Of a DNA stretch of 64,000 nucleotides, positions 1 to 64,000 are shown one piece after another. The stretch comes from Selaginella moellendorffii (taxonomy: Eukaryota > Plantae > Lycopodiophyta): contig NW_003314352.1 in the NCBI RefSeq assembly GCF_000143415.4, forward strand, positions 426,278-490,277, written 5' to 3'. Every line of letters begins with the position of its first letter. The first letter of the stretch is position 1. The position numbers and the translations under genes were made by a program. The notes below the pieces were generated by a model. That model saw only the letters and a program-made list of their open reading frames with translations, searched no databases and was not told where the DNA came from.

Positions 1-1394
1 TCTCGCCGCGGCGCTCGGTCGAAAACCTCCGCTGCCTCCGCTAGAAAACCATTCTGCGCATACGCCACGATCATCACATTCCACGCGACCGAATCCTTCT
101 CCTTCATGGACTCGAAGATGGCGCTTGATACAGCCAGATGCCCGGCCTGGGCATATCCATAAACCATCGCGGTCTCGGTCACCGCGTCTCTCTGCGGGGA
201 AAGATCAAAGAGATCCTTCGCGGGATCCAAGCTCCCGTGCTGGAGGTACGCCGCGATCATGACGTTCCAGGAGACCGTGTCGCGGCCGGGCATCCGATCG
301 AAGACCCCGCGCGCCCGCTCGACCTCGGCGTTGCGCGAGTAGGCCCGGATCATCGAGTTCCACGACACGATGTTTTGCTCCTCGGCGGCGTCAAACAGGC
401 TCTTGGCGTCGTCCAGGCAGCCGTTCTCGGCGTAGCCCGTGATGATCGAGTTCCAGGAGGCGACGTCGCGGACGGGCATGGCATCGAAGAGGCGGCGAGC
501 GGATTGGAGGTCGCCCAGCTCGCCGAATCCGGCGATGAGCGCGTTCCACGCCCAGGAGGACGTCGGGGCGTCCTTGTTGGGCATGGATTCGAAGAGCGCC
601 GCCGCCTCGTCCAGGCAGCCGTGCTGCGCGTAGCCGGACACCATGACCGTCCACGTCACGACGCTCTGCTCGGGCATCCGATCGAACACCACCCTCGCGC
701 GCTCCAGGTCCCCCTTTTGGGCAAATGCCGCGACGAGCGAGTTCCACGAGTAGGTATCTCTGTGAAGCATGGAGTGGAAGATTTTCAGTGCTTGTTCTGT
801 CAACCCCTCCTTTCCGTAAACCTGGATCATGATGTTCCAAGAGATGATCCCCGGACTGGGAATAGAATCAAACATCGCTCTGGCTTTCAGCATGTGCCCG
901 TTTTGGGCATACGCTGCGAGCATCAAGTTCCACGCAAACATGTCGCGTTCGGGCATTTTCTCGAAGGCAAAGTTGGCGAGGTCGATCCGGCGGTGGTGAA
1001 GGAGCCCCGCCAGCAGCGTGTTCCACGTAATCGCGTTCCACGCAGGCATCTGGTCGAAGGTACGCCGGGCGTCCTCCAGATGCCCCGACTGGGCATAAGC
1101 CTTGACCATGATGGTCCACGAGTAGACGTTCCTCTCGCGGATTCTCTCCAGCGCCTGGAGAGCGTCCCCGGCGGAGGAGCAGGCTCCGTACATCTGGACG
1201 AGGGTGTTGCCCAGGAACGTGTCGCGGTCGAGGCCGTGGCTGGCGATGTGGGCGTGGATCCGGCGGCCCTCTTGGAGCGCGCCCAGATCGGCGCATTGGC
1301 GGAGCGCGGCGGCGTAGGCGGCGGAGGTGGGGATCGCATTGGGGCGCAAGAGATCGGTCAGGGAGTCGCGCAGGGAAGAGAGGAGCAAACGCAT
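1..1394 (-). CDS. PLS-class pentatricopeptide repeat protein, 3' end runs off the window
   Basis: Manual translation from ATG at 1394: MRLLLSSLRD...LRQCADLGALQEGRRIHAHI...DTFLGNTLVQMYG, then repeated ~31-aa motifs (RDMFAWNLMLAAYAQNGH, RDVASWNSIITGYAENG). Intronless and open to position 1. Confidence 0.93.
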   Translation of the reverse strand, partial: MRLLLSSLRDSLTDLLRPNAIPTSAAYAAALRQCADLGALQEGRRIHAHIASHGLDRDTFLGNTLVQMYGACSSAGDALQALERIRERNVYSWTIMVKAYAQSGHLEDARRTFDQMPAWNAITWNTLLAGLLHHRRIDLANFAFEKMPERDMFAWNLMLAAYAQNGHMLKARAMFDSIPSPGIISWNIMIQVYGKEGLTEQALKIFHSMLHRDTYSWNSLVAAFAQKGDLERARVVFDRMPEQSVVTWTVMVSGYAQHGCLDEAAALFESMPNKDAPTSSWAWNALIAGFGELGDLQSARRLFDAMPVRDVASWNSIITGYAENGCLDDAKSLFDAAEEQNIVSWNSMIRAYSRNAEVERARGVFDRMPGRDTVSWNVMIAAYLQHGSLDPAKDLFDLSPQRDAVTETAMVYGYAQAGHLAVSSAIFESMKEKDSVAWNVMIVAYAQNGFLAEAAEVFDRAPRR

Positions 1395-1528
1395 AAAACG
1401 AGAGCGGCCGGATCGAACGGCCCATATTGTCTAGAATCGACGGTACTGTTTAAATCCGTGGTAATTTAGGGTTCTTGAGTTGATTGTTCAACTCAATCTG
1501 TCAATCCTTATTATGTTTGGACTAAACT

Positions 1529-2506
1529 TTAATGAAAAGTCACTGAAAGCTTATTGTTGTTATGCTCACTCTCTCCCACGAGAGGAACAACAATGACCGA
1601 GAGATTGTCACTGCTCCCACTTTCAAGTGCGTCCTCCACGATCATCACAGCAGCCACCTGAGAAAGTCCACTCCTCGATTCATGGTCCAGTGCTCCAGAT
1701 CCTCTAGCAATGATGACTGTGTTGCACACGTCCTGGTTCGACATCCTCTGGAAGATCCCGTCCGAAGCAAGCACCAGAAACTCTTCATTACTGTTCCCAA
1801 TCCTGTACTCCACAACATCTGCTTGTGCACTCACGCCAAAAGCTTTGAATTCCATGTCTCCAATCACCCGAGACACTGCTAGCTCTCCATTCACTCTTCC
1901 AAACTCGACAAAGCCTCCGGCAGCCTCAATCCGACGCCTCTCCTCTGCCAACTCCGGGTGGTGATCTTTGCTGAGCTGAGTGCTGTCCATTTCTATCAAA
2001 TTCGTTGTTGAGTTTTTCCGTGCCACACAAACCAGAGCTCTCGAGTCGCCCACGTTTCCCACCATCGCCACTTGTGGAGTGACCACTGCAATGCATGCTG
2101 TGGAGCCGGAGTACCATGCTTGCTTGTGAGCCTTCTCCATGAACATGTTCTCCACGTCCTCGATTGCCATTTGTAAGGCCTCGCCAAGTCTCTGGCCTTC
2201 TGCGAGGCGTCTGGAGAAGACGGGGTAGAATGTGTTAGCTGCAAAGTCACTGGCCCCTGAACTGCCGTGGCCGTCAAACACTCCAAAAACACCAAAGTCG
2301 GCATGGCTTGAAACAACCAGCACTCTGTCCTCCTGCTTAGACCTGTGACCACTACTGCCTGCTGTGCCATATGACCAGCTGTTTTTCCCGTCTACACTAA
2401 AATTTATGTCCTTGAGACCATTCTGACTAGCCAGCTCGCCAAATAGGAAGACATAGCACAAGTATAGGGAACTCACCATGAAGAGAGCACAGAGTAGCGG
2501 CTTCAT
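1529..2506 (-). CDS. Protein phosphatase 2C with hydrophobic N-terminus
   Basis: Single 325-aa ORF with the PP2C motifs RxxQED, FGVFDGHG, GSTA, NVGDSR, DHHP, RVNGELAVSRVIGD, LASDG and SSDNLS. Confidence 0.95.
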   Translation of the reverse strand: MKPLLCALFMVSSLYLCYVFLFGELASQNGLKDINFSVDGKNSWSYGTAGSSGHRSKQEDRVLVVSSHADFGVFGVFDGHGSSGASDFAANTFYPVFSRRLAEGQRLGEALQMAIEDVENMFMEKAHKQAWYSGSTACIAVVTPQVAMVGNVGDSRALVCVARKNSTTNLIEMDSTQLSKDHHPELAEERRRIEAAGGFVEFGRVNGELAVSRVIGDMEFKAFGVSAQADVVEYRIGNSNEEFLVLASDGIFQRMSNQDVCNTVIIARGSGALDHESRSGLSQVAAVMIVEDALESGSSDNLSVIVVPLVGESEHNNNKLSVTFH

Positions 2507-3133
2507 GATCCCTAGATTAATAACAGATTCTAATAGGTTAAATTATATGCTTATTCATTTTGGTGGAGTCGTGGGAGGAGAATCCAGAATGTTTGTGCAG
2601 GTAGGAGTCGAATTTGCGCGCATCCGGTTGGATGGATCAACACTACTGTCTTCGTGTCTTTGGATGCCATCCAGGTGTGTGCGGTAGGCTGATCTTAAGC
2701 GGTGCTCCACCGCTGTATAAGCCATAGGCCAAAATCAGGTGAAGCGGTGGGTGTCGGAAAGCTTAGAAATTCTCTCAAAATTGAAAACCTGTGTACCAAC
2801 TTACTTGGATCCAGAGCATCAATCCCAGCACGAGAACCAAGTAAGAAGCTCTGTCGTTTGGATGCTGCTCGCTGGAGAAACGCTTGCGCATAGCAGACCT
2901 TTCGCTGTTTCTGGATCCAAGAAAAGCCACAGAGACACAGAGAGAGAGAGAAGAGCACACGAGTTGCACTGGATGAACAGGCTCTCGTCTTTGAAGGTGA
3001 AGACCGGTTGGCTGCTACTGCCCGAGTTGTGAATTACATGCAGTGAATTTCCTGGAGAAAATTGATTTCCTATGAACATAAGCATCGGTTTGTTTAGATA
3101 GATCTGCTTTTAAACACTTTCTTTATCCACTGT

Positions 3134-5351
3134 TTAGAACTTTTTTTCAGGATCTTCAATAAGAAACCCTTCGGAGGTGAATGAAAAGGGAAGTCTGGTG
3201 CTCCAACAAGATACGTAGCCATCATAATCCTTAAATGCAAGGAGGTCTGTTGCAGCTACCCAGGCCCTCCAGGTGGGTTCATCCTTTATGACAAAGTGAA
3301 CCTACAGTTTCAAACACAGAGTTAAAAAACGCATGTCTAATTCAGGGTAGCTTACCTCAATGGACACTTTAGCACTTTTGAGTGCCTTTTGTACGCTTTC
3401 TACAGCAATCCATGCCGCTTTATCCAGAGGAAACCTGAAATACAATGCGAACTCAGTATCCAAGAAGGAAGGTGTGAGTACAAACCCGCCATGTCCGCAG
3501 GAGATAGCTGGGAGCGCTATGTGCTTAACGCCCTCCCCGCAAGCAAATGATATAGCATCCCTGTGATAGCAAAAACACAATGTATTGAATCTGCTACTCA
3601 CTCCGGCATACCTGTAAGTGAGACCAAGATGCTCCACAGCTTCCGTCTCCCTGACTTTGGAGTATTTTAGGCCTTGAGTAATAATGATTTTATATGCTGG
3701 CAGTCCTGCTGAAGGGCTGAGAAACAAGTTAGTTAAAAGATAATAAAAACAAAATAAGGAAAGACAATTACATGATATCCAAGCCAGTAAAGGAACCAGT
3801 AGCAAAACATATTTCTGAAAAGACAAAAGCTCATGTCAAATGCCAAATACCCCTTTGCTTTACCTCTGTGTATTTGATCTTCCACAGGAATTACAATAGC
3901 ATCATTCTTTCCGTCCACAAACCACTCACTTATGTCCCCGCTTTTAATCACAAACTTGCAAGAGCCGACTTTACAAACAAGCTTGAGGTCCTTTTCCTGA
4001 TCAAAAGCCACTAAACCTCAAACCACAAATTCGGACAATCGAAAAAACAAGAATGATAAATTTGAAGCATTATTACCTTGAGGTCCATCACCCTTATGCA
4101 GGGGTCCCTGCGAGGTCGGGGCTCGCAAGAGGTGACGGGTTCGGGTAATTGGGGGTTCCCATTATCTGAAAACAGTAATATGGTTATATAGCTACAATTA
4201 GTTTATGGATGTACTGTAGTAACTGTACATACCTAGGGGGCGCAAACCATGGGGTATAACACCATATAACTCGTCTTCGTCTTCAAACTCTTGAAACTCA
4301 TCTTCAAACTCATCTTCAAACTCATTTTCGTCTTCAGACACAGATTCCTCCGCAGGATCGGGAAATATTTCGATTGGGCCTTCCTCTTTGTCCTCTGCAG
4401 CGCTGTGTAGCTGTCCACTCACCTCTTGAGTCACTCCATTGGCCACTTTCTGTTGAAGCTGCTCCCCAACAGCAACTACTGCGAATGTCCTGCATTCATC
4501 AGTCCCTGTACCGGCAATCTGGCGGCACGCTTCCTCGAGGCCCTGTCCATTACAAGCTCGTTTGCGGATCAGAAGTATGCAATACTCACAAGTGCGTCAA
4601 TCCGAGTGGTGAAAACGCTTGTATAATCGCTATCTATGTGACGCTCGAGGTGTCTTGACGCAACGATAAGGTAAGAGTCTGCTGTAGTCAGGCGCTCCTG
4701 CGTGCACAAGCTTCCAGAATAAGAAATTTCAACAAAAACATTAGTACCTTGTGATAATAAAAGGGTAGACTGCTACTTTGCGGGGGGCTAGCATTTTTGA
4801 GACGGTGGAGAGAACTTGGACGAGTTAGCCTCTCGTCCTTCCCACTTCGGCACAGCATCACTGACGCAAGGGCCTCGCCAAACACATACACATGCGCGTC
4901 TCCAAGCACCACCACCAAGGACCTGTTTTGCGCACACCAATTCTGTAACCACAGCAACAGCAGTAATCCATCAGACAAGAAGAGAGATCACCACATACCC
5001 AGCAATCTGATGTTCCCACCACAGCCCGCAGCTCGTCATTCATCCTTCAAACGAGCCACCCATATTTTAAAAAAACGTACCATGCACATATTCTTACTTT
5101 GTGAATGCGTGCTCCAGAGCTTGTGGCGTACCGCACGGTGACAGCTCCAGGGATGCTCGAATGTGACCCATGAGTCGAGATCGGCGTAACTTGAGAAGTT
5201 CGAGATGTACAGAGTAGAGGTGCACATCTCGCGCGTTTGGAAGAGCTGCATGGAAAATGACCACAACCCGCTCCTGCACTCTTCCTAGCTCCGCCAAGCA
5301 CAGCACATGTCCACTCATATCCTCGGGCGGCTCCGCCATCACTGCCTCCAT
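3134..5351 (-). CDS. Multi-exon fusion: degenerate PP2C-like domain, acidic linker, degenerate macrodomain (start codon uncertain)
   Basis: GT-AG splicing gives one frame. It reads ...ALEHAFTKMNDEL...SLVVVLGDAHVYV...VMLCRSGKDERLTR...ERLTTADSYLIVASRHL (PP2C fold), then an EDEFEDEF tract. It continues KSGDISEWFVDGKNDAIV...LPAYKIIITQG...VKHIALPAISCGHGGFPLDKAA...VHFV (macrodomain), with the stop at 3134-3136. Confidence 0.75.
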
Positions 5352-5624
5352 CGCCGCCGTCTTCTTCTTTCCTCGATCGGAGCAGCCGGAGCAGCGGCAG
5401 TCCTCCTCGCTCACGCCTACCGCCGCAGCATTCTGCGCTACTGTAGGAAAAAGCCTTTTTAGGGGTAGGGCTTTAGGAAATTAACTATACCATGGTTCCT
5501 ACATTTTAGGAGGCCCATGTCAGGCCTCCACGACCAGAAGGAGGAGCAGGAGAAAGCGCTGGGCATTACAAAGATGGTGGACATGGTGACCACTATGACG
5601 AGCTCAAGACTAAGTGGCCATGGC

Positions 5625-5892
5625 TTAGCCTTCTCCATAAACATGCCTTCCATGTCCTGACCTTAAGTCAGTGGCCCCTGAACCGCCGTGGCCGTCGAAC
5701 ACTCCAAAAACACCAAAGTTGACGAAACAACCAGCACTCTGTCCCCCTGCTTAGACCTGTGACCTGTGACTGCTTGCTGTGCCTTTCGCGTCTACACTGA
5801 AGTTTATGTCGTCGAGACCATTCTGACTAGCCAGCTCGCCAAACAGGAAGACATAGAGGGAACTCACCGTGAAGAGCGCGCAGAGTAGCCCC
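5625..5892 (-). pseudogene. Decayed partial duplicate of the 5' part of the PP2C gene at 1529-2506
   Basis: Aligns by eye to ~2130-2500 (e.g. gagaccattctgactagccagctcgccaaa; ggcccctgaac.gccgtggccgtc.aacactccaaaaacaccaaagt) with several deletions. Confidence 0.88.
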
Positions 5893-6489
5893 TTAAAAAT
5901 CCATAGTGTGGAAGTCTAACAAATCAAATTATTAGAAACGTCTTAGTTCGAGGCAATTGGGTTGCGTCTCTTGAATTCCATCATTGTCAAAAGATTCATT
6001 CATCACCAGAGCAAACCGCCTCTCCTTCGCTGCAAAGGGGTACGCAACACACGCGCTGCAGTATCGTGTTACTTCGGCCAAGTGCTTGATCCCAGCCGGC
6101 TTAAAGCAGCTAAGTTGGAAATCAAGCACATACCAGGACGTCAGTAAGCTTCTCTTGGCACTCTTCGATTTCTCTCAGCCGCCGCCACGGCGACTTCACA
6201 GCTTCTGCGGATGAAAACAGCGAGCTCCTTCGTCCAAAAGAGCATATCAAGAAACACGCTGAAATTCTAGCATTTTTTGCGATTTCACCAAAGTACTTCT
6301 ATACGTCCGATCATCCTAGCACCACTCTTGTCGTTGGTATCGTCGCCATTGTCAAAATCTGCCACGGGCGGACGAGGGCAACAAGAATGCGCCATGACAT
6401 TGCTGATGCGCGACCGGATCGGACGGCTCATATTGCCTCGAATCAATGGTACCGCTTAAATCACTGGCATTCTAGGGCTCTTGGCCAAA

Positions 6490-7688
6490 ATGGAGGCCCC
6501 AGTTTTCCAGCTGAGGACGGGGGCGCGCGCTCCCGCTGTCGGATTTGGAAGTGGGACTTTCACCAGCGCAGCAGAAATCAAGGAGGCGGTTCTTAGCGCA
6601 ATCAAGGTTTGCTCGACTTCTTTGTTCGCCGTTTGTTCCCACAAATTTTGGGACCTCGAACAGCTTGGCTATCGACACTTTGACACTGCTGCCGGCTATG
6701 GCACCGAGACAGCGATCGGCGAGGCGCTCGCGATCGCTTTCGATGCCGGATTGGTGACGAGGGAGGAGGTTTTCCTGACGACGAAGCTGAGATCCGACGA
6801 CCATGACCCGCAAGATGTTCTTCCGGCATTGAAGAAGAGCCTCAGGCTAGGACAATCTTTCATCTTTTCTTGGTAGATTGCGGACTAAATCTTCTCTTTC
6901 TCCAGTGCTCTACGGGTGGAATTCGTGGACTTGTTTTTGATACACGCGCCTGTCAAGCTTACAAAAGGAGCTCGTTTTCCACCCACGGAACACGAAATTC
7001 TTCCTCTGGACATTCCAGGCACCTGGAAGGCAATGGAGGATTGTTTCGACAAAGGACTCGCGAAAGCCATCGGTGTTAGCAACTTTAGCTCCAAGAAACT
7101 GGGAGACTTGCTCGAATACGCTCGAATCCCTCCGGCCGCAAACCAGGTAACAAAAGGAAAAGTCCATGGATCTCAAGGAAAACTAACCAAGAAATCTTTT
7201 CTCGCAAGGTGGAGCTCCATCCCATTTGGCAGCAAAAGAAACTTAGAGACTTCTGTAGAGCTCACGACGTCCAGGTCTTTGCATGGTCACCTCTCGGGGG
7301 CCTCGGCAAAGTCTGGGGATCCAAATCCGTGCTCGAGGATCCCGTCGTCCTGGAGCTCGCAGCAAAGCACCACAAATCTCCTGCCCAGGTACTACAAGCT
7401 TTCTGCTCGTCCAGGACGAAACTCCACTTCTCTTCTCGGCTATCTTTTGCTGCACAGATCGTGCTTCGGTGGCTCACGCAGATCGGCGTCGGCGCCGTCG
7501 TCAAGAGCTACAATCCACAGCGACTGCGTGAGAACATTCAAAGCTTCGACTTCGACTTGCTTCCCGAGGACCTCGAGACGATCGAGTCCACCGTGCCGCA
7601 AAGGAGACTAGCAGCATGGGAGTGGCTTTGCAACTCCACCACCAGCCCGTACAAGACGGTCCAAGAGCTATGGGACGACGAGATCTAA
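6490..7688 (+). CDS. Aldo-keto reductase (plant AKR4-like), 5 exons
   Basis: Catalytic tetrad motifs [16 protein letters not shown] and LIHAP; also [22 protein letters not shown] and the C-terminus ELWDDEI*. Confidence 0.95.
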
Positions 7689-8269
7689 CTCCAAACTCCG
7701 CGAAGAGTACAATCCCGTGAGCGTGACAGGCACGGAAGCAAAGGAATCGAATTCAGCGACAAACCAACACGTGAAACGAAACAATGGATCTCTCCATCTC
7801 TGGACTGGAACGGGACGCACTTATTCACCGACAACACGCCAATCACATCAAACATACTACCACAAAAATGCGAAGAACTCCAGGCTTTTTTAATGAGCTT
7901 GCAGACAAGCAGCAGTGGACCTCACTCACCTCACCTTTTACCTCACCTTCCTTGAGCGGGCAGTCACTCGGGCTCTTCATTTCCGGGCCCATCTTTCTTT
8001 TCACGGATTCAATGCGGCGGTGGTTGCTGTTGCTACTGCCGTGGTGGCCTGGCTGGAAAATTACGAGTTTTTTCAATGCAAAGAACCTGAGAGCCCACCT
8101 CTGTCTCTCTCCGGGAAGAATGAGCAAGTACTACACTGGCCGGCGACTTTGATTTTCTTTCTTTCCTTTCCACCGCTGCTACTGCAAGCAGCAATGGATC
8201 CGAAGGATTATTCTAAGAGAGAAAGGAATAAACGAAGATGGAATCCATCAAACCAGCAGCAGCAGCAGC

Positions 8270-9928
8270 TTAGCATGTGTTGATCCCGTCCTTGCAGTCG
8301 CTGGTAAGATCGCCGAAAGTTTCGATACGCTTCTTCCCTCTGAGAAACATCTCCGAGTCCACGGCGTCTCTCATGTAGCCGTCGAACTCCACCGGCTTTC
8401 CCCTCGTCAAGGCCATGGTCTCGTTATACCACTCGCTGCCAGGCCCCCAGAGATCCTTGTAGTCGTCCAGCACCGACACTTCATACTTCTCCTTCAGCTT
8501 GTGGAAGAAACCGGGACTTCTCTCGTTGGTCGATATGTAAACGTAGCGTTGAGCATCAATCCTTCCCGAGAGCTTGCTCAACACCGCCTCGGCCGAGGTA
8601 TCCTTGTCGAGGTTAGGCCAAAGTTGCCTGTTCGCAGCCTTCTCACCTCTCTCGACTCGTACGGCATCGAAGTCCCACTCCAGCTTGCCGCAAATCGTGT
8701 TGACGATATTCATGAGTCTCTTGGATTTCCAGATCATATGCCAGGGCCGCTGGATCACCTTCTCGGTCTCCCCCTCGCAAACGCGATACCAATAGTTGTC
8801 CGGTTCGCTGCTCTCCCGGAAGCTCCTCTCGACGGTCGTGCTCGTCTCGTCCCTGAGCTCCATCGGACTCACTTTCACATTGTCCGAGATCACCCTCTTG
8901 CGAATCTTGCCGAGCTTGTGCTTCTTGTTCAACTTGGAGAATTCCTTGAGCTCGATCACCGAGGTCGACTCCCGGAGGTGATCGAAATCAATGTAGAACC
9001 TCAAGTCTTTCCCGGGCTCGTCACCTCGGCCAGGAAAGTTATCCTTCCCCGAGAGACAAAAGCCCAGATCGACAACCAGCGTCCGGTTCAAGTACTGAGC
9101 TTCTCCGAGCGCGCAGAGGAAGCTCCACATGAATTGCTTCATCCCCTTGCAATGATCCCCTCCTCGAGTGTAGTACAAGAACCTTCCGACGCTCGAAGAA
9201 TCATCATCGCCACGAGACGAGATGGAATCGTTGAAGGCATTGATCCCGTGAAACCTCTGGAGCCGCGCATTCCTCCCAGAGTGCCAGTCCCCCACGTCGG
9301 TCACTTGATACTCGCAAGAGGGCTCCAGCACTAGAGTGTAGCGCCGGTAGTCCCTGTACATCCTCTTGGATCTCTCCCTCCTCGGCCGGTACTTCCACGC
9401 CACATCGCAGCTCCTCTCATCCCCTCCCTGGACGGGGACTCTGTACTCGAAAGCGTCGATCTCCGGGAACTTCTCCAAGTTGACCTTCTCGATCGCGGCT
9501 AGCACCCCCGGATCCGAGCAATTCACAACAATGTCGCTTTCCACGCACCCACGATCCTTGCCGCCATTATTGAGCCCCCTGGTAGCCTCCAGGGCCTTTT
9601 CGGCCGCGTCCTGGGCGTCCTCGATGGAGATCGAGCCCCCGGCTCTGGAATTCGCCGGTGCAAGGGCGTCCTCGCCAGTCAGGAAGATCGATCCTGCCGT
9701 CTGAAACGTGGCGTTGTCCACGACCTTGTTGAAGAGCTGCTTCATCCGGACGGCGCTGGCGGCGGTGTCGAGCCACGGATCCGGCGGCTGGTACGTGACG
9801 GCGAAGACGGTGAGCAGCAGCACCACGGCGACGAAGAGGCCGAACAAGGCGTTGCCGATCGCTCGCGCGGCGCGCTGCCGGAGCGATTCCGGCGCCGCAT
9901 TTCCGGATTTCATCGTCGCGCCGGCCAA
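8270..9928 (-). CDS. SUB1: SUB1 (short under blue light 1)-like membrane-anchored protein
   Basis: 552-aa ORF with an N-terminal TM segment followed by YQPPDPW. Contains LYYTRGGDHCKGM, YWYRVCEG and WKSKRLMNIV, and ends DCKDGINTC, recognised as the Arabidopsis SUB1 family. Confidence 0.88.
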   Translation of the reverse strand: MAGATMKSGNAAPESLRQRAARAIGNALFGLFVAVVLLLTVFAVTYQPPDPWLDTAASAVRMKQLFNKVVDNATFQTAGSIFLTGEDALAPANSRAGGSISIEDAQDAAEKALEATRGLNNGGKDRGCVESDIVVNCSDPGVLAAIEKVNLEKFPEIDAFEYRVPVQGGDERSCDVAWKYRPRRERSKRMYRDYRRYTLVLEPSCEYQVTDVGDWHSGRNARLQRFHGINAFNDSISSRGDDDSSSVGRFLYYTRGGDHCKGMKQFMWSFLCALGEAQYLNRTLVVDLGFCLSGKDNFPGRGDEPGKDLRFYIDFDHLRESTSVIELKEFSKLNKKHKLGKIRKRVISDNVKVSPMELRDETSTTVERSFRESSEPDNYWYRVCEGETEKVIQRPWHMIWKSKRLMNIVNTICGKLEWDFDAVRVERGEKAANRQLWPNLDKDTSAEAVLSKLSGRIDAQRYVYISTNERSPGFFHKLKEKYEVSVLDDYKDLWGPGSEWYNETMALTRGKPVEFDGYMRDAVDSEMFLRGKKRIETFGDLTSDCKDGINTC

Positions 9929-10041
9929 TGCAGCCTACCTGTGACGCACAGAATTCGCCGCTCGCGATAGGATCGGACAAACCCTAGCGCGCCAGAGCCA
10001 GCAAGACGAAGAAAGAATGGGACGAACACAAAGTGGCGCTC

Positions 10042-12021
10042 TTATTCTTTCGAAGGAGGCGGTGTCACTTTTAATGCCGGACAAGGAAGAAAACGTTCGT
10101 CGCCTTGGCAGAGGTCCCGTGCTCGAATCTCGGCGGCGGCCATTTCCTTCTTTTGCTTGTTGGAGTATGTGCTGGCAAGCAGGACATATGCCGCGGAATC
10201 TTCCCCGTCCAAGCTCATGACGCGCGACGCCACACTCCCTGGGTCATCCCCGCCGTTGGATCCGCGAGATGCCGAGAGAAGGCATCTCCACTCGGGGCCA
10301 GTGGGAGCGCAGGGCATCTCCGTGATGAGGATCTCGGCATCTTCCAGATGCCCGGATCTGCTCAAGAGATCTACCATGCAGCAAAAATGCTGCCTTGAGG
10401 GAGTTAGGGCATAGTCTACAATCATGGAGGAGAATAGATTCCTCCCTAGAGAAGCTTTGCCCCCATGGCTACAAGCAACAAGCACCGACACAAAGCATGA
10501 AGGGTCGGGATATTCCTCGGTCTTCATCACACCAAACGCATCCAACGCCTGGGATGACTGCCGGTTGTGGGAGTGGGCGGCCAGGATTGCACTCCACGAC
10601 ACCACGTCCCTCTCTGGCAGCGCATCAAAGAACTTCGCTGTTTGCTTAAAATGCCCGTTCTGGGAATATGCCGAGAGCATGGAATTCCACGTCACGAGGT
10701 TCCTGTGTGGCATATCGTAGAAGAGCTGCTCGGCCACGTCAAGATGCCCGTTCTGGGAATATGCGGTCAACAGCGCGGTAGTTGACACCAGATTTTGTAC
10801 CGGCATAGATTCAAACAAGCGCTTGGATTCTTCCAAATACCCGCTAGCGGCATATGCTGCAACCATAACGATGGACGATACCATGTCCTGGTACGGCGTG
10901 CTTTCGTACAGGTATCTGGCCTGCTCTAAATCCCCACATTGCGTATGTACAGAAAGAATTGCATTGCGAGATACTGAATTCACGAGAGGAGTCTCTACAT
11001 ACAAATCTTTGGCATCCTGCAAACGCCCGTTTTGGGCATTAGCAGAGAGTATCGCGTTCCAAGACACAAGATTCCTCTGTGGCATTGAATCGAAAGCTTT
11101 CTTAGCTTCGTCAACTTTGCTCCTGTTAGCATAAGCCGAGAGCATCGAGTTCCATGAGACAAGATTCCTCTGGCGCATCGAGTCAAACACTCGCTTTGCT
11201 GCGTCTAAATCGCCACTCTGTGCGTGTGAAGCGAGCACGGCATTCTCAGAGATGATGTTCCACTCGGGCATCAAATCAAATATCGCCAATCCTTCTTCTG
11301 AATAGCCATTCTGGAAATAAGCCGAGAGCACTGTGTTCCATGAAACAAGGTCCAGCAGCGGCATTGCATCAAAGAGATGCTTAGCATCTTCCAAATGCCC
11401 ATTCTGTGAATACGCCGCTAGCATCGTGTTCCACGACACCAAGTTGTGGTCCAACATCTCCTCAAACAGATTCTTTGCCAGGTCTAGATGCCCGTTTTGC
11501 CAATATGCTGCCAGCATCGTGTTGCACGACACTAGATTCCACAACGGCATGGCACTAAAGAGCTCCAGTGCTTTCTCCAGATACCCGTTTTGGGCATATG
11601 CCGCCAGCATGGCATTCCATGTCACCAGATCCTGGACGGGCATGGAATCAAACAGCGCCCGGGCGCTGTCCACGTGGCCGTGCTGGGCGAATGCCGCCAG
11701 CATGGCAGTCCACGCAACCGTGTTCTTCTCGGGCATCTTGTCGAAAGTTTCCTTGGCCTCCTCGAGATGCCCGTTTCGGGCATATGCCGATACCAGGGTG
11801 CTCCACGACACGGAATCTTTGGAAGCAATGTGGTCGAAGCTTTGGCGGGCGAGGAGGACGCTGCCGCATCGGCCGTAGAGCTGGACCAACATGTTCCACA
11901 GCATGGTGTCGCTCGACGGGGCGATCTTCTGAAGCCGGGCATGGATTTGCTTGGCACCGGACAGAGAGCTGCAAGACTGCATCAGCTGGATGCAATCGCT
12001 CCTGTTGCTCATCCTCTTCAT
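10042..12021 (-). CDS. PLS-class PPR protein with long short-motif array and E-type C-terminus, no DYW domain
   Basis: 659-aa intronless ORF with repeated NLVSWNxMLAAYAQNGH, then FVSVLVACSHGG, HFCCMVDLLSRSGHL and AAYVLLASTY. Confidence 0.95.
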   Translation of the reverse strand: MKRMSNRSDCIQLMQSCSSLSGAKQIHARLQKIAPSSDTMLWNMLVQLYGRCGSVLLARQSFDHIASKDSVSWSTLVSAYARNGHLEEAKETFDKMPEKNTVAWTAMLAAFAQHGHVDSARALFDSMPVQDLVTWNAMLAAYAQNGYLEKALELFSAMPLWNLVSCNTMLAAYWQNGHLDLAKNLFEEMLDHNLVSWNTMLAAYSQNGHLEDAKHLFDAMPLLDLVSWNTVLSAYFQNGYSEEGLAIFDLMPEWNIISENAVLASHAQSGDLDAAKRVFDSMRQRNLVSWNSMLSAYANRSKVDEAKKAFDSMPQRNLVSWNAILSANAQNGRLQDAKDLYVETPLVNSVSRNAILSVHTQCGDLEQARYLYESTPYQDMVSSIVMVAAYAASGYLEESKRLFESMPVQNLVSTTALLTAYSQNGHLDVAEQLFYDMPHRNLVTWNSMLSAYSQNGHFKQTAKFFDALPERDVVSWSAILAAHSHNRQSSQALDAFGVMKTEEYPDPSCFVSVLVACSHGGKASLGRNLFSSMIVDYALTPSRQHFCCMVDLLSRSGHLEDAEILITEMPCAPTGPEWRCLLSASRGSNGGDDPGSVASRVMSLDGEDSAAYVLLASTYSNKQKKEMAAAEIRARDLCQGDERFLPCPALKVTPPPSKE

Positions 12022-12128
12022 CAGTCATGCTCGAAAAGGCCAGACCCTGGAGAAGTTCCAAGTTTTTAAACGAAAGAACTTAGCTGCAAACGATGACAGT
12101 CTCGACTCATATACGTAGTCACAAGTCG

Positions 12129-12984
12129 CTAGGCCTCCTTTTCTAGTTCTGGAAGATCTGGACAAGATAGATAAGTCATTCATTAGCAGCACAGCAAGAG
12201 CTTAGAGACTTACAAAGCATCCCTTCTTCATCCTCGCCATCAGCTTCGGTGTTGAAATGGTGATCCTGGTTTGTGACAAAAGGAAAAGCGTTGAGTATAG
12301 CAATGGATTCACGAACGAGAGAATTACATACCGAGGAAGAGGAAGCTCCCTTGCGGGCGAGACTGAATGTGTCTAGCCATCGGAAACACAAGAGAAAAAG
12401 TCAAGGAAATCAGCTCTATCGTCACGAATGAAGAAGAGAAGGAATAAACAAATACCGTGGCCCTTGGAGTCAGCTTCTTCGTCTTCATCAATCCACTTGT
12501 TCCAGTCCACCTTCACGTAAGGAGGCATTTTCCCCTCCGACTTGAGCAGCCGCTTCCACCACCCCTGTTCTTGCTTGTGGATGATGCAAAGAGTGTGTCT
12601 GGATCCAACATTGACTTTGCTCTCCTGAGATATCAAATCCAGTCACGAAAATCAAATCAAACTCATGAGCAAAGCCACGCACAAGAAAGACCAATCAATC
12701 GAGGCATAAACAAAAGAAGAAACGAGCAAACCTCTACACTAACGCTTCCATACAGCTCCAGGCTCGCCTCGTAGGGGGCGGAATCAGCGGCGGCGGCGCG
12801 GAACACAAATCTCCCATCCGGCTGGAGCTCGACGCTGGGATCCACGGCATCGGGCAGCTCCACGGTGAGGAAGAGCTTGTCGGAGCGCTGCGCCCATACA
12901 ATCTCGGGATGCCTGGGCCAGGAGGAGAGAGTCCATCGCTCGATCGATCACAAAACCATAGCCCTACCTCACTGCGCGACCCAT
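12129..12984 (-). CDS. HSP90 co-chaperone p23 (CS domain), spliced
   Basis: Spliced translation MGRAVRHPEIVWAQRSDKLFLTVELPD...WWKRLLK...YVKVDWNKWIDEDEE...DLPELEKEA*. Confidence 0.92.
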
Positions 12985-13100
12985 AAAGCCCTAACGTTTT
13001 GGAGGGAAACAGCATATTTTCAAACAGGCGAAAAAGTAAATTATTCGCCCTCAGGGAAAAGGGATGATACATCCGACATTTGGGTCGTCCAGGTGGATGA

Positions 13101-13146
13101 CCACGTGGAGATGTCCACGTCTGATGCCACGTGGAGCGCGCGCGCG
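13101..13146. promoter_or_regulatory. G-box/ABRE cluster in the 224-bp divergent p23/GAMYB intergenic region
   Basis: CACGTG at 13102-13107 and 13128-13133, CACGTC at 13116-13121, followed by a (GC)n run. Confidence 0.55.
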
Positions 13147-13208
13147 GGGGGTATGTACACCGGGGAAGTGGGGCTGGAAGGGGGACCTTTCTTGGACCTC
13201 CGCGCGGG

Positions 13209-15489
13209 ATGGAAGCGGTTTCATCGTCATCCTCATCAGCGGCGGCGGCAGCAGCAGTGGCGGCGGCGGCGGCGGCGCTCAAGAAGGGACCGTGGACGTC
13301 GGCAGAGGACGCGATCCTGGTGGCCTACGTGAGCAAGCACGGCGAGGGCAATTGGAACAACGTCCAGAAGCACTCGGGCCTCTCGCGCTGCGGCAAGAGC
13401 TGCCGCCTCCGCTGGGCCAATCACCTCCGCCCCAACCTCAAGAAGGGCGCCTTCACCCCCGACGAGGAGCGCCTCATCATCGAGCTCCACGCCAAGCTCG
13501 GCAACAAATGGGCTCGCATGGCCGCCCAGGTATGGATCCATCTTCCTCCTCTGGTTGATCTCCTCCAATTCTTCCATCCTGCCATCTCAATTTCCCTGGA
13601 ATTCTCCTCTTTTGTGCTTGACCCTCCATTTTCTTCTCCAATTCTCCTATCCTGCCTTGAAAATCCTCTCCAATTCTGCTTGCCTGATCGTCCCGATCGC
13701 TACCCGCATTGCGCGATCCATCTCACCGCATCCCCTGTTTCTTCCTCCAGCTTCCCGGGCGCACGGACAACGAGATCAAGAACTACTGGAACACGAGGAT
13801 CAAGCGGCGACTTCGCGCGGGGCTGCCCGTCTATCCCTCGGACGTCCACAGCATGGTGGTGGCGACCGCATCCACGCCTCCGCCGGACGCTCCCGGCTAC
13901 GCCGCCAGCAGCATCTTCGCCGATCACTCCGCGGCGGCGGGGGACAACCCCTCCGACGATCACGCCGCTGCCACCGCTAGCCCGACAGCCGCCGCGAGCA
14001 AGCTTCGCTCGCACGTCAACCTGGCGAATCTCCATGGCGGCATCGGCAATTTCCAGCAGCAGCAGCAGCAATTCGATCACCAGCAGTACATCCATCACCT
14101 GGGCGCCGCCAGCAACCACGGCGGTGGCGGCGTGGGGAGTGGCGGCAGCCCGATCATCCTCCGCCGGGCCTCCTCCAAGCGGCTCCGCGAGTCCGGGAAC
14201 CACGGCCTGGAGCTCTTCTACCACCACGGCTATGGCGGCGAGTATCCCCACAAGGGATTCGACCAAGCCTCGTCGCCGGCAAAGATGTTTATCGGCCACC
14301 ACCACCAACACCAGCAAATGCCGGCCCAGCAGCGCTGCCTGGCCGACCAGTTGTCCGGCGCCACTGGAGGCGCCTTGGATCCATCGCCCATGTACTCGAG
14401 CCTGGGATCCAACACCACCGCAAGCGGCACCGCCGCCACCACCACCGCCAGTGCCGCCGGATCAATGCTCCTCGAGGCGCTGCTCCAGGAGGCCAGGATG
14501 ATGGATGGCAGCGGCAGCAACTCCGCCTCCGCCGGCAATGATCCACTCATGTTCCTGGCGAACCATCACCACCAGGATCATCTCATCCAGGACGAGCATT
14601 GCTCGGTGGCGCAGCGCGGAATGGCGGCGGCGGCCGACAATTCGGCTGACGATCACGCGAAGCTCCTGGCGGCCAGGCAGCAGCGCGAGTTGATGATCTT
14701 CACGCCGCCGGACGAGGGCGGGATCGATGACGTGGACGATAACTGCCGCGAGGAACCGGATCCAATGGACGATCAGTTCCAGAAATGGGGGGACGAGATC
14801 CTGGCAGCCTCGCCGCCGCCGCCACAGTGCTGCGTTTACAGCGAGGAATCCATCACCGGGAATCACCTCCAGCAGCAGCAGCGGCACCACTGGGATGATC
14901 AATCGGTCTCGGTGGAGCAACCTCCAATCCGTGAGTGAATCTCATCTCATTTCTTCTCTGTGTTTTAGATTTGTTTTTACGCGAAGTTTCTATTCCTCTG
15001 TTCTTGGCAGTCGCGAAGAACGAGGACGGCTTGTCGACCATAACTGTCGGCTCCGAGGGGGCCACCGCCACCCCTGTCGCCGCCGCCGCCGCCACCGCCT
15101 CAGTCACCTATACGGACGAGGAGATCTCCACACTGCTGGATTTTGCGCGGTCTGATTCGCTCCCGCTCAACTTGGATTGGCCCGACCAGCCGCCACCGCC
15201 GCCGCCAGACGTCCCCAGCGCCGCCACGACCGCCGCCAGCGTCGCCGACTCCTCCGCGACGCTCCTCCCGTTCCTTTGCACTGCCGACTCCATGGATCCC
15301 CTGGAGCATCATCCAGCGGCGGCGCTGGGATTCTTTGGCGATCCCACGAGCCAGTTGTTTGGAGGCCCCAGCTGCTGGGATCTATCGCCGTGCTGGAGCA
15401 GCATGCCCGGCGCGACGCAGCTCCAGTGCGAGCACGATTGCAAGCCGCTGGGGGCGGTGGCGGCGGATCATCCATGTCCGATCTTCTGA
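13209..15489 (+). CDS. GAMYB: GAMYB-type R2R3 MYB transcription factor (exons 13209-13529, 13751-14930, 15011-15489)
   Basis: LKKGPWTSAED...RWANHLRPNLKKG...LPGRTDNEIKNYWNTRIKR, box 1 RAGLPVYP and the C-terminal CWSSMP box. Both introns are GT-AG with consistent phases. Confidence 0.93.
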
Positions 15490-16132
15490 CACCAAAGTTC
15501 CTCCATGCAGTCCGGCCAGCAGTCAAGCAAAAGCAAGCAGCATTCTTTTCCAAAGATGTGTTTGAATCGTTGTTAGCATTCTAGGCTCATACTTTTCAGT
15601 GATCCAAATGGATCGATCATGTTAACTCTCACTTGGTTCCTCCAAGTTTACAAAGATCCAAACAAGCACAAACTTGGAGGAAAAAAACTTGAAATTCCTC
15701 GAAGAAAAAAGATAAAGAAAAAAAACCAAAGAGAATCATTTGAGCACTGGCTGGCTGCGTTGCAGGATCTCATCCCTTTGTCACCAGTTTTAATTTCTTA
15801 CCGCAAATATGCAAATGTCTCGCTGTTGTTGGGTAGCCCGGTTGGGAAAGTTGGCATTTTGCTTGTGAGCTTCCAAAGGCTTGTCATTTTATTGCTAATA
15901 AATTTGCCAAAGCTGGGGTTATGGCTAGTAAATGTGCCAAAAGCCAAACTCTTTTGTAAGCATCTCCTTCATTTTGCACAGAGCAACTACTTACCTGGAA
16001 TAAGAGTTTTTAGGATTTTCCATTCCATCAGCGTGAGCAGCATGGCCTCGTAAAAACAATGCCAAAGCTCTGTTAAATCTGGCACTCACGCATTCGCTGC
16101 TTACTGGCCTGGATAATAAAAACTAGCTCGCA

Positions 16133-16242
16133 TTAGATCTCTCCTCGTCCCATGACAGAAAGAAAGGAAAAAAAAAGTACCTTAACTGTCTTGTAAGGAC
16201 TCGTCGTCACTGGTGGTGGTGGAATCGCAAAGCCACTCCCAG
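16133..16242 (-). pseudogene. Remnant of an aldo-keto reductase C-terminus
   Basis: Reverse strand reads TGGGAGTGGCTTTGCGATTCCACCACC...AGTCCTTACAAGACAGT...TGGGACGAGGAGAGATCTAA. This matches 7617-7688 ([20 protein letters not shown]) with indels. Confidence 0.75.
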
Positions 16243-16274
16243 ATTTGAGGATCGGCTTGTATTGCATCTATCGC

Positions 16275-16735
16275 GCAGCTTCTGGAAGTAAAAAAAGAGG
16301 AGCTCGTCATGGTGACGATCACGAATAAATCCTGGAAAACACTTACCATCCACTAAAGCTATTGATCGATTCAATTGCAGCTTCTGGAAGGAAAAAAAAA
16401 GGAGGAGCTCGTCATGGTGATGATCTCAATAAATCCTGGAAAACACTTACCATCCACTGAAGCTATTGATCGATTCAATCGCAGCTTCTGGAAGTAAAAA
16501 GAAAGAGGAGCTCGTCAGGGTGATAATCTCAAATGAATCCTGGAAAACGCTTACCATCCACTGAAGCTATTGATCGATTCAGATCGCAACTTATGGCAGT
16601 ACAAAAAGGAGCTCGTCATGGTGATGATCTCAAATAAGTCCTGGAAAACACTTACCATTCATCAAAATAATTGATAAATTCAATCGCAGCTTCTGGAAGT
16701 AAGAAGAAGACGGAGGAGCTCCCTTACCATCCATC
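16275..16735. repeat. ~103-bp tandem repeat, about 4.5 copies
   Basis: gcagcttctggaag...ggagctcgtcatggtga...cctggaaaacacttaccatcca recurs at ~16275, 16377, 16481, 16586 and 16686. Confidence 0.9.
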
Positions 16736-16951
16736 GTAGCTTTGGTTTCACCAAGGACGTATGACGAGAGTGAAACTAAACTCTCGCAAAGCATGGCATT
16801 GAAAAAATAGCATGACAGACTGAAAACACGAGAGGGAAAAAAAGGCTTGTTTTTTTTTTTTTTTTCCTTCTTTTTCTGGGCTGCCTGGATCTCACAATAT
16901 ATACACCTTTCATTGTGACGGGAGGGAGAAAAATACTTAGCACCACCTCAG

Positions 16952-18101
16952 CTAGCTAAACATACCGTAGTCAGGGAAAGCAAAGTCAAGCTGCGGGGAG
17001 CAATGGTGATGCACCACATACCACTGCTGGCCGTGGCGCTCGTAACAATTTGTAGACAAGAGAGGCTCCACAGACGCATTTACAAAAGCTTTGCTCGTCA
17101 CCCAGGCCATGTCACCACTCACACGGACTTTGACATCCTGGAGCTCGAAATCGTACCTTTGGCTCCAGTTGAACACCAAGCGCCAGTTCTCCATCACCGC
17201 ATCAAACCTGGAACCATCAAAACGCACGAGTGAAAACCCAAGGTGAAAAGCAAAACAAGAAAAACACTAGCGAAAACGAGAAACCAAACGAAAGAAAAAC
17301 TGGTTTTTTTTTTTTTTTTTTCCTTTGGCCTTTCTGTTTTTTTTCTCGAGAAACGCTGGGATACTGTACCCTGATATAAGCTCACCACCAGGATGGATAC
17401 ACTTCACGTAATCCGCGTGGAGCCAAATTTGCCCCATCCCTCGCAGGGACTTTGCCTTGAACTTGTTGTAGAAAGCCCGGTTGGCTTCCGCGACGGCCTT
17501 GGTTACGGCGTAGTAGGCCTTCCAGCCGTGCGGAGGGACGATGTTTTGCTGCTCGGGATTCCAATCCTGCCAAGGCCACACCAGAGAAACGCTATCAAAA
17601 CTCTCGAGAGCAAAGCTTACAAGAGAAAACCTTGTGATAGAGGGACTTCCAGGCGCTCTCGTCGTTGGCGGCCTTCCTCATGGCCACATTGGTCATGGAC
17701 ATGCAGCACAAGCTCTTGAAATCCAGGTAGCTCAGGACGTGGTGAGTGATCTCGGGCACAAGCTGCTCCATCATGGACAACTCGGCCTTGGCGGTGATGT
17801 TCGCCGCCACCTTGGTGGCGGCGTCGCTGGGCTTGAGCGGCAATACGAATTTGGCGGAGCAGGGCATTTTCTTGGCGGAGGAGGAGGAGCAGCAAATCAG
17901 CGAGTGCCATCTGATCGCCAGGGCGCCGCATGCGCAGCCAAGGAGCAAGAGCAAGAGGCTGAGAGCGTGCCAAACCGCCTCCTCCATTTGTGAGTGGGAG
18001 GAGGAAGAAGAAGTAGGGCTGCTGCTGGACGAAGCGCGGATGACAAGGAGGAGGAAGAAGAAGGCTCTACCTCGGGCACGGAGAGACCGCAGTGGCGCCA
18101 T
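16952..18101 (-). CDS. SKIP8: F-box protein with SnoaL/NTF2-like domain (SKIP8-like), 3 exons; alternative start at 17987
   Basis: F-box MMEQLVPEITHHVLSYLD...AWKSLYHK, then GWKAYYAVTKA...ANRAFY...YVKCIHP...WYVVHHHCS. Confidence 0.87.
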
Positions 18102-18249
18102 TTCCCTTTTTGGCTCCCTCTTTGTCCTTGCTTACCCGTGGAGAAAGATTGAGCTGGTGCCGCTAGAGGAGAATCGGGAGCGGCAAGCCATCTTCTCTTT
18201 AGGGTTTGATGATCCAGGATTCGAACCGATACACTCCTTTCTATTCTAG

Positions 18250-20000
18250 AAAAGATAGGTGCATTTTATACTGAAATTAAATAGTTTCTGCAATTTAATT
18301 TATTTTAAAAAACTTTATGTGATCTTCAATATCAAACACAAACTAATTTTAATTTATACCTTTAAATAACAAAATTAAAGTTTATTTAAATTTAAAGTTA
18401 ATTTTAAATTTTTATTTTATGTATTAAGATATAAGGTGAAAACTACAACTGATACAATGTTATCTATTGTGTTTTTTTCGAAAATAAAATTTACTACAAC
18501 TATAGATATTTAAAATAACATTTAAAGTCCACTTTATGCAAATCAAAATTTAGAAAAAGTATTACTTTTTGTAACTAAAAATTAGTCATTAGTGTGGTAA
18601 GCACTAACTTTTTCCAACTAATTTTAAATATTTAGTTATTAATATTAATTTATGTGTACTTATTTGACTCCTGAACCAATTTCATTAGTTGATGGATTTG
18701 CAAGCAAAACAATTGGTGAGGATTGAAAAACTTCATAAAGTAAACATTCCCAAGAATTTATGTATTTTTATATATTTACTTTTTCCAAATATTTTTAACT
18801 ATGAAGTATTGTATTTTAGAGCATTAAACTTGTGAATATAAAGGTATATATTTTCTAGTTTATATTTTATATTCAACTATTTATACTTATCTTACTAGAT
18901 ATTGTAGAGAAAATTAATATTTCTATCAAGTTAAATTCATTAGTTTAATATCAAATTTATAGTATTCTTAATTTGATAATGTTGTAAAAATAGAATGTCA
19001 AAAAATGAAATTAGTCTTAACAAAAAGTTAGTAGTACTTAAGAAGTTTTTGAAATATTCAAATTCTCTTAAAAATTTATATTACAAAAGTCTAAATAAAA
19101 ATCAATGGATACTTCTTTACAATAAAACTCAAGTATAGATTTATAAAGTATGTTATTTATTTATTTTACTAAAATTATTAAGTATTTAGTTTTAGTATTC
19201 AGATTTGTGCCAATTTATCTCCTCATTACTAAATATAAAACAACAAAAAAAAATACTCTTCTATTCAATCTTAATAATTAAAATTTGCATATAGTTGAGA
19301 TTGTTTAAGTTCAAATACTACTATTTGAAACTAATAAAGTCATTTGAACTTTTACTACTCAATAATAAACATAGTGAACTAATTTAGTATTAAATAATTT
19401 ATATATGTTGTCACCCTGAATCTTACTTAGGTAAAAAATATATGTACCTTCCAAAAAATGTTACAACCATTGTTAAAACTTTCTTCAAATTATAAGTTAA
19501 TTTGCAACACTAAATGAGCCAAAATTGTTTGCTAGTAAGATCATCCTCAATTAAGATATAACCCAGATCAACCTTTTTACATATCTCTTCTTAATTGTTT
19601 CTACCTATGAAATTTTTTACTGTTAGCACCATATCACTAATTTTCATTACTTTTCCTCTGTTTCATTCTTTTTCCTATTAAATATTTATTCTTGTACCTT
19701 TCTACCTCAGAATAACCAAACCCCAACAGCCATCCAAATTAAACATTTGCATAATTGATGAAGTTGTACTCTAGAAATTTGACACAAAAATATAATACTT
19801 TATGAGTTAAGATCTTATAAACATCTTAGTTGTCAAACCCTCAAAGTAAATAGATTTGTAAAGTACAAAAAAACTGTGTGGTGCAAGTTTGCTCCAACAA
19901 GCTAAAACCTATCAAAGATAAAATAGAATAAGAGATATTTATATAAAAATTTAAATTAAATGAGACTGAAATATGAGATTGACTAAAAAGGCACCAAAAG
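18250..20000. other. Very AT-rich non-coding tract, probably decayed repeat DNA
   Basis: Abrupt composition shift after the gene-dense region; no long ORFs or recognisable motifs. Confidence 0.5.
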
Positions 20001-20089
20001 CACCTCCCATTAAACACCATCCTATTTTAATCTCTTTTCACCTAGTTGGCAATGATGTGGATGATTACATAGCATTTCTCTCTTTCCAC

Positions 20090-20500
20090 TCTTATCTACA
20101 TCTGTTTGTCCAACGACTATGGTCTTTCTCAGCTTTTGACCGGCACTTCTTTGACGTCTTGGAGTTTAGAAACATTTTTTTACCATTATTTGTTCTTTTG
20201 GAAGAGAAAAAGAATTTGAACAGTGAGACAATGGCATGGCTTGGCTATCTCCACCACATTTAATTCCTCTCCGTGATGACAAAACTGAGCAAGGATCATC
20301 GCCTATCCACCTGTGAAGTTCTGGTAAGAGCGTGCTTGAAAACTTGCAAGGCATCCGTTGTAAAAATAAGACTAAGGATAATCCAAGAGGAGAAGACTAT
20401 GTAGCAATAGTTACTAGCTCCATGTTGTGCAAAGATGAAGAGCATGCCCATATTCCATAATGCCAGAGCTAATAGTATCACTGAGCTCCACAAATTCATA
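20090..20500 (-). pseudogene. LRR receptor-like N-terminal fragment (second copy ~46030-46440)
   Basis: Hydrophobic leader followed by TDALQVFKHTLGNPPELHRWIGDDPC...GIKC (clearest in copy 2), resembling the plant LRR N-cap; the frame is disrupted. Confidence 0.5.
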
Positions 20501-20785
20501 GAAACCTCCATATGATCATTGTTGCTGCCCCTTGAGAGCAAAAAAAAGAGCGCTTCCAATCTAGCTGGTGCTGCTGCTACTGCTTGGGTTCACCAGCATT
20601 TCCATTCCAGAGAAGAACCTAAAACCCCTTAGAGAAGAGGGTATCCCAACATCCACCAATCTAGAAAGCAAAAGGAGAGATACTTACACACTGGTTAGCA
20701 TTGGACGCAAAGGAAAAGACTAGGAAAAGACCAAGAAAAGACCCTCCTATAAAAGAGGCTTTGGTCCAAGTTAAAGTGATTGGAA

Positions 20786-20824
<39 letters not shown>

Positions 20825-20859
20825 GCTATGTAATCATGCCACATTATAATTTGATTATT

Positions 20860-21240
20860 AAAACATTTACAAAATTGTGTATCGATGAATTGCTCGGAGC
20901 CCCGACATTGGAGAAGTAAGCCACCCGTTGGCTTTCCTTCCAGATCTCGGGAGTCCCTCGCTGGGCATAAGTGGAGCCACGGCGAGGCAGCCATGAACAA
21001 CAACACCAAGTTTGGCAGGTGGGAAGAGATTTGAGCATGTTCTCCCATCTTCGAGAAACGATGGCGATGCGACATCACGGTGTCGGGGTGGTCGGTGAAG
21101 AAATGCTGGTAGAGTGCTATGCACGTGGGAAGATCACGGCCGTCCAGAAGGCCATCCTTGGAATCCAGCGAGTCGGAGACGGCATACATATCGACCACCA
21201 CACTGTCCTGCCACGCTGGAGGCCGATCGGCCAAAAGCTC
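20860..21240 (-). pseudogene. Degenerate PPR-like fragment (second copy ~47190-47480)
   Basis: SVVVDMYAVSDSLD...FSKMG..PN resembles a decayed PLS motif. Confidence 0.4.
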
Positions 21241-21298
21241 TAAACTTCCAGACTACAAAATAATCTCTGTTCAGGTGTTTGCTTGTTCTCACTCTCTC

Positions 21299-24200
21299 TG
21301 AAACGAACAAGAGAGAAAACCCTAGGCCAACCTCCCAACCCTTAAGGCATTACAGCCTTAAATCCCACATGCCATGGAATATTCTTAGAATATTCCTGTG
21401 GTTCGTGTCATTTTCCCCTCCCTCATGACCCAGCCATATACGGCAGCCTCGAGAAGCTAAACAAGCCTCACATGAAGGGAGTCCAAGGCAATACGGCCAT
21501 GGAGAAAAGATGTGCAAACGGCAACACCAACATTGTGACAAATGGCCACGAAAGAAAGAAAGCAATACGGCTTTCTCACATGACAATACAGTCATGGAAA
21601 CAAGAGAATGAGAATAGAACAAATGGCTCAAATCATATATCAATACGGCTATAGAACTCAATTCTCCCCTTCCTCAGGAATGTCATCCAAGTCATAACCA
21701 AAACTCAGAAACACTCTCTTCACGTCATCCTCAGTTTCCCATGTAGCTTCGTCCATGGAATAACCATTCCACTGAACTAACAACTCCCTAGTTGTTTTCC
21801 GGCGTGTTTTCACCAATCTTTGAGCAAGAATATTGGCCGGACCAGCCTTCTCTGCATCAATCTCTAGAACCTGGATGATGGACTGATCCACGATATCACC
21901 AGAGTGCAAACACGCTTTAAGCTTGCTCATATGGAACGTTGGATGAATCTTCAAACTAACTGGCAAGTCCAAAGTGTATGCAAGATCCCCTACACGCTGT
22001 AAAATTGTCCAAGGTCCACAATACCGTGGAGACAACTTAGCACTGCCACCTCCTTTTAGAGACCGTTGTGCATCTGATAGCTTAAGGAAAACCTTGTCAC
22101 CAACTTTGTACTCTTGATGACGACGATGCTCATCAACCAATCTTTTGTCTCATTCTTGAGCTTGCCTCATGTTCAATTTTGCCAACTCAAGCTTGTCTTG
22201 CATATCCTCCAGGAAATCACAAGCATGAAGAACCCGAGCCAAAGCCAAATTCAAACTCACAAGAGACCTAGGCTCATAGCCATACATCGCCATAAAAGGA
22301 GACATGCCAATAGCCAATTGATGAGCGCTATTGTGAGCAAACTGAAGTAAAGGCAAGTATTTCTCCCATACTCCCTGTCGAGTCAAGTTTCCCACAAAAG
22401 ACTGTAGCATATCTTCTAATAGCTGATTCATGCGCACTGTCTGCTCATCAGATTGTGGATGCTCACCACTACTCATGCTCAGTTTAGTCTCTAGTTTCTT
22501 AGAGACTGTTTGCCAAAACTTGGACGTGAACTTAGGATCCCGATCACTCACAATGTCACCCGGCAAACCATAGAGATTGAATAACCGGTCTACAAACAAC
22601 TGAGCAAGTTCAGAAGCTTTTATCGTTATCTTCACAGGGAAGAAGTGAGCCATCTTCGTCAAACGATCCACAACAACCCAAATAACATCATTTCCTCGAA
22701 AGGTTTTGGGCAAACTAGTGATAAAGTCCATCGAGATGCTATCCCACTTATTCTCGGGTACACGTAAAGGATGATAGAGGCCAGCAAGCTTCTGATGATC
22801 AACTTTGACCACCTGGCAGGTCAAACAACCACGTACATACTTCTCAACATCTGACTTCATCCCAGGCCAAAAGAAATGCCTCTTCACCAACATATATATT
22901 CTCAATACCCCCGGATGCCCAGCACTTGGCACATCATGACACTCAACCAAAATCCGTTTGATGAGTTTGTCAACACGAGGAACCACTACACGTCCCTTCT
23001 TCACTAGAATTCCATCTCGTATTTTGAATGATGCAAACTTGTCACCCTTCAAATCCGTAGAGGCGTCCCTCAACAAAACCTTCGCACGAATATCAGTGAT
23101 AAAGGAGTCGAAGTCAACAAACTCCTTAAGCTCATCCAAGAGATTGCTGGATAGCTTCACGAACGAGATAGAATTTATCATTCTAGATAACACATCAGCC
23201 ACCTTATTGTCACCTCCATGCTTGTATCGGATCTTAATAGACATTTCCTGCAGGAACTCTTGCCAACGAGCAAGGCGGCCTCAAAGATCCACATCTGGAG
23301 AAACTGATGATTTGAATCTACATAGAAGTCCGATCTATATAGATAATATTGCCATTCTCGAGTAGGTCAATTCCACTGTGTGGCATCAAACTTGTGGCTC
23401 ATGAATGCGAGACAATGCCTAACTTGAAGCAATACAGCCCCAAAAGCACTATCACTCACATCATTGCCTATAATTTCCACCACAATCACTTTATTATTCA
23501 TTGACCCCTTCAGAACAATCCTTGCTCTGATGTCCAGCTCTATGGCAATGAAAACAATTGCCCTCCGCCTTGTCCTTCTCTCGTTGGTCCAAACGAAGTT
23601 TCTTAGCCTCACTACCATCTTCATGCTTCAAGCCATAACAGAACAATGGTTGTTTCTTCCCCAAATATGAAGCATTGGCGAGTTGGTCATCACGTTGACT
23701 ACTCCGTAGACCAACTCGTTGACCAGAGTTGACCAAGTTGACTGACGGTTCGGGCGAAAAGATTTGAGCCTTAGTGATAGCATCAGTCAATGTTGCTGGA
23801 AAATCCTTCTTGACCTTTTGTTGCACATCCACCGAGCTCAATCCTTTGATGAAACATTGCACCTTTAGCAGCTCATTATAGGTGCTTGTGAGACTAAGGC
23901 AAAGATCACGAAACTTGCGAGCATACGCATCCAAAGACAAAGTCCCCTGTTGGATCTCTAACAACTAATTCACAAGATCAACTTCTTCAAACTTCTTGAC
24001 AAATGAAGTGCGGAAAACCTTTGTCAAATCAGTCCAAGAAGTCGGCTTCGGATTAGCTTTGATGTAATTCTTCCACCACAAAGAAGCATGGCCCGTAAGC
24101 TTCGTCACAAAGAAATCTATCTTCACCTTATCCTCACAAGGATTGTGAGACCAACAACTTTCCCACAATTCCAACCAAGAATCAACCTCTTGACTATCAC

Positions 24201-24623
24201 AAACATCCGGTGATGATTTCCATTCCACGATACCATAATCCTTAGCATGTTTGACGTACCAATGGTAATCACGGACATGAGATTGATTCAACCCTTGAGG
24301 GTTCATGCGAAGCAAGAAATCCTTAATGAGATTGACAAAATCCTTAACCTCCTTTATGTCGCTCTGAACCTCAAAAATCTGGCGTCCCTGCCGCACAACG
24401 ACATCATCAAAAGTCTCTTCCGCATCATCATGGCTATCATCACTAATGCCATACTCCTCATCAGGATTAATGTTTTGCTCTCCTGCCATCCCCAAAAGAA
24501 CGTGTTGCTCCGATACCAATGAAACGAACAAGAGAGCAAACCCTAGCCCAACCCTTAAGACGTTATAGCCTTAAATCCCACAGGCCATGGAATATTCTCG
24601 AAATATTCCCGTGGTTCGTGTCA
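21299..24623 (-). mobile_element. Chromovirus-type Ty3/gypsy LTR retrotransposon, internally deleted (no protease/RT)
   Basis: TG..CA LTRs at 21299-21410 and 24520-24623, with TSD CTCTC, a tRNA-Met PBS (TGGTATCGGAGC) and a PPT (GAGGGAGGGGAAAA). Coding remnants: gag with CFHCHRAGHQSKDC, RNase H fragment (DVSDSAFGAVL), integrase 22150-23244 and chromodomain (LVQWNGYSMDEATWE). In-frame stops are present. The empty site is visible in the paralogous block at ~47510. Confidence 0.93.
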
Positions 24624-24638
24624 CTCTCTCTCCCCAAG

Positions 24639-26232
24639 ATGGTGTTGCTGGAGATGTTACAGATTGTGGAGATAATTTTTGCTGTCGATTTTGTATGCAC
24701 CAAGTGGAATGTCAAGGACGAGCTCCCAGATGATTTGGACTCTCTCATCCAGGTAAGTTTTTTTGGGTCTTCTTCTCAAGATTTCTCTCCTCGTTCTTGC
24801 AGGCTCAGGAAATGGAAGCTGCACAGGAAAAGGTATGGCTCTTCTTCCTTTCTCGTTTTCCCCTTCCTTTCCTTTTTTTTTGATGCTCTCTTTTGGCGCA
24901 GCACGAATCCTCCCTCGAACAGCTTTGCATCAAACCGCCCGAGCGGCAGCAAATCCGACGCTGTGACGATGAAAAGGTGGTGGAGCTACAGGAGCTCTCC
25001 TGGAAGCCCGAGCTGGGTCAAGGTTCCCATGATCTCGTCTGGTTTCGTGATTTCTGGCTAACTCTTTTTCTTGTAAACAGGGCTATTCTACCCGGAGTTT
25101 GGTGCGCCGGCGGTGGATCATTACCACGATCACGGCCCTCTCGATTACCGCAAACATACTTTCCCTAACAGTAAGTTTTTTCGTGATTTCTGAGGGATTG
25201 GCTAACTCTTTTCCTAACAGGGCTATTCTACCATGATCGAGTGGAGCTGCTTGAAAACAAGAGGAAGGCACCGCCGGGTTACTATGATCACCCGCCTCTT
25301 GATCACCTCAAAGTTACTCTCTCTAACAGTAAGTTTGTTTCTTGATTTGTATGGGGGATCGGCTAACTCTTTCCCTTGTAAACAGGGCTATTCTACCCGG
25401 AGTTTGAGCTGCTCGGAAACAAGAGGAAGGCACCGCCGGTGGTGGATCATTACTGTGATCATCCGCCTCTCAATCCCTGGGAACTTACTCTCCCTGACAG
25501 TAAGTTTGTTTCGTGATTGCTGTGATCGGCTAACTCTTTTCCTTGTAAACAGGACTATTCTACTCGGGGTTTCAGCTGCTTCGAAATTAGAGGAAGGCAC
25601 CAGACGCGGTGGATCATTACTGTGATCATCCGGCTTTCAAACGCCGCAAACTTGCTAAGGAGGCAGGGGACTCTCCTCTGGAAGTGATCAAGCGGCATCC
25701 ACCTGAGATGCTGTGGGTCTTCAACTTCGCCAACATGGTCCAAGTCAAGACTATCATGGCGTGAGCCCGACGCTGGCTCACTACGACTGCCTGGCGGATC
25801 CCCTGTGCCGGGCTGTTCGGCCAGGCCGTGGAGCTCATCGACACCATGCCTTTTGAGCCGGACTTGGACGACGCTCCTGGTGGCGTGCCAGACTCTCTCG
25901 ACTCTAGATACGACAAGGCAAAGGTGACGACGGACCCTCACAACGCCTTCTACCTCACACGTCCGGACTTACAGGCAGGACCGGCTCAACGTCTCGCTCA
26001 ACTCGATCGGCGGTGCTCCATCGAGACCAGGGATCATATCCAAGCGTGGGAGACGGCACATTCTTATGCTGCCGCCGTCGATTAGGAGCTCCACAGGCTA
26101 AACATCGAGCTGACCATCGAGCGGGGGTGCAAGGTGGACGTGCTGCTGGGGCTTGTGAGCAAGGTGCCATCCAGGCCGTCAAGAACCTCAAGGTTGCCCC
26201 CACTCTTCTCCAAGACCCGTGCTGAGAAGTAG
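24639..26232 (+). pseudogene. Orphan tandem-exon repeat gene, copy 1 (premature stop 25588-25590)
   Basis: Exons MVLLEML...DSLIQ / AQEMEAAQEK / HESSLE...ELGQ, then four phase-1 repeat exons, then a PPR-derived tail (HYDCLAD..AVELIDTMPFEPD). Confidence 0.7.
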
Positions 26233-26408
26233 AAGCTTCTGCGATAGCAGGAAGCCGGCGGCTGGATTGCTTGGTCGCTCCTCCGACTCATACTGGGAAC
26301 TCTTTGTGATTTTAAAATGCATATATTAGTATTAAAGATCTAAGTTTGTCAAGTCTGGTCGATCTTCCCTTTTGCTCTCACTAGAATTTACAGTCATTCC
26401 ATACGATA

Positions 26409-27722
26409 TTAACAGGATTTCAACCACTGAGGTCTTAAGTTAAAAACGCTCGCAGCAGTAACTGGTGGGAGTAGAGGTCTTGAATTTAGCATGCCACGTG
26501 AGTGTGTGCCCATGAAGTTGACGAATCTTCCCATGGGTGGAGCATTCTTCCACGAGTAGTAGGGCTTGTCCAACACCACTCCATTGAAATAATAGTCTGC
26601 GCACCACTTTAGAATGTTAATATATGATGACCACATTGTCATGGCCGTGTCAACACTAGATTCCAAGTTCTCCGATGTCCCCAATTGCCTCGGCAGATGT
26701 AAAAGAAATCGCTCCAACGCTCTTGTGTTGACATGCCCATCGCAGTTGATTATAAACTCCCCTGCCTCACTGAAAACCTCCATGTACGTTTGCTGGAGCT
26801 TGTCGATGCCATTGTTTCGGATTGTGAGCGCCTCCAGGCCAGGCAGGAAATCGTTCCCCAGAAGGAAGCACAGGAACACGAGATCCCTCATGGTGGACCG
26901 CAGCCGCACGGAGCACGGCTCTTCCATCTGCACCTCGAAATCACGCACGAGTGTCTCGATGCTGATGAGCTTGTAAATCATCACTCCGTCCTTCGGCGTC
27001 TGGCGGACGATGTTGATCTTCCTGGAGAGCGGGCTAGCGAGAGCCAGCATGATCAAGTCGGCGTCGCGTCCAACCACGCAGTGGAAGTCGTGGGCGTTGA
27101 ACGGCAGAGCCCGTATGTGGTTGAAGATCTTGAGCTCGCCCTCCCCGTCCTCCTCGGACGTGGAAACGATCCACTGGAGCCTCGAGCTAGTCATTGATCG
27201 CCTCCGGCGATGATCATATGAACTTGACAGCATCATGCTTGCCACAAATCGTCGCAGTTCACTCTCCAGCCCGTTCATGAAAGGCGTTCCATGGCGGACC
27301 ATCGCCATCTTGGCCTTGCGATTGCGTGGGATGAGATCACCTGTCTGACCTTTGGTGAGCTCATCCTCCGAGGAGGACAAGGAGGAGGGAGAACCATCGC
27401 GATTGTAGCGACACGGCTTCTTGAAGAGCTTGCTGAAGAGCTTGGGGGTGGGAGGCCTTCCATCCAGGGCTAGGAAGACGAGCTTGGTCGGAGCCACCAT
27501 GGCGACGAGCTTGTGGAGCGAGTCGAGGAACTCTTGGTAAAAAGTGGCGAAGGTGGGCGGGCAATCGTGGCTTTCCAGGATGACCCAGATGATGGTGTTG
27601 AGGTCCACGTACAAGTTCGCGGTGTCGTAGCGAAGAATATTGTTCTTGGCACCATCAATCGCGTCCCTCACGCAACGAGGATGCTTGGATACGAGCCAAG
27701 CGAAAAACCCAGGAACTCCCAT
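26409..27722 (-). CDS. Compact intronless XRN-family 5'-3' exoribonuclease-like protein, copy 1 (437 aa from MGVP)
   Basis: Motifs MGVPGFFAWL, NLYVDLN, LALDG, GTPFM, GEGELKI, HCVVGRDADLIMLALA, GNDFLP and W..YYFNG. Confidence 0.9.
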   Translation of the reverse strand: MGVPGFFAWLVSKHPRCVRDAIDGAKNNILRYDTANLYVDLNTIIWVILESHDCPPTFATFYQEFLDSLHKLVAMVAPTKLVFLALDGRPPTPKLFSKLFKKPCRYNRDGSPSSLSSSEDELTKGQTGDLIPRNRKAKMAMVRHGTPFMNGLESELRRFVASMMLSSSYDHRRRRSMTSSRLQWIVSTSEEDGEGELKIFNHIRALPFNAHDFHCVVGRDADLIMLALASPLSRKINIVRQTPKDGVMIYKLISIETLVRDFEVQMEEPCSVRLRSTMRDLVFLCFLLGNDFLPGLEALTIRNNGIDKLQQTYMEVFSEAGEFIINCDGHVNTRALERFLLHLPRQLGTSENLESSVDTAMTMWSSYINILKWCADYYFNGVVLDKPYYSWKNAPPMGRFVNFMGTHSRGMLNSRPLLPPVTAASVFNLRPQWLKSC

Positions 27723-27869
27723 GATCGATTGGTCTTGCTTGATCGCTTTTGGAGAGGATGGAAAGTGATAAACCCTCACAAGCATTTTCGCTGTTATATT
27801 GTCGCGAGGGAAAAGGTAATTAGTTGTATCTTAGATTAAAATGTGGCTATAGCTAGTAAAGTTAATTAA

Positions 27870-28850
27870 ATATATTTCAAAATCTTCCAAGCCGAGAGAC
27901 CAGTTGCGCTCGTCAATGGGCAGTGAATCTGGAGCGACTCCCTCAATAGTTTCCATTACGGCTTTCTCAGTGCCAGGCTTGGCTGAGAAGAAAACAGACA
28001 CAGTGAGCTTATCCCGTTTAGAGCTCAAAACATACCCAAGGCGTACAGAAGGATGGACCATTTCAATCCTGGTTCCAGCAACGCCGGCATTCGTATTTTG
28101 GGGTGGCTGTATGTGATCTGCAGTGAGAATGTTTATAGATCAGGAACTATAGAAGTGTTTTTTTCTTCCTACCAGCATAAACACTCCTTGTGGTCTCAAA
28201 ATCCTGCAAGCGAGAGAGCATAAACTTAATCAGTAAACCTGTAAGTCTCTCTTAGCATTTGTAGAACGCCTTCGGCCGGATCAACTCCACACTGAAAGAA
28301 AGAACGCAAATTGCATTAGACAAGGATGTTTTTGGTGACACAAGCACTTACTAGCATGGCGTCGGCCAGGCCTGAAAAACAAAGAGAAAGAAAATGTAAG
28401 AGGAGACTTTTGAGAGTAAACTATTACTTTGTTACCTTTGTCAATGAGCACATCAAAGGAACAGTCTTGCAACGCACTCATGTCCCGTGAATCTATTGCC
28501 ACATCTTAAGTTTCGTCAAGGAAGATATTGCTGCTGCAAAGAAGTAACATCACCAAGCCCAAGGATACAAGAGAGTGAGCATATCTAGCTTTGAAGTTGT
28601 CAATCACCACCGAAGATAGATCCGTGTTGAAGATTTCTTCTTAGCCATCTTCCACCATGTCGTTAGACATTGCTGTTTTACATCCCTGGAATTAGTATTC
28701 TTTTCTATGGCATCGCTCATTGAGATCTTGGTACCTGAATTCCCACACACCGCCATGAAAACCTGGGAAGGGAAGATTTGCGGAATTGCTAACGGATAAT
28801 CGACTCGAATCTGGAGTAATTCGAGAACCAATCGAGCGTTGCTCCAGTAT
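27870..28850 (-). pseudogene. SAM-dependent methyltransferase (EEF1AKMT4/METTL13-like), disrupted copy 1
   Basis: DSRDMS..DCSFDVLIDKG is present, but motif I is altered (AVCGNS). There is an in-frame TAA near 28641 and the C-terminus is deleted relative to copy 3. Confidence 0.85.
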
Positions 28851-29112
28851 GACCATAGAATCCGGATTGAACATTCCATGCAAGAGTTCTTTCCTCTGCG
28901 TGGGGTGGCTACAAGCTCCAAATATTTCGAGAATTTCTCCAGGAAATATCACCGCTGAAAATGGAGGCACCGAGGAGCTGATCTTCGCAGAGCACCGGAC
29001 ATTGATTCGAGAGCATTTGGATCAAACCCTGGATAAACCCCTTTGATACACTAGAATATCCATTACAAACAAATTGCTTTTGCTAGAATATTCTCTTGCC
29101 AGATTAGGGTTC

Positions 29113-30673
29113 TTAGTACTGAGCGAGAATTCGCTCCTCGATCCTGGGCGACGCCGCGACGATCAGGTCCTTCGCAGGTGGGCACGAAATGGTTCCGATC
29201 GATTCCTCCAGTGCGATGGGATTGTCCGAGATCTCGCTCCAGATGAATCCGTGTAGCAGGCTGGCGAGGAGGAAGAAGAGGGAGCGCATGGCAAGGCCAT
29301 AGCCGGCGCACATCCTCCTCCCGGCGGAGAATGGGATGATTTGGAAGTGCTGCCCCCCGGGCGAGATGTTGGTCCCCAGGAATCGCTCGGGCTGGAATTC
29401 GTGGGGGCTTGTCCAGTGCGCTGGATCGCGGTTCGCCGCCCAGAGATTGACGAGGAGTTTGCATTTGGCGGGGATTATGGTGCCATGGCCATCGCCGAGC
29501 TCCACGGGGCGGAGGTTGTAGTGGGGCATTCCCAGCGGCACCGCCGGGTGGAGGCGGAGGGCCTCCTTGAGGATCGCCTGGATGAATGGAAGGTTTTGGA
29601 GATCGTGTTCTTCCACCGCGCGCTCCCTCCCGATGATTTGATCCAGTTCTTCTTGGGCCTTGCGCATGATCTCGGGTTTACTGATCACTTCTGCCATGCA
29701 CCACTCGATCGACTCCATGGAGGTTTTGAATCCGGCACCCACCATATCCTGGAAGAAAGTTCGATCGATCGTCACATCGCAGAGAAGAGGATCGAGAAGG
29801 ATGGTGATCACTTACACACAGGAGGCCGATGATCTCTTGGTCCGAGAGCTTGTCACTCTCGTCCAGGGAGATGAGAACGTCCACAAAGTCGCGGCAGACA
29901 AACCCATCGCCCGCCGCCTTCTTGCGCTCCTGGTGCTCCCGGACTTGATCGTCGAGCAGCGCCTTGATCCGGGGCATGATCTCGCCCCTCATCGTGGCGT
30001 AGACGCCGTGGAGATCCATCCAGTCGAGCGACGGGATGATCTCGCCGATGTTGAGGTTGATCGCCTGCCCGGCCATGTTGTTGATCGTCTCCACCACCTC
30101 GGGACACTCCTGGCTGAAGAGCGTCAGGCACAGCGACCCCGACGTGTATCGGGCGAAGAGGGTCCGCAAGTTTACGGGCTCGCCTCCCCGTGATCGATCG
30201 AGGATGGCGTCCATGGCGGACTGGAGCTGCGATCGGCGGTAGGGGGCGCTGGTGGCGAGCATAGCGTTGCTGAAGAGGTTCGTGGCGCAGATCTTGCGCA
30301 TGAGCTTCCACTCGGGCCCCGGTGAGCGGAAGGCCAGGTCGCTCCAGCCGAAGCTGAAGATCCGGAAGAACTCCTCCGACTGGGGGCGATTGGCGAACTC
30401 GGCGTCGTGGATCTTGAGGAAGAACTCGGCGGCGCGAGCGGTGTTGGCGATAACGTATGGAACCATGCCGATCTTGAGGAAGACGATGGGGCCGTAGCGA
30501 TCGGCCAGGCGCGCGAAGTGGCGGTGGAGGGGCTGGCGGAGCGAGAGCAAAGATCCCACCACCGGGAAGGAGATTGGACCGGGCGGGAGTCTGGACGATC
30601 TCCTTGCGAGCAGTGACTTGATGATCGCCGCGGTCGCGAGCAAGCACACGAGGATCGCTATAGTGATTCCCAT
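29113..30673 (-). CDS. Cytochrome P450, CYP71 clan, intact (intron 29749-29815; ~497 aa)
   Basis: TM anchor, LPPGP, EALRLHP, PERF and PFSAGRRMCAG, with a single phase-0 intron before the I-helix. The I-helix reads AGFKTS. Confidence 0.95.
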
Positions 30674-31949
30674 GAGCCTGGGAGTCGAAACTTCCTCGCT
30701 CAATGAATCACTTCTATACAAACTGTTGCAGCTTTGATTTTACGTAACTATACGTAACTTTTGACTTTGAGAGGAATCATTGTCAATATCTATTCAGGAA
30801 AATATTTACTCCACTAATTTCATGCCCACGAAAATATCCTTCCACAAGTATCTGTGGCTCGTGATGGGAATGATTCCACAATCTTCCTCCGCTTGTAAAA
30901 AAATGTATCTCTACAGCTTCTTTGCAATCTCCATAGCCTCTTGCTCGATGCCCTTGCCACACACCGCCACACAGTGCCTTGCTCGCGGCTGTGGGCGCCT
31001 CTGGATTGTTGTCTGGAAAATTGACTCAATGCTCTGAGATAACATCATGGAGCCTCTACCTTTCCTTTACTGATTTTATATACATAACAAGTTTTCATTT
31101 GACATGATAAATTAGTTCTAATTTTTAGGTTTTTTTAAGCTTAGAATATTTTTGAATATTTTAAAATATGTTAACAGTTATTATTCATTTATTCATCTTG
31201 ATATCTAATAAGATTAATCTTGTATTTATAAATTATAAACTTCCATTTGATAAATTAGATTAATAAATAGGAATGACACTACTATTAAGCAAACTAAGAA
31301 TTGCTGCATAAAATGTATAGCAAATGTTTTCAATATCACTTAAACTTTTTAATTTCTAAATCTCTCTAAATTTGAATAATTTGCTACTCATTGCATGCAA
31401 CAATGCTTGGTTTTTTTAATAGCAATGTTATTAATCTAATTGAGCAAATGGAAGTTTATAATTGTAAACATGTATAACCATAAGATTACTCTTATATCAG
31501 CTAGAATAAAATAGAATATACTAGAATGTATTTAGGAATTTTTATAAATGATAAATACAATATTAATCTAAATGAATAACAACCGTTAGATTGTGGAAGA
31601 TCCTAGAATATTGAAGCATATTCTAGGTATATCCACTACCACCTCACTAAGCAAACAAAAAATATTCATCCAATCTACTGTTTTAGGATGTAAGCTATTA
31701 AGATTTACTATCATTAATGAGTAGAGTAAATATAATCAAACTCTCATATCTGTTTTAAAATTGTTCTGGAATAAGAAACCTCTTTTGCATGCAGCAGTGT
31801 TGGCTAGAATGACTTATCACAATTTCATTAAACCTCTACTAATATTTGAGTTAGAATAAAAAAGTAGTAAAGAATTCATTACCTAGAAATATATTTCACT
31901 AGATTTGCTCATTGCTACAAATACTCATGTTGAACAAGCTTTGGAGAGG

Positions 31950-33300
31950 AAGTTGATGAAGTCTTCCACTTCATTGTGACAAACTTTGATGAGTTAAAGT
32001 TGATTTTGTACAGAAGACTTTTGAGCCAGCATCTTTTTGTAACTTATTAACCTTCAAAGTCCCTTGTAAAGTAGGAGTATGGATTAATTCGCTTTATACT
32101 GTTGAGGGAATTGATATCTCTATGGTAACTTGCATGTACATCCTCTCTTTAAAGATTGAATCATCAGAAGAACCTAACTCTACTCCCATTATACTAACAT
32201 TTAAATTAATTCCTACTTGAGAAGAATGTATATGTACAGAGTTGGGGTTGTATACCTCTATCACACCACTCATGTTGATGAATGATAATGAACGTTCTTT
32301 ACTTTGGAGAATTACCTCCAAAAATAGATCTAAATATAACCTCTCCACTATCACATCCAATTAATCTCTAAGCTTAGAGTAGTTGGTGACATTCTTTTCA
32401 TAGTAGAAGGCTAAATTTGTTCAACTCTAAAAACATGTATGTCAATAAATGAATGAAAAATTAGACTTACACTAAACAAGTATCTACCATACCATGACAA
32501 AGACATTAAGTACTTGAAATATTGTTAACATCTTATATTTTACTTTCTCTAGTTCTTGCCGTTGCTCTAATAAAGCTGGTATAGATTGAACCAAATGTTA
32601 TACAACTTGATTATGAAATAACCAATATACTTCATGCAATAATAGCATTTTCCTTGACCAATTTATCAATCTCATAAAAAGCATTACAATTAAAAGTTGA
32701 ACCATCTGTTGCAGCAAGCACCTCCCTATAAACAACACAATGAACACCAAGGATCTTACGATGCTTCTCCTTCAAATATTGTACCACACTTGTTCTACAT
32801 CCAATTAGGGATGAGACTTTATCCTGTGGCTTTATCAGAGTCAAGCTTTTTCAAATCTAGCTCAAGTTGTAAGAAGAGAACTTCTGGAGTAAAAACAATT
32901 GCCTCCACCATTCTTCCTTCAATAAAGAAAAGCCTTATAAACTTGCAAACTAGCTGACCTCTAGCTTCTAGGTAGATAATATTAAACAATCCAGTGTTTC
33001 TCCAATGCTTTATCAGTACTCTTATCAATCATGATGGAAAATTATAGGCTCCTTTTTTTCAACATATAGCTTCTCCTCTACCTCTTGTGCTATCCCCAGA
33101 AGAAACTTTCAAGCATTGACTGAGTTTACATGAGAAGAATAATCTTCTTTTGTATGAAAGTTTTAAATTTTTTAACCTTAGATTTGATAATGTTAAAAGG
33201 TAGAGCCAAATGATGAACTAATTTCATCACTTAGATAATCCTCTCTTGTTTTTTTATTAGGCATCTCTGGTGTTGAGTAACATTTAGTGGGCCTCATTCT
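31950..33300 (-). mobile_element. Highly decayed hAT-like transposase remnant in AT-rich DNA (second copy ~54800-56100)
   Basis: LIGCRTSVVQYLKEKHRKILGVHCVVYREVLA resembles the hAT HCxxHR.xLA segment; many stops. Confidence 0.6.
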
Positions 33301-36049
33301 CGTTCTCACATTAGGCTATTGCTGTTGTAAATGATCTAATCATCTTTATAATAGTAGTGTGAAGGTGCTCATTTAAAGCATAAATTCAGAATTGCTACTC
33401 CCTTCTTTTATGTAATAATTCACCTTCTTAGCCTCTTCCAATACTAGACATTGAAAAGATAGTTTTAGAGATGAATTAAAGATTTCACAGGGTAGATATC
33501 AATATTTTAATTTGCCATCTATTCCTTTCATTTTACCTTTTACTCTTTCCCAACCTTTTTTAATTTTTCAACCTGATCCAACTTTTTATATTTTTAGTGT
33601 TTCTTCCTTATTTTCAATGTTTCCTTCTCATGGCACATTAATCATTTATGACTTTTATAATTCTCATTCTCGGTCTAATGTTGAGTTAAGTGTTTTCTGT
33701 CTTCCTCATACTAATTAAGATGTTAAACATATGCAAGAAGTTAATAATCTTGCTTTTGTTTATTTGGCAGAGTCTTTGATCAATTCTAGTGTTAAGTATT
33801 TCCTATTCCAAGGAGTCATTTTGGCTTGAGTTTAAAATTGAGTATATGTCCCCAATTGTGAGTGTTGTTAAAAGCCTTTGTTTTATCATTGTTGATAAAG
33901 AGTTTGTGTTCTCTTAAGAGTAAATTTTCTATTAATTCTCTTAGCTCAAGTGTTAAGTTGTATATTGAGGAGTGTGAATCTTTTATTTATATTGTGGTGG
34001 CTAAAGTATTTTATAATAAAAAACCCTTTATTTTCTATGTTTTGAGCACATTTATTTTTTTTCATCATTTTTGTTTTGACAGTAGCTAAAAATTCCTAGA
34101 TAGGAGTTTGGCCTCAATGATAAAATGGGGACAAATAGATATTGTAGTTGTGCTAGGATGAACAACATAGATTATGGAATAAAGACGAATATAGCAAGTT
34201 TGATTAAAACATTTAGCCCCAATTTAGTGAGGTTAAATATATGCAATAGTGAAGTGAGGCAGAACATAGATAGTGAAATAAGGATTAATGCAATAAATTT
34301 GAACAAAGTTGATACTTTAGAAGTGTTTTTTCTTTAAAGGGATAAAGAGGATATGGAAAATAAATAGAGTGAGTTCAACTTTTAATATGTGGTGTTAGAT
34401 AAAGATAATAGTCATAAATTTGAGTTAATAATAATCTTAGAAGATTGTCAATAAACAAACCTAAAGATGGGATATATTATTTACTACAATGAGGATTATA
34501 ATGGCTTTTAAAGTCTTTTGTTTTAGTTCGAAGTTATGCTTCAAGGTTGGTTTGAACATTTAGCAATTGCACATAGGGTTGAAATTGGTTCATCGGGAAT
34601 CTATAGTTAATTGATGTTTATGTTATAGCTTTGAATTTTTTTTAGTCATACTTATTAGCAATTACGTTGGTGGTTTTATAGAAAATTCAGATTCTTATAG
34701 TAGTCTATAATCACCTAATAGAAGCTTCAGATGTTCCATTTAATTTATCATCATCACCTTTTTATCTTCCAAAGGAGACAATAATGTAAGATATATATCT
34801 ATACATATAAAGCGATAGTGGGGAGGCTCACCGGCCGTTGGATCCCAGGCCCGGGCCAGGGTCGGTAGCCATGGTTGTGTGAGAAATTTTTCTGATGTTT
34901 GCTCTCAATCAATGTGAGGCGGCCAAGCTGTGTGGGGCGGGAGAAGAAGGCATAGCGACACATGTCACATGCAAGTGTCTTTCCTATCATCATCCAAACT
35001 TTTTTTGTTGAGATCTTTTAAATTTTCTTGCACAAATTGCCCAATGTGGAGCACCGCTGCTTTAGGGAAAGGGCAAGAGAGGGATGCGGTCGAATAAATG
35101 CCCAGTGAAGCTGTGGCTCCCGGATCTCCCAGGCAGAGATCTTCTACTCAGAGATCTCCCGCTCAATCGCCACCACAATCCCCGCAAGAACAGGCACCAG
35201 CAGCAGATCCGGAGCTACAGTCTCGCCACCGTCACTCCCAGCATGGAGGATCTCCACCGCTGCTTTAGGGAAAGGGCGTAGCTCTAGAGGAAAGCGAGTA
35301 AATGGCCAGTGAAACTGCAGCTCCCAGTCCCCGTGGGAACAGGTGCCAGCAGCAGATCTGGACCCGCGGGCTCTAGATCCAACGGGTCCAGTGGTCCACC
35401 CAGTGGCAGCAGTGGCGCCTCCACCAGCGACGACAGAGGTGTTGAGAAGAATGCCATGGAGGACGTTTTCTCTCTTTGTTATGGAGGGATGGACAAGGGG
35501 GGTGGTGTGATGACACTCAGTGGTTTTCAGCCTCCAAAAGACATGGTTTTTATGTTGTCTTGATCATACTTTCAAGGACATTTTTCTTCACATTCCTCTT
35601 AAGCATGGAAAGAACCAACACATCCTTAAGCTGTCTACTCTGGTGAATGCCACTAGCCCCGACCAATATTTCATTGCCCCTTCGGCATTATGAGCCTCAA
35701 TCAATGTAGTTACTCTTGAAGTGGAACATGAGTAAGTTGGGATATCTTACTCAGTGACTGACCAGATCGGACCATCTGTGACGGTCACATTTACCAAGGA
35801 ACTCTAGCTCGAAGCTTTATTCTTATTTATGCCTAGGAGTATATTTTGTTCTAAATATTTATATTATCAAGTTTTCAAGAATTAATTTTTGTAATCAATC
35901 TAACATTTTCTAGGCATAATTAAAGTGGAATACAATATTTTTGTTTTTGATACAATTCCAATTTAATTTTTAATATATTAAAAAATCAAAACAGTATTTT
36001 TCTACCTACACAACATATGCTAGGCAAGTGTTAGTTTATTATAATGTAG

Positions 36050-36218
36050 AACCGAGTGAATATTCTATATTCTACCACATCAACAGTAGGTCAAGACTGT
36101 GGTATTAGAAGTCAAGCAGTTCAAATGGATGTATGCAATCGACAAGAATAAAGATGACATCCACTACCTCAGTTCTTACCTACGCTAACATGGCAGAATA
36201 TAGAATATTCTCTTGGTT
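36050..36218. repeat. ~170-bp fold-back (MITE-like hairpin)
   Basis: aaccgagtgaatattctatattctacca pairs with tggcagaatatagaatattctcttggtt, and imperfect pairing continues inward. Confidence 0.75.
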
Positions 36219-36703
36219 TAAACTTAACCTCAAATTTTCCTTAACCTAAAAGATCAAGCTTTCCTTTTATCCTACCTTATTGAGCTTAAGATCCATCCAT
36301 TCCCTTTAAACACCATCATTGTTAACTTTGTGCGACAGAGAAAGACTCTCCCAGGCCTGGTGAGATTAACATCCATCCATTTTCTTCACACACCATCACC
36401 CTGATATCTCCACTAAATCTTATTTTATCCTCTAAAAATTCTTTTTTCCAGGATTCCACCTTCGATTGTTCTATAGATTCAATCCAATTGGCATTGCAAA
36501 AGGGAGGGAGGAGACTCAACTACCTTAGACAAATTCAATGAGAAGTGCCAAGAAGTACAAATGCCAAAAAGGAACAGTGATGAATATATCACTTAAGTGT
36601 CACATGGTTTCTTTAGGAACAATGGCAGTCCAATTTCAAATCCAAGGCCAAAGCAACTTCACCACCTTCACCACCACTGGATGTACTCACGACTCTAGGT
36701 GTT

Positions 36704-36882
36704 CCTTGACGTTTATGGCTAATCTCCTAAGTCCATGAAAGCAATTGTCAAGTCATCACATCTTGTCATCTCTCAAAGGCCATCCCATTCATTTTGGACT
36801 TAAACTCTTGTTATGACAAAGATGTGATGACACAATTGCTGGAACTTAGCCATGACGATGCTTGAAGGTGTAATCGTCAAGG
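36704..36882. repeat. Imperfect inverted repeat / hairpin
   Basis: gcaattgt..gtcatcacatcttgtcat pairs with atgacaaagatgtgatgac.acaattgc; outer blocks ccttgacg/cgtcaagg and atggctaa/ttagccat also pair. Confidence 0.65.
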
Positions 36883-37225
36883 CTTGGAATTATTCGCCAC
36901 ACACAAGTTTCATTAGTTCCACTATGTGACTTAGAAGAAGCGCAAACATCTGTATAGTGCCTATTGCCGTTTCAGAATCTAGTAAGGGCTCTGCCTTCCT
37001 GGGAGTGAATGAAACAAGGCCTTGCTCTTCTAGCATGTCTCACCTCACTACAATCGTGCTATCAATTCCCCATCCCTGTCCACTTCAGTCTTCAAAATAG
37101 AAACCTTGGTAGCCTCCAAAATCACTTCAAACCCAAAGTTTCGTTAATAATTGTTATATTCATTCTGAAGAAACTGTGGGATATCCCTTAGATTTTCCGC
37201 TAGACTCTATTAAGTGCTCTATTAG

Positions 37226-37232
<7 letters not shown>

Positions 37233-37309
<77 letters not shown>
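37233..37309. repeat. (AT)n microsatellite (shorter paralogue at ~59409-59447)
   Basis: Direct observation. Confidence 0.97.
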
Positions 37310-37319
<10 letters not shown>

Positions 37320-37599
37320 TATATATATTACTTTACCTAGGTAATACTATAGCATATAAACTATCTATTTAGGACTGAATCTAATCTATCCATTCTTGTA
37401 TATAAACAACAGTTTAACCCAATCAATATACCTATTCTATATCTTGAGCACTCACAATATAAATTTAAATTTATGAAAGAATTCATTAATTATGAGAATT
37501 AACATTTTAAAGTGTTAAAGTAATCTCTATATTTAGATAAATTTATATCATTGATGAGAAAATTGTAAATAGAGAATATTCAAGTATAGTTTTCAATTG

Positions 37600-38407
37600 C
37601 ATCTAAAGAGTTCCTAGTATGTGAGTTGGAGGAGAGACCAAACAATCAAGAGGGCTTCCTGCTACTGTACGCATGTCCTTCTCAATGTGGTGGAACTCAA
37701 CCTCACGTTGATATTGTGGTGGCAGACTTGAGGTTCTTGACTGGCAGCGTGCCTCAGCAGCATGGCTTGTGGTACTTCTGCACCTACACTCGATGGTCAG
37801 CTCAATGTTTAGCCTGGTCGCATAAGCCGCCATGATCTCGTGGGTCCACCGCCCAACCTGACGCTAGATCAAGTTGAGCTTGTCCGAGACGTTGAGCCTG
37901 TCCTTCTGGACACACGATCCGCGAAGTAGATCTTGGTGTTGTGAGGCTTCGTTGCCAGAGCCTTGCACCAGTAGAGAGTTGATTGAGTCTGGCACGCCGC
38001 CAGGAGCATCACCCATGCCCGGCTCGAAAGGCATGCTGTCCTCGGCCCGAGCAGCCCCTTCCGGCGCAGGATCTGCCAGGCAGTCGTAGTGAGCCAGCGC
38101 CGGGCTCATGCCATGATAGATGTTGGTGAAGTTAAAGACCTGCTGCATCTCAGGTGGATGACGCTTGATCACTTCCATCATTATCATCCAGTTCTCGCTG
38201 AGAGGAGAGTCCGAAAATGCGAGAGGAAAAGGAGAAACGCTAGCCTTTTCCTGTGCAGCTTCAATTTCCTGAGCCTAAAAGCAGGAATGAGAGATTGAGA
38301 AGAAGCCCCAAAACTCACCTCAATTAGAGCAGCTAAATTGCTCAGGAGCTTGTCCTTGACATTCAGGCAAGCACAATTTCTGCTATCTGTAATAGCTCAA
38401 ACAACAT
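37600..38407 (-). pseudogene. Inverted copy of the orphan tandem-exon gene with all repeat exons deleted
   Basis: Matches 59715-61342, but intron 2 is joined directly to the last exon at ~38213. Confidence 0.75.
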
Positions 38408-38657
38408 CTTGGAAAGAAAGAGAGAGAGCACTCGCTAGAAACAAGTAAACACCCAATAGTCTTTGCATGGAAAATGGCACTTGCGTAAAAGGTTATCCAA
38501 AAAAATTTAATTATAAAATTACTTTTAGTGTTGATGGATATCTAAATTATTATAGACTTGATAATGGCTGCATATTTCTAAAAATTGGGTGCTATATTGA
38601 TAATCATTGGGTAGTGCCTTATAATAAATACCTTTGTAAAAAAAATAATGCTCATAT

Positions 38658-38831
38658 TGCGAGTGCATGGAATATGGAAAGGGAATACAGAAATGTGCAT
38701 ATCAATTAACCCAAAAACCCTAGCTTATATACAGGAGCGAGTGGTCCGGATTGAAACCAATCCGACGGCTACCAAAATCCACTACGCTAATATTAGTATA
38801 CAGCATCGTAGCCGTACACTTGGCCCTCACA
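38658..38831 (-). repeat. 3' LTR of the gypsy element
   Basis: Direct repeat of 43494-43667; adjacent PPT. Confidence 0.97.
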
Positions 38832-38863
38832 TCATCCCCTCCTCTCGGAATAATGGAAGGCCG

Positions 38864-41800
38864 TCAGGGTTCTCTTGTAGATGGGCCGGGATCTGGAGGA
38901 ACGTCAGGAGGAGGCATCGGTGGATCTGTAGACGATATTAACTGCTCCTGATCCCTCTGTATGAAGCGTTTTAACCGCTGCACATGCACAATCTCCAGAG
39001 GATCGGCCTGCTGAACGTCATGCCGAACCTCATAAACTTGTGGTCCAACTTGCCGCAACACCCGATACGGTCCTTTCCACTGCGCAAGGAGCCCCTTAGA
39101 TAAACCACGTACCGTAAGATGGGGAAAACGGACTAACACCAAATCATCCACTTTGTACTCCGCTGGTGGACGATGATGGGAATTGTAGCGCCGTTGTTGT
39201 CCCACTTGTACGCGGCCTAAGTGTTCAGCAGACTCTGCTCGGACAAGTGGAAGAATGCTTGTCAAATATTGATCCCATGACCTAGCATCAGGAGCTCGTG
39301 GCAATCGCGAAGGTAAACCTAGCTCTGTTGGTAATATTGGATCATGACCATATAGAAGTTTATATGGTGAAGCACCAACAGAACTCTGCACCCCTGTGAC
39401 ATAAGCATACCGAAGAGACGGCAAATAACCATCCCAATCCGAATGTTGAAAGTTCACATACTTCGCAATCATCCCTTTGAATGTCCGAACGAGCCGTTCC
39501 ACCAGACCGTCTGATTGTGGATGATAAGCACTCGTAAAAGTGTGGCGTATCCCCAACCGAGATGTCAAAACATGAAATACCTCAGCCATAAATGCAGGAC
39601 CATTATCCGAAAGAATCCGTTCTGGACAAGAATGCTGGAACACCACTCGATTGAGGAGGAAGTATCCAACAGCAGTTGCAGAGGCACTAGCAAGAGCACC
39701 AACTTCCACCCAACGAGTCAAGTAGTCAGAAGCAATAATAACATACTCATTGCCAGCAGTCGATCGCGGAAAAGGTCCCATAAGATCAAACGCCACCAAC
39801 TCAAACGGACGAGAAACTGCAATTGACTCCAACCGTCCTTCCGCAGCACAAGGGGGAGTATTACGAGCTTGGCACCAAACGCAGCTACGCACATACCGGA
39901 TAATATCACCTCGCATCTCTGGCCAATAGAAAGATCTGCGCAACTTCTCGGTGACACGACGGTGTCCCATATGCCCACCTAGAATAGGAGAATCATGGTA
40001 GGCATGGAGAAACTGCGGAATAAACACCAAAGGCACCACCAGCCGTAAATGAGCATCAGGATCCGTCCCCACAAAATAAAGAAGGCCATCTTTAAGGCGA
40101 TATTGAGAATGTAAATGCCGAAAAGGCAAGTCATCAGCAAGTGATGCAGGATTCTCAAACCCATCTCGAAGCCTTCGAATCCACGGCTCAATCTTTTGAG
40201 CCTCGCGAACCTCATCCAGAGAAGGTAGATCTTGCTCTACGCCCTGTGGACATTGAACGTCAAGGACAGCAACCGCCGACGGCACAGAATCCTCATCTAG
40301 AAAATCCACAGATGCTGGAACAACAGGTTCGTCAGAAACATGAGAAGTGAGTGGAGAAGGAAGAGGAGCTCGAGAAAGGGCATCAGCATCAGCCATAGAA
40401 CTCCCTGGGCGATGAACAACATCGAAATCATATATCTGAAGCTTCAAAGCCCATCGAGCCGTACGACCAACCAGGTTCTTCCGCTTCAATAATGAAGTAA
40501 CAGCAGCATGGTCACCTTCAAGTAACGTCCGAGAACCATGTAGATAGGCATGAAGTTTCTCGAAACCCCAGACTGCTGCTAAACACTCCTTCTCCGTCGT
40601 GGAGTAGTTCATCTCCGCTGGTTGTAATGTACGGCTTATGTATGCAATGGGATGGCGCTGACCAGGCACACTCGAGCTCTCTTGCATCAACACACCTCCA
40701 AGACCAATGTCAGAAGCATCCACGCGCAAAATAAAAGGTCGAGTGTAGTCAGGATATGCCAAAACCAGAGGAGTCGTCAATAGCTCTTTGAGATTCATGA
40801 ACGCCCGCTCACAATCGGGAGACCAGATGAAAGATGACGTTGATGACTTCAGCAACGCTCGCAATGGTAAAGTGCGATCGGAAAGATGATCCACAAAACA
40901 ACCGAGATACTGCACCTTACCCAAAAAGCGCTGCACATCATTCACACACTTCGGAGTAGGGAACTTTAGAACAGCCACAAGTTTGTCAGGATCAACTTGC
41001 AAACCCTCACGAAAAATACGGTACCCAAGATAAGTTGTGTCCTTGGACCCAAACACGCACTTCGACCGCTTCAGCTTTAAACCAACGTCGCGTAGCCGAT
41101 CCAACACTTTACAAACATCACGAACATGCTCCTCCCACGTCCCCTCCGAGTGGATCAAGACATCATCAATGAAGTCAGCCATCACCTCCGGCATATCGCA
41201 AAGAACCTCGTCCATCATTCGCTGAAAAGTTGCTGGAGCATTGTTCAAACCAAACGGCATCACCAAAAACTCGTACAAACCAAATGGTGTACGAAAAGCA
41301 GTCTTAGGAATATCGTCTTCAGCCATCGGTACTTGCCAATACCCAGAAGCAAGATCTAGCTTGGTGAACCAACGACTTCGCCCCAGACGATCCAAGAGAT
41401 CAGCAGTGTGAGGAAGAGGGTACACGTCCGGGATCGTCACTTCATTTAACGGACGATAGTCGATGCAGAAACGAATACTCCCATCAGGCTTCGTCACAAG
41501 ATGAGGTTCACATGCCCAAGGACTCCGCGACTTCCGAATAACACCCTTCTCCAACATCTCCTTGACGTTTGCACGTAAAATCTTGATCTCCTTGGGTGAC
41601 CGACGACGAACAGGAACCTTGATTGGACGAGCATCCCCGGTTAGAATGGGATGACGTGTGGCAATCTTGGCCCCAGACGATAGGTCAAATTCAAAGAGAT
41701 CAGAATACTCCTTCATGAGATGGTCAACAGCTGCAACACAAAGATCATCGGAGGGATCGGAAAAGGGAAGAGCAGAACAAGATGGAAACACAAGAGGAAA

Positions 41801-42352
41801 TAATGGGGGAACAAAAGTAATGGAAGCAGAGGTAGAAGTAGAGGGACGAAGAGGTACAGAAGTGAGAGGAATGGATGAAACATAAAGAAGTATGAGACAA
41901 GGGGGAAAAGCCTCAAAGTCACACTTGGCATGATTGTGCTGCAACCAATCCATACCAAGAATGAGGTCAAAAGCTTGACTCGGCACCACCCGCAACGACT
42001 GCAACTCAAGCTCGAGATCGCCCACACGCACAACCAGGTCCGCCTCATCTCGTGCACATGCATGTGTACGGCCGTTGCCATAAAGAATGAAAACTGGATC
42101 CGCCGCACGACGCAAGTGTAGACGACAACGTGTGGCAACAGGTCGAGCAATAGAAGATAAACTCGAACCTGTATCAACCAACACGGAGAGAAGAATAGGA
42201 GACCTCTTGTTATAAAAACGAGCTTGGAAAGTAAACACTGGATGAACCGGTGCCGAGTGAACCCCTTGATGATACTCCCGAAAGAAAGATGGAGGGGTCA
42301 CTAACTTATTCGCGCAAGGTCCCTCCATTACTCGCGCGACTCCTCGTTTCCC
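38864..42352 (-). CDS. pol: Pol (protease-RT-RNase H-integrase), entered by -1 frameshift
   Basis: LVDTGSS; KLDLASGYWQ, MPFGL, FIDD; VDAS/EKE; HHCC zinc finger, DDE core and WKGPY. Confidence 0.95.
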   Translation of the reverse strand, partial: GKRGVARVMEGPCANKLVTPPSFFREYHQGVHSAPVHPVFTFQARFYNKRSPILLSVLVDTGSSLSSIARPVATRCRLHLRRAADPVFILYGNGRTHACARDEADLVVRVGDLELELQSLRVVPSQAFDLILGMDWLQHNHAKCDFEAFPPCLILLYVSSIPLTSVPLRPSTSTSASITFVPPLFPLVFPSCSALPFSDPSDDLCVAAVDHLMKEYSDLFEFDLSSGAKIATRHPILTGDARPIKVPVRRRSPKEIKILRANVKEMLEKGVIRKSRSPWACEPHLVTKPDGSIRFCIDYRPLNEVTIPDVYPLPHTADLLDRLGRSRWFTKLDLASGYWQVPMAEDDIPKTAFRTPFGLYEFLVMPFGLNNAPATFQRMMDEVLCDMPEVMADFIDDVLIHSEGTWEEHVRDVCKVLDRLRDVGLKLKRSKCVFGSKDTTYLGYRIFREGLQVDPDKLVAVLKFPTPKCVNDVQRFLGKVQYLGCFVDHLSDRTLPLRALLKSSTSSFIWSPDCERAFMNLKELLTTPLVLAYPDYTRPFILRVDASDIGLGGVLMQESSSVPGQRHPIAYISRTLQPAEMNYSTTEKECLAAVWGFEKLHAYLHGSRTLLEGDHAAVTSLLKRKNLVGRTARWALKLQIYDFDVVHRPGSSMADADALSRAPLPSPLTSHVSDEPVVPASVDFLDEDSVPSAVAVLDVQCPQGVEQDLPSLDEVREAQKIEPWIRRLRDGFENPASLADDLPFRHLHSQYRLKDGLLYFVGTDPDAHLRLVVPLVFIPQFLHAYHDSPILGGHMGHRRVTEKLRRSFYWPEMRGDIIRYVRSCVWCQARNTPPCAAEGRLESIAVSRPFELVAFDLMGPFPRSTAGNEYVIIASDYLTRWVEVGALASASATAVGYFLLNRVVFQHSCPERILSDNGPAFMAEVFHVLTSRLGIRHTFTSAYHPQSDGLVERLVRTFKGMIAKYVNFQHSDWDGYLPSLRYAYVTGVQSSVGASPYKLLYGHDPILPTELGLPSRLPRAPDARSWDQYLTSILPLVRAESAEHLGRVQVGQQRRYNSHHRPPAEYKVDDLVLVRFPHLTVRGLSKGLLAQWKGPYRVLRQVGPQVYEVRHDVQQADPLEIVHVQRLKRFIQRDQEQLISSTDPPMPPPDVPPDPGPSTREP
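42289..42352 (-). other. -1 programmed ribosomal frameshift signal (slippery heptamer plus H-type pseudoknot)
   Basis: G GGA AAC in the gag frame (42352-42346) and a 6-nt spacer. Stem 1 is UCGCGCGAG/CUUGCGCGA and stem 2 is AUGGAGGG/CCCUCCAU. Pol is in the -1 frame. Confidence 0.88.
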
Positions 42353-43260
42353 GAATGCACCTCGGTATCCAAACCTTCCACCGCAGCAGCACCAACGGGA
42401 CGTTGCTGACGCCAAGGTCTCCACCCAGGAAATGGAGGTCGCCAATCCGGAAAGCGCCGACAACGCCGATAAGTATGACCAACTTCATCACACGCCCAGC
42501 AACGAATGTCACGGCCACGACCACGTCCTCGCCCTTGTCCTTGGACTCGAGTAGCAGCAGCATCAACCTCCATGGGAACAGGACCATCACTCATAGGAAG
42601 TGGAGCTGAAGGACGTGTAGCAAGAAGTGGAAGAGGCGACGTCTCATAACGTTGTGCCAAGCGAAGAGCATCGTCAAGAGTGGCAGGAGCAAGTGCATGC
42701 ACAAGTCCGACAAGATCTTGACGAAGTGCTGGCCACAGCATTCCTAGCTTGATCCGCTCCGACATATTTGGCTCCGCACGAAGCAAAAGACTTCGGAAAC
42801 GAACGCCAAATTGCATCACCGACTCAGATGGCCCTTGGCGAAGACGATGCAATTGTTGGAAGGCATCATCACAATCGTCGGCGTGTCCGAAGGCGCGTTT
42901 GAAGACGTCCGGAAGAACACTCCAATCGCCACGAGTAGCTGCGCTCAATCCATTGTACCACTGCAATGCCGTCCCTTGAAGACATGTGGGGAACTCACGC
43001 AAACGTCGAGCATCATCCCAAGAATGATATGTGGCAATCACCATGAAGTGATCGAACCAATGGTACACATCATCCCCAGGATTCCCACGAAAGAACTCCG
43101 GCCGAACGCGAGGATTGGCACCAAAAGCAGGAGGAGTTGTACCATGTGCCGTGAACGCCGCCATCAACTGAGTTTGGTTGTTCAATTGCAAGCGCATAGC
43201 ATCAAGCAATTGAACCAACTGCTGCTCTAGAGTCAAAGGAGGAGATTGCGGATCGGCCAT
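42328..43260 (-). CDS. gag: Gag with CCHC zinc knuckle
   Basis: 310-aa ORF containing LQGTALQWY, LRQGPSESV and CWACDEVGHTYRRC. Confidence 0.95.
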   Translation of the reverse strand: MADPQSPPLTLEQQLVQLLDAMRLQLNNQTQLMAAFTAHGTTPPAFGANPRVRPEFFRGNPGDDVYHWFDHFMVIATYHSWDDARRLREFPTCLQGTALQWYNGLSAATRGDWSVLPDVFKRAFGHADDCDDAFQQLHRLRQGPSESVMQFGVRFRSLLLRAEPNMSERIKLGMLWPALRQDLVGLVHALAPATLDDALRLAQRYETSPLPLLATRPSAPLPMSDGPVPMEVDAAATRVQGQGRGRGRGRDIRCWACDEVGHTYRRCRRFPDWRPPFPGWRPWRQQRPVGAAAVEGLDTEVHSGNEESRE

Positions 43261-43493
43261 GAAAATGAATGAGAAAGAAAGAGCAAAAGAAGAGAAATGA
43301 CAAAAAGCTGGAAAGAAATGGTAGATCTAGACAATGCAAAAAGCTAGATCTAAACCAAAATCCTGAAAGGAAAGAACAAAAGAAAGGAAATGGAAAAAGC
43401 TAGATCTAGACAATGCAAAAGCTAGATCTAAACCGAAATCCCAAATCCAAGCACTCCCCAGGGACAATCAAAGGTGCCCCTCACCTCCACCAA

Positions 43494-43667
43494 TGCGAGT
43501 GCATGGAATATGGAAAGGGAATACAGAAATGTGCATATCAATTAACCCAAAAACCCTAGCTTATATACAGGAGCGAGTGGTCCGGATTGAAACCAATCCG
43601 ACGGCTACCAAAATCCACTACGCTAATATTAGTATACAGCATCGTAGCCGTACACTTGGCCATCACA
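43494..43667 (-). repeat. 5' LTR of the gypsy element
   Basis: Direct repeat of 38658-38831; adjacent PBS. Confidence 0.97.
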
Positions 43668-46600
43668 ATATTAATATTGAAATTTGTGCAACTATAAAAA
43701 GTATTAAATATTTATTTAAATATATTTATAAATATTATGATTGTGTTACAATTGAAATCCATTCAGCAACCCAACAATCTGATAATATTTTAAATTAGAA
43801 TGAAATCTCAATTTTTTTAAATACATATTATGTATCTACTCTAGAGCCAAATATAGAGACTCTTTAAATTTAAAATGCATGATCATTCAACCTTTATAAT
43901 CTATCTTCCTATCCATCTTCCAAATTTTTAAGATGTCTATTTTATAGAAAGTTCTGAACAATAACACTTCAAAATGCTACTCAAAATGGTATGATGTTGA
44001 AAAAATAGTTTAAATTAAATATAAATGACCTAAATGCTAAACAATATATATATCCTGAAATCCTTTTATATTATACATTTAACTCTAATACTCATAATTG
44101 GCAAATTCAACATATAAAAAATGTCATGTCCTGAATGTATTTTATATCGCCATCCAATGTTGAATTATATCGCTTAAATCTTATTTTATTTCATAAAAAA
44201 GGTGCTACGTCTTTCAAAGATCTCAAGACAGTTAATAATATTTATTATGACAAGTTGCAGATGCAATGGGGTTTATAGCTGATGATATTGAATGGGAAAA
44301 ATGTTTAAAAAATACTTACTTTTTTATAATATCATCACAATTAAGACAATTATTTGTATTACTTTATATCTTTTGCACTCCAAAAGATCCTTACTTCTTA
44401 TGGGATAAATTTAAAGACTTCCTTTGTGAAGATTTCATGCAAAAAAATTCAATTTTTTCATTATGAATATGCTTTACATGATACAAAAATTAAAATGAGA
44501 ATGCATGGCAAAACTAATCAAAACTACCACGTATTTTTTCCCATTTGAAAATTTTGATGATGAAAATATTGTCAACTCAACACAAATATATCAAAATGTT
44601 GAACAAAATATTCCTTAATTTAATCAAGAACAGTTAAATATTTTTAATGTTATTGATCACCCAATTGAGCATAATCGATACATTTTCATTGATAGCCTTG
44701 GTGGTACTAGTAAAATATTCTTCTTAACACTCTTATAAATATTATGTTGCTAACATAGCTTGGACAGGAATTGCAAATACTTTACTTTATAATGGCCAAA
44801 CCTCACACACTACTTTTAAATTTTCTATTCCAATAAATAAAACATCAACTTCTACTATAACTGCTAATAGTGAAGCAGGTAAAAGAATCAAAACTACTAA
44901 TGTATTGTTATGGGATAAAATAAGTATAGTTCACATTCATGTATTCACTGTTGTTGATCAAGTGTTGTGAGACCTAAGAAATACATCATTACCTTTTGGT
45001 GGCATAATTGTTATCACTAGTGGGGACTTTAGACAAACACTTTCAGTCATTCCACATGGACATAGGGCACAAATTGTTTCAAGTTTTGTAAAAATGAATA
45101 AATTATGGTGATTATTTAGAAAATTATCTTTGATAAAAAGTATACAACTTACTAAAAGTGATATATTATGGGCTGAATGGCTTCTCAAAGTCGGAAATGG
45201 TGAAAATTTTCAAAATTTACCATCTTTACCTTCTAACTCTATTTTATTACCTTATATACAACTAATTTATTCATTTATTATTAATTTTGTCTACCCTTTA
45301 GTACTTGATATTTCAAACCCTTATATTGCAGCCAATCGAGTCATATTTACCCTACTTAACAATGACACATTTGCAATTAACAACACTATTGTCTCTAAAT
45401 TACAAAATGATACATATATTTACGAAAACATTGATTTTGTTAACACTAAATATCTTGAAAGTTTTCCAATAGAATTCCTAAATTCTATAACACCTTCTGG
45501 TCTCCCACCATATAAACTCTCTCTCAAACAAGGTGTTATTCTTATCCTCCTAAAGAATTGTCTCCATCAATAGGACTATGTAACGGCACACTTCTCATCT
45601 TGAAAAATGCACTACCAAATGTTTTAAATTGTGAAATTGTGATGAGGCAATTTAAAGGGACAAAATTTTTTAGCCCATATATCACACTAATAGCATTAAA
45701 TACAGAAATTCCATTCAAAATGTCCAAAAGACAATTTCCAATTCATTTGGGTTACTGCTTTAACAATTTTCAAATGCCAAGGACAGACATTTGACCGAGT
45801 TGAAGTTTACTTGCCCCACCCAGTTTTCACTCATGGACAACTTTATGTGGCTTTATCAAAATGCACATCACCACATGGACTTGGAATTAAAATTTAAAAC
45901 ACCACACACAAGGGCCACTTCCTTCCTCAAAATCCTTTTGTTTTTACAATCAACACTAATATAAAACCTCTTTGTAAACCACCTAACATTTATTGGGTAA
46001 GTACTCGTGATTACATAGCATTTCTCTCTTTCCACTCCCATCTGCATCTGTCCATCCAACGACTATGGTTTTTCTCAGCTTTTGATCGGCACTTCTTTGA
46101 CATTTTCGAGTTTAGAAACATTTTTTACCATTATTTGTTCTTCATGAAGAAAAAAAGAATTTGAACAGTGGGACAATAGCATGGCTATCTCCACCACATT
46201 TGATTCCTCTCTATGACGACAAAACTAAGCAAGGATCATCACCTATCCACCTGTGAAGTTCTGGTGGATTCCCAAGAGTGTGCTTGAAAACTTGCAAGGC
46301 ATCCGTTGGAAAAATAAGACTAAGGATGATCCAAGAGGAGAAGACTATGTAGCAATAGTTACTAGCTCCAGGTTGTGCAAAGATGAAGAGCATGCCCATA
46401 TTCCATAATGCCAAAGCTAATAGTACCACTGAGCTTCACAAATTCATAGAAACCTCCATATGATCATTGTTGCTGCCCCTTGAGAGCAAAAAAAAGACCA
46501 CTTCCAATCTAGCTGCTGCTGCTGCTGCTGCTGCTTGGGTTGACTAGCATTTCCATTCCAGAGAAGAACCTCAAACCCCTTAGAGAAGAGGGTATCCCAA

Positions 46601-47527
46601 CATCCGCCAATCTAGACGAGCAAAGCAAAAGGAGAGATACTTACACACTGGTTAGCATTGCATGCAAAGGAAAAGACTAGGAAAATACCAGGACAAGACC
46701 CTCTTTTCTCTCATCTCTGTCCTATGAAAGAGGCTTTGGTCCAAGTTAAAAGTGATTGGAAGTAATGTTGTGTGGCAGCACCAGAGAGAGAGAGAGAGTC
46801 GGATAGAGAGAAATGCTATGTAATCATGCCACACCATTGCCAGCTAGGTGGAGAAGGATGGTGTTTAATGGGAGGCCTCCCGTGCTCCCCTTCCTCCCAT
46901 CCCTCTCTCTCTTTTCATGGTGGCACTTCATTGCCTCCCATGCAAAGAGAGGGAGTTTACAAAAATTGAAGTTGCAAAACAAAGAGCCAGAAATATTTGG
47001 TGTTAACCTGTTTTCTGAAGCAGTCATAAATGGCAGTATCCAATGGCATACCAAAACACAAATCAACTTATATGAAACATGCAATATGTATTTAAGAATG
47101 TTATAATTTATATACATTAAATAGAATATACTTGAAAGTTTATAAACTATAAACATCTTTATAATTTGATTATTAAAACATTTACAAAACTGTGTATCGG
47201 AGCCCCGACGCTGGAGAAGTACGGGAGTTCCCTCGCTGGGCATAAGTGGAGCCACGGCGAGGCAGCCATGAACAACGACACCAAGTTCTTGGCAGGTGGG
47301 AAGAGATTTGAGCGTGTTCTCCCATCTTCGCGAAACGATGGAGATGCAACATCACCAGTGAGGTAGAGTGCTATGCACGTGGGAAGATCACGGCCGTCCA
47401 GAAGGCCATCCTCTTGGAATCCAGCGAGTCGGAGACGCCATACATGTCGACCAGCGCAGTGAGTACCAGACTGTCCTGCCTCGATCGTCCAAAGCCCTAA
47501 ACTTCCCACTCTCTCTCTCTCTCCAAG

Positions 47528-49120
47528 ATGGTGTTGCTGGAGATGTTACAGATTGTGGAGATAATTTTTGCTCTCGATTTTGTATGCACCGAGTGGAATG
47601 TCAAGGACGAGCTCCCGGACGATTTGGACTCTCTCATCCAGGTAAGTTTTTTTAGGTCTTCTTCTCAAGATTTCTTTCCTCGTTCTTGCAGGCTCAGGAA
47701 ATGGAAGCTGCACAGGAAAAGGTCTTCCTTTCTCGTTTTCCCCTTCCTTTCCTTTTCTGTTAATGCTCTCTTTTGGCGCAGCACGAATCCTCCCTCGAAC
47801 AGCTTTGCATCAAACCGCCCGAGCGGCAGCAAATCCGACGCTGTGACGATGAAAAGGTGGTGGAGCTACAGGAGCTCTCCTGGAAGCCCGAGCTGGGTCA
47901 AGGTTCCCATGATCTCGTCTGGTTTCGTGATTTCTGGCTAACTCTTTTTCTTGTAAACAGGGCTATTCTACCCGGAGTTTGGTGCGCTGGCGGTGGATCA
48001 TTACCACGATCACGGCCCTCTCGATTACCGCAAACATACTTTCCCTAACAGTAAGTTTTTTCGTGATTTCTGAGGGATTGGCTAACTCTTTTCCTAACAG
48101 GGCTATTCTACCATGATCGAGTGGAGCTGCTTGGAAACAAGAGGAAGGCTTACTATGATCACCCGCCTCTTGATCGCCTCAAAGTTACTCTCTGTAACAG
48201 TAAGTTTGTTTCTTGATTTGTACGGGGGATCGGCTAACTCTTTCCCTTGTAAACAGGGCTATTCTACCCGGAGTTTGAGCTGCTCGGAAACAAGAGGAAG
48301 GCACCGCCGGTGGTGGATCATTACTGTGATCATCCGCCTCTCAATCCCTGGGAACTTACTCTCCCTGACAGTAAGTTTGTTTCGTGATTTCTGTGATCGG
48401 CTAACTCTTTTCCTTGTAAACAGGACTATTCTACTCGGGGTTTGAGCTGCTTCGAAACAAGATGAAGGCACCAGAGGCGGTGGATCATTACTGTGATCAT
48501 CCGGCTTTCAAACGCCGGAAACTTGCTAAGAAGGCAGGGACTCTCCTCTCAGCGAGAACGGGATGATGATGGTGGAAGTGATCAAGCGGCATCCACCTGA
48601 CTTCGCCAACATGATCCAAGACTATCATGGCGTGAGAACGACGCTGGCTCACTACGACTGCCTGACGGATCCCATGTGCCGGACGGGGCTGTTCGGCCAG
48701 GCCGTGGAGCTCATCGACACCATGCCTTTTCAACCGGACTTGGACGACGCTCCTGGTGGCGTGCCAGACTCTCTCGACTCTAGATACGACAAGGCAAAGG
48801 TGACGACGGACCCTCACAACGCCTTCTACCTCACACGTCCGGACTTACAGGCAGGACCGGCTCAACGTCTCGCTCAACTCGATCGGCGGTGCTCCATCGA
48901 GACCAGGGATCATATCCAAGCGTGGGAGATGGCACATTCTCATGCTGCCGCCGTCGATTAGGAGCTCCACAGGCTAAACATCGAGCTGACCATCGAGCAG
49001 GGGTGGAAGGTGGACGTGCTGCTGGGGCTTGTGAGCAAGGTGCCAGGCACGACCATCCAGGCCGTCAAGAACCTCAAGGTTGCCACCACTCTTCTCCAAG
49101 ACCCGTGCCGAGAAGTATAA
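47528..49120 (+). pseudogene. Orphan tandem-exon repeat gene, copy 2 (open through four repeats; 1-bp deletion near 48538, stop 48564-48566)
   Basis: Same exon structure as 24639-26232; could still encode a truncated repeat protein. Confidence 0.65.
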
Positions 49121-49281
49121 GCTTCTGCAATAGCAGGAAGCCGGCGGCTGGATTGCTTGGTCGCTCCTCCGACTCATACTGGGAACTCTTTGTGATTTTA
49201 AAATGCATATATTAGTATTAAAGATCTAAGTTCGATCTTCCCTTTTGCTCTCACTAGAATTTACAGTCATTCCATACGATA

Positions 49282-50601
49282 TTAACAGGATTTCAACCAC
49301 TGAGGTCTTAAGTTAAGAACGCTCGTAGCAGTAACTGGTGGGAGAAGAGGTCTTGAATTTACCGTGCCACATGAGTGTGTGCCCATGAAGTTGATGAATC
49401 TTCCCATGGCTGGAGCATTCTCCCACGAGTAGTAGGACTCGTCCAACACCACTCCATTGAAATAATAGTCTGCGCACCACCTTAGAATGTTGATATACGA
49501 TGACCACATTATCATACTCGTCTCAACACTAGATTCTAACTTCTTTGATGTCCCTAGTTGCCTCGGCAGATGCAATAGAAATCGCTCCAGCGCTCTCATG
49601 TTGACATGCCCATCACAGTTGATTATAAACTCCCCTGCCTCGCTGAAAACCTCCATGTACGTTTGCTGGAGCTTGTCGATGCCATTGTTTCGGATTGTGA
49701 GCGCCTCCAGGCCGGGCAGGAAATCGTTCCCCAGAAGGAAGCACAGGAACACGAGATCCCTCATGGTGGACCGCAGCCGCACGGAGCACGGCTCTTCCAT
49801 CTGCACCTCGAAATCACGCACGAGCGTCTCGATGCTGATGAGCTTGTAAATCATCACTCCGTCCTTCGGCGTCTGGCGGACGATGTTGATCTTCCTGGAG
49901 AGCGGGCTAGCGAGAGCCAGCATGATCAAGTCGGCGTCGCGTCCAACCACGCAGTGGAAGTCGTGGGCGTTGAACGGCAGAGCCCGTATGTGGTTGAAGA
50001 TCTTGAGCTCGCCCTCCCCGTCCTCCTCGGACGTGGAAACGATCCACTGGAGCCTCGAGCTAGTCATTGATCTCCTCCAGCGATGATCATATGAACTTGA
50101 CAGCATCATGCTTGCCACAAATCGTCGCAGTTCACTCTCCAGCCCGTTCATGAAAGGCGTTCCATGGCGGACCATCGCCATCTTGGCCTTGCGATTGCGT
50201 GGGATGAGATCACCTTTCTGAGCTTTGGTGGAATCGAGCTCATCCTCCGAGGAGGACAAGGAGGAGAGAGAAGCATCGCGATTGTAGCGACACGGCTTCT
50301 TGAAGAGCTTGCTGAAGAGCTTGGGGGTGGGAGGCCTTCCATCCAGGGCTAGGAAGACGAGCTTGGTCGGAGCCACCATGGCGACGAGCTTGCGGAGCGA
50401 GTCGAGGAACTCTTGGTAAAAAGTGGCGAAGGTGGGCGGGCAATCGTGGCTTTCCAGGATGACCCAGATGATGGTGTTGAGGTCCACGTACAAGTTCGCG
50501 TTGTCGTAGCGAAGAATATTGTTCTTGGCACCATCAATCGCGTCCCTCACGCACCGAGGATGCTTGGATACGAGCCAAGCGAAAAACCCAGGAACTCCCA
50601 T
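49282..50601 (-). CDS. Compact intronless XRN-like protein, copy 2 (439 aa from MGVP)
   Basis: Intact ORF with the same motifs as copy 1. Confidence 0.9.
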   Translation of the reverse strand: MGVPGFFAWLVSKHPRCVRDAIDGAKNNILRYDNANLYVDLNTIIWVILESHDCPPTFATFYQEFLDSLRKLVAMVAPTKLVFLALDGRPPTPKLFSKLFKKPCRYNRDASLSSLSSSEDELDSTKAQKGDLIPRNRKAKMAMVRHGTPFMNGLESELRRFVASMMLSSSYDHRWRRSMTSSRLQWIVSTSEEDGEGELKIFNHIRALPFNAHDFHCVVGRDADLIMLALASPLSRKINIVRQTPKDGVMIYKLISIETLVRDFEVQMEEPCSVRLRSTMRDLVFLCFLLGNDFLPGLEALTIRNNGIDKLQQTYMEVFSEAGEFIINCDGHVNMRALERFLLHLPRQLGTSKKLESSVETSMIMWSSYINILRWCADYYFNGVVLDESYYSWENAPAMGRFINFMGTHSCGTVNSRPLLPPVTATSVLNLRPQWLKSC

Positions 50602-50759
50602 GATCGATTGGTCTTGCTTGATCGCTCTTGGAGAGGATGGAAAGTGATAAACCCTCACAAGCATTTTCGCTGTTATATAGTAGCGAGGGAAAAGGTAATT
50701 AGTTGTATCTTAGATTAAAATGTGGTTAGATAAATACTTTTAGCTAGTAAAGTTAATTA

Positions 50760-51730
50760 AATATATTCCAAAATCTTGAGACCAGTTGCGCTCGTCAATG
50801 GGCAGTGAATCTGGAGTTACTCCCTCAATAGTTTCCATTACGGCTTTGCTTGGCTGAGAAGAAAACACACAGAGTGAGCTTATCCCGTTTTGAGCTCAAA
50901 ACATACCCAAGGCGTACAGAAGGATGGACCATTTCAATCCTGGTTCCTGCAACGCCGGCATTCGTATTTCGGGGTGGCTGTATGTGATCTGCAGTGAGAA
51001 TGTTTATAGATCAGGAACTATAGAAGTGTTTTTTTCTTCCTACCAGCATAAACACTCCTTGTGGTCTCAAAATCCTGCAAGCGAGATAAGTCTCTCTTAG
51101 CATGTGTAGAACGCCTTCGGCCGGATCAACTCCACACTGAAAGAAGGAACGCAAATTGCATTAGACAAGGATGTTTTTGGTGACACAAGCACTTACTAGC
51201 ATGGCGTCGGCCAGGCCTGAAAAACAAAGAGAAAGAAAATGTAAGAGGAGACTCTTGAGAGTAAACTATAACTTTGTTACCTTTGTCAATGACCGCATCA
51301 AAGGAACTGTCTTGAAACGCACTCATGTCCCGTGAATCTATTGCCACGTCTTAAGTTTCGTCAAGGAAGATATGGCTGGTGCAAAGAAGTAACATCACCA
51401 AGCCCAAGGATACAGGATAGCTGAGGAACGTGAGCATATCTAGCTTTGAAGTTGTCAATCACCACCGAAGATAGATCGGTGTTGACGATTTCCTGGTAGC
51501 CATCTTCCACCATATCGTTAGACATTGCTGTTTTACATCACTGGAATTAGTATTCTTTTCTATGGCATCGCTCACTGAGATCTTGGTACCTGAATTCCCA
51601 CACACAGGCATCAAAATCCGGGAAGGGAAGATTTGTGATTGCTAACGGAAAATCGGCTCGAATCTGGAGTAATTCGAGAACCAATCGAGCGTTGCTCCGC
51701 GTGTCTCCCAGTAGCTCTGGCGCTGGAGGA
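50760..51730 (-). pseudogene. SAM-dependent methyltransferase, disrupted copy 2
   Basis: Motif I reads PVCGNS, a deletion near 51086 removes a splice donor, and the C-terminus is deleted. Confidence 0.82.
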
Positions 51731-51947
51731 GCAAGGAAGAAGGCGGGGGTGGCTACAAGCTCCAAATAATTCGAGAATTTCTCCAGGAAATCTCACCGCT
51801 GAGAATGGAGGCACCGAGGAGCTGATCTTCGCAGAGCACTGGACATTGATTCGAGAGCATTTGGATCAAACCCTCGATAAACCCCTTAGAATATCCATTA
51901 CAAACACATTGCTTTTGCTAGAATATTCTCTTGCCAGATTAGGGTTC

Positions 51948-53510
51948 TTAGTACTGAGCGAGAATTCGCTCCTCGATCCTGGGCGACGCCGCGACGATCA
52001 GGTCCTTCGCAGGTGGGCACGAAATGGTTCCGATCGATTCCTCCAGTGCGATGGGATTGTCCGAGATCTCGCTCCAGATGAATCCGTGTAGCAGGCTGGC
52101 GAGGAGGAAGAAGAGGGAGCGCATGGCAAGGCCATAGCCGGCGCACATCCTCCTCCCGGCGGAGAATGGGATGATTTGGAAGTGCTGCCCCCCGGGCGAG
52201 ATGTTGGTCCCCAGGAATCGCTCGGGCTGGAATTCGTGGGGGCTTGTCCAGTGCGCTGGATCGCGGTTCGCCGCCCAGAGATTGACGAGGAGTTTGCATT
52301 TGGCGGGGATTATGGTGCCATGGCCATCGCCGAGCTCCACGGGGCGGAGGTTGTAGTGGGGCATTCCCAGCGGCACCGCCGGGTGGAGGCGGAGGGCCTC
52401 CTTGAGGATCGCCTGGATGAATGGAAGGTTTTGGAGATCGTGTTCTTCCACCGCGCGCTCCCTCCCGATGATTTGATCCAATTCTTCTTGGGCCTTGCGC
52501 ATGATCTCGGGTTTACTGATCACTTCTGCCATGCACCACTCGATCGACTCCATGGAGGTTTTGAATCCGGCACCCACCATATCCTGGAAGAAAGTTCGAT
52601 CGATCGTCACATCGCAGAGAAGAGGATCGAGAAGGATGGTGATCACTTACACACAGGAGGCCGATGATCTCTTGGTCCGAGAGCTTGTCACTCTCGTCCA
52701 GGGAGATGAGAACATCCACAAAGTCGCGGCAGACAAACCCATCGCCTGCCGCCTTCTTGCGCTCCTGGTGCTCCCGGACTTGATCGTCGAGCAGCGCCTT
52801 GATCCGGGGCATGATCTCGCCCCTCATCGTGGCGTAGACGCCGTGGAGATCCATCCAGTCGAGCGACGGGATGATCTCGCCGATGTTGAGGTTGATCGCC
52901 TGCCCGGCCATGTTGTTGATCGTCTCCACCACCGGGAGAGACACTCCTCGCTGAAGAGCGTCAGGCACAGCGACCCCGACGTGTATCGGGCGAGGAGGGT
53001 CCGCAAGTTCACGGGCTCGCCGCCCCGTGATCGATCGAGGATGGCGTCCATGGCGGACTGGAGCTGCGATCGGCGGTAGGGGGCGCTGGTGGCGAGCATA
53101 GCGTTGCTGAAGAGGTTCGTGGCGCAGATCTTGCGCATGAGCTTCCACTCGGGCCCCGGTGAGCGGAAGGCCAGGTCGCTCCAGCCGAAGCTGAAGATCC
53201 GGAAGAACTCCTCCGACTGGGGGCGATTGGCGAACTCGGCGTCGTGGATCTTGAGGAAGAACTCGGCGGCGCGAGCGGTGTTGGCGATAACGTATGGAAC
53301 CATGCCGATCTTGAGGAAGACGATGGGGCCGTAGCGATCGGCCAGGCGCGCGAAGTGGCGGTGGAGGGGCTGGCGGAGCGAGAGCAAAGATCCCACCACC
53401 GGGAAGGAGATTGGACCGGGCGGGAGTCTGGACGATCTCCTTGCGAGCAGTGACTTGATGATCGCCGCGGTCGCGAGCAAGCACACGAGGATCGCTATAG
53501 TGATTCCCAT
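51948..53510 (-). pseudogene. Cytochrome P450 copy 2, frameshifted
   Basis: Nearly identical to 29113-30673, but tcgg is replaced by gggaga at ~52934-52939 (+2 bp), splitting exon 1. Confidence 0.92.
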
Positions 53511-56500
53511 GAGCCTGGGAGTCGAAACTTCCTCGCTCAATGAATCACTTCTATACAAACTGTTGCAGCTTTGATTTTACGTAACTATACGTAACTTTTG
53601 ACTTTGAGAGGAATCATTGTCAATATCTATTCAGGAAAATATTTACTCCACTAATTTCATGCCCACGAAAATATCCTTCCACAAGTATCTGTGGCTCGTG
53701 ATGGGAATGATTCCACAATCTTCCTCCGCTTGTAAAAAAATGTATCTCTACAGCTTCTTTGCAATCTCCATAGCCTCTTGCTCGATGCCCTTGCCACACA
53801 CCGCCACACAGTGCCTTGCTCGCGGCTGTGGGCGCCTCTGGATTGTTGTCTGGAAAATTGACCTCGCTGCTGTATATGCTCAATGCTCTGAGATAACATC
53901 ATGGAGCAGGCAGAAACTTCACCAGACCCTCTACCTTTCTTTTACTAACAAGTTTTCATTTGACAAGATAAATTAGTTCTATTAGAATATTTTTGAATAT
54001 TTTAAAATATTTTACCATCTAACAGTTATTATTCATTTATTCATCTTGATATCTAATAAGATTAATCTTGTATTTATAAATTATAAACTTCCATTTGATT
54101 AATTCGATTAATAAATAGGAATGACACTACTATTAAGCAAACTAAGAATTGCTGCATAAAATGATGTTTTCAATATCACTTAAACTTTTAATTTCTAAAT
54201 CTCTCTAAATTTGAATAATTTGCTACTCATTGCATGCAGCAATGTTTGGTTTTTTTAATAGTAATGTTATTCTTATTTACTAATCTAATTGATCAAATGG
54301 AAGTTTATAATTGTAAACATGTATAACCATAAGATTACTCTTATATCAGCTAGAATAAAATAGAATATACTAGAAAGTATTTAGGAAGTTTTATAAATTA
54401 TAAATACAATATTAATCTAAATCGTTAGATTGTAGAATATCCTAGAATATTGAAGCATATTCTAGGTATATCCACTACCACCTTACATCCTAAAACAGTA
54501 GATTGGATGAATATTTTTGGTTTGCTTAATGAGCTATTAAGATTTACTATCATTAATGAGTAGAGTAAATATAATCAAGCTCTCATATCTGTTTTTAAAT
54601 TGTACAGGAATGAGAAACCTCTTTTGCATGCAGCAGTGTTGGCTAGAATGACTTATCACAATTTCATTAAACCTCTACTAATATTTGAGTTAGAATAAAA
54701 AAGTAGTAAAGAATTCATTACCTAGAAATATATTTCACTAGATTTGCTCATTGCTACAAATACTCATGTTGAACAAGCTTTGGAGAGGAAGTTGATGAAG
54801 TCTTCCACTTCATTGTGACAAACTTTGATGAGTTAAAGTTGATTTTGTACAGAAGACTTTTGAGCCAGCATCTTTTTGTAACTTATTAACCTTCAAAGTC
54901 CCTTGTAAAGTAGGAGTATGGATTAATTCGCTTTATACTGTTGAGGGAATTGATATCTCTATGGTAACTTGCATGTACATCCTCTCTTTAAAGATTGAAT
55001 CATCAGAAGAACCTAACTCTACTCCCATTATACTAACATTTAAATTAATTCCTACTTGAGAAGGAAGTATATGTACAGATTTGGGGTTGTATATCTTGAT
55101 CACACCACTCATGTTGATGAATGATAATGAACCTTCTTTACTTCGGAGAATTACCTCCAAAAATAGATCTAAATATAACCTCTCCAATTAATCTCTAAGC
55201 TTAGAGTAGTTGGTGACATTCTTTTCATACTAGAAGGCTAAATTTGTTCAACTCTAAAAACATGTATGCCAATAAATGAATGAAAAATTAGATCTACCAT
55301 ACCATGACAAAGACATTAAGTACTTGAGATATTGTTAACATCTTATATTTTACTTTCTCTAGTTCTTGCTGTTGCTCTAATAAAGTTGGTATAGATTGAA
55401 CCAAATATTATATAACTTGATTATGAAATAACCAATATACTTCATGCAATAACAGCATCAATCTCATAAAAAGCATTACAAATAAAAGTTGAACCATCTG
55501 TTGCAGCAAGCCTATAAACAACACAATGAACACCAAGGATCTTACGATGCTCCTCCTTCAAATATTGTACCACACTTGTTCTACATCCAATTAGGGATGA
55601 GGCTTTATCCTGTGGCTTTATTAGAGTCAAGCTTTTTCAAATCTAGCTCAAGTTGTAAGAAGAGAGCTTCTGGAGTAAAAACAATTGCCTCCGCCATTCT
55701 TCCTTCAATAAAGAAAAGCCTTATAAACTTGCAAACTAGCTGACCTCTAGTTTCTAGGTAGAAGTGTTTCTCCAATGCTTTATCAGTACTCTTATCAATC
55801 ATGATGGAAAATTATAGGCTCCTCTTTCTCAGCATATAGCTTCTCCTCTACCTCTTGTGCTATCCCCAAAAGAAAATTTCAAGCATTGATTGAGTTTACA
55901 AGAATATCTTCTTCTGTAAAAAATTTTTAAATTCCTTAACTTTAGATTTGATAATGTTAAAAGGTAGAGCCAAATGATGAACTAATTTCATCACTTAGAT
56001 AATCTTCTCTTGTTTTTTTATTAGGCATCTTTGGTGTTGAGTGACATCTACTGGGCCTCATTCTCATTCTCACATTAGGCTATTGCTGTTGTAAATGATC
56101 TAATCATCTTTATAATAGTAGTATAAAGGTGCTCATTTAAAGCATAAATTTAGAATTACTACTCCCTTCTTTTATATAATAATTCACCTTCTTAGCCTCT
56201 TCCGATACTGCACATTGACTGATAGGATGAATAATATCCTTTAATAAAATGTACCAAAAAAAGTAGAGAAATGTACACATTTCATCTTTACTAAGGTAAT
56301 ATATGAACCATGATTGTGATATTGATTGGCAAACTATGGTATGGATAATATAATTCAGTTCTTGAAGAATGTTTGATTATTGAATTTATAGGAATATAAT
56401 GTTTACAAGGTTAAATATATTTCAGATTGTGATGAGGAATTTGATGATTATAAAGATAGTTTTAGAGATGAATTAGAGATTTCATAAGGTAGATATCAAT

Positions 56501-56945
56501 CTATCTATTCTTTTCTTTTTACTTTTTACTCTTTCCCAACCATTTTTTAACTTGATCCAACTTTTTATATTTTTAGTGTTTCTTCCTTATTTTCAATATT
56601 TCCTTCTCATGACACATTAATCATTTATGATTTTTATAATTCTCATTCTCAATTTAATGTTGAGTTGAGTGTTTTCTATCCTCCTCATACTAATTTAGAT
56701 GTTAAACATATGCAAAAAGTTGATAATCTTGCTTTTGTTTATTTGACGGAGTCTTTGATCAATTCTAGTGTTGAGTATTCTCTATTCTAAGGAGTCATTT
56801 TGGCTTGAGTTTCAAATTGAGTGTATGTCCCCAATTGTGAGTGTTGTTAAAAGCCTTTGTTTTATCGTTGTTGTTAAAAAGTTTATGTTCTCTTAAAAGT
56901 AAATTTTCTATTAATTCTTTTATCTCAAGTGTTGAGTTGTATATT

Positions 56946-58617
56946 TGTAGTGCACCTTATCTCTCTCCCCTTAAACCAATTGGAAAAGGGGTAATTGATG
57001 AGAAGGGGCAATTGCTTGATGAGAGAGCCCTTAGTGGCTATTTTATCCCCATTTATCCCTCAAGGTTTCAAGGATGCACAGTGACAGTATAAAATCTCAT
57101 CCCATGATCAAACCCCTCTTTCAGAGATGTCAATGTCTTTATTGACTATTGACTAACAACCCCTACTGAGCCAAGGGGAACTAACACCTCCATTTCCGCA
57201 CTGAATCTACCAATCCTTCCATTGTGTAAACCACACCCCCCCCTTCAGAGATGTCAATGTCACACCCCCCCTTCAGAGATGTCAATGTCCCCATTGACTA
57301 TTAACTAACAACCCCTACTGAGCCAAGGGGAACCAGCACCTCCATTTCTGGATTGAATCTACCAATCCTTCCATTGTGTAGACCACACCAATCCTTCCAT
57401 TGTGTAGACCACACCCCCCCTTCATAGATGTCAATGTCCTCATTGACTATTAACTAACAACCCCTACTGAGCCAAGGGGAACCAACACCTCCATTTTTAG
57501 ACTGAATCTACCAATCCTTCCATTGTGTAGACCACACCCCCCCTTCAGAGATGTCAATGTCCTCATTGACTATTGACTAACAACCCCTACTGAGCCAAGG
57601 GGAACCGACACCTCCATTTCCACACTGAATCTACTAATCCTTCCATTGTATAGACCACACCCCCCCTTCAAAGATGTCAATGTCCTCATTGACTATTGAC
57701 TAACAACCCCTACTGAGCCAAGGCCTCTTCAGAAATGTCAATGTCCTCATTGACTATTGACTAACAACCCCTACTGAGTCAAGGGGAACCAACACCTTCA
57801 TTTCCGCACTGAACCCCTACTGAGCCAAGGGGAACCGACACCTCCATTTCCACACTGAATCTACCAATCCTTCCATTGTATAGACCACACCCCCCCTTCA
57901 AAGATGTCAATGTCCTCATTGACTATTGACTAACAACCCCTACTGAGCCAAGGCCTCTTCAGAAATGTCAATGTCCTCATTGACTATTGACTAACAACCC
58001 CTACTGAGTCAAGGGGAACCAACACCTTCATTTCCGCACTGAATCTACCAATCCTTCCATTGTGTAGACCACACCCCCCCTTCAGAGATGTCAATGTCCT
58101 CATTACAACCCCTACTGAGCCAAGGCCCCTTCAGAGATGTCAATGTCCTCATTGACTATTAACTAACAACCCCTATTGAGCCAAGGGGAACCAGCACCTC
58201 CATTTCCGCACTGAAACTACCAATCCTTCCATTGTGTAGACCAGCTATTCTATGATGTGATGCAACTAGTCATCCACCCGTATCACAGTCCCACGGTGGA
58301 TACTCCACACAAGAGGAAGAACGTATGCATGGATGCCCAATACGTACGATTTTAAATTTAAGGGTAAGAATATACGTTGCTCAAGGGTATATTATATTTT
58401 TAAGTAGCCACTAATTAATAGGAGTTGAACCCGTGCCATTTGCTCCGATACCAACTGTAGCACACCTTATCTCTCTCCCCTTAAGCCAACTGGAAAAGAA
58501 GCAATTGCTTAATGAGAGAGCCTTTAATGGCTATTTTATCCCCATTTATCCCCCAAGGTTCCAAAGATCCACAATGACAGTATATCCAAATCTTATCCCA
58601 TAATCATATACGCTACA
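56946..58617 (-). mobile_element. Non-autonomous LTR element (TRIM-like) with internal tandem array
   Basis: LTRs at 56946-~57110 (inner end clipped) and 58456-58617, TSD ATATT, and a tRNA-Met PBS (TGGTATCGGAGC). No ORF. The empty site lies at ~33962 in copy 1. Confidence 0.9.
57111..58243. repeat. 123-bp tandem array with partial units and a 230-bp higher-order duplication
   Basis: ttcagagatgtcaatgtc-like starts at 57421, 57544, 57667 and 57958, 58081 (123-bp spacing). Starts at 57667/57897 and 57728/57958 are 230 bp apart. Confidence 0.93.
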
Positions 58618-59403
58618 ATATTGAGGAGTGTGAATCTTTTGTTTATATTGTAGTGGCTAAAGTAATTTATAACAAAAAACCTTCTATTTTCTATGTTTTA
58701 AGCACATTTGTTTTTCTTTCATCATTTTTGTTTTAATAGTAGCTAAAAATTCCTAGACAGGAGTTTGGCCTCAATGATGAAATGGGGACAAATAGATATT
58801 GTAGTGGTGCGAGGATGAACAACATGGATTATGGAATAAAGACAAACATAGTAAGTTTGAACAAAATATCAATTTAGTGAGGTTGAATACATGTGATATT
58901 GAAGTAAGGCTGAACATAAATGGTAACGCGAGGATTAATGCAATAAATTTGAATAAAGTTGATACTTTAAAAGTGTTTTTTCTTTAAAGGAGGGGATAAA
59001 GAGGATATAGAAAATAAATAAAGTGAGTTCAACTTTCTATATGTTGTGCTAGATAAGGAGAATAGTCATAAGTCTGAGTTAACAGTGGTCTTAGAAAATT
59101 ATTAATAAATAAACTTAAAGATGAGATGTATTGTTTACTACAATGATGTTTTATAGATTATAATGGCTCTCAAAATCTTTTGTTTTGGTTTGAAGTTATG
59201 GCTTCAAAGTTGGTTTGAATATTTAGTAGTTGCACATAGAGTTGAAATTGTTTCATTGGGAATCTATAGTTGATTAATGCTTATGTTATAGCTTTGAATT
59301 TTTTTTAGTCATACTTATTAGCAACTAGGTTGGTGGTTTTATAGAAGTTTCAGATTCTTATAGTAATCTATAATCACCTAATAGAAGCTCTAGATGTTCC
59401 ACC

Positions 59404-59450
<47 letters not shown>

Positions 59451-59939
59451 CTTTACTTAAGTAATATTATAGCATATAAACCATCTATTTAGGACTGAAT
59501 TTAATCTATCCATTCTTGTATATAAACAAGGGTTTAAACCCTAAACCAATAAATATACCTATTCTTATATCTCTCAATATAAATTTAAATTTATGAAGGA
59601 ATTAATTAATTATAAGAATTAACATTTTAAAGTGTTAAAGTAATCTCTATGTTTAGATAAATTTATATCATAAATAAAGAATATTCAAGTATAGTTTCAA
59701 TTGTCAATCACCATCTAAAGAGTTCCTAGTATGTGAGTTGGAGGAGAGACCAAGCAATCAAGAGGGCTTCGCTACCGTACGCACGTCCTTCTCGATGTGG
59801 TGGAACTCAACCTGACGTTGATATTGTGGTGGCAGACTTGAGGTTCTTGACTGGCAGCGTGCCTCAGCAGCACGGCCTGTGGTACTTCTGCACCTACACT
59901 CGATGATCAGCTCAATGTTTAGCCTGGTCGCATAAGCCG

Positions 59940-61342
59940 TCATGATCTCGTGGGTCCACCGCCCGACCTGACGCTAGATCGAGTTGAGCTTGTCCGAGAC
60001 GTTGAGCCTGTCCTTCTGGACACCCGATCTCTTGGTGTTGTGAGGCTTCGTCGCCAGAGCCTTGCACCTGTAGAGAGTCGATTGAGTCTGGCACGCCGCC
60101 AGGAGCATCGCCCACGCCCGGCTCGAAAGGCATGCTGTCCTCGGCCCGGCCGAGCAGCCCCTTCCGGCGCAGGATCCGCCAGGCAGTCGTAGTGAGCCAG
60201 CGCCGGGCTCATGCCATGATAGATGTTGGCGAAGTTAAAGACCTGCTTCGTCTCAGGTGGATGACGCTTGACCACTTCCATCATTATCATCCAGTTCTCG
60301 CTGAGAGGAGAGTCCGCCACCGTGTTAACAAGTTTGCGGCGTTTGAGAGGCGGATGGTCACAGTAATGATCCACCGCCGCCGGCGCCTTCCTCTTGTTTC
60401 CAGGCAGCGGGTAGAATAGCCCTGTCAAGGAAACGAGTCAGCCGATTCCACAGAAATCACGAAACAAACTTACTGTCAGGGAGAGTAAGTTTGCGGTGAT
60501 CGAGAGGCGGATGATCACAGTAATGATTCACCGGTGCCTTCCTACCACGACCACCAATCTCTAGCCCTGTTTACAAGGAAAAGAGTTAGCCGATCCCATA
60601 GAAATCACGAAACAATCTTACTGTCAGGGAGAGTAAGTTTGCGGTGATCAAGAGGCGGATGATCACAGTCATGATCCACCGCCGCCGGTGCCTTCCTCTT
60701 ATTTCCAAGCAGCTCTACTGCACCACGATCGTCCAACTCCCCAGTTTAGTGAGCCGACCACACCGAAATCACGAAATAAGCTTACCGTTAGGGAGAGTAA
60801 GTTTGCCGCGATCGAGAGGCGGATGATCACAGACCGCCGGCGGCGCCTTCCTCTTGTTTCCAAGCACTGTGTTATGATCATCGAACTCCGGGTATAACAA
60901 CCCTGCTTACAAGAAAAAGAGTTAGCGGAAAACAAGCGACGAGACCTTGGAAACCTTGACCCAGCTCGGGCTTCCGGGCGAACTCCTGTAGCTCCACCAC
61001 CTTTTCACCGTCAGAGCGTAGGATTTGCTGCCGCTTGGGCGCTTCGACGCTGCAAAGCTGTCCGAGGGATGAACCGTGCTGTACCAAAGAGAGCATCAAC
61101 AATAAAGGAAAAAGGAAGGGGAAAATGAGAGAGGAAAAGGAGAAACGCTAGCCATACCTTTTCCTGTGCAGCTTCGATTTCCTGAGCCTAAAAGCAGGAA
61201 TGAGAGATTGAGAAGAAGCCCCAAAACGCACCTCAATTAGAGCATCTAAATCGCTTGGGAGCTCGTCCTTGACATTCCATTCACTGCATACAAAGTTGAA
61301 GGCAAGCACGATTTCCGCTATCTGTAATAGCTCAAACAACAT
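59940..61342 (-). CDS. Orphan tandem-exon repeat gene, inverted copy with continuous spliced frame
   Basis: MLFELLQ...DALIE / AQEIEAAQEK / HGSSLGQ...ELGQ, then three phase-1 repeat exons, then a last exon GLFYPLPGNKRKAPAAVDHYCDHPPLKRRKL... ending at 59940. Confidence 0.62.
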
Positions 61343-61473
61343 CTTGGAAAGAAAGAGAGAGAGAGCGCTCGCTAGAAACAAGCAAATACCCAAATCTTAA
61401 CCTAGTTAAGAAAATGGCTAGTAAGGTTTAGGTGACCCTTTACGGTACCTTTTAATTTTTAACCAAAGTATAA

Positions 61474-62777
61474 TTAACACGATTTCAACCACTGAGGCCT
61501 TAAGTTAAGACTGCTCCGGAGTGTTACCGTGCCGCCAACAGTACGTGGAAGTGTGCCCATGAAGTTGACGAATCTTCCATGGCTAGAGCATTATTCCACG
61601 AGTAATAGGACCCGTCCAACACCACTCCATTGAAATAGTAATCTGCGCACTAGCTTAGAATGTTGAGATACGATGACCACATTGTCACGGCCGTGTCAAC
61701 ACTAAATTTTAAGTTCTCCGATGTCTCCAATTGCCTCGGCAGATGCAAGAGAAATCACTCCAATGCTCTCATGTTGACATGCCCATCACAGTTGATTATA
61801 AACTCCCTTGCCTCACTGAAAACCTCCATGTACGTTTGCTGGAGCTTGTTGATGCCATTGTTTCGGATTGTGAGCGCCTCCAGGCCAGGCAGGAAATCGT
61901 TCCCCAGAAGGAAGCACAGGAACACGAGATCCCTCATGGTGGACCGCAGCCGCACAGAGCACGGCTCTTCCATCTGCACCTCGAAATCACGCATGAGCGT
62001 CTCGATGCTGATGAGCTTGTAAATCATCACTCCGTCCTTCGGCATCTGGCGGACGATGTTAATCTTCCTGGAGAGCGGGCTAGCGAGAGCCAGCATGATC
62101 AAGTCGGCGTCGCGTCCAACCACGCAGTGGAAGTCGTGGGCGTTGAACGCCAGAGCTCGTATGTGGTTGAAGATCTTGAGCTCGCCCTCCCCGTCCTCCT
62201 CGGACGTGGAAACGATCCACTGGAGCCTCGAGCTAGTCATTGATCGCCTCCGGCGATGATCATATGAACTTGACAGCATCATCCGGCGGCTTGCCACAAA
62301 TCGTTCGCAGTTCACTCTCCAGCCCGTTCATGAAAGGCGTTCCATGGTGGAGCATTGCCATCTTGGCCTTTCGATTGCTTGGGATGAGATCACCTGTCTG
62401 ACCTTTGGTGGAATCGAGTTCATCCTCCGAGGAGGACAAGGAGGAGGGAGAAGCATCGCGATTGTTGTGACACGGCTTCTTGAAGAGCTTGCTGAAGAGC
62501 TTGGGGATGAGAGGCCTTCCATCCAGGGCTAGGAAGACGAGCTTGGTCGGAGCCACCATGGTGACGAGCTTGTGGAGCGAGTCGAGGAACTCTTGGTAAA
62601 AGGTGGCGAAAGTAGCCGGGCAATCGTCGCTCTCAGGACGCAGATGACAGCGTTGAGGTCGACATACAAGTTGGTGGTGTCGTAGCAAAGAAGATTGTTC
62701 TTGGCACCATCAATCGCGTCCCTCACGCAACGAGGATGCTTGGATACGAGCCAAGCTAAAAACCCAGGAACTCCCAT
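61474..62777 (-). pseudogene. XRN-like copy 3, frameshifted
   Basis: Split over several ORFs (62529-62840, 62260-62688, 61755-62315) with internal stops. Confidence 0.9.
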
Positions 62778-62929
62778 GATCGATTGGTCTTGCTTGATCC
62801 CTTTTGGAGAGGGTGGAAAGTGATAAACCCTCACAAGCATTTTCGCTGTTATATAGTCGTGTGGGAAAAGGTAATTAGTTATAAATGTGGTTAGATAAAT
62901 ACTTTAGCTAGTAAAGTTTGTTAAATATA

Positions 62930-64000
62930 TTACTTATCTGCTTCATTAGGTTTTGAGCATACGTAGACAAAGGTCATTCCTTTGTCACCCCCAAAATCTT
63001 CCAAGCCGAGAGACCAGTTGCGCTCGTCAATGGGCAGTGAATCTGGAGTTACTCCCTCAATAGTTTCCATTACGGCTTTCTCAGTGCCGGGCTTGGCTGA
63101 GAAGAAAATACACAGAGAGTGAGCTTATCCCGTTTAGAGCTCAAAACATACCCAAGGCGTATAGAAGGATGGACCATTTCAATCCTGGTTCCAGCAACGC
63201 CGGCATTCGTATTTCAGGGTGGCCGTATGTGATCTGCAGTGAGAATGGTTATAGATCAGGAACTATAGAAGTTTTCTTTCTTCTTACCAGCATAAACACT
63301 CCTTGTGGTCTCAAAATCCTGCAAGAGAGAGAGCATGAACTAAATCAGTAGTAGTACACACAAAACCTGTAAGTCTCTCTTAGCATTTCTAGAACGCCTT
63401 CGGCCGGATCAACTCCACACTGAAAGAAGGAACGCAAATTGCATTAGACAAGGATATTCTTGGTGACACAAACACTTACTAGCATGGCGTCGGCCAGGCC
63501 TGAAAAACAAAGAGAAAGAAAATGTAAGAGGAGACTCTGGAGAGTAAACTATAACTTTGTTACCTTTGTCAATGATCGCGTCAAAGGAACAGTCTTGAAA
63601 CGCACTCATGTCCCGTGAATCTATTGCCACGTCTTAAGTTTCGTCAAGGAAGATATGGCTGGTGCAAAGAAGTAACATCACCAAGCCCAAGGATACAAGA
63701 TAGCTGAGGAACGTGAGCATATCTAGCTTTGAAGTTGTCAATCACCACCGAAGATAGATCGGTGTTGACGATTTCCTGGTAGCCATCTTCCACCATATCG
63801 TTAGACATTGCTGTTTTACATCACTGGAATTAGTATTCTTTTCTATGGCATCGCTCACTGAGATCTTGGTACCTGAATTGCCACACCCAGCCATCAAAAC
63901 CCGGGAAGATTTGGGGATGTGCTTACGGACAATCGGCTCGAATCTGGAGTAATCCGAGAACCAATCGAGCGTAGCATCGGGTTGCTCCGCGTAGCGCTTG
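62930..64000 (-). CDS. SAM-dependent methyltransferase (EEF1AKMT4/METTL13-like), intact copy; 5' end outside window
   Basis: Spliced frame KRYAEQPDATLDWFSDY...RVLMAGCGNSAMSNDMVEDGYQEIVNTDLS...SFDAIIDKGLADAMLCG...ILRPQGVFMLITYG...FVYVCSKPNEADK*. Confidence 0.92.

Follow-up and report, generated by a model that had tools for sequence, protein, structure and literature searches.

The minus-strand gene at 3134-5351 of the window (the whole 64,000-nucleotide stretch of Selaginella moellendorffii DNA analysed here) is expressed and, on balance, is best explained as a member of a Selaginella-only family whose product combines a diverged PPM-like domain, an acidic linker and a truncated macrodomain and is likely non-catalytic. 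The N-terminal domain of about 226 aa is most likely a diverged PPM in which SDG has become SRH and DN has become EC, and the C-terminal part is a MacroD/macroH2A-like macrodomain minus about 24 residues. Neither half would be catalytic, and any role the protein has may be that of a non-enzymatic binder, exerted by its conserved PPM-like domain.

Gene structure, transcripts and annotation

The gene runs from an ATG at 5351 to a stop ending at 3134 and consists of 12 exons with 11 GT-AG introns of 47-80 nt. A frame check on the 12 joined exons gave a single open reading frame of 534 aa. The preliminary description had proposed that about a dozen short exons splice into one frame, and this model was recovered at exactly the coordinates claimed. 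It had also called for the junctions to be confirmed by RNA: support was found for all 11 introns, nine of them as RNA joints and two (I4 and I6) inferred via loose transcript-contig ends only. The exons and the two PP2C-related features that flank the gene are as follows.

5098-5351, minus strand: exon 1, ATG and aa 1-85, first segment of the PPM-like half, no detectable match beyond the family; intron 1 RNA joint, frame check
4999-5044, minus strand: exon 2, aa 85-100, MNDELRAVVGTSDCW; RNA joints for introns 1 and 2, GT-AG boundaries
4748-4942, minus strand: exon 3, aa 101-165, beta-hairpin region SLVVVLGDAHVYVFGEALASVMLCRSGK, opposite the PP2C GDSR region; RNA joints, family-HMM alignments
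4590-4697, minus strand: exon 4, aa 166-201, YLIVASRH opposite PP2C fLvLASDG; window-identical contig across intron 3, hhalign best match, HMMER
4233-4542, minus strand: exon 5, aa 202-305, closing part of the PPM-like domain, GTDECRTFAVVAV opposite gSxDNitvvvv, followed by the acidic, repeat-containing linker; intron 4 deduced from X1 contig loose ends, intron 5 RNA joint
4077-4165, minus strand: exon 6, aa 305-334, last, Pro-rich stretch of the linker; RNA joint for intron 5, with intron 6 (3997-4076) deduced from X1 contig loose ends
3864-3996, minus strand: exon 7, aa 335-379, macro beta1-beta2, KFVIKSGDI...NDAIVIPVEDQIHR; intron 7 RNA joint
3772-3814, minus strand: exon 8, 43-nt microexon, aa 379-393, EICFATGSFTGLDII; RNA joints on both sides, GT-AG in intact paralogues
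3612-3716, minus strand: exon 9, aa 393-428, GLPAYKIIITQG, corresponding to macro LPAKyVIHtVGP; RNA joints, Pfam Macro match, PDB profile matches
3486-3560, minus strand: exon 10, aa 428-453, HIALPAISCGHGG, macro loop 2 (second phosphate-binding loop), kept; RNA joints, PARP14 and macroH2A1.1 alignments
3356-3434, minus strand: exon 11, aa 453-479, FPLDKAAWIAVESVQKALK, helix after loop 2; RNA joints, PDB profile alignments
3134-3301, minus strand: exon 12, aa 480-534 and stop, last macro strand VHFVIKDE and variable tail; intron 11 joint from 5 raw reads and 1 contig
1529-2506, minus strand: intact intronless PP2C of 325 aa, outside the gene; Pfam PP2C, E 1.1e-51
5585-5906, minus strand: frameshifted PP2C 5' remnant directly upstream of the gene's ATG, outside the gene; tblastn alignment to aa 1-143, disrupted by stops and gaps

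The microexon (3814-3772) encodes the C-x-T-G strand of the macro fold. The acidic linker, at aa ~227-334, is about 100 aa long, rich in indels and probably disordered.

Both alleles were transcribed: some X1 contigs were identical to the window and others matched the L004 haplotype. Read depth was low, with about 20 reads from 12% of each run. The sequences of the loose ends at 2799 and 5626 were absent from the window and from the fetched loci. The gene is real, expressed and correctly spliced. Scaffold GL377656.1 is identical to the window, and its annotation has no gene call at this locus, an annotation gap on this haplotype of the reference lycophyte genome. Among the paralogue models, several splice the microexon wrongly or run on through introns. 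On the other haplotype the allele, with shared synteny, is annotated as SELMODRAFT_405952 (P0007), "Macro domain-containing protein", and its stop lies 12 codons earlier than in the window copy. Whole-protein searches used P0007 (~97% identical) as a stand-in for the 534-aa product, with exons searched separately; the concatenated exons served for the local frame check and dN/dS only.

The macro half and the N-terminal half

For the macro half, Pfam Macro (PF01661) scored 45.7 bits on P0007 against a gathering cut-off of 22 bits, 40.9-55.8 bits on paralogues and 22.2 bits on the window's own read-through ORF piece. In every family member the match was confined to positions 46-118 of the Pfam profile, which has 118 positions (47-117 in the case of P0007), so that ~45 Pfam and ~52 NCBIfam macro profile positions were left unmatched at the start. 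An NCBIfam YmdB-type match began at exon 8 (E 5e-15); the equivalog NF001664 (YmdB/MacroD O-acetyl-ADP-ribose deacetylase) scored 55.4 bits, below its 200-bit cut-off. PDB profile matches to PARP14, macroH2A1.1 and MacroD were obtained at 1e-9 to 1e-7, and the top Foldseek matches were all macrodomains (AlphaFold2 model pLDDT 45).

The C-terminal two thirds of this half resembled MacroD/YmdB- and macroH2A-type macrodomains (PF01661; 5l9k, 1yd9, 3vfq), sharing the LPAK-like strand, the IAFPAISTG-x-x-GFP loop 2, the later helices and the last strand. Unlike those domains, it lacked about 24 residues after DAIV and before the C-x-T-G strand, a gap that in every member takes out N-x-A-N, the GGG loop 1 and part of helix 1. 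At this point the sequence reads DAIVIPVEDQIHR, with DAIV followed by IPVEDQIHR, and the remnant of loop 1 is an acidic VEDQ in this copy and PVGGQ in most paralogues. GDI, NDAIV with its adenine-contacting Asp, and loop 2 (PAISCGHGGFP) were kept. The macrodomain as originally described, with GDI and AISCG-x-x-GFP preserved and N-x-A-N and the GGG loop gone, therefore proved accurate, and its Pfam Macro match is a true one. The non-binding macrodomains macroH2A1.2 and macroH2A2 have changed loop residues and retain the full fold, whereas the Selaginella macro half has a segment deleted. We infer, on sound grounds, that the macro half has lost catalysis; the remnant would be a weakly constrained structural appendage lacking canonical ADP-ribose binding.

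For the N-half, PPM profiles (PF00481, PF13672 and PF07228) gave no Pfam match up to E 10 on P0001 (whole or N-half) or P0002, nor at E up to 1 on P0005, P0006, P0007, P0010 or P0012. The N-half gave no NCBIfam match and no PDB sequence-profile match, and phmmer of exon pieces against PDB returned nothing useful. When the family was aligned by hhalign with a 121-sequence PP2C alignment, the probability was 2.5%, with controls only a few-fold worse, and the best match was the SDG strand. AlphaFold2 with the shallow family alignment modelled the N-half at pLDDT 33, and the predicted order of helices and strands in this model fits a short PPM, weakly. ESM-Atlas feature neighbours of the N-half were PPM/SpoIIE/PP2C_2 clusters (0.94-0.95), with the PPM clan in 25 of 30 named matches. 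The PP2C profile gave 5.0 bits on the P0006 N-half in a 63-aa alignment from SDG to DN, a score reached by 0/3000 shuffles, and on the P0007 N-half a score reached by 60/3000, the shuffles being a lenient null. Of the family-HMM local alignments on the 121 PP2Cs, 69 of the 78 centred on the exon 3 region contained the GDSR motif and 31 of the 33 centred on the exon 4 region contained SDG, in the correct order. This positional specificity is far above the ~9% expected; the 121 PP2Cs are mutually related, and the p-values of this reciprocal test are therefore inflated.

The idea of a PP2C fold in the N-half was thus favoured by language-model neighbours and collinear weak HMM matches and disfavoured by curated profiles, PDB sequences and pLDDT, and the individual motif replacements that had been proposed fared unevenly. 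LASDG to VASRH was supported by both hhalign and HMMER alignments, in which Asp-Gly is replaced by Arg-His. For GDSR, the proposed ALAS counterpart appeared only in a minority register (EALAS, ~12/69); the usual counterpart was LGDAHV, with the Asp possibly kept (50/69 local alignments). The final DN had been called absent: the Asn is lost, but an acidic residue is kept, the position reading EC (GTDEC) here and DC in some paralogues. The replacement of FGVFDGHG by LYSVHLE had no alignment support: no PPM motif aligned to the first ~95 residues, where the ED (RxxxED) and DGHGG positions were unplaceable and the only match was a spurious one to the SDG strand. The ~226-aa N-terminal domain most likely has a PPM/PP2C fold, strongly diverged and of short, bacterial-like size. 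Catalysis in this half is probably lost, a reading that holds at the one alignable M1/M2 metal ligand (SDG to SRH).

Compared with a canonical plant PP2C such as that at 1529-2506, the GDSR, SDG and DN regions aligned collinearly, weakly, but there was no pairwise similarity, the eukaryotic insert between GDSR and SDG was absent, SDG and DN were changed as above, and RxxxED and DGHGG were not identifiable. PHLPP2 has been argued to be a PPM pseudophosphatase (PMC12002173). As in the PPM pseudophosphatases (TAB1; PHLPP2), metal-binding positions have diverged and the domain is probably a binding module and not a catalyst. TAB1 and PHLPP, however, are still recognised by PP2C profiles, and the Selaginella N-half is not; it is also short, with motif spacing nearer that of bacterial PPMs, and is fused to a macrodomain. 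The combination would be an unusual domain architecture if the N-half is confirmed as a PPM fold, and a literature search found a PPM-like and macrodomain fusion in no paper.

Family, neighbouring genes and selection

The architecture was common to 16 gene models from roughly 8-10 loci, all in Selaginella and none from elsewhere. The architecture, described at the outset as unfamiliar from other plants, is no one-off: it belongs to a multi-copy Selaginella family. A HMMER search with exon 1 against 1.84 billion proteins returned only 2 matches, both Selaginella paralogues; a word search with the 174-aa read-through ORF returned no match within a length window that hides full-length proteins. 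At least three loci are intact (L004, L005 and L007). Of five other mapped loci, three carry clear frameshifts, deletions or lost splice sites, with multiple frameshifts and stops in L001 and L002 and an 11-nt deletion in exon 1 of L006, and two appear damaged (L009, and L008, which contains an assembly gap). All 22 splice dinucleotides and the microexon were kept in four intact copies, and the ORF and all splice sites were intact in both alleles and at least two paralogues. Birth-and-death turnover, with several pseudogenes, is evident in the family and makes a single maintained decoy less plausible.

The duplicated unit is about 2.2 kb long and begins at the ATG, without upstream sequence of its own. 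One paralogue lies head-to-head with PARG. This pairing looks incidental, because the other copies examined adjoin unrelated genes, e.g. GDSL lipase, isochorismatase, AKR and FAM32A. The gene in the window does sit between a true PP2C and a PP2C remnant, as had been noted: Pfam identified the first and tblastn and blastn the second, which shares 79% nt identity over 273 nt with the PP2C at 1529-2506. The N-half was also considered as a recent duplicate of the adjoining PP2C, and this was rejected: BLASTP and tblastn showed no similarity between that PP2C and the gene's exons. No PP2C was found among the called neighbours of the other copies examined, and the remnant derives from the adjoining PP2C and not from this gene; the placement is therefore coincidental. 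A PADLOC scan returned nothing relevant.

Selection differed along the protein. Between alleles, dN/dS of the N-half was 0.10 (12 synonymous to 4 non-synonymous changes, Fisher p 2e-5), and among the three intact paralogues it was 0.40-0.52; Fisher p across the comparisons ranged from 2e-5 to 9e-3. The macro half, at 0.49-0.86, was not distinguishable from neutral, and the linker, at 0.5-1.1, was not significantly below 1. Exons were 4-12 points more conserved than introns. The N-half is thus more strongly constrained than the rest of the protein: selection acts on the unrecognisable N-half and not on the annotated Macro domain. The proposal that the gene is maintained stood for the frame and the N-half; constraint on the macro half and linker was not demonstrable.

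Alternative readings and significance

A different explanation is that the gene, though transcribed, has no function and belongs to a decaying lineage-specific family, its intact frame due to chance and its transcripts to noise from a neighbouring promoter. The damaged loci, the near-neutral macro half and linker, the earlier stop in the allele, the low read depth, the lack of a gene call on GL377656.1 and the duplicated unit's lack of upstream sequence would all fit. However, N-half dN/dS is low both between alleles and among paralogues, exons are more conserved than introns, and splice sites and microexon survive in four copies. It is also unlikely that chance alone kept a 1.6-kb frame intact in three loci, because similarly diverged copies that lost constraint have many frameshifts. 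We consider loss of function possible but rather unlikely. It is unlikely, too, that the N-half is an unrelated lineage-specific domain resembling PP2C by chance. Such a domain would account for the failure of curated profiles and PDB sequences to match, the poor hhalign probability relative to controls, the low pLDDT, the shuffles that reached the P0007 score and the unplaced N-terminal 95 aa; against it stand the collinear order of three motif regions with high positional specificity, the P0006 score, which exceeded 3000/3000 shuffles, alignment-free language-model neighbours that were consistently of the PPM clan and, weakly, the predicted helix and strand order.

The suggested link to ADP-ribose was not supported. 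The macro half might still recognise ADP-ribose or a related nucleotide, in which case the protein, as a reader or decoy, would couple ADP-ribosylation to a partner phospho-protein; the kept adenine-contacting Asp, loop 2 and core C-terminal fold, the PVGGQ of most paralogues where a Gly-loop remnant could lie, and the PARG neighbour of one paralogue are in keeping with this. We regard it as very unlikely: N-x-A-N and loop 1 are among the ~24 residues missing in every member, the remnant in this copy is acidic, the macro dN/dS shows no demonstrable constraint, and the other copies examined adjoin unrelated genes. A broader proposal is that Selaginella or lycophytes possess true double pseudoenzymes: a dead PPM would be the selected, functional binding module on a truncated macro scaffold, and promoter-less gene-body duplicates would survive where they come to lie head-to-head with another gene's promoter. 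This seems quite improbable to us. If it were true, this fast-turnover family could contribute adaptors or decoys to phospho-signalling in stress or immunity. If the N-half is confirmed as a PPM, the family would be a rare example in which two degenerate enzyme folds have been joined and retained in multiple copies. Until a partner or phenotype is found, its practical value is limited.

Against the favoured reading, the whole gene could be drifting to loss, since the macro half and linker are nearly neutral, several paralogues are dead and one allele stops earlier.

Gene structure, transcription and flanks

The minus-strand gene at window 3134-5351 was fragmented by six-frame ORFs. Reads and contigs from two RNA-seq runs (X14 and X15), a set of transcript contigs (X1) and a DNA run (X8) were placed on window 2600-6000. 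Nine clean RNA joints had CT..AC ends on the plus strand, equivalent to GT..AG on the minus strand, and two more introns (4543-4589 and 3997-4076) were deduced from loose contig ends. RNA read depth over the gene was low, and each record covered only part of the transcript. X8 contigs ran uninterrupted across the introns and were identical to the window, showing that X8 is genomic. Exon boundaries were fixed to GT-AG.

Exons of the 12-exon gene
5351-5098, minus, exon 1
5044-4999, minus, exon 2
4942-4748, minus, exon 3
4697-4590, minus, exon 4
4542-4233, minus, exon 5
4165-4077, minus, exon 6
3996-3864, minus, exon 7
3814-3772, minus, exon 8 (microexon, 43 nt)
3716-3612, minus, exon 9
3560-3486, minus, exon 10
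3434-3356, minus, exon 11
3301-3134, minus, exon 12

Joined, the exons give one uninterrupted reading frame: 534 codons beginning at the first ATG, with a stop codon whose last base is 3134. The preliminary description had given exactly these limits and proposed RNA-seq as a check of the junctions; the nine joints and two contig-end introns yielded its one frame.

Window 1-9000 is 100% identical to a locus on S. moellendorffii scaffold GL377656.1, including, letter for letter, the intronless PP2C at 1529-2506 (Pfam E 1e-51). The annotation of that scaffold has no gene separating the aldo-keto reductase from the PP2C, and the gene is therefore unannotated on the window's haplotype. The other haplotype, GL377569.1 (L004), keeps this gene order: DUF7074, aldo-keto reductase, 12-exon gene, PP2C, a gene without Pfam match and DEAH helicase. 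Its copy is annotated (SELMODRAFT_405952; protein P0007, 522 aa, Pfam Macro), and its frame ends 12 codons before the window's stop. Some spliced X1 contigs matched the window exactly (e.g. across intron 3) and others were 95-99% alike. L004 variants were present in the 95-99% reads and contigs, and a 5' UTR loose end also fits L004, so transcripts come from both alleles.

A frameshifted remnant of the neighbouring PP2C, covering its first 143 codons at 79% nucleotide identity, lies immediately 5' of the gene's start codon (5585-5906, minus). The described position between a true PP2C and a PP2C remnant is real, but the remnant was copied from the neighbouring PP2C and is unrelated to the 12-exon gene. 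PP2C was not among the called neighbours of the other family copies examined, near which lie GDSL lipase, isochorismatase, FAM32A and RMI1 genes. A few RNA reads fell at 5564-5677, with a loose end at 5626 that matched nothing in the window or compared loci. Between gene and PP2C (2714-2941 and 2802-2955), RNA reads were seen on both strands; a loose end at 2799, common to 10 reads, likewise had no match in the window or compared loci. About 154 nt here is absent from the other haplotype.

The gene family in Selaginella moellendorffii

Exon 1, compared by HMMER with 1.84 billion cluster representatives, matched only two proteins, each of them from S. moellendorffii. When one of the two was used for a word search, 16 gene models were recovered on ten scaffolds, all in this species, most with the N-terminal half joined to Macro. 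Allowing for two assembled haplotypes, the family comprises roughly 8-10 loci, and the architecture is not a one-off. The non-canonical motifs are common to all members. A literature search turned up neither a description of a PP2C-macro fusion nor one of this Selaginella family. Window exons were mapped onto eight loci.

State of the 12-exon gene at the compared loci
L004 (allele): 12 exons, GT-AG sites and frame all kept
L005 (protein P0006): 12 exons, GT-AG sites and frame all kept
L007 (P0010): 12 exons, GT-AG sites and frame all kept
L006: exon 1 with an 11-nt deletion
L001: several frameshifts, stops or splice sites lost
L002: several frameshifts, stops or splice sites lost
L008: looks damaged; assembly gap present
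L009: looks damaged

Deposited models for L005 (P0006), L006 (P0005) and L001 (P0001), as well as P0003 and P0004, contain translated introns (e.g. VSIVYFRSANELVTCELVQ) or skip the microexon, whose 43 nt are included in RNA reads of L005 type. Deposited P0010 begins within exon 1 and omits the linker; L007 itself holds the full frame.

Homology between paralogous loci begins 4-11 nt before the ATG and stops 15-45 nt before the stop codon. The dispersed paralogues (L001, L002, L005-L009) match window 3150-5362 over the gene body only, with introns at 68-79% identity, and their flanks share nothing. In several copies the head-to-head neighbour is unrelated to the family: aldo-keto reductase (window), GDSL lipase, PARG or FAM32A. 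The gene-body-only homology suggests either that the duplicated units lack a promoter and borrow a divergent one, or that gene conversion has acted within the gene body alone. At L007, the intact paralogue (791-2740, minus) lies ~75 bp from the PARG gene (2817 onward, plus), a pairing that looks incidental. Downstream of the P0006 gene in L005, the 3' half is partly duplicated in tandem (5296-5981, ~exon 7/8 to exon 12), and L008 holds tandemly repeated units of GDSL lipase plus family gene.

Relationships of the two halves

The allele's protein P0007 stood in for the window protein in profile and fold searches; the joined window exons served for the frame check and dN/dS. It matched Pfam Macro at 45.7 bits (cut-off 22) over profile positions 47-117 of 118 only, a restriction shared by the paralogues. 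NCBIfam YmdB/MacroD-type models matched from ~position 53 on (E 5e-15, far under their cut-offs), and the family profile matched PARP14, macroH2A1.1, GDAP2 and MacroD type macrodomains in PDB over the same part (2e-9 to 1e-7). Canonical macrodomains have ~32 residues between DAIV and the C-x-T-G strand, whereas here there are eight (IPVEDQIH); this shortening removes the N-x-A-N motif, the Gly loop and some of the helix that follows. Loop 2 (PAISCGHGGFP) and the Asp of DAIV are retained, in agreement with the original reading of this half. The loop stump is PVGGQ in most paralogues, VEDQ in the window copy and VEGQ in its allele. As a lead only, comparison with E. coli YmdB has the microexon, exon 8, encode the C-x-T-G...I-T strand.

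The N-terminal half had no match among Pfam, NCBIfam and PDB sequence profiles and no pairwise similarity to the neighbouring PP2C. AlphaFold2 on a shallow family alignment gave pLDDT 33, which shows no fold. In the proposed AlphaFold and Foldseek check of the macro half, a low-confidence model (pLDDT 45) matched macrodomains only. The best hhalign match, the SDG strand, had a probability of 2.5%. These results count for the rival view that this half has some fold other than PPM, a separate question cutting across the other readings. Against it, three weaker lines agree. ESM-Atlas feature neighbours of residues 1-235 were PPM-type, SpoIIE and PP2C_2 clusters at 0.94-0.95 (25/30 named matches). 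A 121-PP2C profile scored the P0006 N-terminal half at 5.0 bits, reached by 0/3000 shuffles, aligning 63 residues from the SDG strand (LIVASRH) through helices to gSxDN (GSDDC); for P0007 the score was only 0.4 bits (60/3000 shuffles), with two collinear local matches. In the other direction, real PP2Cs scored ~3.5 bits above their own reversed or shuffled versions against the family HMM, and its local alignments contained the GDSR motif in 69/78 cases when centred on positions 95-135 and the SDG motif in 31/33 when centred on 155-200 (~9% expected by chance). We consider a diverged PPM-type domain likely and its absence unlikely.

The earlier motif assignments fared unevenly. SDG replaced by SRH agrees with the PP2C profile alignment and hhalign. 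GDSR is mostly set opposite LGDAHV, not EALAS, and DGHG replaced by LYSVHLE has no alignment support, the first ~95 residues matching no PPM motif.

Constraint and possible function

Nei-Gojobori dN/dS values, which rest on small counts and may be distorted by gene conversion among paralogues, were 0.10 for the N-terminal half between window and allele (12 synonymous : 4 non-synonymous, p 2e-5) and 0.40-0.52 among the three intact paralogues (p 2e-4 to 9e-3). Macro-half values were 0.49 and 0.63-0.86 (the latter not significant), and constraint on this annotated half was not demonstrable by dN/dS in either comparison. Exons were more conserved than introns (87% vs 79% for L005, 97.2% vs 95.1% for the allele). 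With its significantly low dN/dS, the unrecognisable N-terminal half is the constrained part, and the suggestion of a maintained gene holds for the frame and for that half.

On balance we lean towards a protein that is expressed but non-catalytic, from a family that is young and turns over fast; its diverged PPM-like domain would be the selected binding module. The macro half would be a remnant in which canonical ADP-ribose binding has probably been lost. With loop 1 removed and dN/dS of the macro half not distinguishable from neutral, the proposed link to ADP-ribose is not supported, and it is very unlikely that the macro half still reads this ligand. Several family copies are damaged, and the N-terminal half is constrained; that the gene is functionless and in decay is unlikely, though a serious possibility.

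Linker dN/dS was 0.52 against the allele and 0.67-1.10 among paralogues. At window 4290-4345 (minus) the acidic linker includes a short 12-nt, GATGAGTTTGAA-like repeat encoding EFED/DEFE, with four amino-acid changes between alleles and in-frame indels between paralogues.
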